Notes under the pieces: model-generated
Database searches by the model: none
What the model saw: the letters and a program-made list of their open reading frames with translations, nothing else
What the model was told of the DNA's origin: nothing
From: a virus
Lineage: Duplodnaviria > Heunggongvirae > Uroviricota > Caudoviricetes
Reading direction: 5' to 3' (one strand)
Virus record (IMG/VR): IMGVR_UViG_2778261227_000006
DNA: 16,208 nt
Translations under genes and position numbers: made by a program
Shown here: positions 1-16,208 of the stretch, one piece after another
How the letters are laid out: each line of letters opens with the position of its first letter
Numbering within the stretch: position 1 is the first letter of the stretch

Positions 1-104
1 GATGAAGCAACGCGGTTAATGGCCATTGCGGCGGCACCGGGCACCGCCGTTCTGCTGATACGGCTGAGGTTTTCAACGGCCTGCTCAAGACCTTTTATGG
101 CCAT
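1..104 (-). CDS. Z: Head completion / tail attachment protein Z, N-terminal part (gene runs off the window start)
   Basis: ATG at 104..102 on minus strand; translation MAIKGLEQAVENLSRISRTAVPGAAAMAINRVAS matches my recollection of lambda gpZ N-terminus; starts 11 nt after the FII stop as in lambda. Confidence 0.8.
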   Translation of the reverse strand, partial: MAIKGLEQAVENLSRISRTAVPGAAAMAINRVAS

Positions 105-115
105 ACATCCCCCTT

Positions 116-469
116 TCAGCGGCGACGGTTAACGGCAGGCGGTACGCCCCGCCCAAGCCAGAGATGACAGCTTCCGCCATCATCCGGCGAAATCCGGTCT
201 ATCCAGAAGTTTTCCTCACCGATGGTCAGCGTGTCGCCGCGCCGCAGCTGCCGCACATCATCAGTCCGGACAAACAGGGACGGGCTGGAGCCTTCAACGC
301 GCACGCCCTGTCCGGCATAGCTGATATTTTCAGGGTCATCAAAAACACCACGTATCACAGCACCGGACTGCTCACCGGATGTCATGGTGGCTGACGTTCC
401 CATGTACCCGCGTATCGTTTCATCGGCGCGGGCAATGGCAGCATCGAACAGGTTATCGAAATCAGCCAC
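116..469 (-). CDS. FII: Head-tail connector protein FII (117 aa)
   Basis: ORF-track protein MADFDNLFDAAIARADETIRGYMG...HLWLGRGVPPAVNRRR is near-identical to lambda gpFII as recalled; start codon here reads GTG (plus cac at 467-469) preceded by GGGAGG Shine-Dalgarno; follows FI stop by 11 nt. Confidence 0.9.
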   Translation of the reverse strand: MADFDNLFDAAIARADETIRGYMGTSATMTSGEQSGAVIRGVFDDPENISYAGQGVRVEGSSPSLFVRTDDVRQLRRGDTLTIGEENFWIDRISPDDGGSCHLWLGRGVPPAVNRRR

Positions 470-480
470 AGCGCCTCCCG

Positions 481-876
481 TTATTGCATTCTGGCCAGGC
501 CGCGCTCTGTCATTTCAGCTGCCACACCGGCAGAGACACGGAACGCCGTTCCCGGCAGCACAAATGCCACAGCCTCATCCCGCGTGGCGTGAAGTGCATC
601 AGTATGCAGCGTCACCAGTGCCACAACCGTGACCAGATCAGCCGTATCAGTCACGGTATCCGGCTGCGCTGATACAACCTCATTTTCATGTCCGGTCAGC
701 GCATTTTCCGGGCTGACAGATGTGTCCTGACCAGCAGCGTCATCCGTGTCATCAAGCTCCTCTTCCAGCTCTGCCACACGGAGTGCCAGTTCTTCTTTCG
801 TCCCCGTCAGGCTGACATCACGGTTCAGTTGCTCACCCAGCACCTGAAGACGGGCAATCAGTTCATCTTTCGTCAT
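481..876 (-). CDS. FI: DNA packaging protein FI (131 aa from ATG at 876; track ORF extends upstream)
   Basis: Protein from MTKDELIARL... to ...TERGLARMQ matches lambda gpFI; ATG at 876..874 preceded by GGAGGAG SD; ORF-track start at 915 is an upstream extension. Confidence 0.88.
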   Translation of the reverse strand: MTKDELIARLQVLGEQLNRDVSLTGTKEELALRVAELEEELDDTDDAAGQDTSVSPENALTGHENEVVSAQPDTVTDTADLVTVVALVTLHTDALHATRDEAVAFVLPGTAFRVSAGVAAEMTERGLARMQ

Positions 877-917
877 GGACTCCTCCACAGAGAGAAAATG
901 GCCCCGAAGGGCCATGA

Positions 918-1943
918 TTACGCCAGTTGTACGGACACGAACGCATCAGGGTCAGCCAGCAGCATCAGCGGTGCTGACTGAATCATGGTGAACTCACGCG
1001 CCGGATCGCCAGTGGTCACCCAGTTTTTCGGGTAGCGGGCAGAGGCGTTAATACCTTCGCGCTGTGCGTCCGCATCCTGAATGCAGCCATAGGTGCGCAG
1101 ACCGCGTGCCTGAGTGTTCCCCAGCACCATCGTGTTGTCCGGCAGGAAGTTCTTTTTGACGTCGTTTTCCACGTACTGTCCGGAATACACGACGATCGCC
1201 GTATCGCCATACATCCCCTTATAGGACACCGCTTCGCCCAGGTCTTTTACCGCTGTCTCCAGCTCGGAATGAGAGCCGCGACGGGTATCCAGCTTCTCCT
1301 TGACGGCTTTGAAGGAACGGAACAGCGCCCAGCCTTTCGGATCAAACACGATGATATTCACCACACCGCTGGCGTTCAGCGCGTAGGCTTCGATATCGTC
1401 GGTCGGGTCATACGTGGACTTGTCACGCTTGCTCCACTCCGTACCGCCGGACTGCGTGATGTTGTTCGCCACACTGCGGCCCATATCCACTTCAACCGGA
1501 TCGAAGGCTTCACCGGTCATGGTATATTTGCCCTTAAGCACGGCAGAAACGGCCTGCATCTCTTCGACCTGAGCAATGGCCAGCTCTTCGTCTCGCATGT
1601 TCTGCAGGATGATGCGACGGCGGCGGTAAGCCGGGTCCGCCAGATTCTGTGGATCTTCATCCGGCAGGCGACGCAGGGTCATCTGCGGATTCACCTCATG
1701 CTTCGGCTTGACATATCCCGGTGTAAATTCAGAGGTGGAGCCGCCACGGGAGCGGATAACCTCACCGGAAACAATCGGCGAAACGTACAGCGCCATGTTT
1801 ACCAGTCCCGGAATTTGTGAGAGATAGACTTTCTCCGTGGTGAAGGGATAGCTCTCACGGAAAAAGAGACGCAGAAACAGCGGATCAAACTTAAATTTCT
1901 TCTCATTTGCCGCCAGCAGCTGGGCGGTTGTGTACATCGACAT
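918..1943 (-). CDS. E: Major capsid protein E (341 aa)
   Basis: Protein MSMYTTAQLLAANE...DPDAFVSVQLA near-identical to lambda gpE; ATG at 1943..1941; the track start at 1970 is a GTG (plus cac) 9 codons upstream and is rejected. Confidence 0.93.
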   Translation of the reverse strand: MSMYTTAQLLAANEKKFKFDPLFLRLFFRESYPFTTEKVYLSQIPGLVNMALYVSPIVSGEVIRSRGGSTSEFTPGYVKPKHEVNPQMTLRRLPDEDPQNLADPAYRRRRIILQNMRDEELAIAQVEEMQAVSAVLKGKYTMTGEAFDPVEVDMGRSVANNITQSGGTEWSKRDKSTYDPTDDIEAYALNASGVVNIIVFDPKGWALFRSFKAVKEKLDTRRGSHSELETAVKDLGEAVSYKGMYGDTAIVVYSGQYVENDVKKNFLPDNTMVLGNTQARGLRTYGCIQDADAQREGINASARYPKNWVTTGDPAREFTMIQSAPLMLLADPDAFVSVQLA

Positions 1944-1978
1944 AAAAAAATCCCGTAAAAAAAGCCGCACAGGCGGCC
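1944..1978 (-). terminator. Intrinsic-terminator-like hairpin with two U7 runs in the D-E intergenic spacer
   Basis: Minus strand reads GCCGC-CUGU-GCGGC (5-bp GC stem, 4-nt loop; plus 1964-1977) followed directly by UUUUUUU, ACGGGA, UUUUUUU and then the E ATG. Confidence 0.4.
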
Positions 1979-1998
1979 TTTAGTGATGAAGGGTAAGG

Positions 1999-2331
1999 TT
2001 AAACGATGCTGATTGCCGTTCCGGCAAACGCGGTCCGTTTTTTCGTCTCGTCGCTGGCAGCCTCCGGCCAGAGCACATCCTCATAACGGAACGTGCCGGA
2101 CTTGTAGAACGTCAGCGTGGTGCTGGTCTGGTCAGCAGCAACCGCCAGAATGCCAACGGCAGCACCGTCGGTGGTGCCATCCCACACAACCAGCTTACGG
2201 GTGGAGGTGTCCAGCATCAGCGGGGTCATTGCAGGCGCTTTCGCACTCAATCCGCCGGGCGCGGTTGCCGTATGTGCCGGGTCACTGTTGCCCAGCGGCT
2301 GGTAATGGGTAAAGGTTTCTTTGCTCGTCAT
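1999..2331 (-). CDS. D: Head decoration protein D (110 aa)
   Basis: Protein [12 protein letters not shown]...FAGTAISIV matches lambda gpD; two ATGs (2337 and 2331); second chosen to give the 110-aa lambda product, with AAGGGA SD upstream. Confidence 0.92.
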
Positions 2332-2340
2332 AAACATCCC

Positions 2341-2946
2341 TTACACTGGTGTGTTCAGCAAATCGTTAACGGCATCAGATGCCGGGTTACCTGCAGCCAG
2401 CGGTGCCGGTGCCCCCTGCATCAGACGATCCAGCGCAGTGTCACTGCGCGCCTGTGCACTCTGTGGTGCAGCTGCCAGAATGCGGCGGGCCGTTTCCACG
2501 GTCATACCGGGGGTTTCGGCCAGCACGCGGGCCTGTTCTTCGCGTCCGTGAGCCTCCTCACAGTTGAGGATCCCCATAATGCGGCTGTTTTCTGCCGCAA
2601 CCGCTGCGGTGATCTGCGCGTTCACATCCGGCTGCGCCGCGCTGGCGTTTTCGCCCTCCGTCGCTGGCACCACGTCAGTAACGTCAGCCTGCGAAGCAGT
2701 GGCTGAAACAGTTGTTGATTGAGTCTCTTTGGTCATTCGCCCTCCTGAGAGACGGGATTTACGTGCATCCAGTGCATCACGCATGACGGTGATCGCATCG
2801 GTGCTGTTAACAAGTTCATCAGCCAGTCCGGCATCAATGGCCTCCTGACCGCTGTACACTGCAGCCTCTGTATCCAGCACAGCCTGCACAGACAGGCCGG
2901 TATATGCCGACACCTTCTGCGCAAACATCTGGCGGGTTGCGTCCAT
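2341..2946 (-). CDS. Nu3: Scaffolding protein Nu3 (201 aa), in-frame internal start nested in C
   Basis: ATG at 2946..2944 (plus cat) in the C frame; product MDATRQMFAQKVSAYTGLSVQ... shares the C terminus with C; 201 aa equals the lambda Nu3 length as recalled. Confidence 0.8.
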   Translation of the reverse strand: MDATRQMFAQKVSAYTGLSVQAVLDTEAAVYSGQEAIDAGLADELVNSTDAITVMRDALDARKSRLSGGRMTKETQSTTVSATASQADVTDVVPATEGENASAAQPDVNAQITAAVAAENSRIMGILNCEEAHGREEQARVLAETPGMTVETARRILAAAPQSAQARSDTALDRLMQGAPAPLAAGNPASDAVNDLLNTPV

Positions 2947-3640
2947 CCGGGACTGCAGTGTCTCCCGGACGTCATCCGGAAGATGGCTGTAGGGGTTGCC
3001 ATCCACCTTATGGCTGCCGCTGTAAATCAGCGTGATTTCCACACCCTGTTTCTCCAGCGCAGCACCGTAATTACTGTGAGCCATCATGACGCCGATGGAG
3101 CCTGTCCGGGCGGTCTGCGTGACCAGACGCCGGGAGGCGGCACTGGCAAGCAGCTGACCTGCACTGCAGTTCATGTCGTTGGCCAGCGCCCATACCGGTT
3201 TTATGTCACGCACACGGGCGATGATGTCAGCGCAGTCAAATGCCCCCGCCACCATCCCGCCGGGCGTGTCCATATCGAGCAGAATGCCGTCCACCATCGG
3301 ATCGCTGGCAGCCTGTTGCAGACGGGCGATAATGCCGTTGTAACCGGTCATCCCCGAATGCGGCTGCAGCGCCCGCGTCCGGCTGACCAGCGTGCCGGAA
3401 ACCGGCAGCACGGCGATGCCGTTCATGACCTGATAACTGCGGGCCTGTCGTGGTCCGTCATCATCACCGGATAACGCCAGCGTCGCGGGTGTCTCCGGGG
3501 CAGTCAGGCTGTCACCGGACACCGCATCTGTCAGGCGGCTGATCCCAAGCTGGCCTGCTAGCGCACAAAAGAAAACCCGCGCATAGGCGGGTTCAAGCAT
3601 CAGCGGCTCATTAAAGGCCATGCTGGCAATATGCGGGAGA

Positions 3641-3660
<20 letters not shown>
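2341..3660 (-). CDS. C: Head maturation protease / scaffold C (439 aa, ClpP/SppA-like serine protease family)
   Basis: Protein from (V)TAELRNLPHIASMAFNEPLMLE... matches lambda gpC; start is GTG at 3660..3658 overlapping the B stop; the track ORF (477 aa) begins at an upstream TTG and is rejected. Confidence 0.9.
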
Positions 3661-7341
<3,681 letters not shown>

Positions 7342-7367
<26 letters not shown>

Positions 7368-7887
7368 TCAGCAACCCCGGTATCAGTTCATCCAGCGCGG
7401 CTGCTTTGTTCATGGCTTTGATGATATCCCGTTTCAGGAAATCAACATGTCGGTTTTCCAGTTCCGGAAAACGCCGCTGCACCGACAGGGGGATCCCGTC
7501 GAGAATACTGGCAATTTCACCTGCGATCCGCGACAGCACGAAAGTACAGAATGCGGTTTCCACCACTTCAGCGGAGTCTCTGGCATTTTTCAGCTCCTGT
7601 GCGTCGGCCTGCGCACGCGTAAGTCGATGGCGTTCGTACTCAATAGTCCCTGGCTGGAGATCTGTCTCGCTGGCCTGCCGCAGTTCTTCAACTTCCCGGC
7701 GCAGCTTTTCGTTCTCAATTTCAGCATCCCTTTCGGCATACCATCTTATAACGGCGGCAGAGTCATAAAGCACCTCATTACCCTTGCCACCGCCTCGCAG
7801 AACGGGCATTCCCTGTTCCTGCCAGTTCTGAATGGTACGGATACTCGCACCGAAAATGTCAGCCAGCTGCTTTTTGTTGACTTCCAT
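7342..7887 (-). CDS. Nu1: Terminase small subunit Nu1 (181 aa)
   Basis: Protein MEVNKKQLADIFGASIRTIQNWQEQGMPVLRGGGKGNEVLYDSAAVIRWYAERD... matches lambda gpNu1 (winged-helix N-terminus); ATG at 7887..7885; cosB lies immediately upstream. Confidence 0.95.
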
Positions 7888-8064
7888 TGTTCATTCCACG
7901 GCCAAAAACAGAGAAAGGAAACGACAGAGGCCCAAAAGCTCGTTTTCAGCACCTGTCGTTTCCTTTCTTTTCAGGGGGTATTTTAAATAAAAACATTAAG
8001 TTACGACGAAGAAGAACGGAAATGCCTTAAACCGGAAAATTTTCATAAATAGCGAAAACCCGCG
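7888..8064 (-). other. cosB region (terminase small-subunit binding region between cosN and Nu1)
   Basis: Reverse complement of this stretch matches the left-end sequence of lambda as I recall it (GGGCGGCGACCTCGCGGGTTTTCGCTATTTATGAAAATTTTCCGGTTTAAGGCGTTTCCGTTCTTCTTCGTC...). Confidence 0.85.
7912..8024. repeat. Three copies of the cosB R element (gpNu1 binding sites)
   Basis: AGAAAGGAAACGACAG at 7912-7927 and its exact reverse complement CTGTCGTTTCCTTTCT at 7954-7969 (16-bp perfect inverted repeat, 26-bp spacer); a related copy AGAACGGAAATG at 8013-8024. Confidence 0.75.
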
Positions 8065-8076
8065 AGGTCGCCGCCC
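8065..8076. other. cosN cohesive-end sequence (12-nt overhang of the mature genome)
   Basis: Plus strand aggtcgccgccc is the reverse complement of GGGCGGCGACCT, the lambda 12-nt cohesive end; flanked on the right by cgtaacctgtcggatcgccgg, matching the lambda right end (cosQ side). Confidence 0.85.
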
Positions 8077-8109
8077 CGTAACCTGTCGGATCGCCGGAAA
8101 GGACCCGCA

Positions 8110-8275
8110 AAATGATAATAATTATCATCTGCATGTCACAACGTGCATCTACGCCATCAAACCACGTCAAATAATCAATTATGACGCAGATATCGTATTA
8201 ATTGATCTGCATCAACTTAACGTAAAAACAACTTCAGACAATACAAATCAGCGACACTGAATACGGGACAACCTC
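8110..8275 (+). promoter_or_regulatory. Putative promoter/operator region of the ynfO-ydfO cassette
   Basis: 17-bp perfect palindrome ATGATAATAATTATCAT at 8112-8128; ATCTGCAT motif at 8127-8134 and 8205-8212 with inverted copy GCAGAT at 8186-8191; AT-rich; -35/-10 not confidently placed. Confidence 0.35.
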
Positions 8276-8509
8276 ATGTCAACGAAGAACAGAACCCGCA
8301 GAACAACAACCCGCAACATCCGCTTTCCTAACCAAATGATTGAACAAATTAACATCGCTCTTGAGCAAAAAGGGTCCGGGAATTTCTCAGCCTGGGTCAT
8401 TGAAGCCTGCCGCCGGAGACTGTGCTCAGAAAAAAGAGTTTCTTCTGAAGCAAACAAAGAAAAGAGTGACATTACTGAATTGCTCAGAAAACAGGTCAGA
8501 CCAGATTGA
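8276..8509 (+). CDS. ynfO: Small protein with ribbon-helix-helix-like N-terminus (YnfO/YlcI-like, 77 aa)
   Basis: ATG at 8276, TGA at 8507-8509; MSTKNRTRRTTTRNIRFPNQMIEQINIALEQKGSGNFSAWVIEACRRRL... matches my recollection of K-12 Qin YnfO; RHH-like strand-helix-turn-helix pattern. Confidence 0.7.
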   Translation: MSTKNRTRRTTTRNIRFPNQMIEQINIALEQKGSGNFSAWVIEACRRRLCSEKRVSSEANKEKSDITELLRKQVRPD

Positions 8510-8566
8510 AGCAATTTAGATAATCGTGCAGACTACGCCCCCTCATATCACATGGAAGGTTTATCT

Positions 8567-8977
8567 ATGGATCAGGTAGTCATTTTTAAACAAATATTTG
8601 ATAAAGTTCGAAACGATTTAAACTATCAATGGTTTTATTCTGAGCTAAAACGTCACAATGTCTCACATTACATTTACTATTTAGCCACAGAGAATGTTCA
8701 TATTGTATTAAAAAATGATAATACAGTGTTATTAAAGGGCCTAAAAAACATTGTGTCTGTCAAATTTTCAAAGGATAGGCATCTTATAGAAACGACCTCT
8801 AATAAGCTGAAATCCAGAGAGATCACATTTCAGGAATACAGAAGAAACCTTGCTAAAGCAGGAGTTTTTCGGTGGGTTACAAATATCCACGAACAAAAAA
8901 GATATTACTATACCTTTGATAATTCATTACTATTTACTGAAAGCATCCAGAAAACTACACAGATCTTACCACGCTAA
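8567..8977 (+). CDS. ydfO: DUF1398-type protein (YdfO/YbcV-like, 136 aa from second ATG; alternative ATG at 8552)
   Basis: [40 protein letters not shown]... matches my recollection of YdfO/YbcV; GGAAGG SD 7 nt upstream of ATG 8567; stop TAA at 8975-8977. Confidence 0.75.
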
Positions 8978-9128
8978 ACCATAACGTCCGGCTTCTCTCA
9001 CTCCTGAGCCGGACTGCATTGGTTTAATAAAAACCATCAACAATTGTGATTTAGATATTCGGAACCATTCAAATATAACAAAACCCCGTAAAAACGAGGT
9101 TTATGGATAAATTTTATTATTGAATACA

Positions 9129-9302
9129 TCAGATTAAATTAATCTTGACATCATAGCTTTCAAGACCCGTCATTTTTTCCCGTGCGGTAAACTGAATACT
9201 GGTAACTTCTTTCCCGGTCTTTTTCTTAAGTTCAATAATTTTTTTTGTTATATATTCAGAAATATCTGCTTCTGCTTTTGTTTTTAAGTTTTCAATATTC
9301 AT
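9129..9302 (-). CDS. gnsB: GnsA/GnsB family protein (57 aa; not in ORF track because under 60 aa)
   Basis: Manual translation of minus strand: (M)MNIENLKTKAEADISEYITKKIIELKKKTGKEVTSIQFTAREKMTGLESYDVKINLI, closely resembling GnsA/GnsB as recalled; tandem ATGs at 9305 and 9302. Confidence 0.7.
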   Translation of the reverse strand: MNIENLKTKAEADISEYITKKIIELKKKTGKEVTSIQFTAREKMTGLESYDVKINLI

Positions 9303-9473
9303 CATTTCCTCTTTTAGTCTGTTATGACTTTCCAGTTACACAGTAAGTCGATTATATGGTGCAAACGTGTAAAAGATAAGATGAAACATCGCAATAATCA
9401 ACATACGATAGTCTAAATTTTACACAAACAGACAAAGAAAATTTTCCTGAATTATCAATACAATAGCATCAAA

Positions 9474-9704
9474 TCAACTCAAGAGCCTTATTGCTGCTTC
9501 CAGAATTTCTTCTGAAGTAACATGTCGATCCGCGGCTACATAAATGACTTTATGATCTCCGGTCAGAGATGGAAACCCTGCGGCCATTACAGTAAGGTGT
9601 GTTTTTTCGCCATTTGGATATTCACGCATGATGGTGTTAACTCCAGTCATCGCTGGCACTACCACTGCAGGTTCAGAGTTAAAAAAAACTATGATTTTTT
9701 TCAT
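9474..9704 (-). CDS. ynfN: Hypothetical small protein in the position of ynfN (76 aa from ATG 9704; a 51-aa product would start at ATG 9629)
   Basis: ORF MKKIIVFFNSEPAVVVPAMTGVNTIMREYPNGEKTHLTVMAAGFPSLTGDHKVIYVAADRHVTSEEILEAAIRLLS; non-repetitive; sits between cspI and gnsB as ynfN does in Qin; no clear SD at either start, so the start is uncertain and the symbol is positional. Confidence 0.5.
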   Translation of the reverse strand: MKKIIVFFNSEPAVVVPAMTGVNTIMREYPNGEKTHLTVMAAGFPSLTGDHKVIYVAADRHVTSEEILEAAIRLLS

Positions 9705-9746
9705 GATGTTACCGTAGTATGTGAGTATCCATCGAATAGATACCAA

Positions 9747-9770
9747 GCAAAAAAGCTCCCGAAGGAGCCT
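9747..9770 (-). terminator. Rho-independent terminator (UUCG tetraloop hairpin + U6)
   Basis: Minus strand: GGCUCC-UUCG-GGAGC followed by UUUUUU (plus 9748-9769); lies downstream of cspI and upstream of the ynfN-like ORF. Confidence 0.6.
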
Positions 9771-9975
9771 TCATTTTCACTTTTTTAAATCCAACGACAG
9801 ACGGCTGGCATTTAAGTATTGTGAAATATTATCAAATGTAATCATCATTGATTTACAAAAGATACATTTTGCCCCGAAAGGATTCATGTCAGAAACATCA
9901 AAAGATGATGTTCTATACTGGGAACCATGACAACACGGGCATCTAAAGTGAATATGGTTTGTAATATTGTCTACC

Positions 9976-10188
9976 TCAAAGCGCCACTACATGAACAGCG
10001 GCAGGACCTTTAGGTCCGTTCTCAATATCAAATTCAACTTCCTGATTCTCAGTTAATGTTTTGAAATCGTTGCTCTGAATTGCTGAGAAATGGACAAACA
10101 CATCTTTGCTGCCATCTTTCGGCGTGATGAAACCAAAACCTTTTTCAGGGTTAAACCATTTCACTAAACCAGTCATTTTGTTAGACAT
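9976..10188 (-). CDS. cspI: Cold-shock protein, CspA family (70 aa, CspI-like)
   Basis: [70 protein letters not shown] with the KGFGFI and VFVHF RNP motifs; ATG at 10188..10186; long AT-rich 5' leader upstream. Confidence 0.9.
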
Positions 10189-10551
10189 AATTATTACCTT
10201 TTGAAGAAATTAGCCCTTGGGCAGAATGGTCCGAAAAAAAATATCAGAGAGAAAAACCAACAAGGAAATCTCAAGAGGTACAAATAATAAAATTATAACA
10301 ATGACTGCTTCAGATAAATTTGTAACAAACCAGAACACCATTAACGCATGATTAACCACCCATAGCAAGGATTACTTTTGTAAAGAAAAACACAGCAATG
10401 AAAGAATAGCTTTATTTATTAATAATAACGTGTCATTCTGATTAAGACCTTTTATCTTACCCTTAAGATTTCAGGAATTTTGGCTCATGGAAGAGTCCTT
10501 TTTATTTAAATTTTACATTCCGCGATGTAAATGTTCCGATTTAATATTACC

Positions 10552-11575
<1,024 letters not shown>

Positions 11576-11579
<4 letters not shown>

Positions 11580-11887
11580 ATATATTTATGATGAGGACGC
11601 TCGTGCTTATTGGCAGGATTTTCAATCTTAAAGGAGTACTGATGCTGCAGATAAGACTCAACTTTTTCTGACAATTTTTCTGCTACTTCCAGGAAGACTT
11701 GCCGGACGCTCCTTCTGGCTGCTGCCTCATAAAACTCCAGCGCAGCTCCTTCAACACGGTCCATGGCGACATCCAGGTCAAAAATTTCACCGTCAAAGCG
11801 TTCTTTGTCCTGTAAGGCTACAGTTACCGTAACTTTATTCTCAAAATTACGGACTCCTTTCACAACCAGTTCATAGTCTTGAGTCAT
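11576..11887 (-). CDS. ydfR: DUF1327-type protein (YdfR-like, 103 aa) inserted between holin and endolysin
   Basis: MTQDYELVVKGVRNFENKVTVTVALQDKERFDGEIFDLDVAMDRVEGAALEFYEAAARRSVRQVF... matches my recollection of K-12 YdfR; ATG at 11887..11885, 5 nt after the holin stop. Confidence 0.75.
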
Positions 11888-11891
11888 TGGA

Positions 11892-12107
11892 TTACTCTCC
11901 TCTCGCAGCCTTACGCCTGTCTTCTTTAATCTTGAAATAAAGATTTGTCAGATACGTCAGCAGGCCAAAAACCAGGCTACCCAGCACACCGATTGCAGCC
12001 CACTGTGACGGAGTTACTTTATCGAGTAACTGCAATGCCCAGAAACCAGCATTACCCGCCGATGTGCCATAGGCAACACCTGTTGTTAACTTATCCATTG
12101 ATTTCAT
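11892..12107 (-). CDS. essQ: Class II holin / pinholin (S21-like, 71 aa) with dual-start motif
   Basis: [71 protein letters not shown]: two TM segments, charged C-terminus, Met1-Lys-Ser-Met4 dual start (ATGs at 12107 and 12098); track ORF start at 12182 rejected. Confidence 0.88.
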
Positions 12108-12326
12108 ATCCTCACCCCGATGTACACGGATGGTGCAATATGTTTGAAAAGATCGGAGTCTACGGGGTAGTTTTGACAGCACACGTTGTTCTCAACGGCG
12201 CTAAAAAAACATACACATTAAAAATGTGGGTAATTATTTTGAAAGAAAGTCATATATAAAATAATAATACGAGAAATGTTTTCATATTTAGTGTACTGTA
12301 TACGGCCATTTATACAGGAAAAGCCT

Positions 12327-12497
12327 ATGTCAGAACGTAAAAACTCAAAATCACGCCGTAATTATCTCGTTAAATGTTCCTGCCCAAACTGCACCCAAGA
12401 GTCAGAACACAGTTTTTCAAGAGTACAAAAAGGTGCCCTTTTGATCTGCCCTCATTGCAACAAAGTATTCCAGACAAATCTTAAAGATGTAGCCTGA
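12327..12497 (+). CDS. Small zinc-ribbon-like protein (56 aa), antisense to the late operon
   Basis: ATG 12327 preceded by AGGA SD (ACAGGAAAAGCCTATG); MSERKNSKSRRNYLVKCSCPNCTQESEHSFSRVQKGALLICPHCNKVFQTNLKDVA with two CxxC pairs 20 residues apart; TGA at 12495-12497; hairpin/terminator about 60 nt downstream. Confidence 0.5.
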   Translation: MSERKNSKSRRNYLVKCSCPNCTQESEHSFSRVQKGALLICPHCNKVFQTNLKDVA

Positions 12498-12556
12498 TTG
12501 ATTTTATTAGTAACAAGTATTTTTTATATTTTAATAATATATTTAAAGCAGATAAT

Positions 12557-12580
12557 AAAAAACCCGCCTGAGCGGGTTTG
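12557..12580 (-). terminator. Rho-independent terminator (strongest on the minus strand; possibly bidirectional)
   Basis: Stem AAACCCGC/GCGGGTTT (12560-12567 / 12572-12579), loop CTGA; on the minus strand the hairpin is followed by UUUUUU-AUUAU. Confidence 0.6.
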
Positions 12581-12860
12581 AGATTGTGGTGCTTTTTGTG
12601 GGAGTCATCCACTTACGCACTTTGTTTTGCCATGCCAGCAGTTAGCTTCTGCTGTAAAACTATTCATGCAGCAAACCTGCACTTCACCACAATGGTTAGC
12701 ATACTTTTCCTGATTAAGATTTTGCCAAATATGCTAGCCATTGTTTCATGTATTGGACCTCCTTACTTTTTATTAAAGAGATCCAATATTCACTACTCTG
12801 TCCGTATCTCTACTCAGGCATCAGCCTTCTTCGTTATCGTATACAGACGAGCGATGAATT

Positions 12861-13076
12861 TTAATCAGTAATGATGACATTTGCTGCTGCAGGACCTTTA
12901 GCACCACTCTCTATAGAGAAGGTAACCTTTTGACCTTCAAATAAGGTTCGATAATTATCATTCTGAATCGCAGAAAAATGCACAAACACATCTTTACTAC
13001 CATCAACAGGAGAAATAAAGCCGAAACCTTTATCAGCGTTAAACCATTTTACTAAACCAGTCATTTTATTTGACAT
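12861..13076 (-). CDS. cspB: Cold-shock protein, CspA family (71 aa, CspB-like)
   Basis: [71 protein letters not shown]; ATG at 13076..13074; TAA at 12861-12863. Confidence 0.9.
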
Positions 13077-13376
13077 TCTACATTCCTTAACTTGAGCCTT
13101 TCGGCATAAATGGTTTGCATAACAGAAACGACTTCGTACTTAATTGGAGAGACTCAAAGAAGGAATAAGTGAATAACACCTGAAATGAGAACTGCTTTAG
13201 TAAACTACTTCGTATATCGTCTGTTCTTCAAACCGACGCAATCATTAACGCATAGTTGAACATATGAAGCAATGTTTATTTTAGACATCCAGCCATCTTC
13301 AACCCCATCAAAAAACTATAGCTTTCTTCAGGAACGTGTGTATAGTGCGCCAAGTTATCAGTATTAAGGAATTTTT

Positions 13377-13589
13377 TTGTCCCGTAAAATGACAGGAATT
13401 GTCAAAACCTTTGACGGCAAAAGCGGCAAGGGTCTTATCACCCCATCCGATGGTCGTATCGATGTCCAGCTTCATGTCTCAGCGCTCAATCTCCGCGATG
13501 CAGAAGAAATTACCACCGGATTACGCGTGGAATTTTGCCGGATAAATGGTCTGCGTGGCCCTTCAGCTGCCAATGTTTACCTTTCATGA
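13377..13589 (+). CDS. cspF: Cold-shock-domain protein (70 aa, CspF/CspH-like), TTG start
   Basis: (M)[69 protein letters not shown]; AAGGA SD at 13366-13370 sits 6 nt before TTG 13377; divergent from cspB. Confidence 0.85.
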
Positions 13590-13643
13590 GCTATATTAAA
13601 GCTTTAATTTCAGGCCCCATCGGATCACACATGGAGAGTTTTT

Positions 13644-13733
13644 ATGAATAACCCCGTCTGTCTTGATGACTGGTTGATTGGCTTTAAAAGCTTATGCTGT
13701 ACTTTGGCCGTAATAGCTCTGCTAATAATATAA
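13644..13733 (+). CDS. Candidate 29-aa hydrophobic mini-protein downstream of cspF
   Basis: GGAGAG SD (13633-13638), 5-nt spacer, ATG 13644; [29 protein letters not shown] then TAA (13731-13733); single predicted TM helix; terminator hairpin follows at 13882. Confidence 0.35.
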
Positions 13734-13881
13734 TAAGCAGACTCATTGTGTTTAGGGACATTGTACTGGAAGAAAACATTTTAAACATCAGGCAAATAAC
13801 CAAGTCACCAGCTAAATAATAAGTTAACAGACATGAGTCCCGGGATGAGATTCAACATTACCATTGCCCCATTTAAAGCAC

Positions 13882-13917
13882 AAAACCCGCTCATCAGCGG
13901 GTTTTCTACTTTTTCTT
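13882..13917 (+). terminator. Rho-independent terminator (plus strand, cspF transcript); possible tR'-like hairpin on minus
   Basis: Stem AAAACCCGC/GCGGGTTTT (13882-13890 / 13897-13905), loop TCATCA, then CTACTTTTTCTT on plus; on minus the same hairpin is followed by UUUUGUGCUUU. Confidence 0.55.
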
Positions 13918-13950
13918 AACGTCGGGTATACAAAGCCCATCGTTGAAAAA

Positions 13951-13978
13951 ATTTTATCCATATTTTTTGAAAAATGCA
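13951..13978 (-). promoter_or_regulatory. Candidate late promoter (pR'-like) just downstream of Q
   Basis: Minus strand TTGCAT (-35; plus 13973-13978), 16-nt spacer, TAAAAT (-10; plus 13951-13956), about 30 nt after the Q stop codon and about 45 nt before the hairpin. Confidence 0.4.
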
Positions 13979-14010
13979 AACATCATGTCGCCATCTTCAG
14001 CAAAAATCAT

Positions 14011-14763
14011 TTATCTCGTCACCTTCCTCAATTGCGCTTCCGCGTATGCTTCTTCCTGCCAGCACTTTGTTACCAGTTTACCAATGACGTCCGCATACCC
14101 CTTATACCACTGATAATCGGTCAGGTCTGGTACCAGCTTCTGGACATGACGTCGTGCCAGCGTGGTCGGTAAACGACTAAACCGGTTTCCATTACAACGC
14201 CCACAAATCTTATATACCGGTACGCCATGAAACCGGGTTCTTTTTTCATCCAGAACAATCCCTTTACCCTTACACCCTCTGCACGCTGTGCTGGCTTCGC
14301 CCTTACCATGGCAATGCTGACATAGTTCCTTCACCCATTCTTCCTTGATTACAGATTCCCCGCGTCTGTAGTGTTTCACCACTTCGCGCAATACATTATA
14401 AAATCCCGTACCTGAACAATGCTCACAGCGAGCCTTACTTGCCGCAGACCTGGAGTAATCAGCAAAGGCAAAACTCACGAGGTAAGGAATAATCTGTAAC
14501 CGGATTTCTTCACTCAATTTGTTCAATGTCGGGTTATCCAGTGCCATCGCGTAATTTAGCAGGCCTTCAATCGCAAACTGAGGGTCCTGAACACCAACTT
14601 TTGCCAGAAATAAGGCCAACCCAAGTGGTGCTTTCGACTGCACCATCCCCTGCGCTGCCATTACATCCGTAATTGTTAAACAACCGGTGCCTGTCGCTGG
14701 AGCGTCATCGCTCAATTTTGGAGATTTTGGGGAGTAATATTTTGGTAAGGCTTCAAGGTTCAT
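14011..14763 (-). CDS. quuQ: Late-gene antiterminator Q (250 aa, Qin/phage-21-type)
   Basis: MNLEALPKYYSPKSPKLSDDAPATGTGCLTITDVMAAQG... with C-terminal Cys/His cluster (CEHCSGTG, CQHCHGKG, CRGCKGKG, CGRCNGN); ATG at 14763..14761; track start at 14793 rejected. Confidence 0.85.
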   Translation of the reverse strand: MNLEALPKYYSPKSPKLSDDAPATGTGCLTITDVMAAQGMVQSKAPLGLALFLAKVGVQDPQFAIEGLLNYAMALDNPTLNKLSEEIRLQIIPYLVSFAFADYSRSAASKARCEHCSGTGFYNVLREVVKHYRRGESVIKEEWVKELCQHCHGKGEASTACRGCKGKGIVLDEKRTRFHGVPVYKICGRCNGNRFSRLPTTLARRHVQKLVPDLTDYQWYKGYADVIGKLVTKCWQEEAYAEAQLRKVTR

Positions 14764-14776
14764 GCTCGTTCTCCAC

Positions 14777-15826
14777 TTACGCCAGTACGCCAATTGCCAG
14801 CGCGCGATCGATAAAACGAAATATCAGCTCCAGTTGGGAGCCATACTTATCTTCAAATGCCACTGTATCCGTATGCAGCTCGTTGTGATGCTTTCTGCAC
14901 AAAGGCAACACAAAGAGATCATGTGCTTTTGTTCCCATTCCGCCCTGCCCGTGACCAATCAGATGATGCGGATCGTCGGCTGGCATACCGCAGCAAGCAC
15001 ACGGCTGTGTCTTAACCCAACGTGTGTATTTCTCCTTAACCCAGCGGCGACGTTTAGGCAGCTTCATGAAAGATTCCGGAGACTCTGGATCAACGGTGAT
15101 GCTTACCACCGTCTTTTCCTGTGGTGATTTTTGTTGCTGGTGGGCGTAAGGCAACGGTGCAAGATTTTTTGTGCGTTGTTTCAATATGCTGGTGGCGGTC
15201 TGCTCTCCCGGTACGATGTCGCTTTCGCGGTACACCGAGCAGATTTTTTCCGCTGGTAATCCCAGCGAACGACGCGATACAGCCTCAGGTAGTGCATCCA
15301 CCACCTGATTGCAGACCGCCCACCAGGATAATTCAGCCAAAGATAATTCCCGCTCCTGCGTACCGCTTATTGCGTGACGGATGACGTCAATCACCCATGC
15401 TGTCAGATTTTGTTGAGCAAGCAGCTCCAGTGATTCCGATGTCTGGTCACGCAGTTGGTTGTCGCAGTGCCAGCACAACACCATTGCGCCGGTACCATAA
15501 CGGTGAATGACTGTTTCAGTGTGATGGTAATCGCCATTAGGCCACTGGCAGGATGTAACATGACGTAATAGCCAGTCGGACAATGCGCCAACGCCGCCAG
15601 CAGCACGAATCACCCGTTCGTTACTAAAAAACGGCAGCAATGTTTTGTCTTCCGCCAGCGGCTGGCGAACGGCAGGAACGACTCCGGATGGCAGATTACG
15701 CATGCTTTTTGGTTCCGGTTCCACCAGCACTCGAGGATTATGAAATATCTGTATGGATTCACGGCCCGGCTTAAGGACCACCAGCCCAAGCTCAGGCACC
15801 AGAACAGGTCTAAGTAATACCCGCAC
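14777..15826 (-). CDS. ydfU: DUF968-type protein with HNH-like Cys/His motif (YdfU-like, 349 aa, GTG start)
   Basis: GTG at 15826..15824 preceded by GGAGGT SD gives 349 aa; C-terminal motif CACCGMPADDPHHLIGHG...LCRKHHNELH; stop 13 nt upstream of the Q start. Confidence 0.75.
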   Translation of the reverse strand: MRVLLRPVLVPELGLVVLKPGRESIQIFHNPRVLVEPEPKSMRNLPSGVVPAVRQPLAEDKTLLPFFSNERVIRAAGGVGALSDWLLRHVTSCQWPNGDYHHTETVIHRYGTGAMVLCWHCDNQLRDQTSESLELLAQQNLTAWVIDVIRHAISGTQERELSLAELSWWAVCNQVVDALPEAVSRRSLGLPAEKICSVYRESDIVPGEQTATSILKQRTKNLAPLPYAHQQQKSPQEKTVVSITVDPESPESFMKLPKRRRWVKEKYTRWVKTQPCACCGMPADDPHHLIGHGQGGMGTKAHDLFVLPLCRKHHNELHTDTVAFEDKYGSQLELIFRFIDRALAIGVLA

Positions 15827-15827
15827 G

Positions 15828-16208
15828 TTACCTCCAGATCCGTTGCTGGAAAGTGCGGGACGCACGTGGTGGGCGTTCGGAATAAGGCAGCCTGACAGAG
15901 ATTATCCAGTGCCGATAGTCGAGACTGAGAGCTTTCTTAACCTCGAACCCGCGCCTGCGGTAAGAATGAATCAGCCATTCGGCCTGTTCTGCAGTGCATG
16001 GAGGGTGCTGGAACCATTCAGACTTGAATGCGTGAGAATACCGCCCGTGCGTGCAGGCAAGAACGGGCGAATTATCAGAATTGTAATATTTTGCGTTGCG
16101 TGCCATCGGTTTTCTCCGGTGGCACGGTGTTTGAACCGCCCCGGGTTTCCTGGAGAGTGTTTTATCTGTGAACTCAGGCTGCCAGATCATCGTTTCCGAT
16201 GGAAGCAT
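15828..16208 (-). CDS. Hypothetical protein upstream of ydfU (start uncertain: ATG at 16106 gives 92 aa; frame stays open to the window edge)
   Basis: Open frame ending TAA at 15828-15830, 1 nt before the ydfU start; candidate start MARNAKYYNSDNSPVLACTHGRYSHAFKSEWF... with GGAG about 7 nt upstream; not recognised. Confidence 0.4.
   Translation of the reverse strand: MLPSETMIWQPEFTDKTLSRKPGAVQTPCHRRKPMARNAKYYNSDNSPVLACTHGRYSHAFKSEWFQHPPCTAEQAEWLIHSYRRRGFEVKKALSLDYRHWIISVRLPYSERPPRASRTFQQRIWR

Follow-up and report, generated by a model that had tools for sequence, protein, structure and literature searches.

A lambda-type cos site and its packaging genes in an undeleted relative of the cryptic prophage Qin

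Background: cos sites of lambda and its relatives

An integrated lambdoid prophage is always circularly permuted relative to its virion DNA, with cos joining the lysis end to Nu1. Because of this permutation, finding cos inside a prophage is normal and no special feature. In the lambda genome (NC_001416), the site comprises cosQ (48473-48479), cosN (48502/1-12) and cosB (bp about 50-167). Phages 21 and N15, as well as phage-inducible chromosomal islands (PICIs), share with lambda 12-base 5' cohesive ends, a conserved cosQ and a layout in which cosN is followed by cosB (PMC4669245, PMC9026076). In cosB, the small terminase subunit, TerS, binds mainly at R3, and R1 is an accessory TerS site (PMC4669245). 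TerS probably contacts bp 55-63 of R3; packaging is affected by changes at bp 56, 58 and 59, and the spacing from cosN to R3 is critical (PMC9026076). On the protein side, the recognition helix of TerS occupies residues 17-24 and the wing residues 31-39 (PMC9026076). Finally, cosQ is needed to terminate packaging at the downstream cos (PMC4669245).

The DNA considered here, called the window throughout, is a stretch of 16,208 nucleotides from a tailed-phage record (IMGVR_UViG_2778261227_000006). Its minus strand was aligned to lambda NC_001416 with the right and left ends joined, and also to the prophage-form junction of phage DE3, which has an annotated cos feature. Borders of the subsites were taken from the curated annotation of phage 434 and from Feiss et al. 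2015 (PMC4669245) and 2022 (PMC9026076).

Layout of the site

Positions 7888-8110 of the window very probably represent the authentic cos of a lambda-type temperate phage, in prophage (circular) order and with the lambda orientation on the minus strand. Read on that strand from 8110 to 7888 (223 bp), the site is a complete lambda-type cos, and the order and spacing of cosQ, cosN, R3, I1, R2, R1 and Nu1 equal lambda's in the alignment to the joined lambda ends. The subsites are as follows:

8100..8106, minus strand: cosQ, GGGTCCT, identical (7/7) to lambda 48473-48479 and 24-30 bp upstream of the cohesive end
8065..8076, minus strand: cosN cohesive end, GGGCGGCGACCT, 12/12 against lambda
8012..8027, minus strand: cosB R3, minus-strand sequence AGGCATTTCCGTTCTT, lambda bp 50-65, 15/16 against lambda
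7991..8003, plus strand: cosB I1, predicted IHF-binding site, AAACATTAAGTTA, 13/13 against lambda and equal to the phage 434 site at bp 74-86
7953..7968, plus strand: cosB R2, CTGTCGTTTCCTTTCT, 16/16 against lambda, in opposite orientation to R3 and R1
7912..7927, minus strand: cosB R1, plus-strand sequence AGAAAGGAAACGACAG, 16/16 against lambda

From lambda 48400 through bp 137 the two sequences are colinear with zero indels, the window position being 8077 minus the lambda position. The alignment contains 7 differences from lambda in the interval from cosN to the Nu1 start and 2 in the interval from cosQ to cosN. The annotated landmarks of other phages fall into register as well: the DE3 cos feature aligns at the window cosN, and the cosQ feature curated for phage 434 has an offset equal to that of the window cosQ, with the R2 position in the same annotation offset by 1 bp. 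The extent of R3 follows PMC9026076 and the phage 434 annotation.

The plus strand at 8065-8076 reads AGGTCGCCGCCC, the left cohesive end of lambda in reverse complement. At one mismatch or fewer, this 12-mer has its sole match in the 16.2-kb window here (shuffles expect 0.06), and the flanks of cosN, with their rotationally symmetric base pairs, are identical to lambda from 48487 through bp 53. The lambda cohesive end that an earlier note on this DNA had reported at 8065-8076 is therefore both exact and unique in the window, and alignment to the lambda cos leaves both nicking positions unchanged. By homology, nicks would be expected between 8076 and 8077 on the minus strand and between 8064 and 8065 on the plus strand, giving 12-base 5' overhangs.

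The same note had described a perfect 16-bp inverted pair of R elements, and the 16-mers at 7912-7927 and 7953-7968 are indeed exact reverse complements. It had also placed a third R copy between cos and Nu1. That copy, R3, is indeed on the Nu1 side of cosN, but it comes ahead of the inverted pair, not after it. R3 is degenerate: just 11 of 15 positions agree with the R1/R2 core, too few for it to stand out statistically by itself, and it is recognized through its homology to the R3 of lambda. The predicted IHF site, I1, is located between R3 and R2, and the lambda change A73G (window 8004) falls just outside it. Both I1 and cosQ are inside the 7888-8110 interval that the note had assigned to cos, though it mentioned neither.

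Rfam and tRNA scans of the window found nothing in or near cos; their only matches were two cspA-type leaders, both away from the site. These are full-length matches to the cspA thermoregulator (RF01766) at 12845-13237 and 9949-10334 (minus), with scores of 158.8 and 112.6 bits, and they form the leaders of the prophage cold-shock genes cspB and cspI, sited among the late genes.

Genes on either side of cos

Nu1 lies directly downstream of cos, with its start at 7887, and is followed by A and by a block of head genes, W to FII, that spans 116..5445 on the minus strand:

7342..7887, minus strand: Nu1, terminase small subunit TerS, 181 aa, Pfam Phage_Nu1 (2.4e-101)
5442..7367, minus strand: A, terminase large subunit TerL, 641 aa, Pfam GpA_ATPase and GpA_nuclease
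5239-5445, minus strand: W, 100% identical to lambda
3641-5242, minus strand: B, portal, 8 substitutions against lambda
2341-3660, minus strand: C/Nu3, with 7 substitutions in C and 2 in Nu3 against lambda
1999-2331, minus strand: D, 3 substitutions against lambda
918-1943, minus strand: E, 9 substitutions against lambda
481-876, minus strand: FI, 131 aa against 132 in lambda, 88% identity
116-469, minus strand: FII, 4 substitutions against lambda

Nu1 equals its lambda counterpart at 178 of 181 residues. Residues 1-47 are identical, and none of the three changes (K48R, A75T and L132I) falls in the recognition helix (residues 17-24) or the wing (31-39). Since these DNA-reading parts are spared, the packaging specificity of the element is predicted to be lambda's at the level of sequence. 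The A gene has a GTG start, as in lambda, and its product carries 7 substitutions, with no stops. Among the head proteins, identity to lambda is 97-99.5% for B, C, Nu3, D, E and FII, and the annotation of a 99.4%-identical E. coli sequence, CP104114, agrees on the head genes. The earlier claim of a full-length terminase and of full-length head genes throughout is borne out for the window, with no internal stops; the sequence likewise agrees that the cos lies within the window and joins lysis-side genes to an intact terminase.

One member of the set stands apart in its divergence: FI is by far the most diverged of the packaging and head proteins, at 88% identity against 97-100% for the others.

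The lysis side of cos opens with two genes, both transcribed in the direction of the lysis genes and named as in RefSeq for CP104114 and K-12:

8276-8509, plus strand: ynfO, Pfam DUF3950
8567-8977, plus strand: ydfO, Pfam DUF1398

The right end of lambda (from ~48303 downward, minus strand) also holds a ynfO (DUF3950) homologue that is unannotated in NC_001416. Its first 49 residues equal those of the window protein, after which it diverges, stopping at 64 aa against 77 aa in the window.

Relation to the cryptic prophage Qin

Qin, a cryptic prophage of E. coli K-12 (NC_000913, 1632277-1652745), is 99.7% identical to window 7359-16131 (8,773 bp). The earlier note had connected the two through their gene order to the right of cos. 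That order is certainly shared, but gene order alone understates a relationship that amounts to this level of identity along the whole stretch. The Qin-family gene set is present with its order kept: ynfO, ydfO, gnsB, ynfN, cspI, rzpQ, rrrQ, ydfR and essQ, and then cspB, cspF, ydfT and ydfU. The stretch in common begins with cosN, cosB and Nu1 residues 1-176 (nohA), takes in ynfO, ydfO, gnsB and cspI, and continues through the lysis genes, cspB, cspF, Q and ydfU. Over window 7359-8092 Qin is identical to the window, cosN and the entire cosB included, even to the A at R3 bp 54 (A54). It also keeps the cosQ heptamer, and at ten positions just beyond, in a patch at 8093-8152, it is lambda-like.

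Homology between Qin and the window begins abruptly at ~7359, in the overlap of Nu1 and A. At that point a deletion in Qin fuses the end of Nu1 to stfQ, removing A, all of the head genes and most of the tail genes. The K-12 nohA gene accordingly encodes Nu1 residues 1-176 (176/181) followed by 13 unrelated residues from the deletion joint. The loss in Qin is thus a single deletion that runs from the Nu1/A overlap into the tail-fiber genes and leaves cos untouched, and the element in the window is an undeleted relative of Qin. The contrast that the earlier note had drawn with a defective Qin stands insofar as Qin is without A and the head genes, but cos is not what differs, as the same cosN and cosB are kept in both. 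In the literature, a search for nohA, Qin and cos gave unrelated matches and nothing of relevance.

A smaller difference concerns ynfN, which is frameshifted in K-12 relative to the window. The window copy (9474-9704, minus) has an open frame of 76 aa, against 51 aa for the 5'-truncated ynfN annotated in K-12, and the truncation is due to a 1-bp deletion (an A at window 9681 against a gap).

Phage PhiR42_1 and occurrence in E. coli

A still longer match is found in Escherichia phage PhiR42_1 (PV340562.1), whose record is labeled 'complete genome' and names ECOR13 in the host field. Its 223-bp cos is 100% identical to that of the window. PhiR42_1 is 99.0% identical to window 1-16131 (16.1 kb) with the same gene content, and between 7341 and 8520 it differs at 3 positions, all outside cos. 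Nucleotide divergence is ~1%, and the last 77 bp of the window leave the homology; the element is essentially this deposited phage. A search of the literature found no paper on how PhiR42_1 or the PhiR phages were obtained, and the viability of the phage is taken from its GenBank record.

Homology to Qin, to PhiR42_1 and to several of the closest E. coli genomes stops at the same position, 16131. The last 77 bp (16132-16208) are matched by only a subset of genomes, a mosaic boundary located upstream of ydfU.

Of 5,426 complete E. coli genomes, 3,982 (about three quarters) have the cos at full length at least once, at a median of 2 places and a maximum of 8 per genome. At least 80% of the 16-kb arrangement is found in 455 of the 5,426.

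An intact cos is, by itself, no proof of an active phage, because Qin keeps the same cosN and cosB in a dead element. It could then be argued that the cos and head module are intact in a prophage that is defective outside the window, much like Qin, and that the cos is a silent relic, usable only where a lambda-specificity phage, co-resident or superinfecting, makes good the missing functions. We regard this as unlikely, though it has several points in its favor: Qin has retained its identical cosN and cosB, with a lambda-identical cosQ side, in a prophage that is without A, head and tail genes; IS insertions are present in this region in several of the nearest E. coli matches; and the window covers only 16 kb of a roughly 48-kb element, with the tail, replication, immunity and integration genes outside it. 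Against such a relic, none of the ten packaging and head frames is broken and their identity to lambda is 88-100%, which would be unexpected after long decay. Moreover, a 99.0%-identical element has been deposited as a complete phage genome, and the large arrangement recurs in the several hundred E. coli genomes counted above. The cos of a lambda-type temperate phage remains the preferred reading, and nothing in the sequence speaks against it.

A hairpin at the R2/R1 repeat

Late transcription in lambda is Q-antiterminated. The late-sense RNA of the R2/R1 repeat (7980-7900) is predicted to form a long hairpin at -34.8 kcal/mol; against shuffles its z is -5.0, and 0 of 200 reached that stability. 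It is followed by CUGUUUUUGG, a U-run, and this terminator-like structure, which is also found in lambda, sits just upstream of Nu1. Such a strong fold and its U-run could mean that the chief role of the repeat is that of an RNA hairpin or intrinsic terminator upstream of Nu1, and not that of a pair of protein sites. That is improbable. A consensus terminator scan of 7700-8400 gave 1 terminator-like site against 1.0 expected, which is not above expectation, and made no call at the repeat. The identical sequence in lambda has, in addition, been established by experiment as TerS-binding sites (PMC4669245, PMC9026076). Of course, hairpin and protein-binding roles are not mutually exclusive, and R2 and R1 are read here as parts of cosB.

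The G54A change and the patch beyond cosQ

The single substitution inside any subsite is G54A in R3 (window 8023), which removes the G of a CGTTTCC core common to the R1, R2 and R3 of lambda. The change lies outside bp 55-63, and both bp 55-63 and the spacing from cosN to R3 are unchanged from lambda. A54 is a common natural allele of R3: of 120 sampled IMG/VR contigs with the cosN-to-R3 stretch, 30 have it, as do PhiR42_1 and K-12 Qin. Among the 28 A54 contigs that could be scored, 27 have cosQ, I1, R2 and R1 all intact, and the remaining one is without the cosQ heptamer only. A literature search found no experiment on R3 bp 54.

On the other side of cosN, the patch at 8093-8152 has ten substitutions within 60 bp when set against either lambda or K-12 Qin, and those two sequences are the same at each of the ten positions. 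The flanking DNA is nearly identical, and the window's version of the patch is common to PhiR42_1 and E. coli CP104114. It looks like a small mosaic or gene-conversion patch just past cosQ that has spared the cosQ heptamer. The patch improves a weak promoter-like match, GTGACA-16 bp-TATCAT, running from 8139 to 8112 on the minus strand towards cos. The consensus promoter scan of 7700-8400 gave 2 promoter-like sites against 0.9 expected from shuffles and so was not above expectation.

Taken together, G54A and the patch might be thought to mark a packaging specificity distinct from that of lambda, as in phages 21 and N15, given that G54 belongs to the core of all three lambda R elements and that the patch departs from both lambda and Qin. 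We consider this very improbable. Known shifts in specificity couple TerS helix residues 20 and 24 with R3 bp 56 and 59 (PMC9026076), whereas the window has lambda's own helix, bp 55-63, R2 and R1, and its patch leaves the cosQ heptamer unaltered. K-12 Qin, for its part, pairs the same A54 cosB with a lambda-type cosQ side. The specificities of phages 21 and N15 themselves are excluded by the lambda recognition helix and by R3 bp 55-63.

Weakest of all is the notion, scarcely credible, that this is the cos of a PICI hijacking a helper terminase: cosQ and cosN of PICIs are near-identical to those of lambda and similarly spaced, but a PICI cos is without R repeats or an R3 match and leads into rpp with no TerS gene (PMC9026076), whereas the window has R3, I1, R2 and R1 followed by Nu1, A and the full head set, and its R elements and Nu1/A rule a PICI cos out.

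Packaging by a lambda-like terminase

The site of a lambda-type phage would be expected to work as follows, by homology to lambda (PMC4669245, PMC9026076) and with the sites, geometry and proteins seen in the sequence. A complex bound at cosB would anchor gpA, which would nick cosN at the two positions given above, 12 bp apart. The complex on the cosB end would then dock on the portal, and DNA would be translocated towards Nu1, A, the head genes and beyond, filling proheads made of B, C, Nu3, D and E. The end of packaging would come at the next cos of the concatemer, by way of cosQ (8100-8106) and cosN. The cos and packaging genes appear competent as sequences, and at that level the view of the earlier note that the prophage looks packaging-competent is supported; from this we infer cleavage and packaging.

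If so, the site fixes the expected virion ends of the prophage and makes the element a candidate for an active phage of lambda specificity, one that could also act as a helper for cos-bearing islands and cosmids. Beyond annotation the significance is small, the main by-product being a picture of the loss in Qin, with the deletion endpoint in the Nu1/A overlap.

Because E. coli genomes carry a median of two copies of the cos and up to eight, packaging across prophages can also be conceived. The terminase of an intact element might act on like-oriented cos sites of other prophages, even defective ones such as Qin, and could package the chromosome between two cos sites that are phage-length apart, which would give cos phages a counterpart of lateral transduction. 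Another idea is that the A54 allele might adjust the dependence on IHF or the efficiency of packaging. These ideas are long shots, and nothing specific to the window supports either.

Comparison with known cos systems

On the packaging side, the window closely follows lambda. Window 1-8076 is 97.6% identical to lambda 8080-1, and window 8077-8438 is 95% identical to lambda 48502-48141. The two share subsites, order, orientation and spacing; cosQ, cosN, I1, R2 and R1 are identical, as are the DNA-reading residues of Nu1. They differ by G54A in R3, by six further substitutions or indels in the spacer DNA from cosN to Nu1, and by the ten substitutions in the 60 bp beyond cosQ. Homology to lambda extends ~900 bp into the lysis side of cos, through ynfO and ydfO (lambdap78). 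Beyond ydfO the window carries gnsB, ynfN, cspI and the Qin lysis cassette, whereas lambda has bor, Rz, R and S.

The window does not match the remaining systems. In phage 21, the R sequences and the TerS helix differ from those of lambda, which the window matches. N15 has a single R3 and no IHF site, and here again the window matches lambda instead. The PICIs have no R elements and carry rpp in place of a TerS gene, as opposed to the R3, R2, R1, Nu1 and A of the window. What the window carries is a textbook lambda cos, in the normal prophage arrangement, of a sort found in most E. coli genomes.

Follow-up and report, generated by a model that had tools for sequence, protein, structure and literature searches.

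Fur-binding sites are on record in two prophages of Escherichia coli K-12, upstream of nohA in Qin and of nohB/nohD in DLP12 (Stojiljkovic, 1994; Vassinova and Kozyrev, 2000; Chen et al., 2007). At Qin, two overlapping sites of 22.3 bits (at 1634624) and 12.6 bits (at 1634630) were found by a scan of the K-12 genome, 6 bp apart and 233 bp upstream of nohA, and an oligonucleotide carrying the nohA site was gel-shifted by Fur at 150 nM; the nohB site of DLP12 was listed at 25.3 bits with reference to a Fur titration assay of 1994 (Chen et al., 2007; PMC2189734). That study, which describes the 7-1-7 and overlapping-dimer models of Fur binding with citation of Baichoo and Helmann, counted nohA among the "potential Fur-controlled promoters." The words phage, prophage and lambda are absent from it, so nohA was not linked to cos.

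We analyzed a stretch of 16,208 nucleotides from a tailed phage of the Caudoviricetes (IMG/VR record IMGVR_UViG_2778261227_000006), referred to here as the window, which is a lambda-like prophage lying in the orientation opposite to the lambda map. Its best phage match is PhiR42_1 (99.5%), the right and left ends of lambda match it at approximately 95%, and the segment is present in 4514 of 5426 complete E. coli genomes. The prophages that carry the Qin and DLP12 Fur sites are decayed, whereas the window retains complete Nu1, A and portal genes: the terminase small subunit Nu1 lies at 7342–7887 on the minus strand (Phage_Nu1, E = 2.4e-101), and terminase A at 5442–7367 on the same strand, with the portal gene next. 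The cohesive-end sequence of cosN, GGGCGGCGACCT, occupies 8065–8076 (minus strand) and corresponds to the lambda left cohesive end, while cosQ, GGGTCCT as annotated in the phage 434 record, occupies 8100–8106 (minus strand). Between Nu1 and cosN, the cosB region holds a 26-nt inverted repeat (7912–7937 and 7943–7968, 85% complementary) with GGAAACGACAG and CTGTCGTTTCC motifs, presumably the cosB R sites for terminase. On the far side of cos from Nu1, a DUF3950 gene of the ynfO/ylcI family (8276–8509, plus strand; PF13132, E = 2.7e-21) is transcribed away from cos and is followed by a DUF1398 gene (8552–8977, plus strand) and by cold-shock cargo. Two full-length Rfam matches to the cspA thermoregulator, at 12845–13237 and 9949–10334 on the minus strand (158.8 and 112.6 bits), are the 5′ leaders of these prophage cold-shock genes, a cargo like cspI and cspB of Qin.

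The original prediction had pointed to a perfect 17-bp palindrome, ATGATAATAATTATCAT, at 8112–8128, and the palindrome is indeed there, with 8-1-8 symmetry around A8120. Its core, TGATAAT-A-ATTATCA (8113–8127, centered on 8120), agrees with all 14 specified positions of the 7-1-7 Fur motif TGATAATnATTATCA and has no mismatch to TGATAATNATTATCA, which at up to three mismatches is found four times in the window against 0.71 expected; the stretch at 8108–8126 matches the classical 19-bp Fur consensus GATAATGATAATCATTATC at 16 of 19 positions, a score that no match reached in 200 shuffles of the window. A second, weaker 7-1-7 site, TAATTATCATCTGCA (8119–8133), overlaps the first and is shifted 6 bp away from cos, scoring 9/14 here and 12/14 in the family consensus. 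The extended conserved block AAATGATAATAATTATCATCTGCAT (8110–8134) comprises the full Fur box, including the first of two copies of ATCTGCAT. The IHF consensus WATCAANNNNTTR has no match in the palindrome region, its only match in the window being at 8591–8603, and an Rfam scan of the window returned nothing for that region, its only matches being the two thermoregulators.

The likeness to the known sites is close. The distance from the Nu1 start to the box center is 233 bp (7887 + 233 = 8120, the central A), and in present K-12 coordinates the center of the Qin palindrome is likewise at the nohA start + 233, an offset common to the orthologous Qin and DLP12 sites. The DLP12 box is identical to the window over 8112–8128, and the Qin and lambda boxes differ from it only at position −8, at the unspecified center and at +12; the 7-1-7 core is thus the same in all three prophages save for the unspecified central base in Qin, and the overlapping sites are 6 bp apart as in the window. 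Because the offset is shared and the sequence is near-identical to the Qin, DLP12 and lambda boxes, the palindrome can be regarded as the orthologue of an experimentally bound Fur site; it is itself very probably bound by Fur, and we infer that this copy acts as its orthologues do. The site is a re-discovery in so far as its Qin and DLP12 copies have been on Fur target lists since 1994–2007.

What surrounds the palindrome is less distinctive than the description "dense palindromes" had implied. The copies of ATCTGCAT at 8127–8134 and 8205–8212 and the inverted pair GCAGAT (8186–8191) and ATCTGC (8205–8210), with its 13-nt spacer, were all correctly located. Among first-order Markov surrogates of the 102-nt region, however, an 8-1-8 palindrome occurs in only 0.7%, whereas a direct repeat of at least 8 nt occurs in 30% and 6-nt inverted arms no more than 20 nt apart in 58%; shuffling of the whole window gave ATCTGCAT twice in 35 of 200 trials. 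In the aligned lambda, Qin and DLP12 sequences, ATCTACAT stands in place of the first ATCTGCAT and GCAGGT in place of GCAGAT; neither the repeat nor the inverted pair is therefore kept even in the closest relatives. The dense palindromes therefore reduce to one significant palindrome in ordinary AT-rich background, and the proposal that the repeat and the GCAGAT pair are further operator elements is not borne out, with the exception of the first ATCTGCAT, which by its position in the motif forms the far end of the extended Fur box and would be a half-site for the second dimer. The second copy (8205–8212, plus strand), which pairs with GCAGAT at 8186–8191, is at chance level and lies within the ynfO 5′ region. 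That region, 8135–8275, is specific to ynfO and moves with the lambda-type ynfO/ylcI gene. It also holds an imperfect inverted repeat, ATCAATTATGACG at 8174–8186 and CGTATTAATTGAT at 8194–8206, with a perfect 8-bp core ATCAATTA...TAATTGAT; the repeat at 8174–8206 is invariant among lambda, Qin and DLP12, and the alignment is thus uninformative on it.

To place the palindrome among other phages, IMG/VR and a set of genomes with one per species were scanned for the cosN...cosQ pattern, and 61 unique flanks to the right of real cos sites were obtained. A 7-1-7 match of at least 12/14 lies within 32 nt of cosQ in 42 of these flanks, compared with 0.27% of random windows. Clustered by the sequence past the box, the flanks form 40 distinct contexts with the box and approximately 15 real cos contexts without it; about 70% of the distinct lambda-type cos contexts sampled carry it. 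In every box-bearing flank the box starts 3–7 nt after cosQ, and the box-bearing contexts include a lineage in which the cosN-cosQ spacer is entirely different. An alignment of 48 unique contexts on their center gives the consensus AAATGATAATRATTATCATTTRCAT over −10 to +14, whose reverse complement matches GATAATGATAATCATTATC at 17/19 positions; the central base varies (A/G), and information content is approximately zero beyond +14. In the same way, alignment of mosaic relatives, namely one Stx1 phage plus two prophages whose cosB and Nu1 are of another type, shows homology that spans cosN, cosQ and the palindrome and ends within a few bases past the latter. The motif search in related lambdoid right ends that had been suggested thus recovers the palindrome, conserved beside cosQ, and finds the ATCTGCAT repeat and the GCAGAT pair altered.

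Among individual phages, the lambda box occupies 48452–48466, directly against cosQ (48473–48479), and a box also stands beside cosQ in phage 434; the score is perfect in phi80, 12/14 in phage 21 and 11/14 in N15, and Gifsy-1 has none. In phi80 and N15 the neighboring gene, gp59, runs toward cos and has its end at the box or within it, which leaves no divergent gene to regulate there. Elsewhere the neighbors are an Rz-like DUF2514 spanin gene, which ends approximately 30 nt short of it, genes of SIR2-like and ClpP-like type, and assorted cargo. Most of the matches listed in the host-range scan are chance ones in GC-rich genomes; the real ones listed are all from Enterobacteriaceae, and among these the box is found in Citrobacter, Kluyvera, Phytobacter, Superficieibacter and Kosakonia and is absent in Trabulsiella. 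By this distribution the box belongs with cos and not with ynfO, and such a distribution speaks for selection that keeps Fur binding at exactly this place next to cosQ. The location on the cosQ side of cos, already remarked in the original prediction, is thus both correct and meaningful: a consensus Fur box stands against cosQ in lambda, phi80 and 21, and more weakly in N15, and it stays while the flank beyond it is exchanged. The literature searched contains no published link between Fur and lambdoid cos; the Fur site itself was already known, and it is its conserved linkage to cosQ that seems to have gone unremarked there.

Loci of other kinds were also seen. Six satellite-like (PICI-like) loci carry two inverted cosN-cosQ copies (L010, L019, L022, L049, L072, and L077), with an intrinsic terminator or unrelated sequence after cosQ instead of a Fur box. 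In L010 the copies, at 317–355 (minus strand) and 1091–1128 (plus strand), are separated by approximately 750 bp, with a 144-aa helix-turn-helix gene (TerS/Rpp-like) between them, and lambda E-like capsid genes lie beside them. Lambda right-end DNA that begins at the cohesive end is found at contig ends in L163 (a Chromatiales MAG), L172 (Oceanobacillus profundus) and L215 (a Pseudomonadales MAG), and a short contig of a "Nanosynbacter" MAG (L222) has an E. coli prophage-like cos; these four matches are likely to be lambda spike-in or contamination of public assemblies.

Occupancy of such a box in vivo is recorded for strain CFT073. ChIP-exo peak P53 (1424699–1424711, iron-replete), beside a transcription unit labeled nohD (supplements of the Fur pan-regulon study of Gao et al., 2023), falls on the box TGATAATTATTCTCG at 1424693–1424707, which lies 6 bp from the cosQ sequence GGGTCCT (1424714–1424720), upstream of the terminase small subunit, and is identical in sequence to that of phage 21 (12/14). 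For the K-12 strains, the same listing contains no ChIP-exo peak labeled nohA, nohQ, nohD, ynfO or ylcI; near-duplicate copies in Qin and DLP12 may block unique read mapping. An iron-uptake-related gene adjoins the Fur site in this phage-21-type prophage: L250 455–781 (plus strand), equivalent to CFT073 1423654–1423980, codes for a 108-aa protein whose sole domain is a TonB C-terminal one (PF03544, E = 7e-13); the gene lies approximately 700 bp from the Fur-bound box and is transcribed toward cos, and it is also seen at L007 2301–2627 (minus strand).

How Fur at this place might act on the phage is a separate question, and what is at stake is whether iron status feeds into terminase expression or packaging. 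At sufficient iron, two Fur-Fe2+ dimers would bind the overlapping sites 8113–8127 and 8119–8133 and cover approximately 8110–8134. The box stands at the upstream edge of the cos-Nu1-A block, for late transcription and DNA packaging alike, and bound Fur could there form an iron-dependent block on RNA polymerase, halting transcription that originates from weak promoters nearby or that runs on into cos and the terminase genes, and perhaps also transcription departing toward ynfO; iron limitation would relieve the block. Gating of transcription as the job of the box is a tentative reading, to which we give a little less than an even chance. The statement that combines both parts, a Fur box that gates transcription into cos-Nu1-A, we hold to be evenly balanced between true and false.

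Expression data from fur deletion strains bear on this proposal. In CFT073, units on both sides of peak P53 are listed as derepressed, with log2 changes in the Fur regulon list of +2.95 for C_RS26755, +2.33 for C_RS07340 and +2.13 for C_RS07370, and the terminase large subunit C_RS07355 rises by log2 +1.34. Derepression that includes the terminase lends weak support to an iron-dependent transcription block at the entrance to the packaging genes, although loss of fur may itself induce the prophage in part and so raise terminase transcripts indirectly. In MG1655, nohQ, nohD and ydfO are unchanged. In W3110, neighboring genes fall (ynfO −5.1, ydfO −2.0, ybcV −3.7) at low read counts. As a separate observation on that strain, the drop extends to five Qin and DLP12 genes, orthologous to window 8276–8977 (ynfO, ydfO, ylcI, ybcW and ybcV, 4- to 30-fold, low counts; unchanged in MG1655), and the mutant shows broad changes, for example appY at −4.1. 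Both an effect of the box on transcription and a gain to the phage from it are presumed.

The box was also considered as part of a promoter. A sigma-70-like site directed toward cos and Nu1 is present in the window at 8112–8139 (minus strand), with a −35 of GTGACA (8139–8134), a 16-nt spacer and a −10 of TATCAT (8117–8112) inside the box. It matches at 10/12 positions and is not conserved in relatives, and no sigma-70-like site was found at the CFT073 box when one was looked for. Sites of this kind overlap the box in 7 of 35 contexts, compared with 6.8 ± 2.5 when the distal flank is shuffled; with this lack of enrichment and the loss of information past +14, a conserved promoter overlapping the box was rejected. 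The sequence TTGCA that often follows the box was likewise set aside as a −35 element, as no matching −10 was seen by eye and it is better explained as a half-site of the second 7-1-7 motif. Control of divergent cargo genes was rejected as well, the neighbors being heterogeneous and often converging on cos. No conserved promoter, then, accounts for the pattern of box and cosQ.

Three other readings of the locus have to be weighed against a transcription gate. The original prediction favored operator sites for a dimeric regulator, possibly the adjacent YnfO (DUF3950) acting as a small autoregulator. The region does lie 150 bp upstream of ynfO, the YnfO sequence (RNIRFP, helix, GSGN, helix) and the helices at 19–32 and 34–73 of its AlphaFold model are compatible with a ribbon-helix-helix protein, which YnfO may be, and the 8-bp inverted repeat ATCAATTA...TAATTGAT (8174–8205) in the ynfO-specific 5′ region could be an operator; but the model is of low confidence (pLDDT 65.5), and a PDB sequence search with YnfO returned no related solved structure. 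The box and the gene also come apart, since the palindrome stands beside cosQ in many phages without a ynfO neighbor (phi80, N15 and the DUF2514 phages), and in BP-4795 the approximately 40 bp upstream of the DUF3950 gene are unrelated and contain no such box, which rules out YnfO as the general ligand. With the palindrome equal to the Fur consensus, its orthologue bound by Fur, and the ATCTGCAT repeat and GCAGAT/ATCTGC pair at chance level and different in lambda, Qin and DLP12, we consider YnfO operators very improbable; a dimeric regulator was a sound expectation, the candidate being the host's Fur and not YnfO, and the palindrome and not the repeats. A Fur-binding box might, alternatively, have no present phage function, being kept inside a conserved cos block that serves as a recombination junction between modules, or might bring an indirect benefit, for example if replicating genomes titrate Fur. 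The homology breakpoints at its distal edge, the absent or inconsistent expression effects in K-12 and the approximately 15 real cos contexts without the box are what such a reading would lead one to expect. Against it, 12–14 of the 14 Fur-specific positions are kept where the cosN-cosQ spacer has changed at most positions, a distance over which hitch-hiking would not keep a palindrome, and the unspecified central base varies between A and G as expected under selection for Fur binding; we regard it as quite unlikely.

The third reading gives the box a role in packaging, with Fur beside cosQ serving as an accessory cos subsite that, like the IHF site I1 in cosB, aids the translocating terminase through a pause or bend in recognizing cosQ and cosN as packaging ends, or that organizes or protects the right end. 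The right DNA end is packaged last and injected first, and in the virion it lies approximately 37 bp from the box. Terminase arriving from the ynfO side would pass the Fur box, then cosQ 6 bp on, and then cosN, and downstream cos cutting to end packaging is known from the packaging literature to require cosQ. The conserved adjacency of 3–7 bp to cosQ strengthens the packaging caveat of the original prediction: it is seen in 40 contexts, even where the cosN-cosQ spacer is fully diverged, and the block common to the mosaic relatives is cosN, cosQ and the box with nothing further, whatever the cosB and Nu1 type. No promoter is conserved with the box, and in phi80 and N15 it is squeezed in between the stop codon of the last gene and cosQ, or overlaps that stop codon. 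The extent given to cosQ/R4 differs by record: in phi80, "cosQ; aka R4 region" (L251 13–67, equivalent to JX871397.1 46084–46138) is 55 bp long and includes the Fur box, whereas R4 of phage 21 (L253 361–372, M81255.1) is a 12-bp stretch at cosQ and the 434 record has a 7-bp cosQ. Genetic work by Wieczorek and Feiss in 2001 is said to have delimited cosQ to 7 bp, which would leave the box outside. Also speaking against this role, cosQ occurs without the box in Gifsy-1 and in satellite-like loci where a terminator follows cosQ, and helper terminase is known from published work to package PICIs whose cos sites have a lambda-like cosQ and cosN, elements to which our box-less loci may correspond; the spacing between cosQ and box varies by 4 bp, a poor fit to a fixed protein-protein contact; and a Keio screen for lambda host requirements did not report fur. 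The cos fragments used by the Feiss laboratory (lambda 48446–182) contain the box and would mask any contribution from it, packaging papers on cos in the literature searched do not mention a Fur box, and Fur papers treat the sites as promoters, so that a role of this sort may have escaped attention. An accessory role is conceivable given how strictly the box adjoins cosQ, given that no promoter is conserved with it and given the example of IHF in cosB, but we judge it unlikely; if true, it would couple the maturation of phage DNA, or how efficiently the phage infects, to host iron status.

With transcription gating into cos-Nu1-A as the reading that we tentatively prefer, the box can be compared with three kinds of known system. 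It shares with classical Fur operators, such as those of fepA-fes, fhuA and ryhB, both the consensus and the overlapping 7-1-7, two-dimer architecture, but those operators overlap a defined −10 or −35, whereas at the cos box no promoter is conserved. The classical operators are 30- to 600-fold derepressed in fur mutants (fepA, log2 +6.6 to +9.2), while the effects around the cos box are log2 +1.3 to +2.9 in CFT073, absent in MG1655 and of opposite sign in W3110. Compared with the cosQ or "R4 region" of lambda-like phages, the box is contiguous with it and is counted within it in the phi80 record, but the phage 434 and 21 records draw it more narrowly, and at some cos sites cosQ is found with no box beside it. 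Site I1 for IHF, in cosB of lambda and 21, is like the box a consensus site for an abundant host protein at a fixed place at cos, and both are kept across phages of different packaging specificities. IHF has been described as taking part in the assembly of terminase at cosB, whereas a packaging role for Fur is not reported in the literature searched, and the box lies outside the 7-bp cosQ, whereas I1 lies inside cosB.

Follow-up and report, generated by a model that had tools for sequence, protein, structure and literature searches.

Organisation of the cspI-ynfQ-ynfR-ynfN-gnsB gene string in a Qin-type lambdoid prophage of Escherichia coli

Gene content and genomic setting

The DNA analysed here, referred to as the window, is a stretch of 16,208 nucleotides from a virus (Caudoviricetes; IMG/VR record IMGVR_UViG_2778261227_000006), and all positions are given in its coordinates. 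Between positions 9129 and 10188, its minus strand carries the five small genes cspI, ynfQ, ynfR, ynfN and gnsB. The string is flanked by rzpQ (10552-11049) on one side and by an exact lambda cosN sequence (8065-8076) on the other, and it is transcribed in the same direction as Q and the lysis and terminase genes, so that the location from Rz to cos and the orientation described in the initial annotation were confirmed. The same applies to the minus strand and the coordinates given there for cspI, an open reading frame of 76 codons, gnsB and a hairpin. However, three genes had been counted in an interval in which five are annotated, as ynfQ (9777-9965) and ynfR (9709-9774) had been overlooked.

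A RefSeq locus with five annotated genes is 100% identical to the window over positions 8900-10600, and the Qin prophage of E. coli K-12 contains the identical five genes in the same order (b1552, b4724, b4749, b1551 and b1550) with a DNA identity of 99.6%. The flanks are also alike, with rzpQ on one side and ydfO-ynfO-nohA on the other, whereas the head genes and the intact lambda cosN retained by the prophage in the window are missing from K-12 Qin beyond nohA. The gene string is already known and annotated; it forms the cold-shock cargo at the right end of a lambdoid E. coli prophage of the Qin type. Since its annotation as five genes exists in both RefSeq and K-12, the string is ordinary except for the annotation corrections given below; it does not represent a novel type of system, and its practical value lies in annotation. 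PADLOC returned no defence-system match in the string, only a generic match to CSD, and an Rfam scan at a permissive threshold found no RNA family in its spacers. The features are listed below in the direction of transcription.

10340-10368, minus strand: putative cspI promoter with -35 TTGCTA (10363-10368), a 17-nt spacer and an extended -10 TGcGTTAAT (10340-10348)
10189-10334, minus strand: cspI 5' leader of 146 nt, cspA-type cold thermoregulator (Rfam RF01766)
9976-10188, minus strand: cspI, CspA-family cold-shock protein of 70 aa (Pfam CSD, PF00313, 110.9 bits, cut-off 27)
9777-9965, minus strand: ynfQ (YmcF-like), zinc-ribbon small protein of 62 aa (Pfam PF23641, 109.9 bits, positions 1-62 of 62)
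9709-9774, minus strand: ynfR, 21 aa, annotated in RefSeq; the open reading frame spans the hairpin and U-tract
9749-9769, minus strand: intrinsic-terminator-like hairpin GGCUCC-UUCG-GGAGC (9755-9769) followed by U6 (9749-9754)
9474-9704, minus strand: ynfN, 76 aa, with a run of T8 at 9681-9688
9366-9401, minus strand: promoter-like block upstream of gns, TTGATT (9396-9401), a 17-nt spacer and TATCTT (9373-9378)
9129-9302, minus strand: gnsB, GnsA/GnsB family, 57 aa (Pfam PF08178, GnsAB_toxin, 120.3 bits)
9071-9102, minus strand: terminator-like hairpin with a T-rich tail after gnsB (scan match 9102-9081, 9 pairs)

The cspI-ynfQ bicistron

The assignment of the first gene to the CspA family in the initial annotation agrees with the Pfam CSD match, and its translation contains the RNP1 (KGFGFI) and RNP2 (VFVHF) motifs; the RefSeq product name is "cold shock protein CspI". 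CspI is 79% identical to CspG, and its score of 137.8 against the NCBIfam CspG equivalog falls under the cut-off of 144, which means that CspI is not CspG itself. The block ATCATGCGTTAAT is common to the promoter regions of cspI and cspG. Transcription of cspI would start near position 10334, where the alignment to the Rfam cspA model begins; position 1 of this model is what we take to be the 5' end of the cspA mRNA. The match to the cspA thermoregulator RF01766 (9949-10334) covers the leader and coding region at full length and reaches 112.6 bits, above the gathering score of 78 (E = 1e-28) and below the 158.8 bits of the cspB copy in the window. The terminator part of the model is unmatched at cspI, because ynfQ comes after the gene instead. 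The cspI 5'UTR has been reported as an RNA thermometer (PMC13271884).

The supposed gap of 200 nt between cspI and the hairpin is filled by ynfQ. This gene starts with ATT (9963-9965), 10 nt past the cspI stop TGA (9976-9978), and its Shine-Dalgarno GAGG (9974-9977) overlaps this stop codon. Upstream of the ATT, an in-frame stop lies at 21 nt with no canonical start in between, and a start at the first canonical codon (ATG 9887) would lose the first, invariant CxxC pair. YnfQ is 66% identical to K-12 YmcF; of its zinc-ribbon cysteines (CPCC...CIFC), C9, C12 and C37 are invariant among 25 members and C34 is nearly so, and the dN/dS values range from 0.07 to 0.21. As a consequence of the ATT start, ynfQ is regularly missed in phage annotations; the gene is uncalled in phage 2H10, and YnfQ has no PHROG family.

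A csp gene lies directly upstream of the ymcF-like gene in 51 of the 80 Enterobacteriaceae loci collected, with a gap of 9-10 nt in 50 of these 51 and an ATT or ATC start likewise in 50, and ymcF-like copies without csp linkage start with ATG in 17 of 29 cases; as the 80 loci are phylogenetically related, such counts overstate their independence. Together, csp and the ymcF-like gene form a conserved bicistron that is the recurrent core across the loci. With the ATT situated 10 nt past the cspI stop and a Shine-Dalgarno that contains this stop, translation of ynfQ is probably coupled to that of cspI, as this geometry and its conservation suggest. YmcF carries cold-shock labels in databases and papers ("cold shock small protein YmcF", "cold shock induced"); the preprint of Weaver 2019 does not mention ynfQ/ymcF, cspI or gnsA/gnsB.

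Hairpin, ynfN and the gns unit

The strong UUCG-loop terminator described in the initial annotation was found as a hairpin of the C(UUCG)G type, with six GC-rich pairs, a following U-tract and a fold of -14.5 kcal/mol (z = -2.5 vs shuffles), whose extended stem begins 5 nt past the ynfQ stop. In 52 of the 80 loci, a hairpin with a T-run lies behind the stop of the ymcF-like gene, compared with 7.9% of control windows. Among these hairpins there are 24 different stem sequences, with a conserved position: 44 of the 52 begin at -1 to +9 nt relative to the ymcF-like stop codon. The cspG locus has such a hairpin after ymcF, and in distant lineages the interval between ymcF and ynfN keeps one with quite different stem sequences; nine csp-ymcF-ynfN loci are without a hairpin of this type.

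The ynfR stop lies 4 nt ahead of the ynfN ATG. In K-12, YnfR-SPA shows strong cold-shock induction and is barely detectable at 37°C (PMC6001520), and its SPA tag sits 3' of the U-tract. RNA-seq data from K-12, whose ynfN is frameshifted, show nearly identical induction of cspI, ynfQ and ynfN after AZT with the same dependence on LexA and SspA, and parallel changes of cspI and ynfN in long-term stationary phase. Since ynfR and ynfN are expressed downstream of the hairpin and co-vary with cspI in these published data, termination would be at most partial, i.e., leaky. The main texts of both RNA-seq papers leave gnsB unmentioned, which is absence of evidence and does not prove independent regulation. 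As a conserved small protein, YnfR was rejected: alleles of the CFT073/2H10 type, 92-94% identical, have a premature stop (12 aa), and in other genera the open reading frame is absent or different.

The reading frame of ynfN is open from ATG 9704 (76 aa) to its end at 9474 with an internal ATG at 9629 (51 aa), as described in the initial annotation, and the protein searches recommended there returned homologues of 52-76% identity, all of 75-76 aa and with a conserved N-terminus. With dN/dS values of 0.07-0.22, this conserved protein contradicts the possibility, raised in the initial annotation, of a non-conserved middle ORF, and the comparison identifies ynfN as a real 76-aa gene under purifying selection. 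The 51-aa form annotated in K-12 Qin is the product of a frameshift and a remnant: the run of T8 (9681-9688) in the intact ynfN of the window is T7 in K-12, and the span measures 1350 nt and not 1351 nt in the K-12-lineage records and a few others. The annotation of ynfN should therefore read 76 aa. The lack of an obvious Shine-Dalgarno holds for the window allele, where the site is weak (ACGGTAAcatcATG), but not for its relatives, which have GGAG, GGTGG or GGGG there; a recognisable promoter of its own was not found for ynfN. An AF2 model of YnfN (pLDDT 88) has five strands and a helix, and no structural relatives of it were found. Since the K-12 form would lack about half of the beta-sheet in this model, functional data on K-12 ynfN are probably uninformative. 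A profile search with YnfN against 1.84 billion representative proteins gave only 46 clusters, with lengths mostly around 75 aa and some shorter fragments, and none of them contained a larger multidomain protein hinting at function.

The last gene belongs to the GnsA/GnsB family as proposed, on the basis of PF08178 and of a match to the GnsA structures PDB 4XO1/4XO2 (E = 5e-20). GnsB is 67% identical to GnsA, gnsB has dN/dS values of 0.04-0.22, and its Shine-Dalgarno is AAGAGG (9308-9313). As cited from Sugai 2001 in later literature, overexpression of GnsA or GnsB leads to more unsaturated fatty acids and suppresses the fabA6 and secG-null mutations, and in line with this GnsB probably shifts membrane lipids toward unsaturated fatty acids. 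The link of the string to cold and membrane lipids suggested in the initial annotation is plausible in view of this overexpression effect, the cspA-type leader and the cold induction of YnfR.

The block upstream of gns is kept in loci of the Qin type, in Citrobacter prophages and in chromosomal loci of the cspG type, with a differing -10-like part at the cspG locus. By our own count it has 8 of 12 consensus matches, under the threshold of the promoter scan, which listed no site at 9366-9401; the block is probably a promoter. TATAAT at 9351-9356 was rejected as the gnsB -10, having no acceptable -35 at 16-18 nt and no conservation of the hexamer in other genera. The terminator-like hairpin after gnsB is kept in 7 of 7 aligned alleles. 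As gns is found without ynfN and ynfN without gns, and gns comes with a conserved upstream block and a terminator of its own, the gns unit is to be regarded as autonomous on these comparative grounds.

Relation to the cspG locus and proposed organisation

A paralogous chromosomal locus exists in E. coli, as stated in the initial annotation, and lies outside any prophage. It has a homologous promoter, leader, csp (79% at the amino acid level), ymcF/ynfQ (66%) and gns (67%), and it shares with the window the ATT start 10 nt past csp, a hairpin immediately behind the stop and the block preceding gns. However, it contains the four genes cspG-ymcF-ymcE-gnsA, without ynfN and without ynfR, so that the string of five genes in the window and the cspG locus do not present the same trio. 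DNA homology between the two loci ends past the hairpin and returns in the gns upstream region. The annotated ymcE open reading frame extends over the hairpin and over the block upstream of gns, and it is unrelated to ynfN; YnfN and YmcE gave no alignment at E <= 100. In other Escherichia species, the ymcE start codon is lost or the frame is shifted, with ymcF and gnsA intact. The analogy between the loci thus stood for csp, ymcF/ynfQ, the hairpin and gns and failed for the middle gene.

A model in which three genes make up an operon or regulon for cold shock and membrane lipids, duplicated as cspG-ymcE-gnsA, appears improbable against this background, even though the csp and the gns genes of the two loci are paralogues, both loci are compact and co-directional, and cold induction extends at least to ynfR. 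The gene counts of five and four do not fit it, the combination csp-ymcF-ynfN-gns occurs in only 13 of the 80 ymcF-like loci, where csp-ymcF is the recurrent core, and gns has its own conserved upstream block. With YnfN and YmcE unrelated, the locus census as it is and ymcE not conserved within Escherichia, the comparative evidence argues that this model is largely refuted. Even less credible, and in our estimation very improbable, is a toxin-antitoxin pair of YnfN and GnsB, modelled on the proposed pairing of YmcE as antitoxin with GnsA as toxin. It could draw on the Pfam/NCBI family name "GnsA/GnsB toxin / addiction module toxin", on the position of ynfN directly upstream of gnsB and on literature that places ymcE-gnsA among type II systems, citing the GnsA crystal-structure paper. 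However, as YnfN and YmcE show no similarity, no ymcE-homologous antitoxin gene lies beside gnsB, and 171 nt with the conserved promoter-like block part ynfN from gnsB, which is no tight bicistron. Moreover, 13 of the 26 loci with ynfN have no gns, one locus has gns with neither ynfN nor ymcE, the ymcE frame is disrupted in several Escherichia species with intact gnsA, K-12 has gnsB alongside a shortened ynfN, and PADLOC gives no match. The ymcE open reading frame finds poor support in the comparative data, and so does the label "YmcE-GnsA toxin-antitoxin", which has been extended to GnsB in the form of "addiction module toxin".

We consider it likely that the string is a composite phage moron of three units, i.e., the csp-ymcF bicistron, ynfN as a readthrough gene and the gns unit. 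In the first unit, cspI would be transcribed from its own promoter with a cspA-type 5' leader permitting expression in the cold, and ynfQ would be translated from its ATT, probably coupled to cspI, with the leaky hairpin and U-tract as the end of the unit. The second unit would consist of ynfN, expressed by readthrough of the hairpin, with ynfR translated on the same readthrough RNA, and the third of the gns upstream block, probably a promoter, the strong Shine-Dalgarno, gnsB and the terminator. In the lysogen, the string would be driven from the cspI promoter by cold and other stresses; during lytic growth, its orientation suggests that Q-modified late transcription would cross it entirely.

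A further reading treats the hairpin as a regulated switch and not merely as leaky, in that melting by Csp or the ribosome ending ynfQ would block its formation, which we regard as rather unlikely. Antitermination by CspA-family proteins, which melt RNA, is established, and the AZT RNA-seq paper mentions it too. In favour of a switch, the hairpins at -1 to +9 nt of the stop would be within reach of a terminating ribosome, a hairpin is retained in the ymcF-ynfN interval of distant lineages despite differing stems, and YnfR turns from barely detectable at 37°C to strongly induced in the cold. However, control by the cspI promoter and leader alone suffices for the cold induction of YnfR, the equal fold-induction of cspI and ynfN is uninformative on the readthrough fraction, and the nine csp-ymcF-ynfN loci have no such hairpin. 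That ynfR, ynfN and possibly gnsB are on only during active expression of csp-ynfQ in the cold is doubtful to the same extent, and the general formulation, in which the hairpin 1-9 nt past the ymcF/ynfQ stop is a conserved conditional terminator whose readthrough depends on the csp-ynfQ products or their translation, is put forward as a tentative proposal of low probability. If true, phages would carry a self-contained cold-triggered feed-forward switch, and the "YmcE antitoxin" would be an annotation artefact over a hairpin terminator and gns leader.

The composite organisation can be compared with lambdoid morons such as lambda bor and lom, which are autonomous units of cargo placed between modules of late genes. 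Like these, the string is located between the modules for lysis and packaging and has promoter-like (predicted) and terminator-like elements of its own. It is present in only some related phages, and also in prophages whose terminase types differ. Unlike the morons named, it is a composite of two or three units built around a cold-shock bicistron of the chromosomal type. Temperate phages thus carry a host-type cold-shock bicistron and a lipid-modulating gene, a plausible cargo for lysogen fitness. The cold-shock module is found in the sequenced phages Tritos, PhiR42_1, 2H10, mEp460 and HannyBb and in prophages with other terminase types, and it is present in 2152 of 5426 E. coli genomes.

Gene content of the cspI-gnsB string

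The interval between 9129 and 10188, which the initial annotation had described as a string of three genes, contains five annotated genes (cspI-ynfQ-ynfR-ynfN-gnsB) in a RefSeq genome that is 100% identical to the window over 8900-10600, and the identical five-gene list is found in E. coli K-12 with 99.6% identity. cspI, the middle ORF with both of its ATGs, gnsB and the UUCG hairpin were all located on the minus strand as claimed, whereas ynfQ and ynfR had been missed. The apparent 200-nt gap from cspI to the hairpin is occupied by ynfQ, which was not seen in the initial annotation or in the mechanical ORF list because its start codon is ATT; PGAP names it ymcF or "cold shock small protein YmcF".

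Features of the string
9976-10188, minus: cspI, 70 aa (ORF list and sequence)
9777-9965, minus: ynfQ, 62 aa, ATT start at 9963-9965
9709-9774, minus: ynfR, 21 aa (RefSeq and K-12 annotation)
9755-9769, minus: hairpin GGCUCC-UUCG-GGAGC, with U6 at 9749-9754
End 9474, minus: ynfN ORF, ATG 9704 (76 aa), internal ATG 9629 (51 aa)
9129-9302, minus: gnsB, 57 aa (a tandem ATG at 9303-9305 would make 58 aa)
9081-9102: terminator-like hairpin 3' of gnsB (scan)

All genes of the string were previously annotated and a cold-shock link has been published for cspI, ynfQ and ynfR, so the finding as such was already known. Of use beyond this are a corrected length for ynfN, the doubt cast on both ymcE and the toxin-antitoxin label, and the observation that ynfQ is systematically under-annotated in phage genomes. 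An Rfam search at a permissive threshold gave no match besides the cspA element, and the string genes are not mentioned in the Weaver 2019 preprint.

The csp-ymcF unit, its hairpin and probable readthrough

The product of ynfQ is matched over its full length by the YmcF-like Pfam family PF23641 (109.9 bits). A survey of ymcF-like genes, in which one genome per species was scanned, yielded 80 loci and identified csp-ymcF as the conserved core.

Layouts of the ymcF-like loci
ymcF alone: 25/80 loci
csp-ymcF: 19/80 loci
csp-ymcF-ynfN-gns: 13/80 loci
csp-ymcF-ynfN: 9/80 loci
csp-ymcF-ymcE-gns: 9/80 loci (eight Escherichia/Shigella-type cspG loci, one of them binned in a Mucilaginibacter MAG; the ninth, from Citrobacter sp. 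NCU1, has a weak and partial ymcE match)
ymcF-ynfN: 4/80 loci
csp-ymcF-gns: 1/80 loci

The csp stop and the ymcF start are 9-10 nt apart in 50 of the 51 csp-linked loci, where the Shine-Dalgarno sequence of ymcF (TAAGG or TGAGG) also contains the csp stop codon. The start codon of the csp-linked genes is ATT in 46 cases, ATC in four and ATG in one, whereas 17 of the 29 copies without a csp link start with ATG, so that non-canonical starts seem to go together with the coupled arrangement. Copies without a csp directly upstream occur in Klebsiella, Raoultella, Silvania and others (L045-L098), mostly with ATG. Upstream of the ynfQ ATT in the window, the frame is closed by a stop codon at a distance of 21 nt, and the interval contains no canonical start; the first ATG (9887) would remove the first CxxC pair, in which C9 and C12 are invariant. 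A dN/dS of 0.07-0.21 was obtained for ynfQ, which is putatively coupled to csp in translation. In the structure predicted for YnfQ, a disordered tail is attached to a zinc ribbon; structural comparison of the model returned no significant relative. PHROGs has no family for YnfQ, and genes with an ATT start are systematically missed in phage records. In phage 2H10 (L005) ynfQ is intact as an ORF, but the deposited record leaves the interval from the cold-shock gene to the ynfN homologue (between 3425 and 3697) empty. Three enterobacterial csp-ymcF loci are binned as Veillonella parvula or Mucilaginibacter or assembled with a Chryseobacterium isolate (L020, L070 and L091); L020 and L070 have the E. 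coli csp-ymcF sequence and L091 a Scandinavium-like one, and these taxa most likely reflect binning or assembly contamination of public genomes.

The hairpin after ynfQ has a folding energy of -14.5 kcal/mol (z = -2.5 against shuffles). Its designation as a terminator was borne out by the survey: in 52 of the 80 loci the ymcF-like stop is followed by a GC-rich hairpin with a T-run, compared with 7.9% of control windows from the same loci, and in 44 of these 52 the distance between stop codon and hairpin start is -1 to +9 nt. The hairpin thus belongs to the conserved make-up of the csp-ymcF unit; its loop-closing stem occurs in 24 different versions. An A6G/CT6 inverted repeat (9749-9755 and 9780-9786) places an A-tract upstream and the U-tract downstream of the hairpin, which the terminator scan also scored as terminator-like on the plus strand.

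Published K-12 data speak against a tight stop at this hairpin. The YnfR-SPA fusion, with its tag 3' of the U-tract, can hardly be seen at 37 °C and shows strong cold-shock induction (PMC6001520). AZT raises expression of cspI 6.5-fold, of ynfQ 5.9-fold and of ynfN 5.8-fold, with matching LexA and SspA dependence (PMC11228462), cspI and ynfN change in parallel during long-term stationary phase (PMC7406224), and butanol co-represses cspG, cspI, ymcF and ynfQ (published K-12 data). The main text of PMC6001520, PMC11228462 and PMC7406224 does not mention gnsB. The ynfR start lies within the 5' arm of the hairpin, and the ORF continues through the U-tract. It is only 12 aa long in CFT073/2H10-type alleles, and in other genera different short ORFs, or none, take its place; it was thus rejected as a conserved protein and is regarded as a lineage-specific translation product of the readthrough RNA.

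The best-supported reading is that the string is a composite cargo of three units. A cold-inducible csp-ymcF bicistron would end in the leaky terminator, ynfN would depend on readthrough with ynfR translated in passing, and gns would form a semi-autonomous unit; during lytic growth, late Q-dependent transcription may run through the whole string, as its orientation suggests. The direct basis comprises gene identities, conservation, start-codon and hairpin statistics and homology breakpoints, while cold induction and transcript co-variation are taken from the literature; the string promoters, the degree of readthrough and any physiological role are putative. A true three-gene operon is a weak alternative. 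It is possible that the terminator is conditional, under the control of Csp proteins or the ribosome.

ynfN, ymcE and the gns unit

A search of 5.8 billion proteins found full-length ynfN homologues in Citrobacter and other Enterobacteriaceae (52-76% identity), all of 75-76 aa with the first 25 residues conserved and M1, K3, V6, F7, F8 and N9 nearly invariant; with pairwise dN/dS of 0.07-0.22 relative to the window gene, ynfN is a real 76-aa gene. Its Shine-Dalgarno sequence is indeed weak, as noted at the outset, but only in this allele, since relatives have GGAG, GGTGG or GGGG. The minus-strand T8 run at 9681-9688 is T7 in the K-12 string (L003), where the frame closes after 14 codons; the 51-aa annotation results from this frameshift, and the K-12 reference gene is a remnant. 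The AlphaFold model (pLDDT 88) has five strands and a C-terminal helix, and since residues 1-25 supply strands 1-2 and part of strand 3, the 51-aa product is probably defective. PHROGs lists separate 76-aa and truncated 51-aa families, each of "unknown function", and with only 46 clusters in a set of 1.84 billion representative proteins the family is a small one. In strain BS-01 ynfN has another frameshift than in K-12. A census of the ynfN alleles with short BLAST queries gave no hits, presumably an effect of low-complexity filtering. Three metagenomic relatives carry an extra diverged paralogue (35-55% identity) upstream of csp (L015 and L016, 2037-2279; L017, 725-952) besides a copy downstream of ymcF; no gns was seen in the flank available for these loci, and their ymcF is not followed by a canonical hairpin.

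The K-12 cspG locus, cited initially as a cspG-ymcE-gnsA trio, contains four genes, cspG-ymcF-ymcE-gnsA. Protein identities are 79% for CspI/CspG, 66% for YnfQ/YmcF and 67% for GnsB/GnsA, whereas YnfN and YmcE gave no alignment. DNA homology with the string covers promoter, leader, csp, ymcF/ynfQ and hairpin, breaks after the hairpin and resumes from the gns upstream region. There, a TTGATTATTGa..cTTTC block and the stretch to the AAGAGG Shine-Dalgarno sequence are common to the gns genes of Qin-type strings, Citrobacter prophages and the chromosomal cspG locus, and in the cspG locus the block lies inside the annotated ymcE ORF. The cspG locus thus corresponds to a Qin-type string without ynfN, with the "ymcE" ORF spread across the terminator and the region upstream of gns. 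Within the genus Escherichia (K-12 ymcE, L002 2348-2578; others L050, L059, L061, L065 and L069), the ymcE ATG is lost in E. albertii, Escherichia sp. E1V33 and one E. coli strain, E. whittamii and E1V33 have a 1-nt deletion, and E. ruysiae has indels and stops; the adjacent ymcF and gnsA show no indels in the same alignment. ymcE is thus probably not a conserved protein-coding gene. As YnfN and YmcE cannot be aligned and ymcE is unstable, the trio is not an ancestral three-gene unit and the middle ORFs are not counterparts.

The product of gnsB matches the GnsA/GnsB family and the solved GnsA structure (dN/dS 0.04-0.22). Overexpression of GnsA/GnsB is described as increasing unsaturated fatty acids and rescuing cold-sensitive phenotypes. 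The "addiction module toxin" label stems from the proposed YmcE-GnsA pair, an annotation undermined by the instability of the ymcE ORF, and is not transferable to YnfN-GnsB. That YnfN and GnsB form a toxin-antitoxin pair is a weak alternative: YnfN has no homology to YmcE, co-occurrence of ynfN and gns is incomplete, a PADLOC search gave no match, and the 171-nt spacer between the genes carries a conserved promoter-like block at 9366-9401 (TTGATT, 17 nt, TATCTT; 8/12 consensus positions by our own count), at which the promoter scan listed no site.

Position in the phage genome

The window is a Qin-type prophage with intact head genes. The string has the same orientation as Q, the holin, lysozyme and Rz genes, nohA and the head genes, in agreement with the proposed late-operon orientation, and its placement between Rz and cos was likewise confirmed by its flanks, rzpQ (10552-11049) and an exact match to the lambda cosN sequence GGGCGGCGACCT (12 nt, 8065-8076) between nohA and ynfO. 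A single match is within chance expectation for a 12-mer search with up to two mismatches, but this one is credible because it adjoins the terminase genes. The string occupies the extreme right end of the phage map, directly before cos. It is present in the sequenced phages Tritos, PhiR42_1, PhiR63_1, 2H10, HannyBb and mEp460 (91-99.8% identity), and of 5426 complete E. coli genomes 2152 have it. In prophages whose packaging module is of another kind (HNH/TerS/TerL), versions about 75% identical in protein sequence are found after the lysis cassette. Placement and distribution fit a moron-type cargo region.

A second cold-shock cluster (12326-13732: ynfU, plus; cspB, minus; cspF, plus; a 29-aa ynfS-like ORF, plus) lies between Q and the holin gene, so that csp cargo is found on both sides of the lysis cassette; the Rfam cspA thermoregulator was detected at cspB (12845-13237, 158.8 bits). 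In strain AL.H8, the closest complete genome, the IS66-family element ISEc22 is inserted between essD and ynfU (L001 12277-14609) and is absent from the window at about 12107-12325. The 180-nt gap from the Rz stop to the cspI promoter region contains a perfect 7-bp inverted repeat, TTTACAT-N6-ATGTAAA (10512-10531). A minus-strand ORF in another frame within rzpQ (10602-10874) contains rzoQ, an Rz1-type lipoprotein gene of 255 nt in K-12, and this nesting is an ordinary spanin arrangement.

Follow-up and report, generated by a model that had tools for sequence, protein, structure and literature searches.

What occupies the long interval between the late antiterminator gene Q and the holin gene of this virus, and how might late transcription cross it? 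The stretch of DNA analyzed here (IMGVR_UViG_2778261227_000006, 16,208 nucleotides, hereafter the window) has its Q stop codon, TAA, at 14013–14011 and its holin ATG at 12107, both read on the minus strand. This leaves an interval of 1,903 bp (12108–14010), in agreement with the roughly 1.9 kb that the initial annotation of this DNA had placed between 14011 and 12107. There the interval was read as a cargo bay headed by a promoter and hairpin resembling a pR'/tR' pair. The evidence set out below makes it highly probable that it comprises a lambda-type late regulatory cassette of the prophage Qin followed by a moron, i.e., cargo, block.

The Qin locus and its Q protein

The window is the Qin prophage of Escherichia coli: along the 2.9 kb that extend from the holin gene through Q, it matches E. 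coli IAI1 and many further strains at 100% identity and K-12 MG1655 at 99.9%, and the IAI1 and K-12 records annotate this stretch as Qin prophage. Unlike its K-12 counterpart, the window has kept terminase, portal, protease and capsid genes, and a deposited phage genome, PhiR42_1, shares 99.9% identity with it from Q through the lysis genes. The minus-strand genes run in the order ydfU, ydfT (quuQ), cspB, essQ (labelled essD in some records), ydfR, rrrQ and rzpQ, with ynfS, cspF and ynfU on the opposite strand. The earlier listing of cspF, cspB, a zinc-ribbon ORF and mini-ORFs in the interval is borne out, and two of these can now be named: the zinc-ribbon ORF is ynfU (12327–12497, plus strand), which codes for a 56-aa protein (PF23499, E 3.5e-31), and the mini-ORF adjoining cspF is ynfS (13644–13733, plus strand), which codes for a 29-aa small protein (PF23697 and annotation). 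By the IAI1 and K-12 annotation, cspF itself occupies 13377–13589 (plus strand), and cspB with its cspA-type 5' UTR spans 12845–13237 on the minus strand (CDS 13076–12861; annotation and Rfam RF01766, 158.8 bits). The first late gene, essQ (11892–12107, minus strand), codes for a holin of the phage 21 S family, as indicated by both annotation and PF04971 (E 4.4e-34).

Ahead of the interval, quuQ (14011–14763, minus strand, start ATG at 14763; annotated as ydfT in IAI1 and K-12) codes for a late antiterminator Q of 250 aa. A Q of the phage 82 or phage 21 type was the first suspicion; however, Pfam (PF03589, E 3.6e-54, 181 bits vs a cutoff of 26.7), matches to PDB entries 7UBM (E 4.6e-36) and 7UBN, and a pairwise comparison with lambda Q (33% identity, end to end over residues 1–250) all indicate that, judged by sequence, QuuQ is a member of the lambda-Q family. 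The protein also matches PF00684 (E 1.3e-8), and it differs from lambda Q in a 48-aa insertion in the zinc-ribbon arm, which supplies two extra CxxCxGxG motifs.

A predicted late promoter with its pause element and tR'

Four of the parts by which a lambda-type cassette can be recognized are found in Qin, namely a PF03589 Q, a predicted sigma70 promoter within ~100 bp of the Q stop, a pause element and a terminator, and the lysis and morphogenesis genes are ordered and oriented in a way that would suit read-through into them. On the minus strand, the predicted PR' consists of a -35 element, TTGCAT (13974–13979), which is position-aligned with lambda TTGACT; a 17-nt spacer, TTTTCAAAAAATATGGA (13957–13973), homologous to the spacer region of lambda and P22; a -10 element, TAAAAT (13951–13956), recovered by both consensus scan and alignment; and a 6-nt discriminator, after which AACGATGGG begins at the putative +1. 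The lambda layout, read from NC_001416, is identical. AACGATGGG (13936–13944), i.e., AACGAT followed by GGG, is base for base the -10-like sigma70-dependent pause element of lambda PR' plus GGG (lambda +1 to +9) and occurs once in the window, as does TCAACGATGGG. Homology to the PR' of lambda and P22 extends all the way from -35 to +9, and 26 of the 38 positions from 13974 to 13937 are invariant in an alignment of Qin, PhiR42_1, mEp460, the Stx2c phage, P22 and lambda. The Q site of lambda is placed between the -35 and -10 elements; a spacer pattern common to Qin, lambda and P22 (T.TT.AA.AAA..TGG) is, by sequence likeness, a candidate Q-binding region.

Judged as a consensus match, this promoter is modest, with a score of 9/12 and a weak -35 element (3–4/6), and the region holds 10 promoter-like sites vs 7.1 ± 2.9 in shuffles, so that by consensus alone PR' does not rise above chance. 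It is convincing because it is homologous to the PR' of lambda and P22, not because of its consensus match. In the P22 record, PR' (P-late), a qut-like region, the likely 5' terminus of late RNA and t-late are marked at matching positions, and the leading A of AACGATGG, which is +1 there, is homologous to 13944 in Qin. By this homology, transcription probably starts at 13944, which is 67 nt past the Q stop; the supplements of Cappable-seq, SMRT-Cappable-seq and RNET-seq studies, which may be incomplete, list no leader 5' end at these coordinates. The hexamers and the promoter call of the initial annotation (TTGCAT-16-TAAAAT, 13951–13978) hold, but the spacer is 17 nt rather than 16, and the given start was one base late, the -35 element being 13979–13974.

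A genome scan with QuuQ yielded 17 loci from Escherichia, Shigella, Mangrovibacter, Kosakonia, Phytobacter, Atlantibacter, Buttiauxella, Scandinavium and Entomohabitans, along with one further contig labelled as a Veillonella MAG. Across 18 distinct Q-family loci that were compared, including phages lambda and P22 and reaching down to 33% Q identity, the layout of promoter and pause element (AACGAT, AATGAT or AAAGAT) is kept in 17. An intrinsic terminator, varying in sequence by lineage, stands within ~30–75 nt in those loci, lambda excepted, whose tR' lies beyond the stretch examined. For the 141-bp Qin cassette itself, 1,246 records match at 99% identity or more, and 1,628 of 5,426 complete genomes contain it.

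The tR' hairpin of Qin (13882–13905) has a 10-bp stem, AAAACCCGCU-GAUG-AGCGGGUUUU, and sits at +40 to +63, where P22 has its annotated late terminator; homologous hairpins are present in mEp460, the Stx2c phage and other relatives. It is bidirectional: minus-strand transcription of the PR' leader ends at it, and on the plus strand it faces cspF-ynfS. Term-seq of K-12 (Adams et al. 2021, PMC7815308) gives a minus-strand 3' end at 1642356, classed as "orphan", in three of three growth conditions. With an offset of +1,628,478 between window and K-12 coordinates, set from ynfS and confirmed against NC_000913.3, this end maps to window position 13878 and the RNA ends in ...GCGGGUUUUGUGC-3'. Together with the start placed by homology, the 3' end measured in K-12 delimits a predicted PR' leader RNA of 67 nt (13878–13944, minus strand), which has a folding energy of -30.4 kcal/mol (z -6.1) and carries an A-rich AAGAAAAAG stretch in addition to the terminator hairpin. 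The K-12 reference record has no promoter, terminator or RNA feature at PR'/tR'. The earlier reading of a pR'/tR' pair is upheld by the Q family, the lambda/P22-like promoter geometry, the K-12 minus-strand 3' end and the occurrence of the same module in related phages.

The same hairpin had been thought stronger on the plus strand. A consensus scan indeed flags it on that strand only, because the minus-strand tail, UUUUGUGC, is short, with one to three U fewer than in relatives, and fails the terminator rule that the plus-strand tail, UUUUCUACUUUUUC, satisfies. The 3' end seen in vivo in K-12 is nevertheless on the minus strand, and the Term-seq table (PMC7815308) contains no plus-strand 3' end at the hairpin despite a lower listing threshold for that strand, its read counts being scaled differently per strand and hence giving no comparison of strength across strands. 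Both this hairpin (13905–13882) and another at 12579–12560 fold far better than shuffles, in a region that holds 6 terminator-like sites vs 2.3 ± 1.6 expected.

An exchangeable cargo block and its wiring

Between tR' and the holin lies an exchangeable block (12120–13881, with genes on both strands) that can be delimited by homology breakpoints, composition and internal indels in relatives. In blastn comparisons of the window with mEp460 and Stx2c_EH0430, ~90% identity runs from ydfU through Q, PR' and tR' and stops in both at the same base, 13882, the last base of the tR' stem; homology to mEp460 restarts at 12119, 12 nt ahead of the holin ATG. Exchange in the Q-S cargo slot is thereby bounded exactly by the foot of tR' on one side and a point 12 nt before the holin ATG on the other. 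In this slot mEp460 carries a DNA methylase and two hypothetical genes, and Stx2c_EH0430 carries two ORFs, an N6/N4 methylase, tRNA-Met(CAT), tRNA-Arg(TCT) and the Shiga toxin A and B subunit genes (stx2A/B); in more distant relatives tRNAs occur soon after tR' or further downstream. The Qin block is itself modular: E. ruysiae lacks 13837–13580, and Escherichia sp. E1V33 lacks both 13866–13315 (cspF and ynfS) and 12779–12693. It is also AT-rich, with a GC content of 34–46% vs 45–54% in the flanks.

According to a review, morons cluster in late regions and have promoters, terminators and a composition of their own, and stx lies between Q/PR' and the lysis cassette, the slot genes of Stx phages being under PR' control (PMC8065619). 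The Qin block has the marks of a moron, being DNA unrelated to that held between the same conserved flanks in related phages, with a distinct composition and with promoters and terminators of its own. The cargo-bay reading is verified because the mEp460/Stx2c phages carry methylase, tRNAs and stx2 in that slot, with the break exactly at the tR' foot. The accompanying claim that all cargo would sit downstream of the Q-modified start calls for a qualification: three of the four annotated genes (cspF, ynfS and ynfU) face against late transcription and are antisense to it, so that cspB, which alone among these genes points the same way as the late operon, is the only one that could be co-expressed from PR'. 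This sets Qin apart from the Stx2c/mEp460 phages, in which every annotated or predicted cargo gene examined points in the late direction and is co-transcribed, whereas the three opposed genes of Qin have their own promoters and ends.

Within the block, cspB and cspF diverge from a common intergenic region, and the outer ends of the transcription units meet at hairpins: the PR' leader and cspF-ynfS converge on tR', and cspB (minus) and ynfU (plus) converge on the second hairpin (12560–12579, on both strands), which has 8 bp and a U6 tail, strong on the minus strand. The best promoter-like site of the region, at 12239–12268 on the plus strand, is on the ynfU side. A second minus-strand terminator had been proposed at 12557–12580; the hairpin is real, but its K-12 3' end is on the plus strand only, at window position 12582 on the ynfU side, with no minus-strand 3' end at this hairpin in the Term-seq table (PMC7815308). 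The cspB RNA has its main and very abundant K-12 3' ends at 12748/12746 (PMC7815308), just past a 15-bp hairpin (12788–12751) in its 3' UTR (12746–12788, minus strand), which sequesters UAAGGAGGU; cspB and ynfU transcripts thus have separate 3' ends in K-12. Such common hairpins would prevent cargo transcripts from running into Q and the lysis genes, and a Q-modified polymerase would presumably ignore them.

The regulatory cycle that these parts suggest follows the lambda paradigm, for which the mechanism of Q-dependent cassettes and the structure of the Q-binding element (QBE) have been described (PMC9388147), as have the short RNAs made between PR' and tR' (PMC7547250). In the lysogen, sigma70 RNA polymerase would initiate constitutively at PR' (+1 at about 13944), pause as sigma70 re-binds the -10-like AACGAT at +1 to +6, and terminate at the tR' hairpin (3' end 13878) to give the 67-nt RNA. 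Once made, QuuQ would bind the promoter spacer and load, with NusA, onto the paused polymerase, rendering it terminator-resistant. Transcription so modified would pass tR', then ~1.8 kb of cargo (ynfS, cspF and ynfU antisense, cspB sense) and the 12579–12560 hairpin, and enter essQ-ydfR-rrrQ-rzpQ and the head genes. Meanwhile the genes of the cargo block would be driven by their own promoters, with each hairpin being common to two converging units.

Rival readings, kindred switches and the leader RNA

A different account of the 13882–13905 hairpin would make it mainly the plus-strand terminator of cspF-ynfS, with the minus-strand 3' end arising from quuQ read-through. The tails on the two strands fit this account, since the plus-strand UUUUCUACUUUUUC alone passes the terminator rule, and so does the kind of data at hand, for Term-seq gives 3' ends only and the start-site searches found nothing. 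Yet mEp460 and the Stx2c phage, whose post-tR' blocks have no homology to Qin cargo, have this hairpin equally far from the pause element; the hairpin is also kept in Escherichia sp. E1V33, which lacks cspF-ynfS; and it is precisely the plus-strand 3' end that the K-12 table lacks, even at its lower plus-strand threshold. We hold this account to be improbable, while noting that roles of tR' for the PR' leader and for cspF-ynfS are compatible and not exclusive. It is somewhat less probable again that the cassette is a defunct remnant in a cryptic prophage that has decayed, its resemblance to lambda having outlived the function. Qin is defective in K-12, its -35 element is weak, the tR' U-tract is shortened, and a literature search found no experiments on QuuQ activity; against decay speak an intact Q ORF, the near-identity of the 141-bp cassette across the many records and complete genomes counted above, the packaging and capsid genes retained in the window, the almost identical PhiR42_1, and the RNA 3' end at tR' detected in vivo in K-12.

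A separate promoter just before the holin, which would transcribe the lysis genes and leave the cargo outside the late operon, is very hard to credit. Promoter-like hexamers do occur on the minus strand at 12260–12233, but promoter-like sites are not enriched in the region, and the window has no second pause element or motif resembling a Q site. Moreover, mEp460 homology restarts only 12 nt before the holin ATG, so that no conserved promoter lies there, and genes in the corresponding slot of Stx phages are under PR' control (PMC8065619). A second late promoter near the holin was rejected on scan, motif search and homology breakpoint.

The preferred reading, a lambda-type cassette followed by cargo, describes an arrangement already known in kind: it is a textbook lambda-type switch with a P22-like short leader, not a new system. 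With the lambda Q/PR'/qut/tR' region, Qin shares the Q family (PF03589; 7UBM/7UBN), a promoter 67–78 nt after the Q stop, the 17-nt spacer and 6-nt discriminator, an identical AACGATGGG at +1 to +9, and an intrinsic terminator followed by lysis genes. It differs in having tR' at about +40 to +67 vs +194 in lambda, a weaker -35 element and a Q-S gap of 1,903 bp vs 676 bp. With gene 23/P-late/t-late of P22 it shares the pause element and the short leader, the P22 terminator lying at +31 to +59; P22, however, is without cargo, and 434 bp separate its genes 23 and 13. The literature search found no specific description of the Qin late promoter, and since the cassette is of a known kind, what is added here is annotation: PR', the pause element and tR' are placed in the reference genome of K-12, the best annotated among bacteria, and a probable cause is assigned to the orphan minus-strand 3' end at 1642356. 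Beyond this its importance is small, although, given that related phages hold stx2 in this slot, the Qin cassette could provide a harmless K-12 model for the control of toxin cargo by this type of Q.

The leader RNA has its own parallels in lambda 6S RNA and StxS; RNAs of the StxS type are stable, bind Hfq and have targets in trans (PMC7547250). As with these, a short-RNA 3' end at tR' is detectable in Qin, here in K-12, a strain not inducing the prophage; the predicted Qin RNA is 67 nt, vs 194 nt in lambda and, for StxS, 258 nt processed to 74 nt. At the gathering threshold, Rfam returned two cspA thermoregulators only, and at E <= 1 the weak leader- and isrK-type matches were judged generic. 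Among them, isrK (RF01394) matched 13880–13946 at 16.6 bits (E 0.95), below its gathering threshold of 50, and a similarly weak match at the other terminator suggests a generic match to a hairpin plus terminator. We regard it as unlikely, though less so than the rival accounts above, that the leader is a trans-acting sRNA like StxS or that its 5' hairpin is an unrecognized working part of lambda-type late leaders. In the latter case, the hairpin would, for example, protect the long late mRNA or assist the Q-loaded complex.

This predicted 5'-terminal hairpin (AACG-A-UGGG ... CCCG-A-CGUU; 13918–13944, minus strand, +1 to +27) comes from folding. Across 14 Qin-clade sequences no compensatory pair was found in it, the changes being one-sided and wobble-compatible only, and the shuffle control was not significant; an IMG/VR scan added little diversity, some of its variants breaking a pair. 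Its presence as a conserved element is suggested by comparison of leaders: the hairpin folds in 15 of 17 related leaders, and in the 14 Qin-clade sequences 96% of cells pair, vs 27–43% with the partner slid.

The QuuQ arm and the predicted late leader

The zinc-ribbon arm of Q, which makes contact with both DNA and sigma region 4, is expanded in QuuQ (gene at 14011-14763, minus strand) by a 48-aa insertion at residues about 120-175 when compared with lambda Q. This insertion carries two extra CxxCxGxG motifs of the DnaJ type (PF00684, E 1.3e-8), suggesting a two-zinc arm. Despite this insertion, the promoter geometry is the same in Qin as in lambda. The predicted late leader opens with 27 nt (13918-13944, minus strand) that are expected to fold into a 5'-terminal hairpin (AACG-A-UGGG...CCCG-A-CGUU), the 3' half of which is complementary to the pause element; this complementarity is kept in 15 of 17 lambda-Q-family leaders, lambda and P22 included. 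Variation in the hairpin is restricted to one-sided, wobble-compatible changes, with no compensatory pairs.

RNA 3' ends within the cargo block

Termini were taken from the E. coli K-12 Term-seq table (PMC7815308 supplementary file 1). Its legend describes strings of 40 bp of upstream and 10 bp of downstream sequence, but the strings are in fact 61 nt long and place the 3' end at position 51. The minimum listed read counts lie about 25-fold apart on the two strands, so that counts cannot be compared from one strand to the other. The initial annotation placed a strong minus-strand terminator ahead of the holin: a hairpin indeed exists within 12560-12582, but its sole listed 3' end is on the plus strand, at 12582 on the ynfU side, and none is listed there on the minus strand. 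Within the 12714-12788 region, a 15-bp minus-strand hairpin (12788-12751), 113 nt past the cspB stop, sequesters a perfect Shine-Dalgarno, UAAGGAGGU, which precedes an 11-codon ORF, MKQWLAYLAKS (12749-12714, minus strand). Very abundant 3' ends lie at 12748 and 12746, 3-5 nt beyond this stem.

Cargo variation in relatives and a second cold-shock slot

Lineage-specific indels fall within the cargo block, at 5928/5929 of the E. ruysiae locus and at 5887-5898 and 6418-6424 of the Escherichia sp. E1V33 locus. E. ruysiae is without ynfS and the final bases of cspF; E1V33 lacks 12779-12693, which overlaps the hairpin region downstream of cspB, and wholly lacks cspF-ynfS, a segment flanked in Qin by the short repeat ATGGGG (13873-13866 and about 13320). 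The same prophage has a second cold-shock cargo slot at 9129-10400, with the lysis genes on one side and the small terminase subunit on the other, holding cspI with ynfQ, ynfR, ynfN and gnsB; cspI is marked by a second cspA-type thermoregulator (9949-10334, minus strand; Rfam, 112.6 bits). The Qin Q region also recurs, 99% identical, in the 22.9-kb contig JAGZPX010000007.1, labelled a Veillonella parvula metagenome-assembled genome, which is most likely a binning contaminant of Escherichia origin.

Follow-up and report, generated by a model that had tools for sequence, protein, structure and literature searches.

In the window, by which we mean the whole 16,208-nt stretch of DNA that was analysed, a small gene lies between the holin gene essQ and the cold-shock gene cspB. 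It runs from 12327 to 12497 on the plus strand (from the ATG to the last base of the stop codon) and encodes 56 amino acids: MSERKNSKSRRNYLVKCSCPNCTQESEHSFSRVQKGALLICPHCNKVFQTNLKDVA. Seven nucleotides upstream of the ATG is a Shine-Dalgarno sequence, AGGA (12316..12319, plus strand), and (C)AGGA is kept upstream of the start codon in nearly all of the aligned homologous loci. The protein has a basic N-terminus, and it is basic overall, with 10 lysine or arginine residues versus 4 aspartate or glutamate residues and a pI of 9.4. Its two knuckles are CPNC (residues 19–22) and CPHC (residues 41–44), and the predicted ligands of a Cys4 zinc ribbon are C19, C22, C41, and C44. An earlier reading of this DNA (the original prediction) had described the ORF, its AGGA, the basic N-terminus, and the two motifs, and all of these hold. 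It also stated that the motifs were spaced by 20 residues, which is not correct: the gap from C22 to C41 is 18 residues, and there is an extra cysteine, C17. Because C17 is replaced in Atlantibacter, in one species of Citrobacter, and in distant members of the family (the residue is serine, asparagine, or threonine in Atlantibacter, that Citrobacter, Yersinia, and Hafnia), it is probably not a ligand for the metal.

The original prediction could not place the protein in a known family, but the protein belongs to a curated one. Protein and HMM searches, which had been suggested as a check, matched it to Pfam PF23499 ("YnfU") with 107.3 bits (cut-off 27), covering positions 1–49 of the 49 in the profile, and to NCBIfam NF038384 ("YnfU family zinc-binding protein") with 79.4 bits (cut-off 36). 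We are nearly certain that the gene is ynfU of Escherichia coli K-12 (b4776, "putative zinc-binding protein YnfU"), from the Qin prophage. A 421-bp query around the ORF has a match in 1651 of 5426 complete E. coli genomes (30%); it is 99.8% identical to the DNA of K-12, and the feature beneath the match is annotated as ynfU, including in MG1655. The coding sequence shares 170 of 171 bases with K-12 ynfU, and the one difference (C161A) leads to A54D in the C-terminal tail, which is variable and not conserved. In K-12, the gene has the same length, the same two CPxC knuckles, and the same neighbors (essQ, ynfU, cspB, cspF, quuQ). More broadly, positions 7359-16131 of the window are 99.7% identical to K-12 Qin, and over its full length the window shares 99.8% identity with a Qin-like prophage of strain AL.H8, which retains terminase, portal, and capsid genes. 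The prophage in the window is more complete than K-12 Qin: its terminase, portal, and capsid genes are intact and its ynfN is unbroken.

Work published in 2019 already reported ynfU, showed that it is translated, and noted the zinc-knuckle motif of its product, and the family is curated in both Pfam and NCBIfam. Weaver et al. (bioRxiv 10.1101/511675) found ynfU by Ribo-RET, that is, by profiling stalled initiation complexes. They detected YnfU with a chromosomal SPA tag, and in stationary-phase samples its level was the highest among the newly identified small proteins. They also pointed out that the protein has two CPXC zinc knuckles, and by threading they obtained a moderate match to the PA0128 zinc domain. 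PIRT-Seq provides an independent second detection of ynfU. So translation, which the original prediction had listed as something to check, was already established by published experiments, and among the small proteins of E. coli that are still uncharacterised, YnfU is one of the better expressed. Later papers on YnfU repeat merely "possible metal binding," and our literature search found no functional study of it.

In the window, a lambdoid prophage of the Qin type carries ynfU as cargo in its Q-S interval. One border of this interval is essQ (11892..12107, minus strand), which is the first gene of the lysis cassette and is divergent from ynfU, and the other border is the gene for a Q-type antiterminator (14011..14763, minus strand). 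Also within the interval are cspB (12861..13076, minus strand), which encodes a cold-shock protein and is convergent with ynfU, and cspF (13377..13589, plus strand), which encodes a CspA-family paralogue, is divergent from cspB, and is the third gene of a recurrent ynfU-cspB-cspF cassette. The original prediction placed the ORF antisense to the late genes and this is confirmed: ynfU is on the opposite strand from essQ-ydfR-rrrQ-rzpQ and from cspB, and so opposite to late transcription. Other small genes (gnsB-ynfN-ynfR-ynfQ-cspI, at 9129-10188) lie downstream of the lysis cassette, so that this set of small genes is split, with ynfU-cspB-cspF on the upstream side. The leader of cspB matches the cspA thermoregulator (Rfam RF01766; 12845-13237, minus strand; 158.8 bits). 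Rfam matches were limited to the cspA-type leaders of cspB and cspI, and the search gave no RNA family at ynfU or antisense to it.

To follow the gene across species, we scanned one representative genome per species and obtained 80 ynfU loci from about 16 genera. All 80 loci have an intact ORF of 51–60 amino acids with the pattern CPxC-N18-CPxC, and all four of the ligand cysteines, whose conservation the original prediction proposed to check, are kept in every one. (The losses of cysteines that we saw in protein-database entries are from singleton or frameshifted records.) The mean pairwise divergence of ynfU at codon positions 1, 2, and 3 is 0.25, 0.12, and 0.50, and the median dN/dS is 0.10. 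Among the six frames, only the frame of YnfU is free of stop codons in all 74 distinct sequences. Within the Enterobacteriaceae, the core SEHSF[ST]RVQKG is nearly invariant, and the basic N-terminus is conserved as well. We found no interruption of ynfU in near-identical prophages: four genomes carry IS200C downstream of the gene, between ynfU and cspB, and ynfU is left intact. Thus, ynfU is a translated 56-codon gene under strong purifying selection.

Some phage records annotate a longer ORF of 73 amino acids that starts from an ATG at 12276. We rejected this start because the 17 additional in-frame codons are free of stops in just 41 of the 80 loci, because the lengths of the indels between the Shine-Dalgarno sequence and the ATG are not divisible by three, and because the curated annotation begins at 12327. 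The string "VYGxRP" in over-extended calls of homologs is a promoter-like block of DNA that has been read as protein.

Short ORFs are frequent by chance in AT-rich intergenic DNA, and in the window a 7-bp inverted repeat, CTGTATA (12296-12302)-N8-TATACAG (12311-12317), overlaps the Shine-Dalgarno sequence. We considered that the ORF might have arisen by chance, or that it might be a misreading of a regulatory DNA or RNA element such as this palindrome. This is almost certainly wrong, given the low dN/dS, third codon positions that diverge four times as much as second positions, the intact ORF at every locus, and the experimental detection of the protein. The palindrome itself fares poorly as an operator or RNA switch: other genera do not share it, and a cross-genus alignment of the ynfU leader has 0 conserved pairs according to RNAalifold. 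Nor is it a LexA box, which is CTGT-N8-ACAG; the spacing in the palindrome is CTGT-N14-ACAG.

Upstream of the ATG, conservation extends for only about 70 nt, and it does so across genera and whatever the genomic context. The conserved block has a fixed order: an A-rich stretch (12260-12269 in the window), a -35 zone, a 17-nt spacer, TAnnGT, (C)AGGA, and the ATG. In the window, the weak -35 zone is GAGAAA (12271-12276), with an invariant G at 12273, and the -10-like hexamer is TACTGT (12294-12299). As the leader has no conserved RNA pairing, we read this block, as seen in the cross-genus alignments, as a candidate promoter that travels with ynfU (12271..12299, plus strand). A consensus scan gave a different best match, the sigma-70-like TTGAAA-18-AATAAT (12239..12268, plus strand; 10 of 12 positions). 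This match is specific to Escherichia and lies mostly outside of the conserved block, and it may be an additional, Escherichia-specific promoter.

Beyond ynfU, 63 nt after its stop codon, is a G+C-rich hairpin, AAACCCGC-CTGA-GCGGGTTT (12560..12579), that is flanked by an A-run and a T-run. Its predicted folding energy is about -12.4 kcal/mol on the plus strand and -12.8 kcal/mol on the minus strand. A pattern scan scored it as a terminator on the minus strand only, where the tail is UUUUUUAUU; the tail on the plus strand is UUUGAGAUU. The original prediction was right that there is a hairpin just downstream. By its structure, this is a bidirectional intrinsic terminator that is common to the convergent ynfU and cspB, and it should work better for cspB because the U-tract is stronger on that strand. 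A CCCGC/GCGGG stem, with differing loops, recurs 3' of ynfU in Klebsiella, Raoultella, and Superficieibacter. Since the promoter-like block and the Shine-Dalgarno sequence are conserved across genera, and a terminator hairpin follows the gene, ynfU looks like a self-contained transcription unit. It has the features that are used to recognize lambdoid morons, namely a position in the Q-S interval, an orientation opposite to its surroundings, a promoter-like block, a terminator hairpin, and variable presence. We infer that its transcription is independent of the late genes, which is supported by the detection of the protein in uninduced K-12.

How widespread is the family? A word-indexed search found 48 protein clusters, all of which match PF23499 and all of which are from Enterobacteriaceae. 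When we searched 1.84 billion representative proteins exhaustively with an HMM, we obtained only 43 matches. The distant homologs have 53–63 amino acids and are from Yersinia, Hafnia, Erwinia, Cronobacter, Mangrovibacter, and Jejubacter; NCBI labels most of them as "YnfU family." We looked for fusions to other domains among the 43 HMM matches and found none that were informative: the convincing matches are singletons of 50–60 amino acids. The long proteins among the matches are over-called ORFs that contain ynfU, or multi-CxxC repeat proteins that match via the knuckle alone. Judging from these searches, the family is small, is confined to the Enterobacterales, and always occurs as a stand-alone mini-protein.

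The original prediction raised the possibility that the protein is a prophage regulator or an anti-defence factor. More specifically, YnfU might regulate lysis or lysogeny or inhibit a defence of the host or of a competing phage, and its position before the holin gene might be functional. This would fit with the location of ynfU in the moron interval of a lambdoid prophage and with the presence of a copy in 8 sequenced phages. In one of these, the unrelated Klebsiella phage ST13-OXA48phi12.4, a copy that is 59% identical has the same position, divergent from the holin gene, and has no csp gene beside it. However, just 8 of 50,697 phage records carry ynfU. The bacteria in which it adjoins a lambdoid lysis cassette are Escherichia and some Citrobacter, and an EssQ-like holin is near ynfU in just 7 of the 80 loci (essQ is a neighbor only in Escherichia, at a few other loci, and in one Klebsiella phage). 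In phage PHB10, ynfU and a csp pair are beside the integrase and are far from the lysis genes in the stretch that we examined. And in most of the family, the neighborhood is that of an ordinary chromosome: in Enterobacter, Klebsiella, Yersinia, Hafnia, Erwinia, Cronobacter, Mangrovibacter, and Jejubacter, ynfU is mostly chromosomal and outside of prophages. Its neighbors there include genes for a GST, a tautomerase, an ArsR-type regulator, and an EF-G paralogue (Enterobacter); PTS and amino-acid metabolism genes (Klebsiella); dsbB (Yersinia); fliE (Erwinia); and genes for lactate utilisation (Jejubacter). Searching with YnfU, we obtained 0 families from PADLOC and only noise-level matches from PHROGs, the best of which (E = 0.002) is to a family of unknown function. 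Finally, K-12, which has a defective Qin prophage, makes YnfU without being induced. By its genomic distribution, the YnfU family is not phage-specific, and we consider a role in the phage cycle or against host defences to be distinctly unlikely.

The neighbor that does recur is a cold-shock gene. In tblastn searches with the proteins of the window, 58 of the 80 loci proved to have a gene for a CspB- or CspF-like protein no more than 1.3 kb from ynfU. Unbiased clustering of all of the flanking ORFs also gave the csp family as the top neighbor (56 loci). E. coli has nine csp genes in 4.6 Mb, and by our own arithmetic from such textbook numbers, the chance that a random E. coli gene has a csp gene at most 1.3 kb away is about 0.5%. 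To discount shared ancestry, we grouped the loci by their other flanking genes, which gave 22 distinct contexts; csp-linked copies of ynfU occur in 20 of these, in several orientations. In the distant genera, Hafnia has a gene with a cold-shock domain (CSD) at +830 from ynfU; Mangrovibacter has both a CSD gene and a YmcF-like gene near ynfU, divergent at -320; and Cronobacter has both at about -2 kb. The csp neighbor is absent in 22 of the 80 loci, and also in Yersinia, Erwinia, and Jejubacter.

Two other kinds of mini-proteins recur near ynfU. A YnfN-like protein of about 75 amino acids is encoded in 29 loci, usually divergently and just upstream of ynfU; it has no match in Pfam or NCBIfam. 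A YmcF-like, cysteine-rich mini-protein (PF23641) is encoded near ynfU in 11 loci, besides those in Mangrovibacter and Cronobacter, and in the window itself this family is represented by ynfQ, in cspI-ynfQ. The YmcF/YnfQ-like proteins resemble YnfU in that they have about 60 amino acids, are rich in cysteine, have two CxxC pairs, and are encoded next to csp genes. However, their knuckles (CPCC...CIFC) are unlike those of YnfU, and their genes directly follow a csp gene in the same orientation, unlike ynfU, which forms a unit of its own. As for homology between YnfU and its YmcF-like neighbor, we rejected it: BLASTP gave no alignment at E ≤ 100, and PF23641 is not among the Pfam matches of YnfU.

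The linkage to csp could be just the co-travel of small accessory genes that do not share a function. Alternatively, YnfU might be a dedicated partner of the accessory CspB/CspF-type paralogues, within a mobile stress cassette that also includes the YmcF-like and YnfN-like mini-proteins. Under this possible but unlikely scenario, a zinc-ribbon protein that binds RNA or the ribosome, the Csp proteins, and the mini-proteins would form a cassette that is kept on the chromosomes of Enterobacterales. From there it would have been picked up by lambdoid phages such as Qin, and in Qin the lysis cassette would split the island into gnsB-ynfN-ynfR-ynfQ-cspI and ynfU-cspB-cspF.

The fold of YnfU offers some hints about what it might bind. 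The original prediction of a zinc ribbon still stands as a prediction, with the four cysteines invariant across the species-level loci and the databases describing the protein as zinc-binding. An AlphaFold 2 model from the family alignment has two beta-hairpins that bear the knuckles (strands at 13–18 and 25–30, and short bridges around the second knuckle) and disordered termini; its confidence is modest, with a mean pLDDT of 66. Foldseek found no significant match to this model in the PDB. The top match was yeast Tim15 (2e2z), with E = 0.29, a probability of 0.97, a TM score of 0.55, and an rmsd of 2.3 Å over 42 columns, and the next matches, also not significant, were a zinc-finger protein on the Methanosarcina ribosome, ZitP, and ribbons from RNA polymerase subunits. 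A profile search against PDB sequences gave L44e (E = 0.04, from the first knuckle, CPxCxxxxEHS), Tim15 (third, E = 0.19, from both knuckles), and PA0128 (E = 1.8).

Three known types of proteins are represented among these weak matches. L44e/eL42 (archaeal/eukaryotic) and the zinc-finger proteins of the Methanosarcina ribosome are small, basic, single zinc ribbons like YnfU, and the first knuckle is similar, as is the strand after it (CPxCxxxxEHSxS), but the alignment of L44e with YnfU covers only about 23 residues and is not significant. The PhnA/YjdM ribbon (PF08274) is the type that includes PA0128 (PDB 2akl). YnfU matches PF08274 with 22.4 bits and E = 1.2e-4, which is below the cut-off of 30.8 bits, and 2akl was not a significant match; furthermore, PhnA/YjdM proteins have a second, C-terminal domain that YnfU lacks. 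We rejected membership in that family. The third type is the DNL ribbon of Tim15/Zim17/Hep1 (PF05180, zf-DNL), which is the best structural match, and whose knuckle spacing and S-x-H-S/T segment, which follows the first knuckle, are similar to YnfU's. DNL proteins are escort proteins for Hsp70 in eukaryotic organelles and have about 100 or more residues.

If YnfU works like a DNL protein, then it would bind and stabilise a larger protein, such as an Hsp70-type chaperone, and it would not bind nucleic acids. Besides the matches to Tim15 and a Pfam hit to zf-DNL at E = 0.076, this idea has in its favor the expectation that most small proteins act by binding larger proteins (Weaver et al., 10.1101/511675). 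But none of these scores is significant (the zf-DNL match is 13.4 bits versus a cut-off of 27), the structural query was a model with modest confidence, and the D-N/H-L motif is not conserved in the tails of the family: in E. coli YnfU the tail has a TNL that is offset differently, and the tails in other genera (for example, LFKSTQRL) are unrelated. We rejected YnfU as a member of PF05180, and we think that a DNL-type role is unlikely. The nearest matches of YnfU are RNA- or protein-binding zinc ribbons, all below significance, and, like the pI and the conserved basic N-terminus, they hint at a binding role. We interpret YnfU as a generic Cys4 zinc ribbon that presents its own conserved surface, made up of the basic N-terminus and SEHSF[ST]RVQKG.

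Could zinc itself be the point? YnfU might be a small buffer, store, or chaperone for zinc: the Cys4 site is conserved, and the databases and the later papers say solely that the protein is "zinc-binding" or "metal-binding." But a single site of the structural type per 56 residues would make a poor store. Furthermore, conservation is as high in SEHSFSRVQKG and the basic N-terminus, between and around the knuckles, as it is at the cysteines, which suggests a binding surface rather than a metal site alone. No metal-homeostasis genes recur among the neighbors of ynfU, and no conserved Zur-box-like operator lies upstream. (When we looked for a Zur or Fur box, the window had one half-site-like sequence, GAAATGTT, which is not kept in other genera.) A role in metal homeostasis is very improbable.

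Instead, we propose that ynfU is a gene of host physiology that lambdoid prophages such as the one in the window carry as cargo. Because late transcription would cross ynfU in the antisense direction, the gene is probably expressed in the lysogen, which fits with the detection of YnfU in uninduced K-12. The gene's own promoter would drive production of YnfU in the lysogen, and the protein would benefit the host rather than the phage cycle; during lytic growth, Q-dependent transcription of the late genes would run antisense to ynfU and would probably silence it. The protein would be a small, zinc-stabilised module whose binding target is RNA, the ribosome, or a partner protein, and it would act in the stress programme of its csp neighbors, during cold, stationary phase, or long-term stationary phase. 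We give a probability of roughly 40% to this explanation as a whole, which includes the identification as ynfU, the independent transcription unit, and the host role and mechanism. The part about the host role, production in the lysogen, and a binding module within a csp-linked stress programme is tentative, and we would not be surprised if it were wrong.

This analysis adds two leads to what was known about ynfU: the family is not specific to phages, and its conserved genomic partner is a gene for a cold-shock protein. Our literature search found no paper that describes the linkage of ynfU to csp or its mainly chromosomal distribution. These leads direct experiments towards cold shock and long-term stationary phase and away from phage biology.

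Published expression data show co-regulation among several of the neighbors. (These data sets, from PMC7406224, PMC11228462, and PMC6001520, were analysed with ynfU not annotated, so they cover the neighbors only.) In long-term stationary phase, cspB, cspF, cspI, and ynfN are among the most highly expressed genes, and mutants of cspB and cspI are outcompeted (PMC7406224). Expression of cspI, ynfQ, and ynfN rises jointly after AZT (PMC11228462), and YnfR, which is encoded beside cspI, is strongly induced by cold (PMC6001520).

In other genera, a set of small genes associated with cold shock lies contiguously around ynfU, the gene for the 56-amino-acid zinc-ribbon mini-protein. In some, such as Enterobacter, a YnfN-like gene is divergent from ynfU and immediately upstream of it; in others, such as Mangrovibacter, the upstream neighbors are a cold-shock-domain gene and a gene for a YmcF-like (PF23641) Cys-rich mini-protein. 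Downstream of ynfU in other genera, there is often a csp gene. In this prophage, the lysis cassette (essQ-ydfR-rrrQ-rzpQ) divides the set into two groups, with gnsB-ynfN-ynfR-ynfQ-cspI (9129–10188, minus strand) on one side and ynfU-cspB-cspF (12327–13589) on the other. The Rfam model for the cspA thermoregulator (RF01766) has two full-length minus-strand matches in the window: one spans the leader and start of cspB (12845–13237, 158.8 bits), and the other spans those of cspI (9949–10334, 112.6 bits).

Directly after cspF lies the gene (13644–13733, plus strand) for YnfS, a 29-amino-acid protein that VanOrsdel et al. 2018 detected. The interval between the antiterminator and the lysis cassette therefore contains at least four small genes, each independently oriented.

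Across the lysis cassette, ynfN (9474–9704, minus strand) is an intact open reading frame of 76 amino acids, whereas ynfN of E. coli K-12 is frameshifted, according to RefSeq. Because ynfN homologs (about 75 amino acids) adjoin ynfU in 29 of the 80 ynfU loci from our scan of one genome per species, yet belong to no family in Pfam or NCBIfam, the product of ynfN is a conserved but uncharacterized small protein. In the window, the annotated first codon of the YmcF-like gene ynfQ (9777–9965, minus strand; 62 amino acids, CPCC...CIFC) is ATT rather than ATG, GTG, or TTG. From the first canonical start codon, YnfQ would have only 36 amino acids and would lose the first CxxC pair.

Among the best 25 of 1653 matching E. 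coli records, none was 100% identical to 12200–12620 of the window. Within the ynfU coding sequence, the sole difference from K-12 is C161A (window position 12487), which leads to A54D; residue 54 is alanine in K-12 and in most other Escherichia loci. In four complete E. coli genomes, an IS200C element has inserted between ynfU and cspB, close to the terminator hairpin that the two genes share (corresponding to about 12500–12860 of the window; 1964–2422 of locus L090). Both ynfU and cspB are still intact in these genomes.

Enterobacterial ynfU loci were also found in records whose titles name Veillonella, Vagococcus, Kocuria, and Bacillota (L007, L029, L035, and L038). These most likely reflect contamination or mis-binning in the source assemblies. 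In one of them (L007), the lysis and csp region is complete and Qin-like.

Follow-up and report, generated by a model that had tools for sequence, protein, structure and literature searches.

The small open reading frame (ORF) that lies 3' of cspF in the window, the whole stretch of 16,208 nucleotides analysed here, is ynfS, an already catalogued E. coli prophage gene that is genuinely translated. The frame starts with ATG at position 13644 and closes with TAA at 13731-13733, followed by a second in-frame TAA; the ORF list and a direct read of the sequence gave the same 29-codon frame that had been proposed originally. The counterpart in strain MG1655 is ynfS (b4750, YP_009518791.1, 1642122-1642211), which is located in the cryptic prophage Qin and is flanked by cspF and ydfT. 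A DNA alignment of the window with MG1655 revealed no difference over the ynfS ORF (100% identity), the ribosome binding site (RBS), the 3' UTR and the terminator, and the sole difference between the two sequences is one synonymous-type SNP within cspF. The locus order cspF, ynfS (same strand) and Q gene of a Qin-like prophage was found in MG1655 and in three other genomes. The source prophage of the window is Qin-like and fuller than Qin of K-12, with terminase, portal and capsid genes still present. The features of the locus are listed in Table 1.

Table 1. Features of the cspF-ynfS locus in the window, with the divergence between the three main lineages
Feature	Coordinates	Strand	Lineage divergence	Description and evidence
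cspF	13377..13589	+	0.5-3%	Cold-shock-domain protein, 70 aa; ORF list, RefSeq, Pfam CSD (77.8 bits)
cspF-ynfS gap			6-9%	
Shine-Dalgarno GGAGAG	13633..13638	+		Direct read; spacer TTTTT (13639-13643), 5 nt to ATG
ynfS	13644..13733	+	2-4%	29-aa hydrophobic small protein; DNA identical to MG1655 b4750
3' UTR, ynfS to terminator	13734..13881	+	13-16%	Poorly conserved; 7-nt indel
Intrinsic terminator	13882..13917	.	0% (hairpin)	Stem-loop 13882-13905, T-rich tails on both strands
Putative late promoter PR'	13936..13980	-		TTTGCA, 18 nt, TAAAAT (13956-13951), TTTTTC, AACGATGGG (13944-13936)
Q, antitermination protein (ydfT/quuQ)	14011..14763	-		Pfam PF03589 Antiterm (181 bits); RefSeq; convergent with cspF-ynfS

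For a peptide of 29 aa, exact protein-cluster look-up, tblastn and degenerate DNA patterns were used. The YnfS peptide matches Pfam family PF23697 with 80.9 bits (cut-off 27, E = 4.7e-23), residues 1-29 aligning with positions 1-29 of the profile. Its PGAP protein id is WP_120795389.1, and the exact cluster look-up returned the Swiss-Prot style name YNFS_ECOLI. The peptide had no match in NCBIfam, PADLOC and PDB, and the search of PHROGs delivered a chance-level match only (E = 0.12). By megablast against complete E. coli genomes, many strains carry the stretch under the labels cspF and hypothetical protein. The novelty implied by the original prediction does not stand, ynfS having a b-number, a Swiss-Prot name and a Pfam family of its own; its reported absence from the ORF track is true of the supplied track only, and RefSeq annotates the gene in MG1655 and in PGAP genomes. 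Found, named and experimentally confirmed in 2018-2019, ynfS carries little weight as a discovery.

A Shine-Dalgarno sequence GGAGAG with a spacing of 5 nt is present where it had been predicted. The core that pairs with 16S rRNA is GGAG (4 nt), located 7 nt from the ATG, and the Shine-Dalgarno sequence is the same in the three main lineages. The start region (13590-13680) contains no more structure than shuffled sequence (z = 0.39), so the RBS of ynfS is not sequestered. K-12 ynfS, for which synthesis was shown by others, matches the DNA of the window including the RBS. VanOrsdel et al. (2018) give ynfS with identical coordinates and sequence in their Table 1, report YnfS among 36 small proteins seen by immunoblot after chromosomal SPA tagging, and note a ynfS signal in an earlier tetracycline ribosome-profiling screen (PMC6001520). 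Strong YnfS start peaks with retapamulin and Onc112, together with a comparatively low protein level, were described by Weaver et al. (bioRxiv 10.1101/511675). The published detection of YnfS made use of a C-terminal SPA tag, which alters that end of the peptide. With DNA identical to that of K-12, the published immunoblot and the ribosome start peaks bear out the ORF as a genuine translated small protein. A 2024 survey counts ynfS among the uncharacterised Qin genes, as does the y-ome paper, and in the papers found to name ynfS no function, partner, phenotype or overexpression effect is given.

The gap between cspF and ynfS measures 54 nt and contains neither a terminator-like site nor a consensus sigma-70 site (consensus scan), which fits co-transcription of the two genes without proving it; such co-transcription is plausible from the sequence. 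Transcription of ynfS is probably supplied by the cspF promoter, and a published genomic SELEX study located a peak of RNA polymerase binding in the spacer that separates cspB from cspF (PMC5493296). An alternative promoter candidate read by eye in the 3' end of cspF consists of CTGCCA, 19 nt and TATATT (13567-13597), and ynfS may have a separate promoter there.

On the plus strand the terminator is formed by a stem of 10 pairs, five of them G-C, followed by the tail CTACTTTTTC. Its fold of -15.1 kcal/mol has z = -7.7, none of 200 shuffles being as stable, and all 36 nt of the terminator are the same in the three lineages. In the consensus scan no other plus-strand site resembling a terminator turned up between cspF and the Q gene, in agreement with the earlier observation that the first strong plus-strand terminator comes only 3' of the ORF. 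Rfam searches of the region on both strands gave sub-threshold matches only (E = 0.16-0.64), with no family above chance in the 3' UTR; one of these, a minus-strand isrK match that overlaps the hairpin, was taken as a generic terminator match.

Two IMG/VR loci (haplotypes h20 and h24) carry an IS insertion ~30 nt past the ynfS stop (window ~13764), which splits ynfS from the terminator; the end of the inserted element, TGATCTTACCCAGCAATAGTGGACACGCGG, is one that we take to be IS3-like. Full-length matches to the Rfam cspA thermoregulator were detected at 12845-13237 (-) and 9949-10334 (-) with 158.8 and 112.6 bits, corresponding to cspB and cspI with their 5' UTRs. For cspF only a partial, chance-level match was obtained (14.1 bits, 13308-13407), as would be expected if cspF is not a cold-induced gene of the classical kind.

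Of 5426 complete E. coli genomes, 1406 (~26%) contain the full region downstream of cspF; nearly all copies share 99% identity or more, and a second type stands at ~91%. In the phage collection it occurs only in the Qin-like Escherichia phages HannyBb, PhiR42_1, PhiR63_1 and 2H10 (five records, four distinct phages). A degenerate pattern of the 10-codon core, run against one representative genome for each of 185,579 species, matched E. coli and Shigella only, and rare Salmonella copies of YnfS are found in the protein-cluster table. Overall, ynfS occurs exclusively in lambdoid prophages of the Qin-like type in Escherichia and Shigella, apart from rare copies in Salmonella. No ynfS-related frame occurs downstream of cspH, the chromosomal paralogue of cspF, and the homology of cspF and cspH ends at the stop codon.

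Strain A23 and phage Tritos have lost the 3' end of cspF, ynfS and most of the 3' UTR by deletion. Both share one deletion, in which distal cspF is joined to the last ~50 nt before the hairpin (A23, L006 1299-1578; Tritos, L139 ~2500-2580), and an evenly spaced sample of matches suggests that this form exists in roughly 200 complete E. coli genomes. In phage HannyBb (L007 4372-6116) the ynfS terminator and Q are separated by ~1.7 kb of additional DNA that neither the window nor K-12 has. This extra DNA holds no tRNA genes and one plus-strand ORF of 94 aa with a hydrophobic C-terminus; many tiny minus-strand 'genes' of the HannyBb record look over-called.

IMG/VR loci were collected in two ways, by the core pattern and by an anchor in the 3' end of cspF; the anchor was used because the core pattern gives ascertainment bias on the ORF. 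The frame of 29 codons is intact in 127 of the 130 anchored loci. The check for frame-shifting variation named in the original prediction gave a mixed outcome: no frameshift was found in these 130 loci, but two contain the nonsense mutation K15* (L133, L135) and one has lost the start codon by ATG to ATA (L126). The variable sites of ynfS comprise 11 non-synonymous and 0 synonymous ones, those of cspF 10 and 9, respectively (28 distinct haplotypes, the two with an IS insertion left out; Fisher p = 0.011 for the contrast), counts that are small, may include sequencing errors among the singletons and derive mostly from prophages of isolate genomes. Zero synonymous change in ynfS is compatible with unconstrained sequence (P = 0.07), and a single synonymous site, T13661C, appeared in the sample collected by the core pattern alone. 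On our reading of these sequences, purifying selection on the YnfS peptide would be weak or absent. Codon 22 (window 13707) is unusually variable in public sequences, encoding Ala, Thr, Gly, Val or Ser; residues 13-21 and 24-28 are nearly fixed.

Divergence between the three main lineages is uneven along the locus (Table 1), ynfS being 3-7 times less diverged than its 3' UTR, and as DNA the gene is accordingly better kept than the stretch that follows it. There may be some constraint on the ynfS stretch; a recombination boundary near 13700 would explain the contrast between ynfS and its 3' UTR equally. We read ynfS as an accessory gene that is dispensable and whose origin is recent and narrow.

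The YnfS peptide has a GRAVY of 1.47, and the mean Kyte-Doolittle hydropathy reaches 2.46 over the 19 residues 11-29. A rough Hessa-scale sum for the same residues, made without position weighting, amounts to ~ -1 kcal/mol. The hydropathy of this segment makes one membrane helix plausible, and the description of YnfS as a single-TM-like hydrophobic peptide is upheld to the extent that residues 11-29 are hydrophobic enough for one predicted helix. Asp8 and Asp9 precede the predicted helix and Lys15 lies inside it; the helix extends to the very C-terminus. Replacements within it are mostly conservative, hydrophobic or small (A22T/G/V/S, V23L, I29M, L11M/V). Lipoprotein formation via Cys6 was considered and rejected on reading the sequence, as a preceding hydrophobic signal sequence and a lipobox are both missing.

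The strand opposite to ynfS carries all late genes of the prophage, namely Q, cspB, holin, endolysin, Rz, terminase and head genes. A candidate for the late promoter PR' was located ~30-75 nt past the Q stop by promoter scan and by reading of the minus strand (Table 1). PR' of phage lambda reads TTGACT, 17 nt, TAAATT, TGACTC and AACGATGGG; the same 9-mer occurs here at the same distance of 6 nt from a -10-like hexamer, directly after Q. The sigma-70-dependent pause element of lambda, at which Q loads, is AACGAT. A candidate AACGAT pause element near the presumed transcript start and a putative promoter adjoining Q are likewise carried by the minus strand of the window.

Read on the minus strand, the terminator has the same hairpin stem followed by TTTTGTGCTTT. 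The hairpin (13905-13882) is situated ~40 nt downstream of the presumed PR' start, in an 80-nt stretch that folds with -30.4 kcal/mol (z = -4.9), and possesses the stem and the U-tracts on both strands of a bidirectional intrinsic terminator. Because a PR'-like promoter precedes it on the minus strand and the fold is strong, the hairpin is probably bidirectional, ending cspF-ynfS on the plus strand and acting as tR' of the late operon on the minus strand. With the hairpin at 13872-13905 (-) as likely tR', a 6S-like minus-strand RNA of ~70 nt is predicted. If the hairpin is tR' behind PR', Q-modified late transcription would cross ynfS and cspF in antisense. The PR'/tR' reading may help the annotation of Qin-like prophages and studies of Q antitermination.

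Also on the minus strand, two weak antisense promoter-like matches extend from 13754 to 13725. They agree in 9 of 12 positions, a level of agreement that shuffled sequence yields 4.7 times per 2 kb in the same scan, and no minus-strand terminator was detected near them by scan. The recently described, putatively zinc-binding ynfU lies at 12327-12497 (+), as placed by offset from L137 12526-12696. Located between the holin gene and cspB, it forms a plus-strand island in the minus-strand late region, like cspF-ynfS.

With a probability of roughly 0.8, the locus holds the known, translated 29-aa gene ynfS of Qin-like prophages, expressed from a cspF-ynfS mRNA as a membrane peptide that has a minor role or no required one and is not a toxin. 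The cspF promoter would drive this mRNA, with ynfS as its second cistron, and the hairpin 13882-13905 would end it. Translation, shown in K-12 by others, would be independent of that of cspF and start from the exposed GGAG site of ynfS itself. YnfS would be a low-abundance peptide and, to judge by its hydropathy, lie in the inner membrane with one helix (residues ~10-29) and a short acidic N-terminal tail. Since the gene appears accessory, dispensable and under weak or no purifying selection, it would be a young gene whose membrane-related role is minor, or else a passenger that is translated without serving a required function. The comparative data lower the expectation of a conserved, sequence-specific role of YnfS.

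It is possible, if rather doubtful, that YnfS is a functional small protein of the inner membrane which, like AcrZ, MgtS or MgrB, binds a larger membrane protein and modulates it; its gene would then be a prophage accessory gene that the lysogen expresses alongside cold-shock-like proteins. The C-terminal hydrophobic segment is long enough for one helix, the peptide is made in growing cells, and the neighbouring small genes ynfR and ynfQ/ymcF are cold-shock regulated. The high proportion of intact frames, the lower divergence relative to the 3' UTR and the mostly hydrophobic-for-hydrophobic substitutions in the helix also agree with such a role. Purifying selection at the codon level is, however, not seen in the 0 synonymous versus 11 non-synonymous sites, the distribution is very narrow, and nonsense, start-loss and deletion alleles exist in nature. 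Nor do the papers found to name ynfS report a partner or phenotype, the y-ome paper classing it as uncharacterised.

An improbable alternative is that the act of translating the frame, or the RNA or DNA sequence, matters instead of the peptide, either by ribosome protection of the 3' part of the cspF mRNA from Rho and RNases or by a constraint on the antisense leader of the late operon. Such an explanation would account for nucleotides that are better conserved in ynfS than in the 3' UTR and for substitutions that ignore codon position, and ynfS does lie antisense within the presumed late leader, between PR'/tR' and cspB with the holin gene. Against it, alleles that have lost the start codon or gained a stop codon persist, a sequenced phage (Tritos) lacks the entire segment by deletion, a recombination breakpoint accounts for the conservation contrast just as well, and Rho sites or processing are without direct evidence.

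We regard as highly improbable a deliberate arrangement in which cspF-ynfS, as a lysogen-expressed unit placed head-to-head with the late promoter and sharing a bidirectional terminator with it, would by its host-side transcription tune how far late transcription reads through into the lysis genes, or when lysis occurs. Were this true, the YnfS peptide itself might be involved, and the excess of amino-acid-changing sites would reflect diversifying selection and not neglect.

Least probable of all is the originally suggested toxin of a type I toxin-antitoxin-like module or other membrane-damaging prophage peptide, an idea drawing on a short, hydrophobic, prophage-borne product, on hokD and relBE nearby in the same prophage (K-12 Qin) and on the two antisense promoter-like matches, and opposed by an open RBS in an unstructured 5' region, by strong start peaks and a tagged protein that is tolerated at native level and accumulates in normally growing cells, by the position of ynfS as second ORF after cspF without a long regulatory leader, by the frequency of such promoter-like matches in shuffles, and by the failure to match any antisense RNA family (Rfam, both strands) or any defence or toxin model; the comparative data argue against effort on it.

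The small proteins AcrZ, MgtS, MgrB and CydX of E. coli each span the inner membrane with a single helix and modulate larger proteins; they are conserved across enterobacterial genera and their partners are known. Like them, YnfS is shorter than 50 aa, has one predicted hydrophobic helix and an RBS of its own, and was detected by the same tagging. Unlike them, it is limited to one type of prophage and shows no codon-level constraint, and the cross-genus conservation combined with purifying selection that marks the AcrZ/MgtS class was not found for YnfS.

With HokD, encoded 3 kb away in the Qin prophage of K-12, YnfS shares the character of a short hydrophobic prophage peptide, which is a property of type I toxins; the blocked translation of such toxins was not found for ynfS. 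The gene has neither a translational lock nor a leader ORF, matched no antisense RNA family and is tolerated from its native locus, and the peptide bears no similarity to the toxin models searched.

The resemblance to phage lambda concerns the late region on the opposite strand, where a strong hairpin terminator follows the putative promoter here too. The predicted 6S-like RNA would measure ~70 nt here compared with 194 nt in lambda, and the hairpin, as putative tR', would also serve the convergent, host-expressed cspF-ynfS unit, which lambda does not possess.

Follow-up and report, generated by a model that had tools for sequence, protein, structure and literature searches.

YdfU, a DUF968 protein encoded directly upstream of Q in Qin-type prophages, has a predicted YbcO-type His-Me finger and a conserved N-terminal lobe

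What is the role of the protein encoded immediately ahead of the Q antiterminator in a Qin-type prophage? The locus analyzed here lies in a 16,208-nt stretch of viral DNA (IMGVR_UViG_2778261227_000006; hereafter the window), in which an earlier note, made from the sequence alone, had described a 349-amino-acid DUF968 protein with an HNH-like Cys/His core and an unassigned function. The sequence confirmed the open reading frame, which is on the minus strand and ends 13 nt before the ATG of Q (Table 1). Megablast matched the locus at 99.9-100% identity to ydfU-ydfT as annotated in Qin-type prophages of E. coli; the gene is the already catalogued Qin-prophage ydfU. The assignment to DUF968 was also upheld: Pfam placed residues 160-346 in PF06147 with 256.8 bits against a gathering cut-off of 27.8 (E 1.4e-76), and PHROG 96, named 'HNH endonuclease', spans the full length of the protein. 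An exhaustive search at E≤1e-3 returned 2885 matching clusters, counted as representatives at 50% identity, and the motif residues are conserved across them; the observation is far beyond chance. Full-length relatives include PdcB of phage P1 and proteins of Vibrio, Klebsiella, Serratia, and Yersinia phages.

A longer product of 362 residues could be read from an upstream GTG at 15865, but we favor the 349-residue form because all homologs start at M-R-x-L-L, matching position 15826. There is little room on either side of the gene: the upstream 92-amino-acid ORF terminates 1 nt ahead of its start, and only the short spacer separates it from Q. The coupling of ydfU to Q described in the earlier note is thus seen at the level of close operon spacing. 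Scans for promoters and terminators around ydfU gave matches at chance level only, with 6 terminator-type matches found versus 3.1 ± 2.0 expected. A terminator-like hairpin with a T-rich tail lies at 14825-14843 on the minus strand, within the 3' end of ydfU and ~50 nt ahead of its stop codon. In the adjoining Q protein, residues 158-203, beside the Antiterm domain, match the DnaJ CXXCXGXG zinc-finger domain with 35.2 bits against a Pfam cut-off of 32.7.

Table 1 Features of the ydfU locus in the window and of the encoded protein (residue numbers refer to YdfU).
Feature	Coordinates	Strand	Basis and remarks
ydfU coding sequence, 349 aa plus TAA, GTG start	14777..15826	-	Translation, E. coli matches, homolog N-termini
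ydfU start codon GTG	15824-15826	-	Direct read
ydfU Shine-Dalgarno GGAGG	15831-15835	-	Direct read; TAA of the upstream ORF sits between GGAGG and GTG
ydfU stop codon TAA	14777-14779	-	Direct read
ydfU-Q spacer, 13 nt, GTGGAGAACGAGC	14764..14776	-	Direct read; includes the GGAG Shine-Dalgarno of Q
Q antiterminator ydfT/quuQ, 250 aa, PF03589, next gene of the operon	14011..14763 (ATG 14761-14763)	-	
Upstream 92-aa ORF, phrog_1212, no Pfam match	15828..16106 (TAA 15828-15830)	-	
N-terminal lobe, residues 1-226: small beta region, helices, beta-hairpin-helix	15149..15826	-	AF2
N-site motif, residues 93-123: C93-Q-x6-H101 ... C118-W-H-C121-D122-N123	15458..15550	-	Conservation, AF2
Flexible basic linker, residues 227-245	15092..15148	-	AF2; pLDDT <50 at residues 227-240
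C-terminal YbcO-type His-Me (HNH) finger, residues 246-349	14780..15091	-	hhalign, BLASTP of homologs, Pfam DUF968 and HNHc_6
Predicted catalytic core, residues 276-318	14873..15001	-	YbcO alignment, conservation, AF2 strands and helix; roles taken from the family

An AF2 model of YdfU built from 38 diverse sequences (pLDDT 85.8) consists of two lobes and a disordered linker. The C-terminal lobe carries the two Cys/His motifs that had been quoted as HNH-like, at residues 276-293 (CACCGMPADDPHHLIGHG) and 309-318 (LCRKHHNELH), and hhalign, BLASTP, PHROG 96, and the beta-beta-alpha arrangement in the AF2 model substantiate that reading as a YbcO-type His-Me finger. Using hhalign and a YbcO-family profile of 79 sequences (PDB 3g27), the lobe matched over 74 columns with 90% probability and an E-value of 1.7e-6. 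In this profile comparison, H288, C310, H313, and H314 of YdfU align with H32, C55, C58, and H59 of YbcO. BLASTP alone sufficed to match several YdfU homologs to YbcO, with E-values as low as 8e-8. AF2 predicts strands at residues 285-288 and 306-309, separated by a long loop, and a helix at 311-319, with H288 ending strand 1 and a local pLDDT that is mostly 80-97 in this predicted structure. The helix-borne H314 and H318 and the hairpin-flanking C276, C279, C310, and H313 that mark a His-Me finger are present and conserved, and D303 is invariant in the family. By analogy with the family, C276, C279, C310, and H313 are predicted to be zinc ligands, H288 the general base, and H314 and H318 the metal ligands. 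The window protein has every canonical residue, and 33-34 of the 44 sequences of a broader alignment conserve them; most of the exceptions are truncated or chimeric proteins or belong to the PdcB clade discussed below. Collectively, sequence comparison and modeling support the idea that the last ~100 residues of YdfU are a complete YbcO-type His-Me finger.

The link to YbcO required profile-profile comparison, because sequence searches of the PDB with full-length YdfU, the C-domain, and the family profile returned no match; Pfam DUF1364, the YbcO family, likewise gives no match on YdfU. The similarity to HNH folds that the earlier note had put up for checking was borne out by profile comparison and AF2. 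Foldseek of the whole model against the PDB yielded weak, non-significant matches only, the best being a Cas5-HNH Cascade chain (E 1.2). The top ranks were HNH proteins (Cas5-HNH, IscB, Cap5, ScoMcrA, and Gme HNH, the last with a target-normalized TM-score of 0.48), none of them significant, and 3g27 was absent from the matches. Residues 268-328 also scored just below the cut-off of HNHc_6 (PF16784; 26.3 bits versus 26.6), a label that is precomputed for many close homologs, and below that of RecA_dep_nuc/Ref (PF16786; 17.8 bits versus 26.9, E 0.0037). The C-lobe is found on its own as well (about 180 amino acids) or preceded by a different N-terminal module, for example a LexA winged helix. 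Judged from these sequences it behaves as a portable, putative nuclease module, a pattern that fits a nuclease-plus-targeting design. One protein of 240 amino acids (P0168) combines a LexA-type winged-helix DNA-binding domain with a C-terminal putative nuclease domain of the YdfU type and may be a variant of this module that is targeted to particular sequences.

The earlier note missed the larger and more conserved N-terminal lobe, which has a Cys/His site of its own. Modeled alone, the lobe had a pLDDT of 85.8 and a pTM of 0.70, and Foldseek found no structural relative of it (best E 2.9 in the PDB and 0.26 in BFVD). Its Cys/His site, here called the N-site, is the most conserved feature of the YdfU family: C93 and C118 never vary, intact members have either Cys or His at positions 101 and 121, and W119 and D122 are nearly invariant. 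In the AF2 model the N-site ligands surround strands at residues 105-110 and 113-118 and a helix at 119-125. The topology is the same as that of the C-lobe zinc site, and the C-Q-x6-[C/H] spacing resembles YbcO. Conservation and modeling suggest that C93, H101, C118, and C121 form a Cys/His4 site that would bind zinc. We considered a tandem duplication, in which the N-site would be a second, degenerate His-Me/YbcO-like finger, and rejected it: hhalign gave no significant match for residues 60-140, with probabilities of at most 0.6% whether the target was YbcO, its family, NinG, or YdfU's own C-domain. The conserved His at the end of strand 1 is absent from the N-site. Because of these two findings we class the N-site as a predicted zinc site in an orphan fold. 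An Orf/NinB-like N-terminal domain, as in the 'DUF968' of Curtis et al. (2014), was rejected as well (hhalign against lambda NinB, 0.3%; BFVD NinB, E 1.8).

The nuclease-like character of the C-lobe has been recognized in print. Jablonska et al. (2017) placed YdfU by name in His-Me finger group 7 together with DUF1364/YbcO (PDB 3g27), gave RusA, Q, and an antirepressor as its neighbors, and proposed a role in recombination like that of NinG and Ref (PMC5714182). Curtis et al. (2014) discussed 'DUF968' HNH fusions (PMC4118853), and fusions to Erf, Rad52, and RusA have been described together with a proposed role in recombination (PMC4118853, PMC5714182). Because the group 7 placement and the recombination hypothesis were published in 2017, the HNH reading of YdfU is not new, and the description of an HNH-like DUF968 protein before Q, accurate as it is, was already known and adds nothing to these publications. 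The statement that its function is unassigned also stands: a 2024 paper on the y-ome still lists ydfU among uncharacterized genes (PMC11551758), and our literature search found no experiment on YdfU and none on a metal-dependent nuclease activity of PdcB or YbcO. Our analysis adds that the protein has two lobes, that its N-lobe combines an orphan fold with a conserved N-site, and that PdcB is predicted to be inactive; it further contributes the neighborhood statistics for Q, RusA, and NinG, the portability of the C-domain, and the negative result for tandem fingers.

Comparison with known phage proteins places YdfU among several related designs. The C-domain aligns with the whole fold of YbcO from the DLP12/phage 82 prophage. 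YbcO, however, is a single domain of 96 amino acids, whereas YdfU adds the 226-residue N-lobe with its Cys/His site and the flexible linker, and the first zinc knuckle is CxxC in YdfU and C-x7-C in YbcO. Lambda NinG/Rap is, like YdfU, a His-Me finger protein encoded in the nin region shortly before Q, and a published role for this nuclease in cutting recombination intermediates is cited in PMC4118853 and PMC7556043. Membership of YdfU in the NinG/Rap family (PF05766) was rejected, with no Pfam match at E≤1 and an hhalign alignment of 13 columns at the zinc knuckle (5.8-10.8%). NinG differs in being 204 amino acids long with a different N-terminal part, and lambda lacks rusA whereas YdfU phages usually have it. 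P1 Ref (RecA_dep_nuc, PDB 3plw) and the HNHc_6 Orf-HNH proteins of Listeria phages are likewise small zinc-containing phage His-Me fingers tied to recombination, but both matches on YdfU fall under the curated cut-offs and YdfU has no Orf/NinB-like N-domain.

We surveyed the neighborhood of YdfU in 80 loci from different Enterobacterales genomes. A Q-type antiterminator lies directly downstream in 76 of them, and this protein is of the PF06530 type in 32, the phrog_753/DUF1133 type in 19, the PF03589 type in 18, and the PF06323 type in 7, such that four or more unrelated Q families are found behind YdfU. In 9 loci the Q slot is filled by a family of ~200 amino acids that falls in PHROG 753 ('Q-like') without a Pfam match and resembles DUF1133 proteins in an N-terminal W..W..GG motif (L036, L047 at 6053-6661, L053, L068, L071, L074, L076, L081, L085, L094, and others similar). 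RusA is present within 5 kb of YdfU in 60 of the 80 loci; it is upstream on the same strand in 57, directly adjacent in 17 of these, and directly downstream in 3. Lambda NinG, NinB, or a separate ybcO were found in none. The usual gene order is O ... RusA - (Rha/ANT-type protein) - YdfU - Q, and individual phages have RusA-YdfU-Q (mEp390), O-YdfU-RusA-Q (Serratia BZS1), RusA-regulator-YdfU-Q (cdtI), and 92aa-YdfU-Q (HannyBb, Qin-like). Metagenomic relatives have Q plus RusA nearby, with a DUF1064 protein instead of RusA in one lineage.

YdfU is therefore a regular neighbor of RusA and fills the niche of YbcO beside rusA in DLP12, where ybcO adjoins rusA. The niche is the same in that YbcO, too, is encoded in the nin region beside rusA and upstream of Q, and the two genes are mutually exclusive in these loci. 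The absence of NinG from all 80 fits NinG and YdfU as alternatives. The frequent presence of RusA led us to reject YdfU as a replacement for the junction resolvase. The Qin-type prophage in the window belongs to the minority without rusA nearby, so the partnership is not obligatory. Relatives of the 92-amino-acid ORF occur in 20 of the 80 loci, often as a 66-amino-acid form just upstream of RusA, and this ORF may belong to the same module. The heterogeneity of the upstream genes (the 92-amino-acid ORF, PdcA, Rha/ANT-type proteins, O, or RusA) led us to reject a conserved small partner or immunity protein encoded there. Assignment to a defense system was rejected too, PADLOC having returned only a PglZ match at E 0.078.

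Our preferred reading, held with moderate confidence, is that YdfU is an accessory nicking or structure-specific endonuclease for branched DNA that acts alongside RusA, with the C-lobe cutting and the N-lobe targeting. T4 endonuclease VII (gp49), a His-Me finger enzyme that contains zinc and removes branches from phage DNA ahead of packaging, is a model for YdfU in function only, no sequence or fold match to it having been obtained. The comparisons above establish which gene this is, its domain homology, its conserved residues, and its neighborhood; the metal binding, nuclease activity, substrate, and biological role that we infer from them are as follows. In the beta-beta-alpha-metal finger of the C-lobe, H288 would activate water, H314 and H318, with the invariant D303, would hold a catalytic Mg2+ or Mn2+, and C276, C279, C310, and H313 would hold a structural zinc. 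The N-lobe with its Cys/His4 site would most likely supply recognition of the substrate or of a partner. As the last delayed-early gene of the rightward operon, ydfU would have its product made together with Q, and YdfU would nick or trim branched replication and recombination intermediates together with the RusA junction resolvase. Phage DNA would thereby be debranched before late gene expression and packaging, in analogy to T4 endonuclease VII and lambda Rap. The protein would be accessory and not essential, as P1 pdcB is nonessential (PMC10695390). Counting against this model are the location of the most conserved residues in the N-lobe, the lack of significance of the Foldseek matches to HNH proteins, and the missing rusA of the window prophage.

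The relatives of YdfU include two clades in which the finger has decayed in opposite ways. P1 PdcB is 26% identical to YdfU over 91% of the YdfU length, shares the two-lobe layout and the N-site, and is already noted as similar to YdfU in the P1 GenBank record. Its gene lies directly upstream of that of the late-gene activator Lpa, as ydfU does of Q. The P1 order differs, however, in that pdcB sits behind phd-doc-pdcA with no adjoining rusA, and a C1-controlled promoter lies between pdcB and lpa. In the PdcB clade (P1 pdcB, L003 3905-4948; P0199, P0211, P0266), H287, H288, H314, and H318 are all lost, whereas the fold, the four zinc cysteines, and the N-lobe are retained. The loss of these histidines predicts that PdcB is catalytically inactive, and judged by its sequence the P1 protein, labeled 'HNH endonuclease' in RefSeq, is probably not a nuclease. 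A second clade has kept the catalytic histidines and lost the zinc ligands at C279, C310, and C313 (L006 4950-5957 of Vibrio phage Her; P0164, P0182, P0203, P0223, P0231, P0234, P0236, P0245, P0250). The N-site is intact in both of these clades. That the PdcB clade has given up its catalytic histidines and kept the rest of the protein suggests that the conserved function of the family may not require cleavage.

These observations bear on the possibility that YdfU is mainly a non-catalytic factor that binds DNA or protein, a regulator or scaffold at the early-to-late transition with the N-lobe as its core and the His-Me finger as a binding module. Consistent with this idea, the N-site (C93, C/H101, C118, W119, H/C121, D122) is conserved more strictly than the catalytic histidines, the PdcB clade dispensed with those histidines while keeping the fold and the zinc cysteines, the gene stands directly before a late activator in lambdoid phages and P1 alike, and one family member carries a transcriptional-regulator annotation (PMC5714182). 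However, the window protein and most intact relatives keep the complete catalytic set, apart from Q the gene most strongly associated with it encodes a DNA junction resolvase, and the position before Q is elsewhere common to unrelated nin-region genes such as lambda ninI. We consider a mainly non-catalytic role unlikely. A further proposal, which we regard as quite improbable, is that what defines the YdfU/PdcB family is the N-lobe, with its orphan fold and predicted zinc binding, instead of nuclease activity, and that this lobe has a conserved role linked to the early-to-late switch. By recognizing a specific DNA structure of replication or recombination, or RusA, the transcription apparatus, or another partner, the N-lobe could then couple DNA status to late activation. 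A family of this kind would explain the position before the late activator with any Q family and in P1, as well as the discarding of catalysis by the P1 clade and the N-site as the most conserved element.

If YdfU is a nuclease, as in our preferred model, its target need not be phage intermediates. It might be an offensive or competitive enzyme directed, possibly by a partner, against host or rival-phage DNA in takeover, superinfection exclusion, or counter-defense. The weak match to RecA_dep_nuc points to the family of P1 Ref, which is guided by RecA; the gene is accessory, with antirepressor-type accessory genes as frequent neighbors; and K-12 ydfU is silenced by a strong upstream Rho-dependent terminator and has been grouped with 'toxic prophage genes' (PMC9160355). 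Yet the match to Ref is under threshold, no PADLOC defense model was matched, and there is no conserved immunity-like small partner. By contrast with variable moron and defense islands, moreover, YdfU has a stable place in a replication/recombination module beside RusA. We judge this use of the enzyme to be rather improbable.

Free-standing HNH genes of phages are often either selfish homing endonucleases or packaging cofactors associated with terminase, and P1 pdcB is one gene away from pacA and pacB. For YdfU we rate either role as highly improbable. The gene keeps a fixed position between RusA or antirepressor genes and Q even though the adjoining Q proteins belong to unrelated families, which does not fit homing to a target site, and the Pfam scan detected no DNA-binding modules of the homing type. 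In the window, ydfU is set apart by the lysis cassette and accessory genes from the terminase, which is of the lambda Nu1/GpA type and requires no HNH cofactor. Neither role agrees with the missing catalytic histidines of P1 PdcB.

The reading of YdfU as a branched-DNA endonuclease offers a clear assay target: a predicted H288-dependent nuclease that would act on branched DNA, bind two zinc ions in each chain, and interplay with RusA. Knowing what YdfU does would close a gap in the 'y-ome' of E. coli and in what is understood of the lambdoid nin region, and its wide distribution makes the family a reasonable target for simple biochemical study. Of 5426 complete E. coli genomes, 5219 contain DNA similar to a 2.2-kb ydfU-Q query, often at more than one site, and in 1544 of these the match covers most of the query. 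Many Stx2 phages have a ydfU-type gene immediately upstream of Q and hence of stx. An allele of ydfU was a marker for hemolytic uremic syndrome in a genome-wide association study, an association that is probably due to linkage.

The prophage in the window (1-13600) is a fuller Qin-like prophage than the K-12 remnant. By comparison with the annotation of the matching strain F41, this part of the window encodes a head decoration protein, an S49 protease, a portal, a head-tail joining protein, a GpA-type terminase, and nohA, in addition to the cspI, cspB, and cspF cold-shock cluster, gnsB, ydfO, and the lysis cassette. Among the homologs, several joined proteins call for caution. An apparent YdfU-RusA fusion (P0055) was rejected as a real architecture, being the product of a deletion in a single contig, and three others (P0003, P0004, P0006) are YdfU-Q read-through fusions. 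In six further proteins (P0145, P0156, P0165, P0189, P0190, P0256), the first 115-270 residues of a YdfU homolog are joined to tail-fiber or other structural sequence; these look like chimeras of assembly or recombination and would pollute automated counts of domain architectures.
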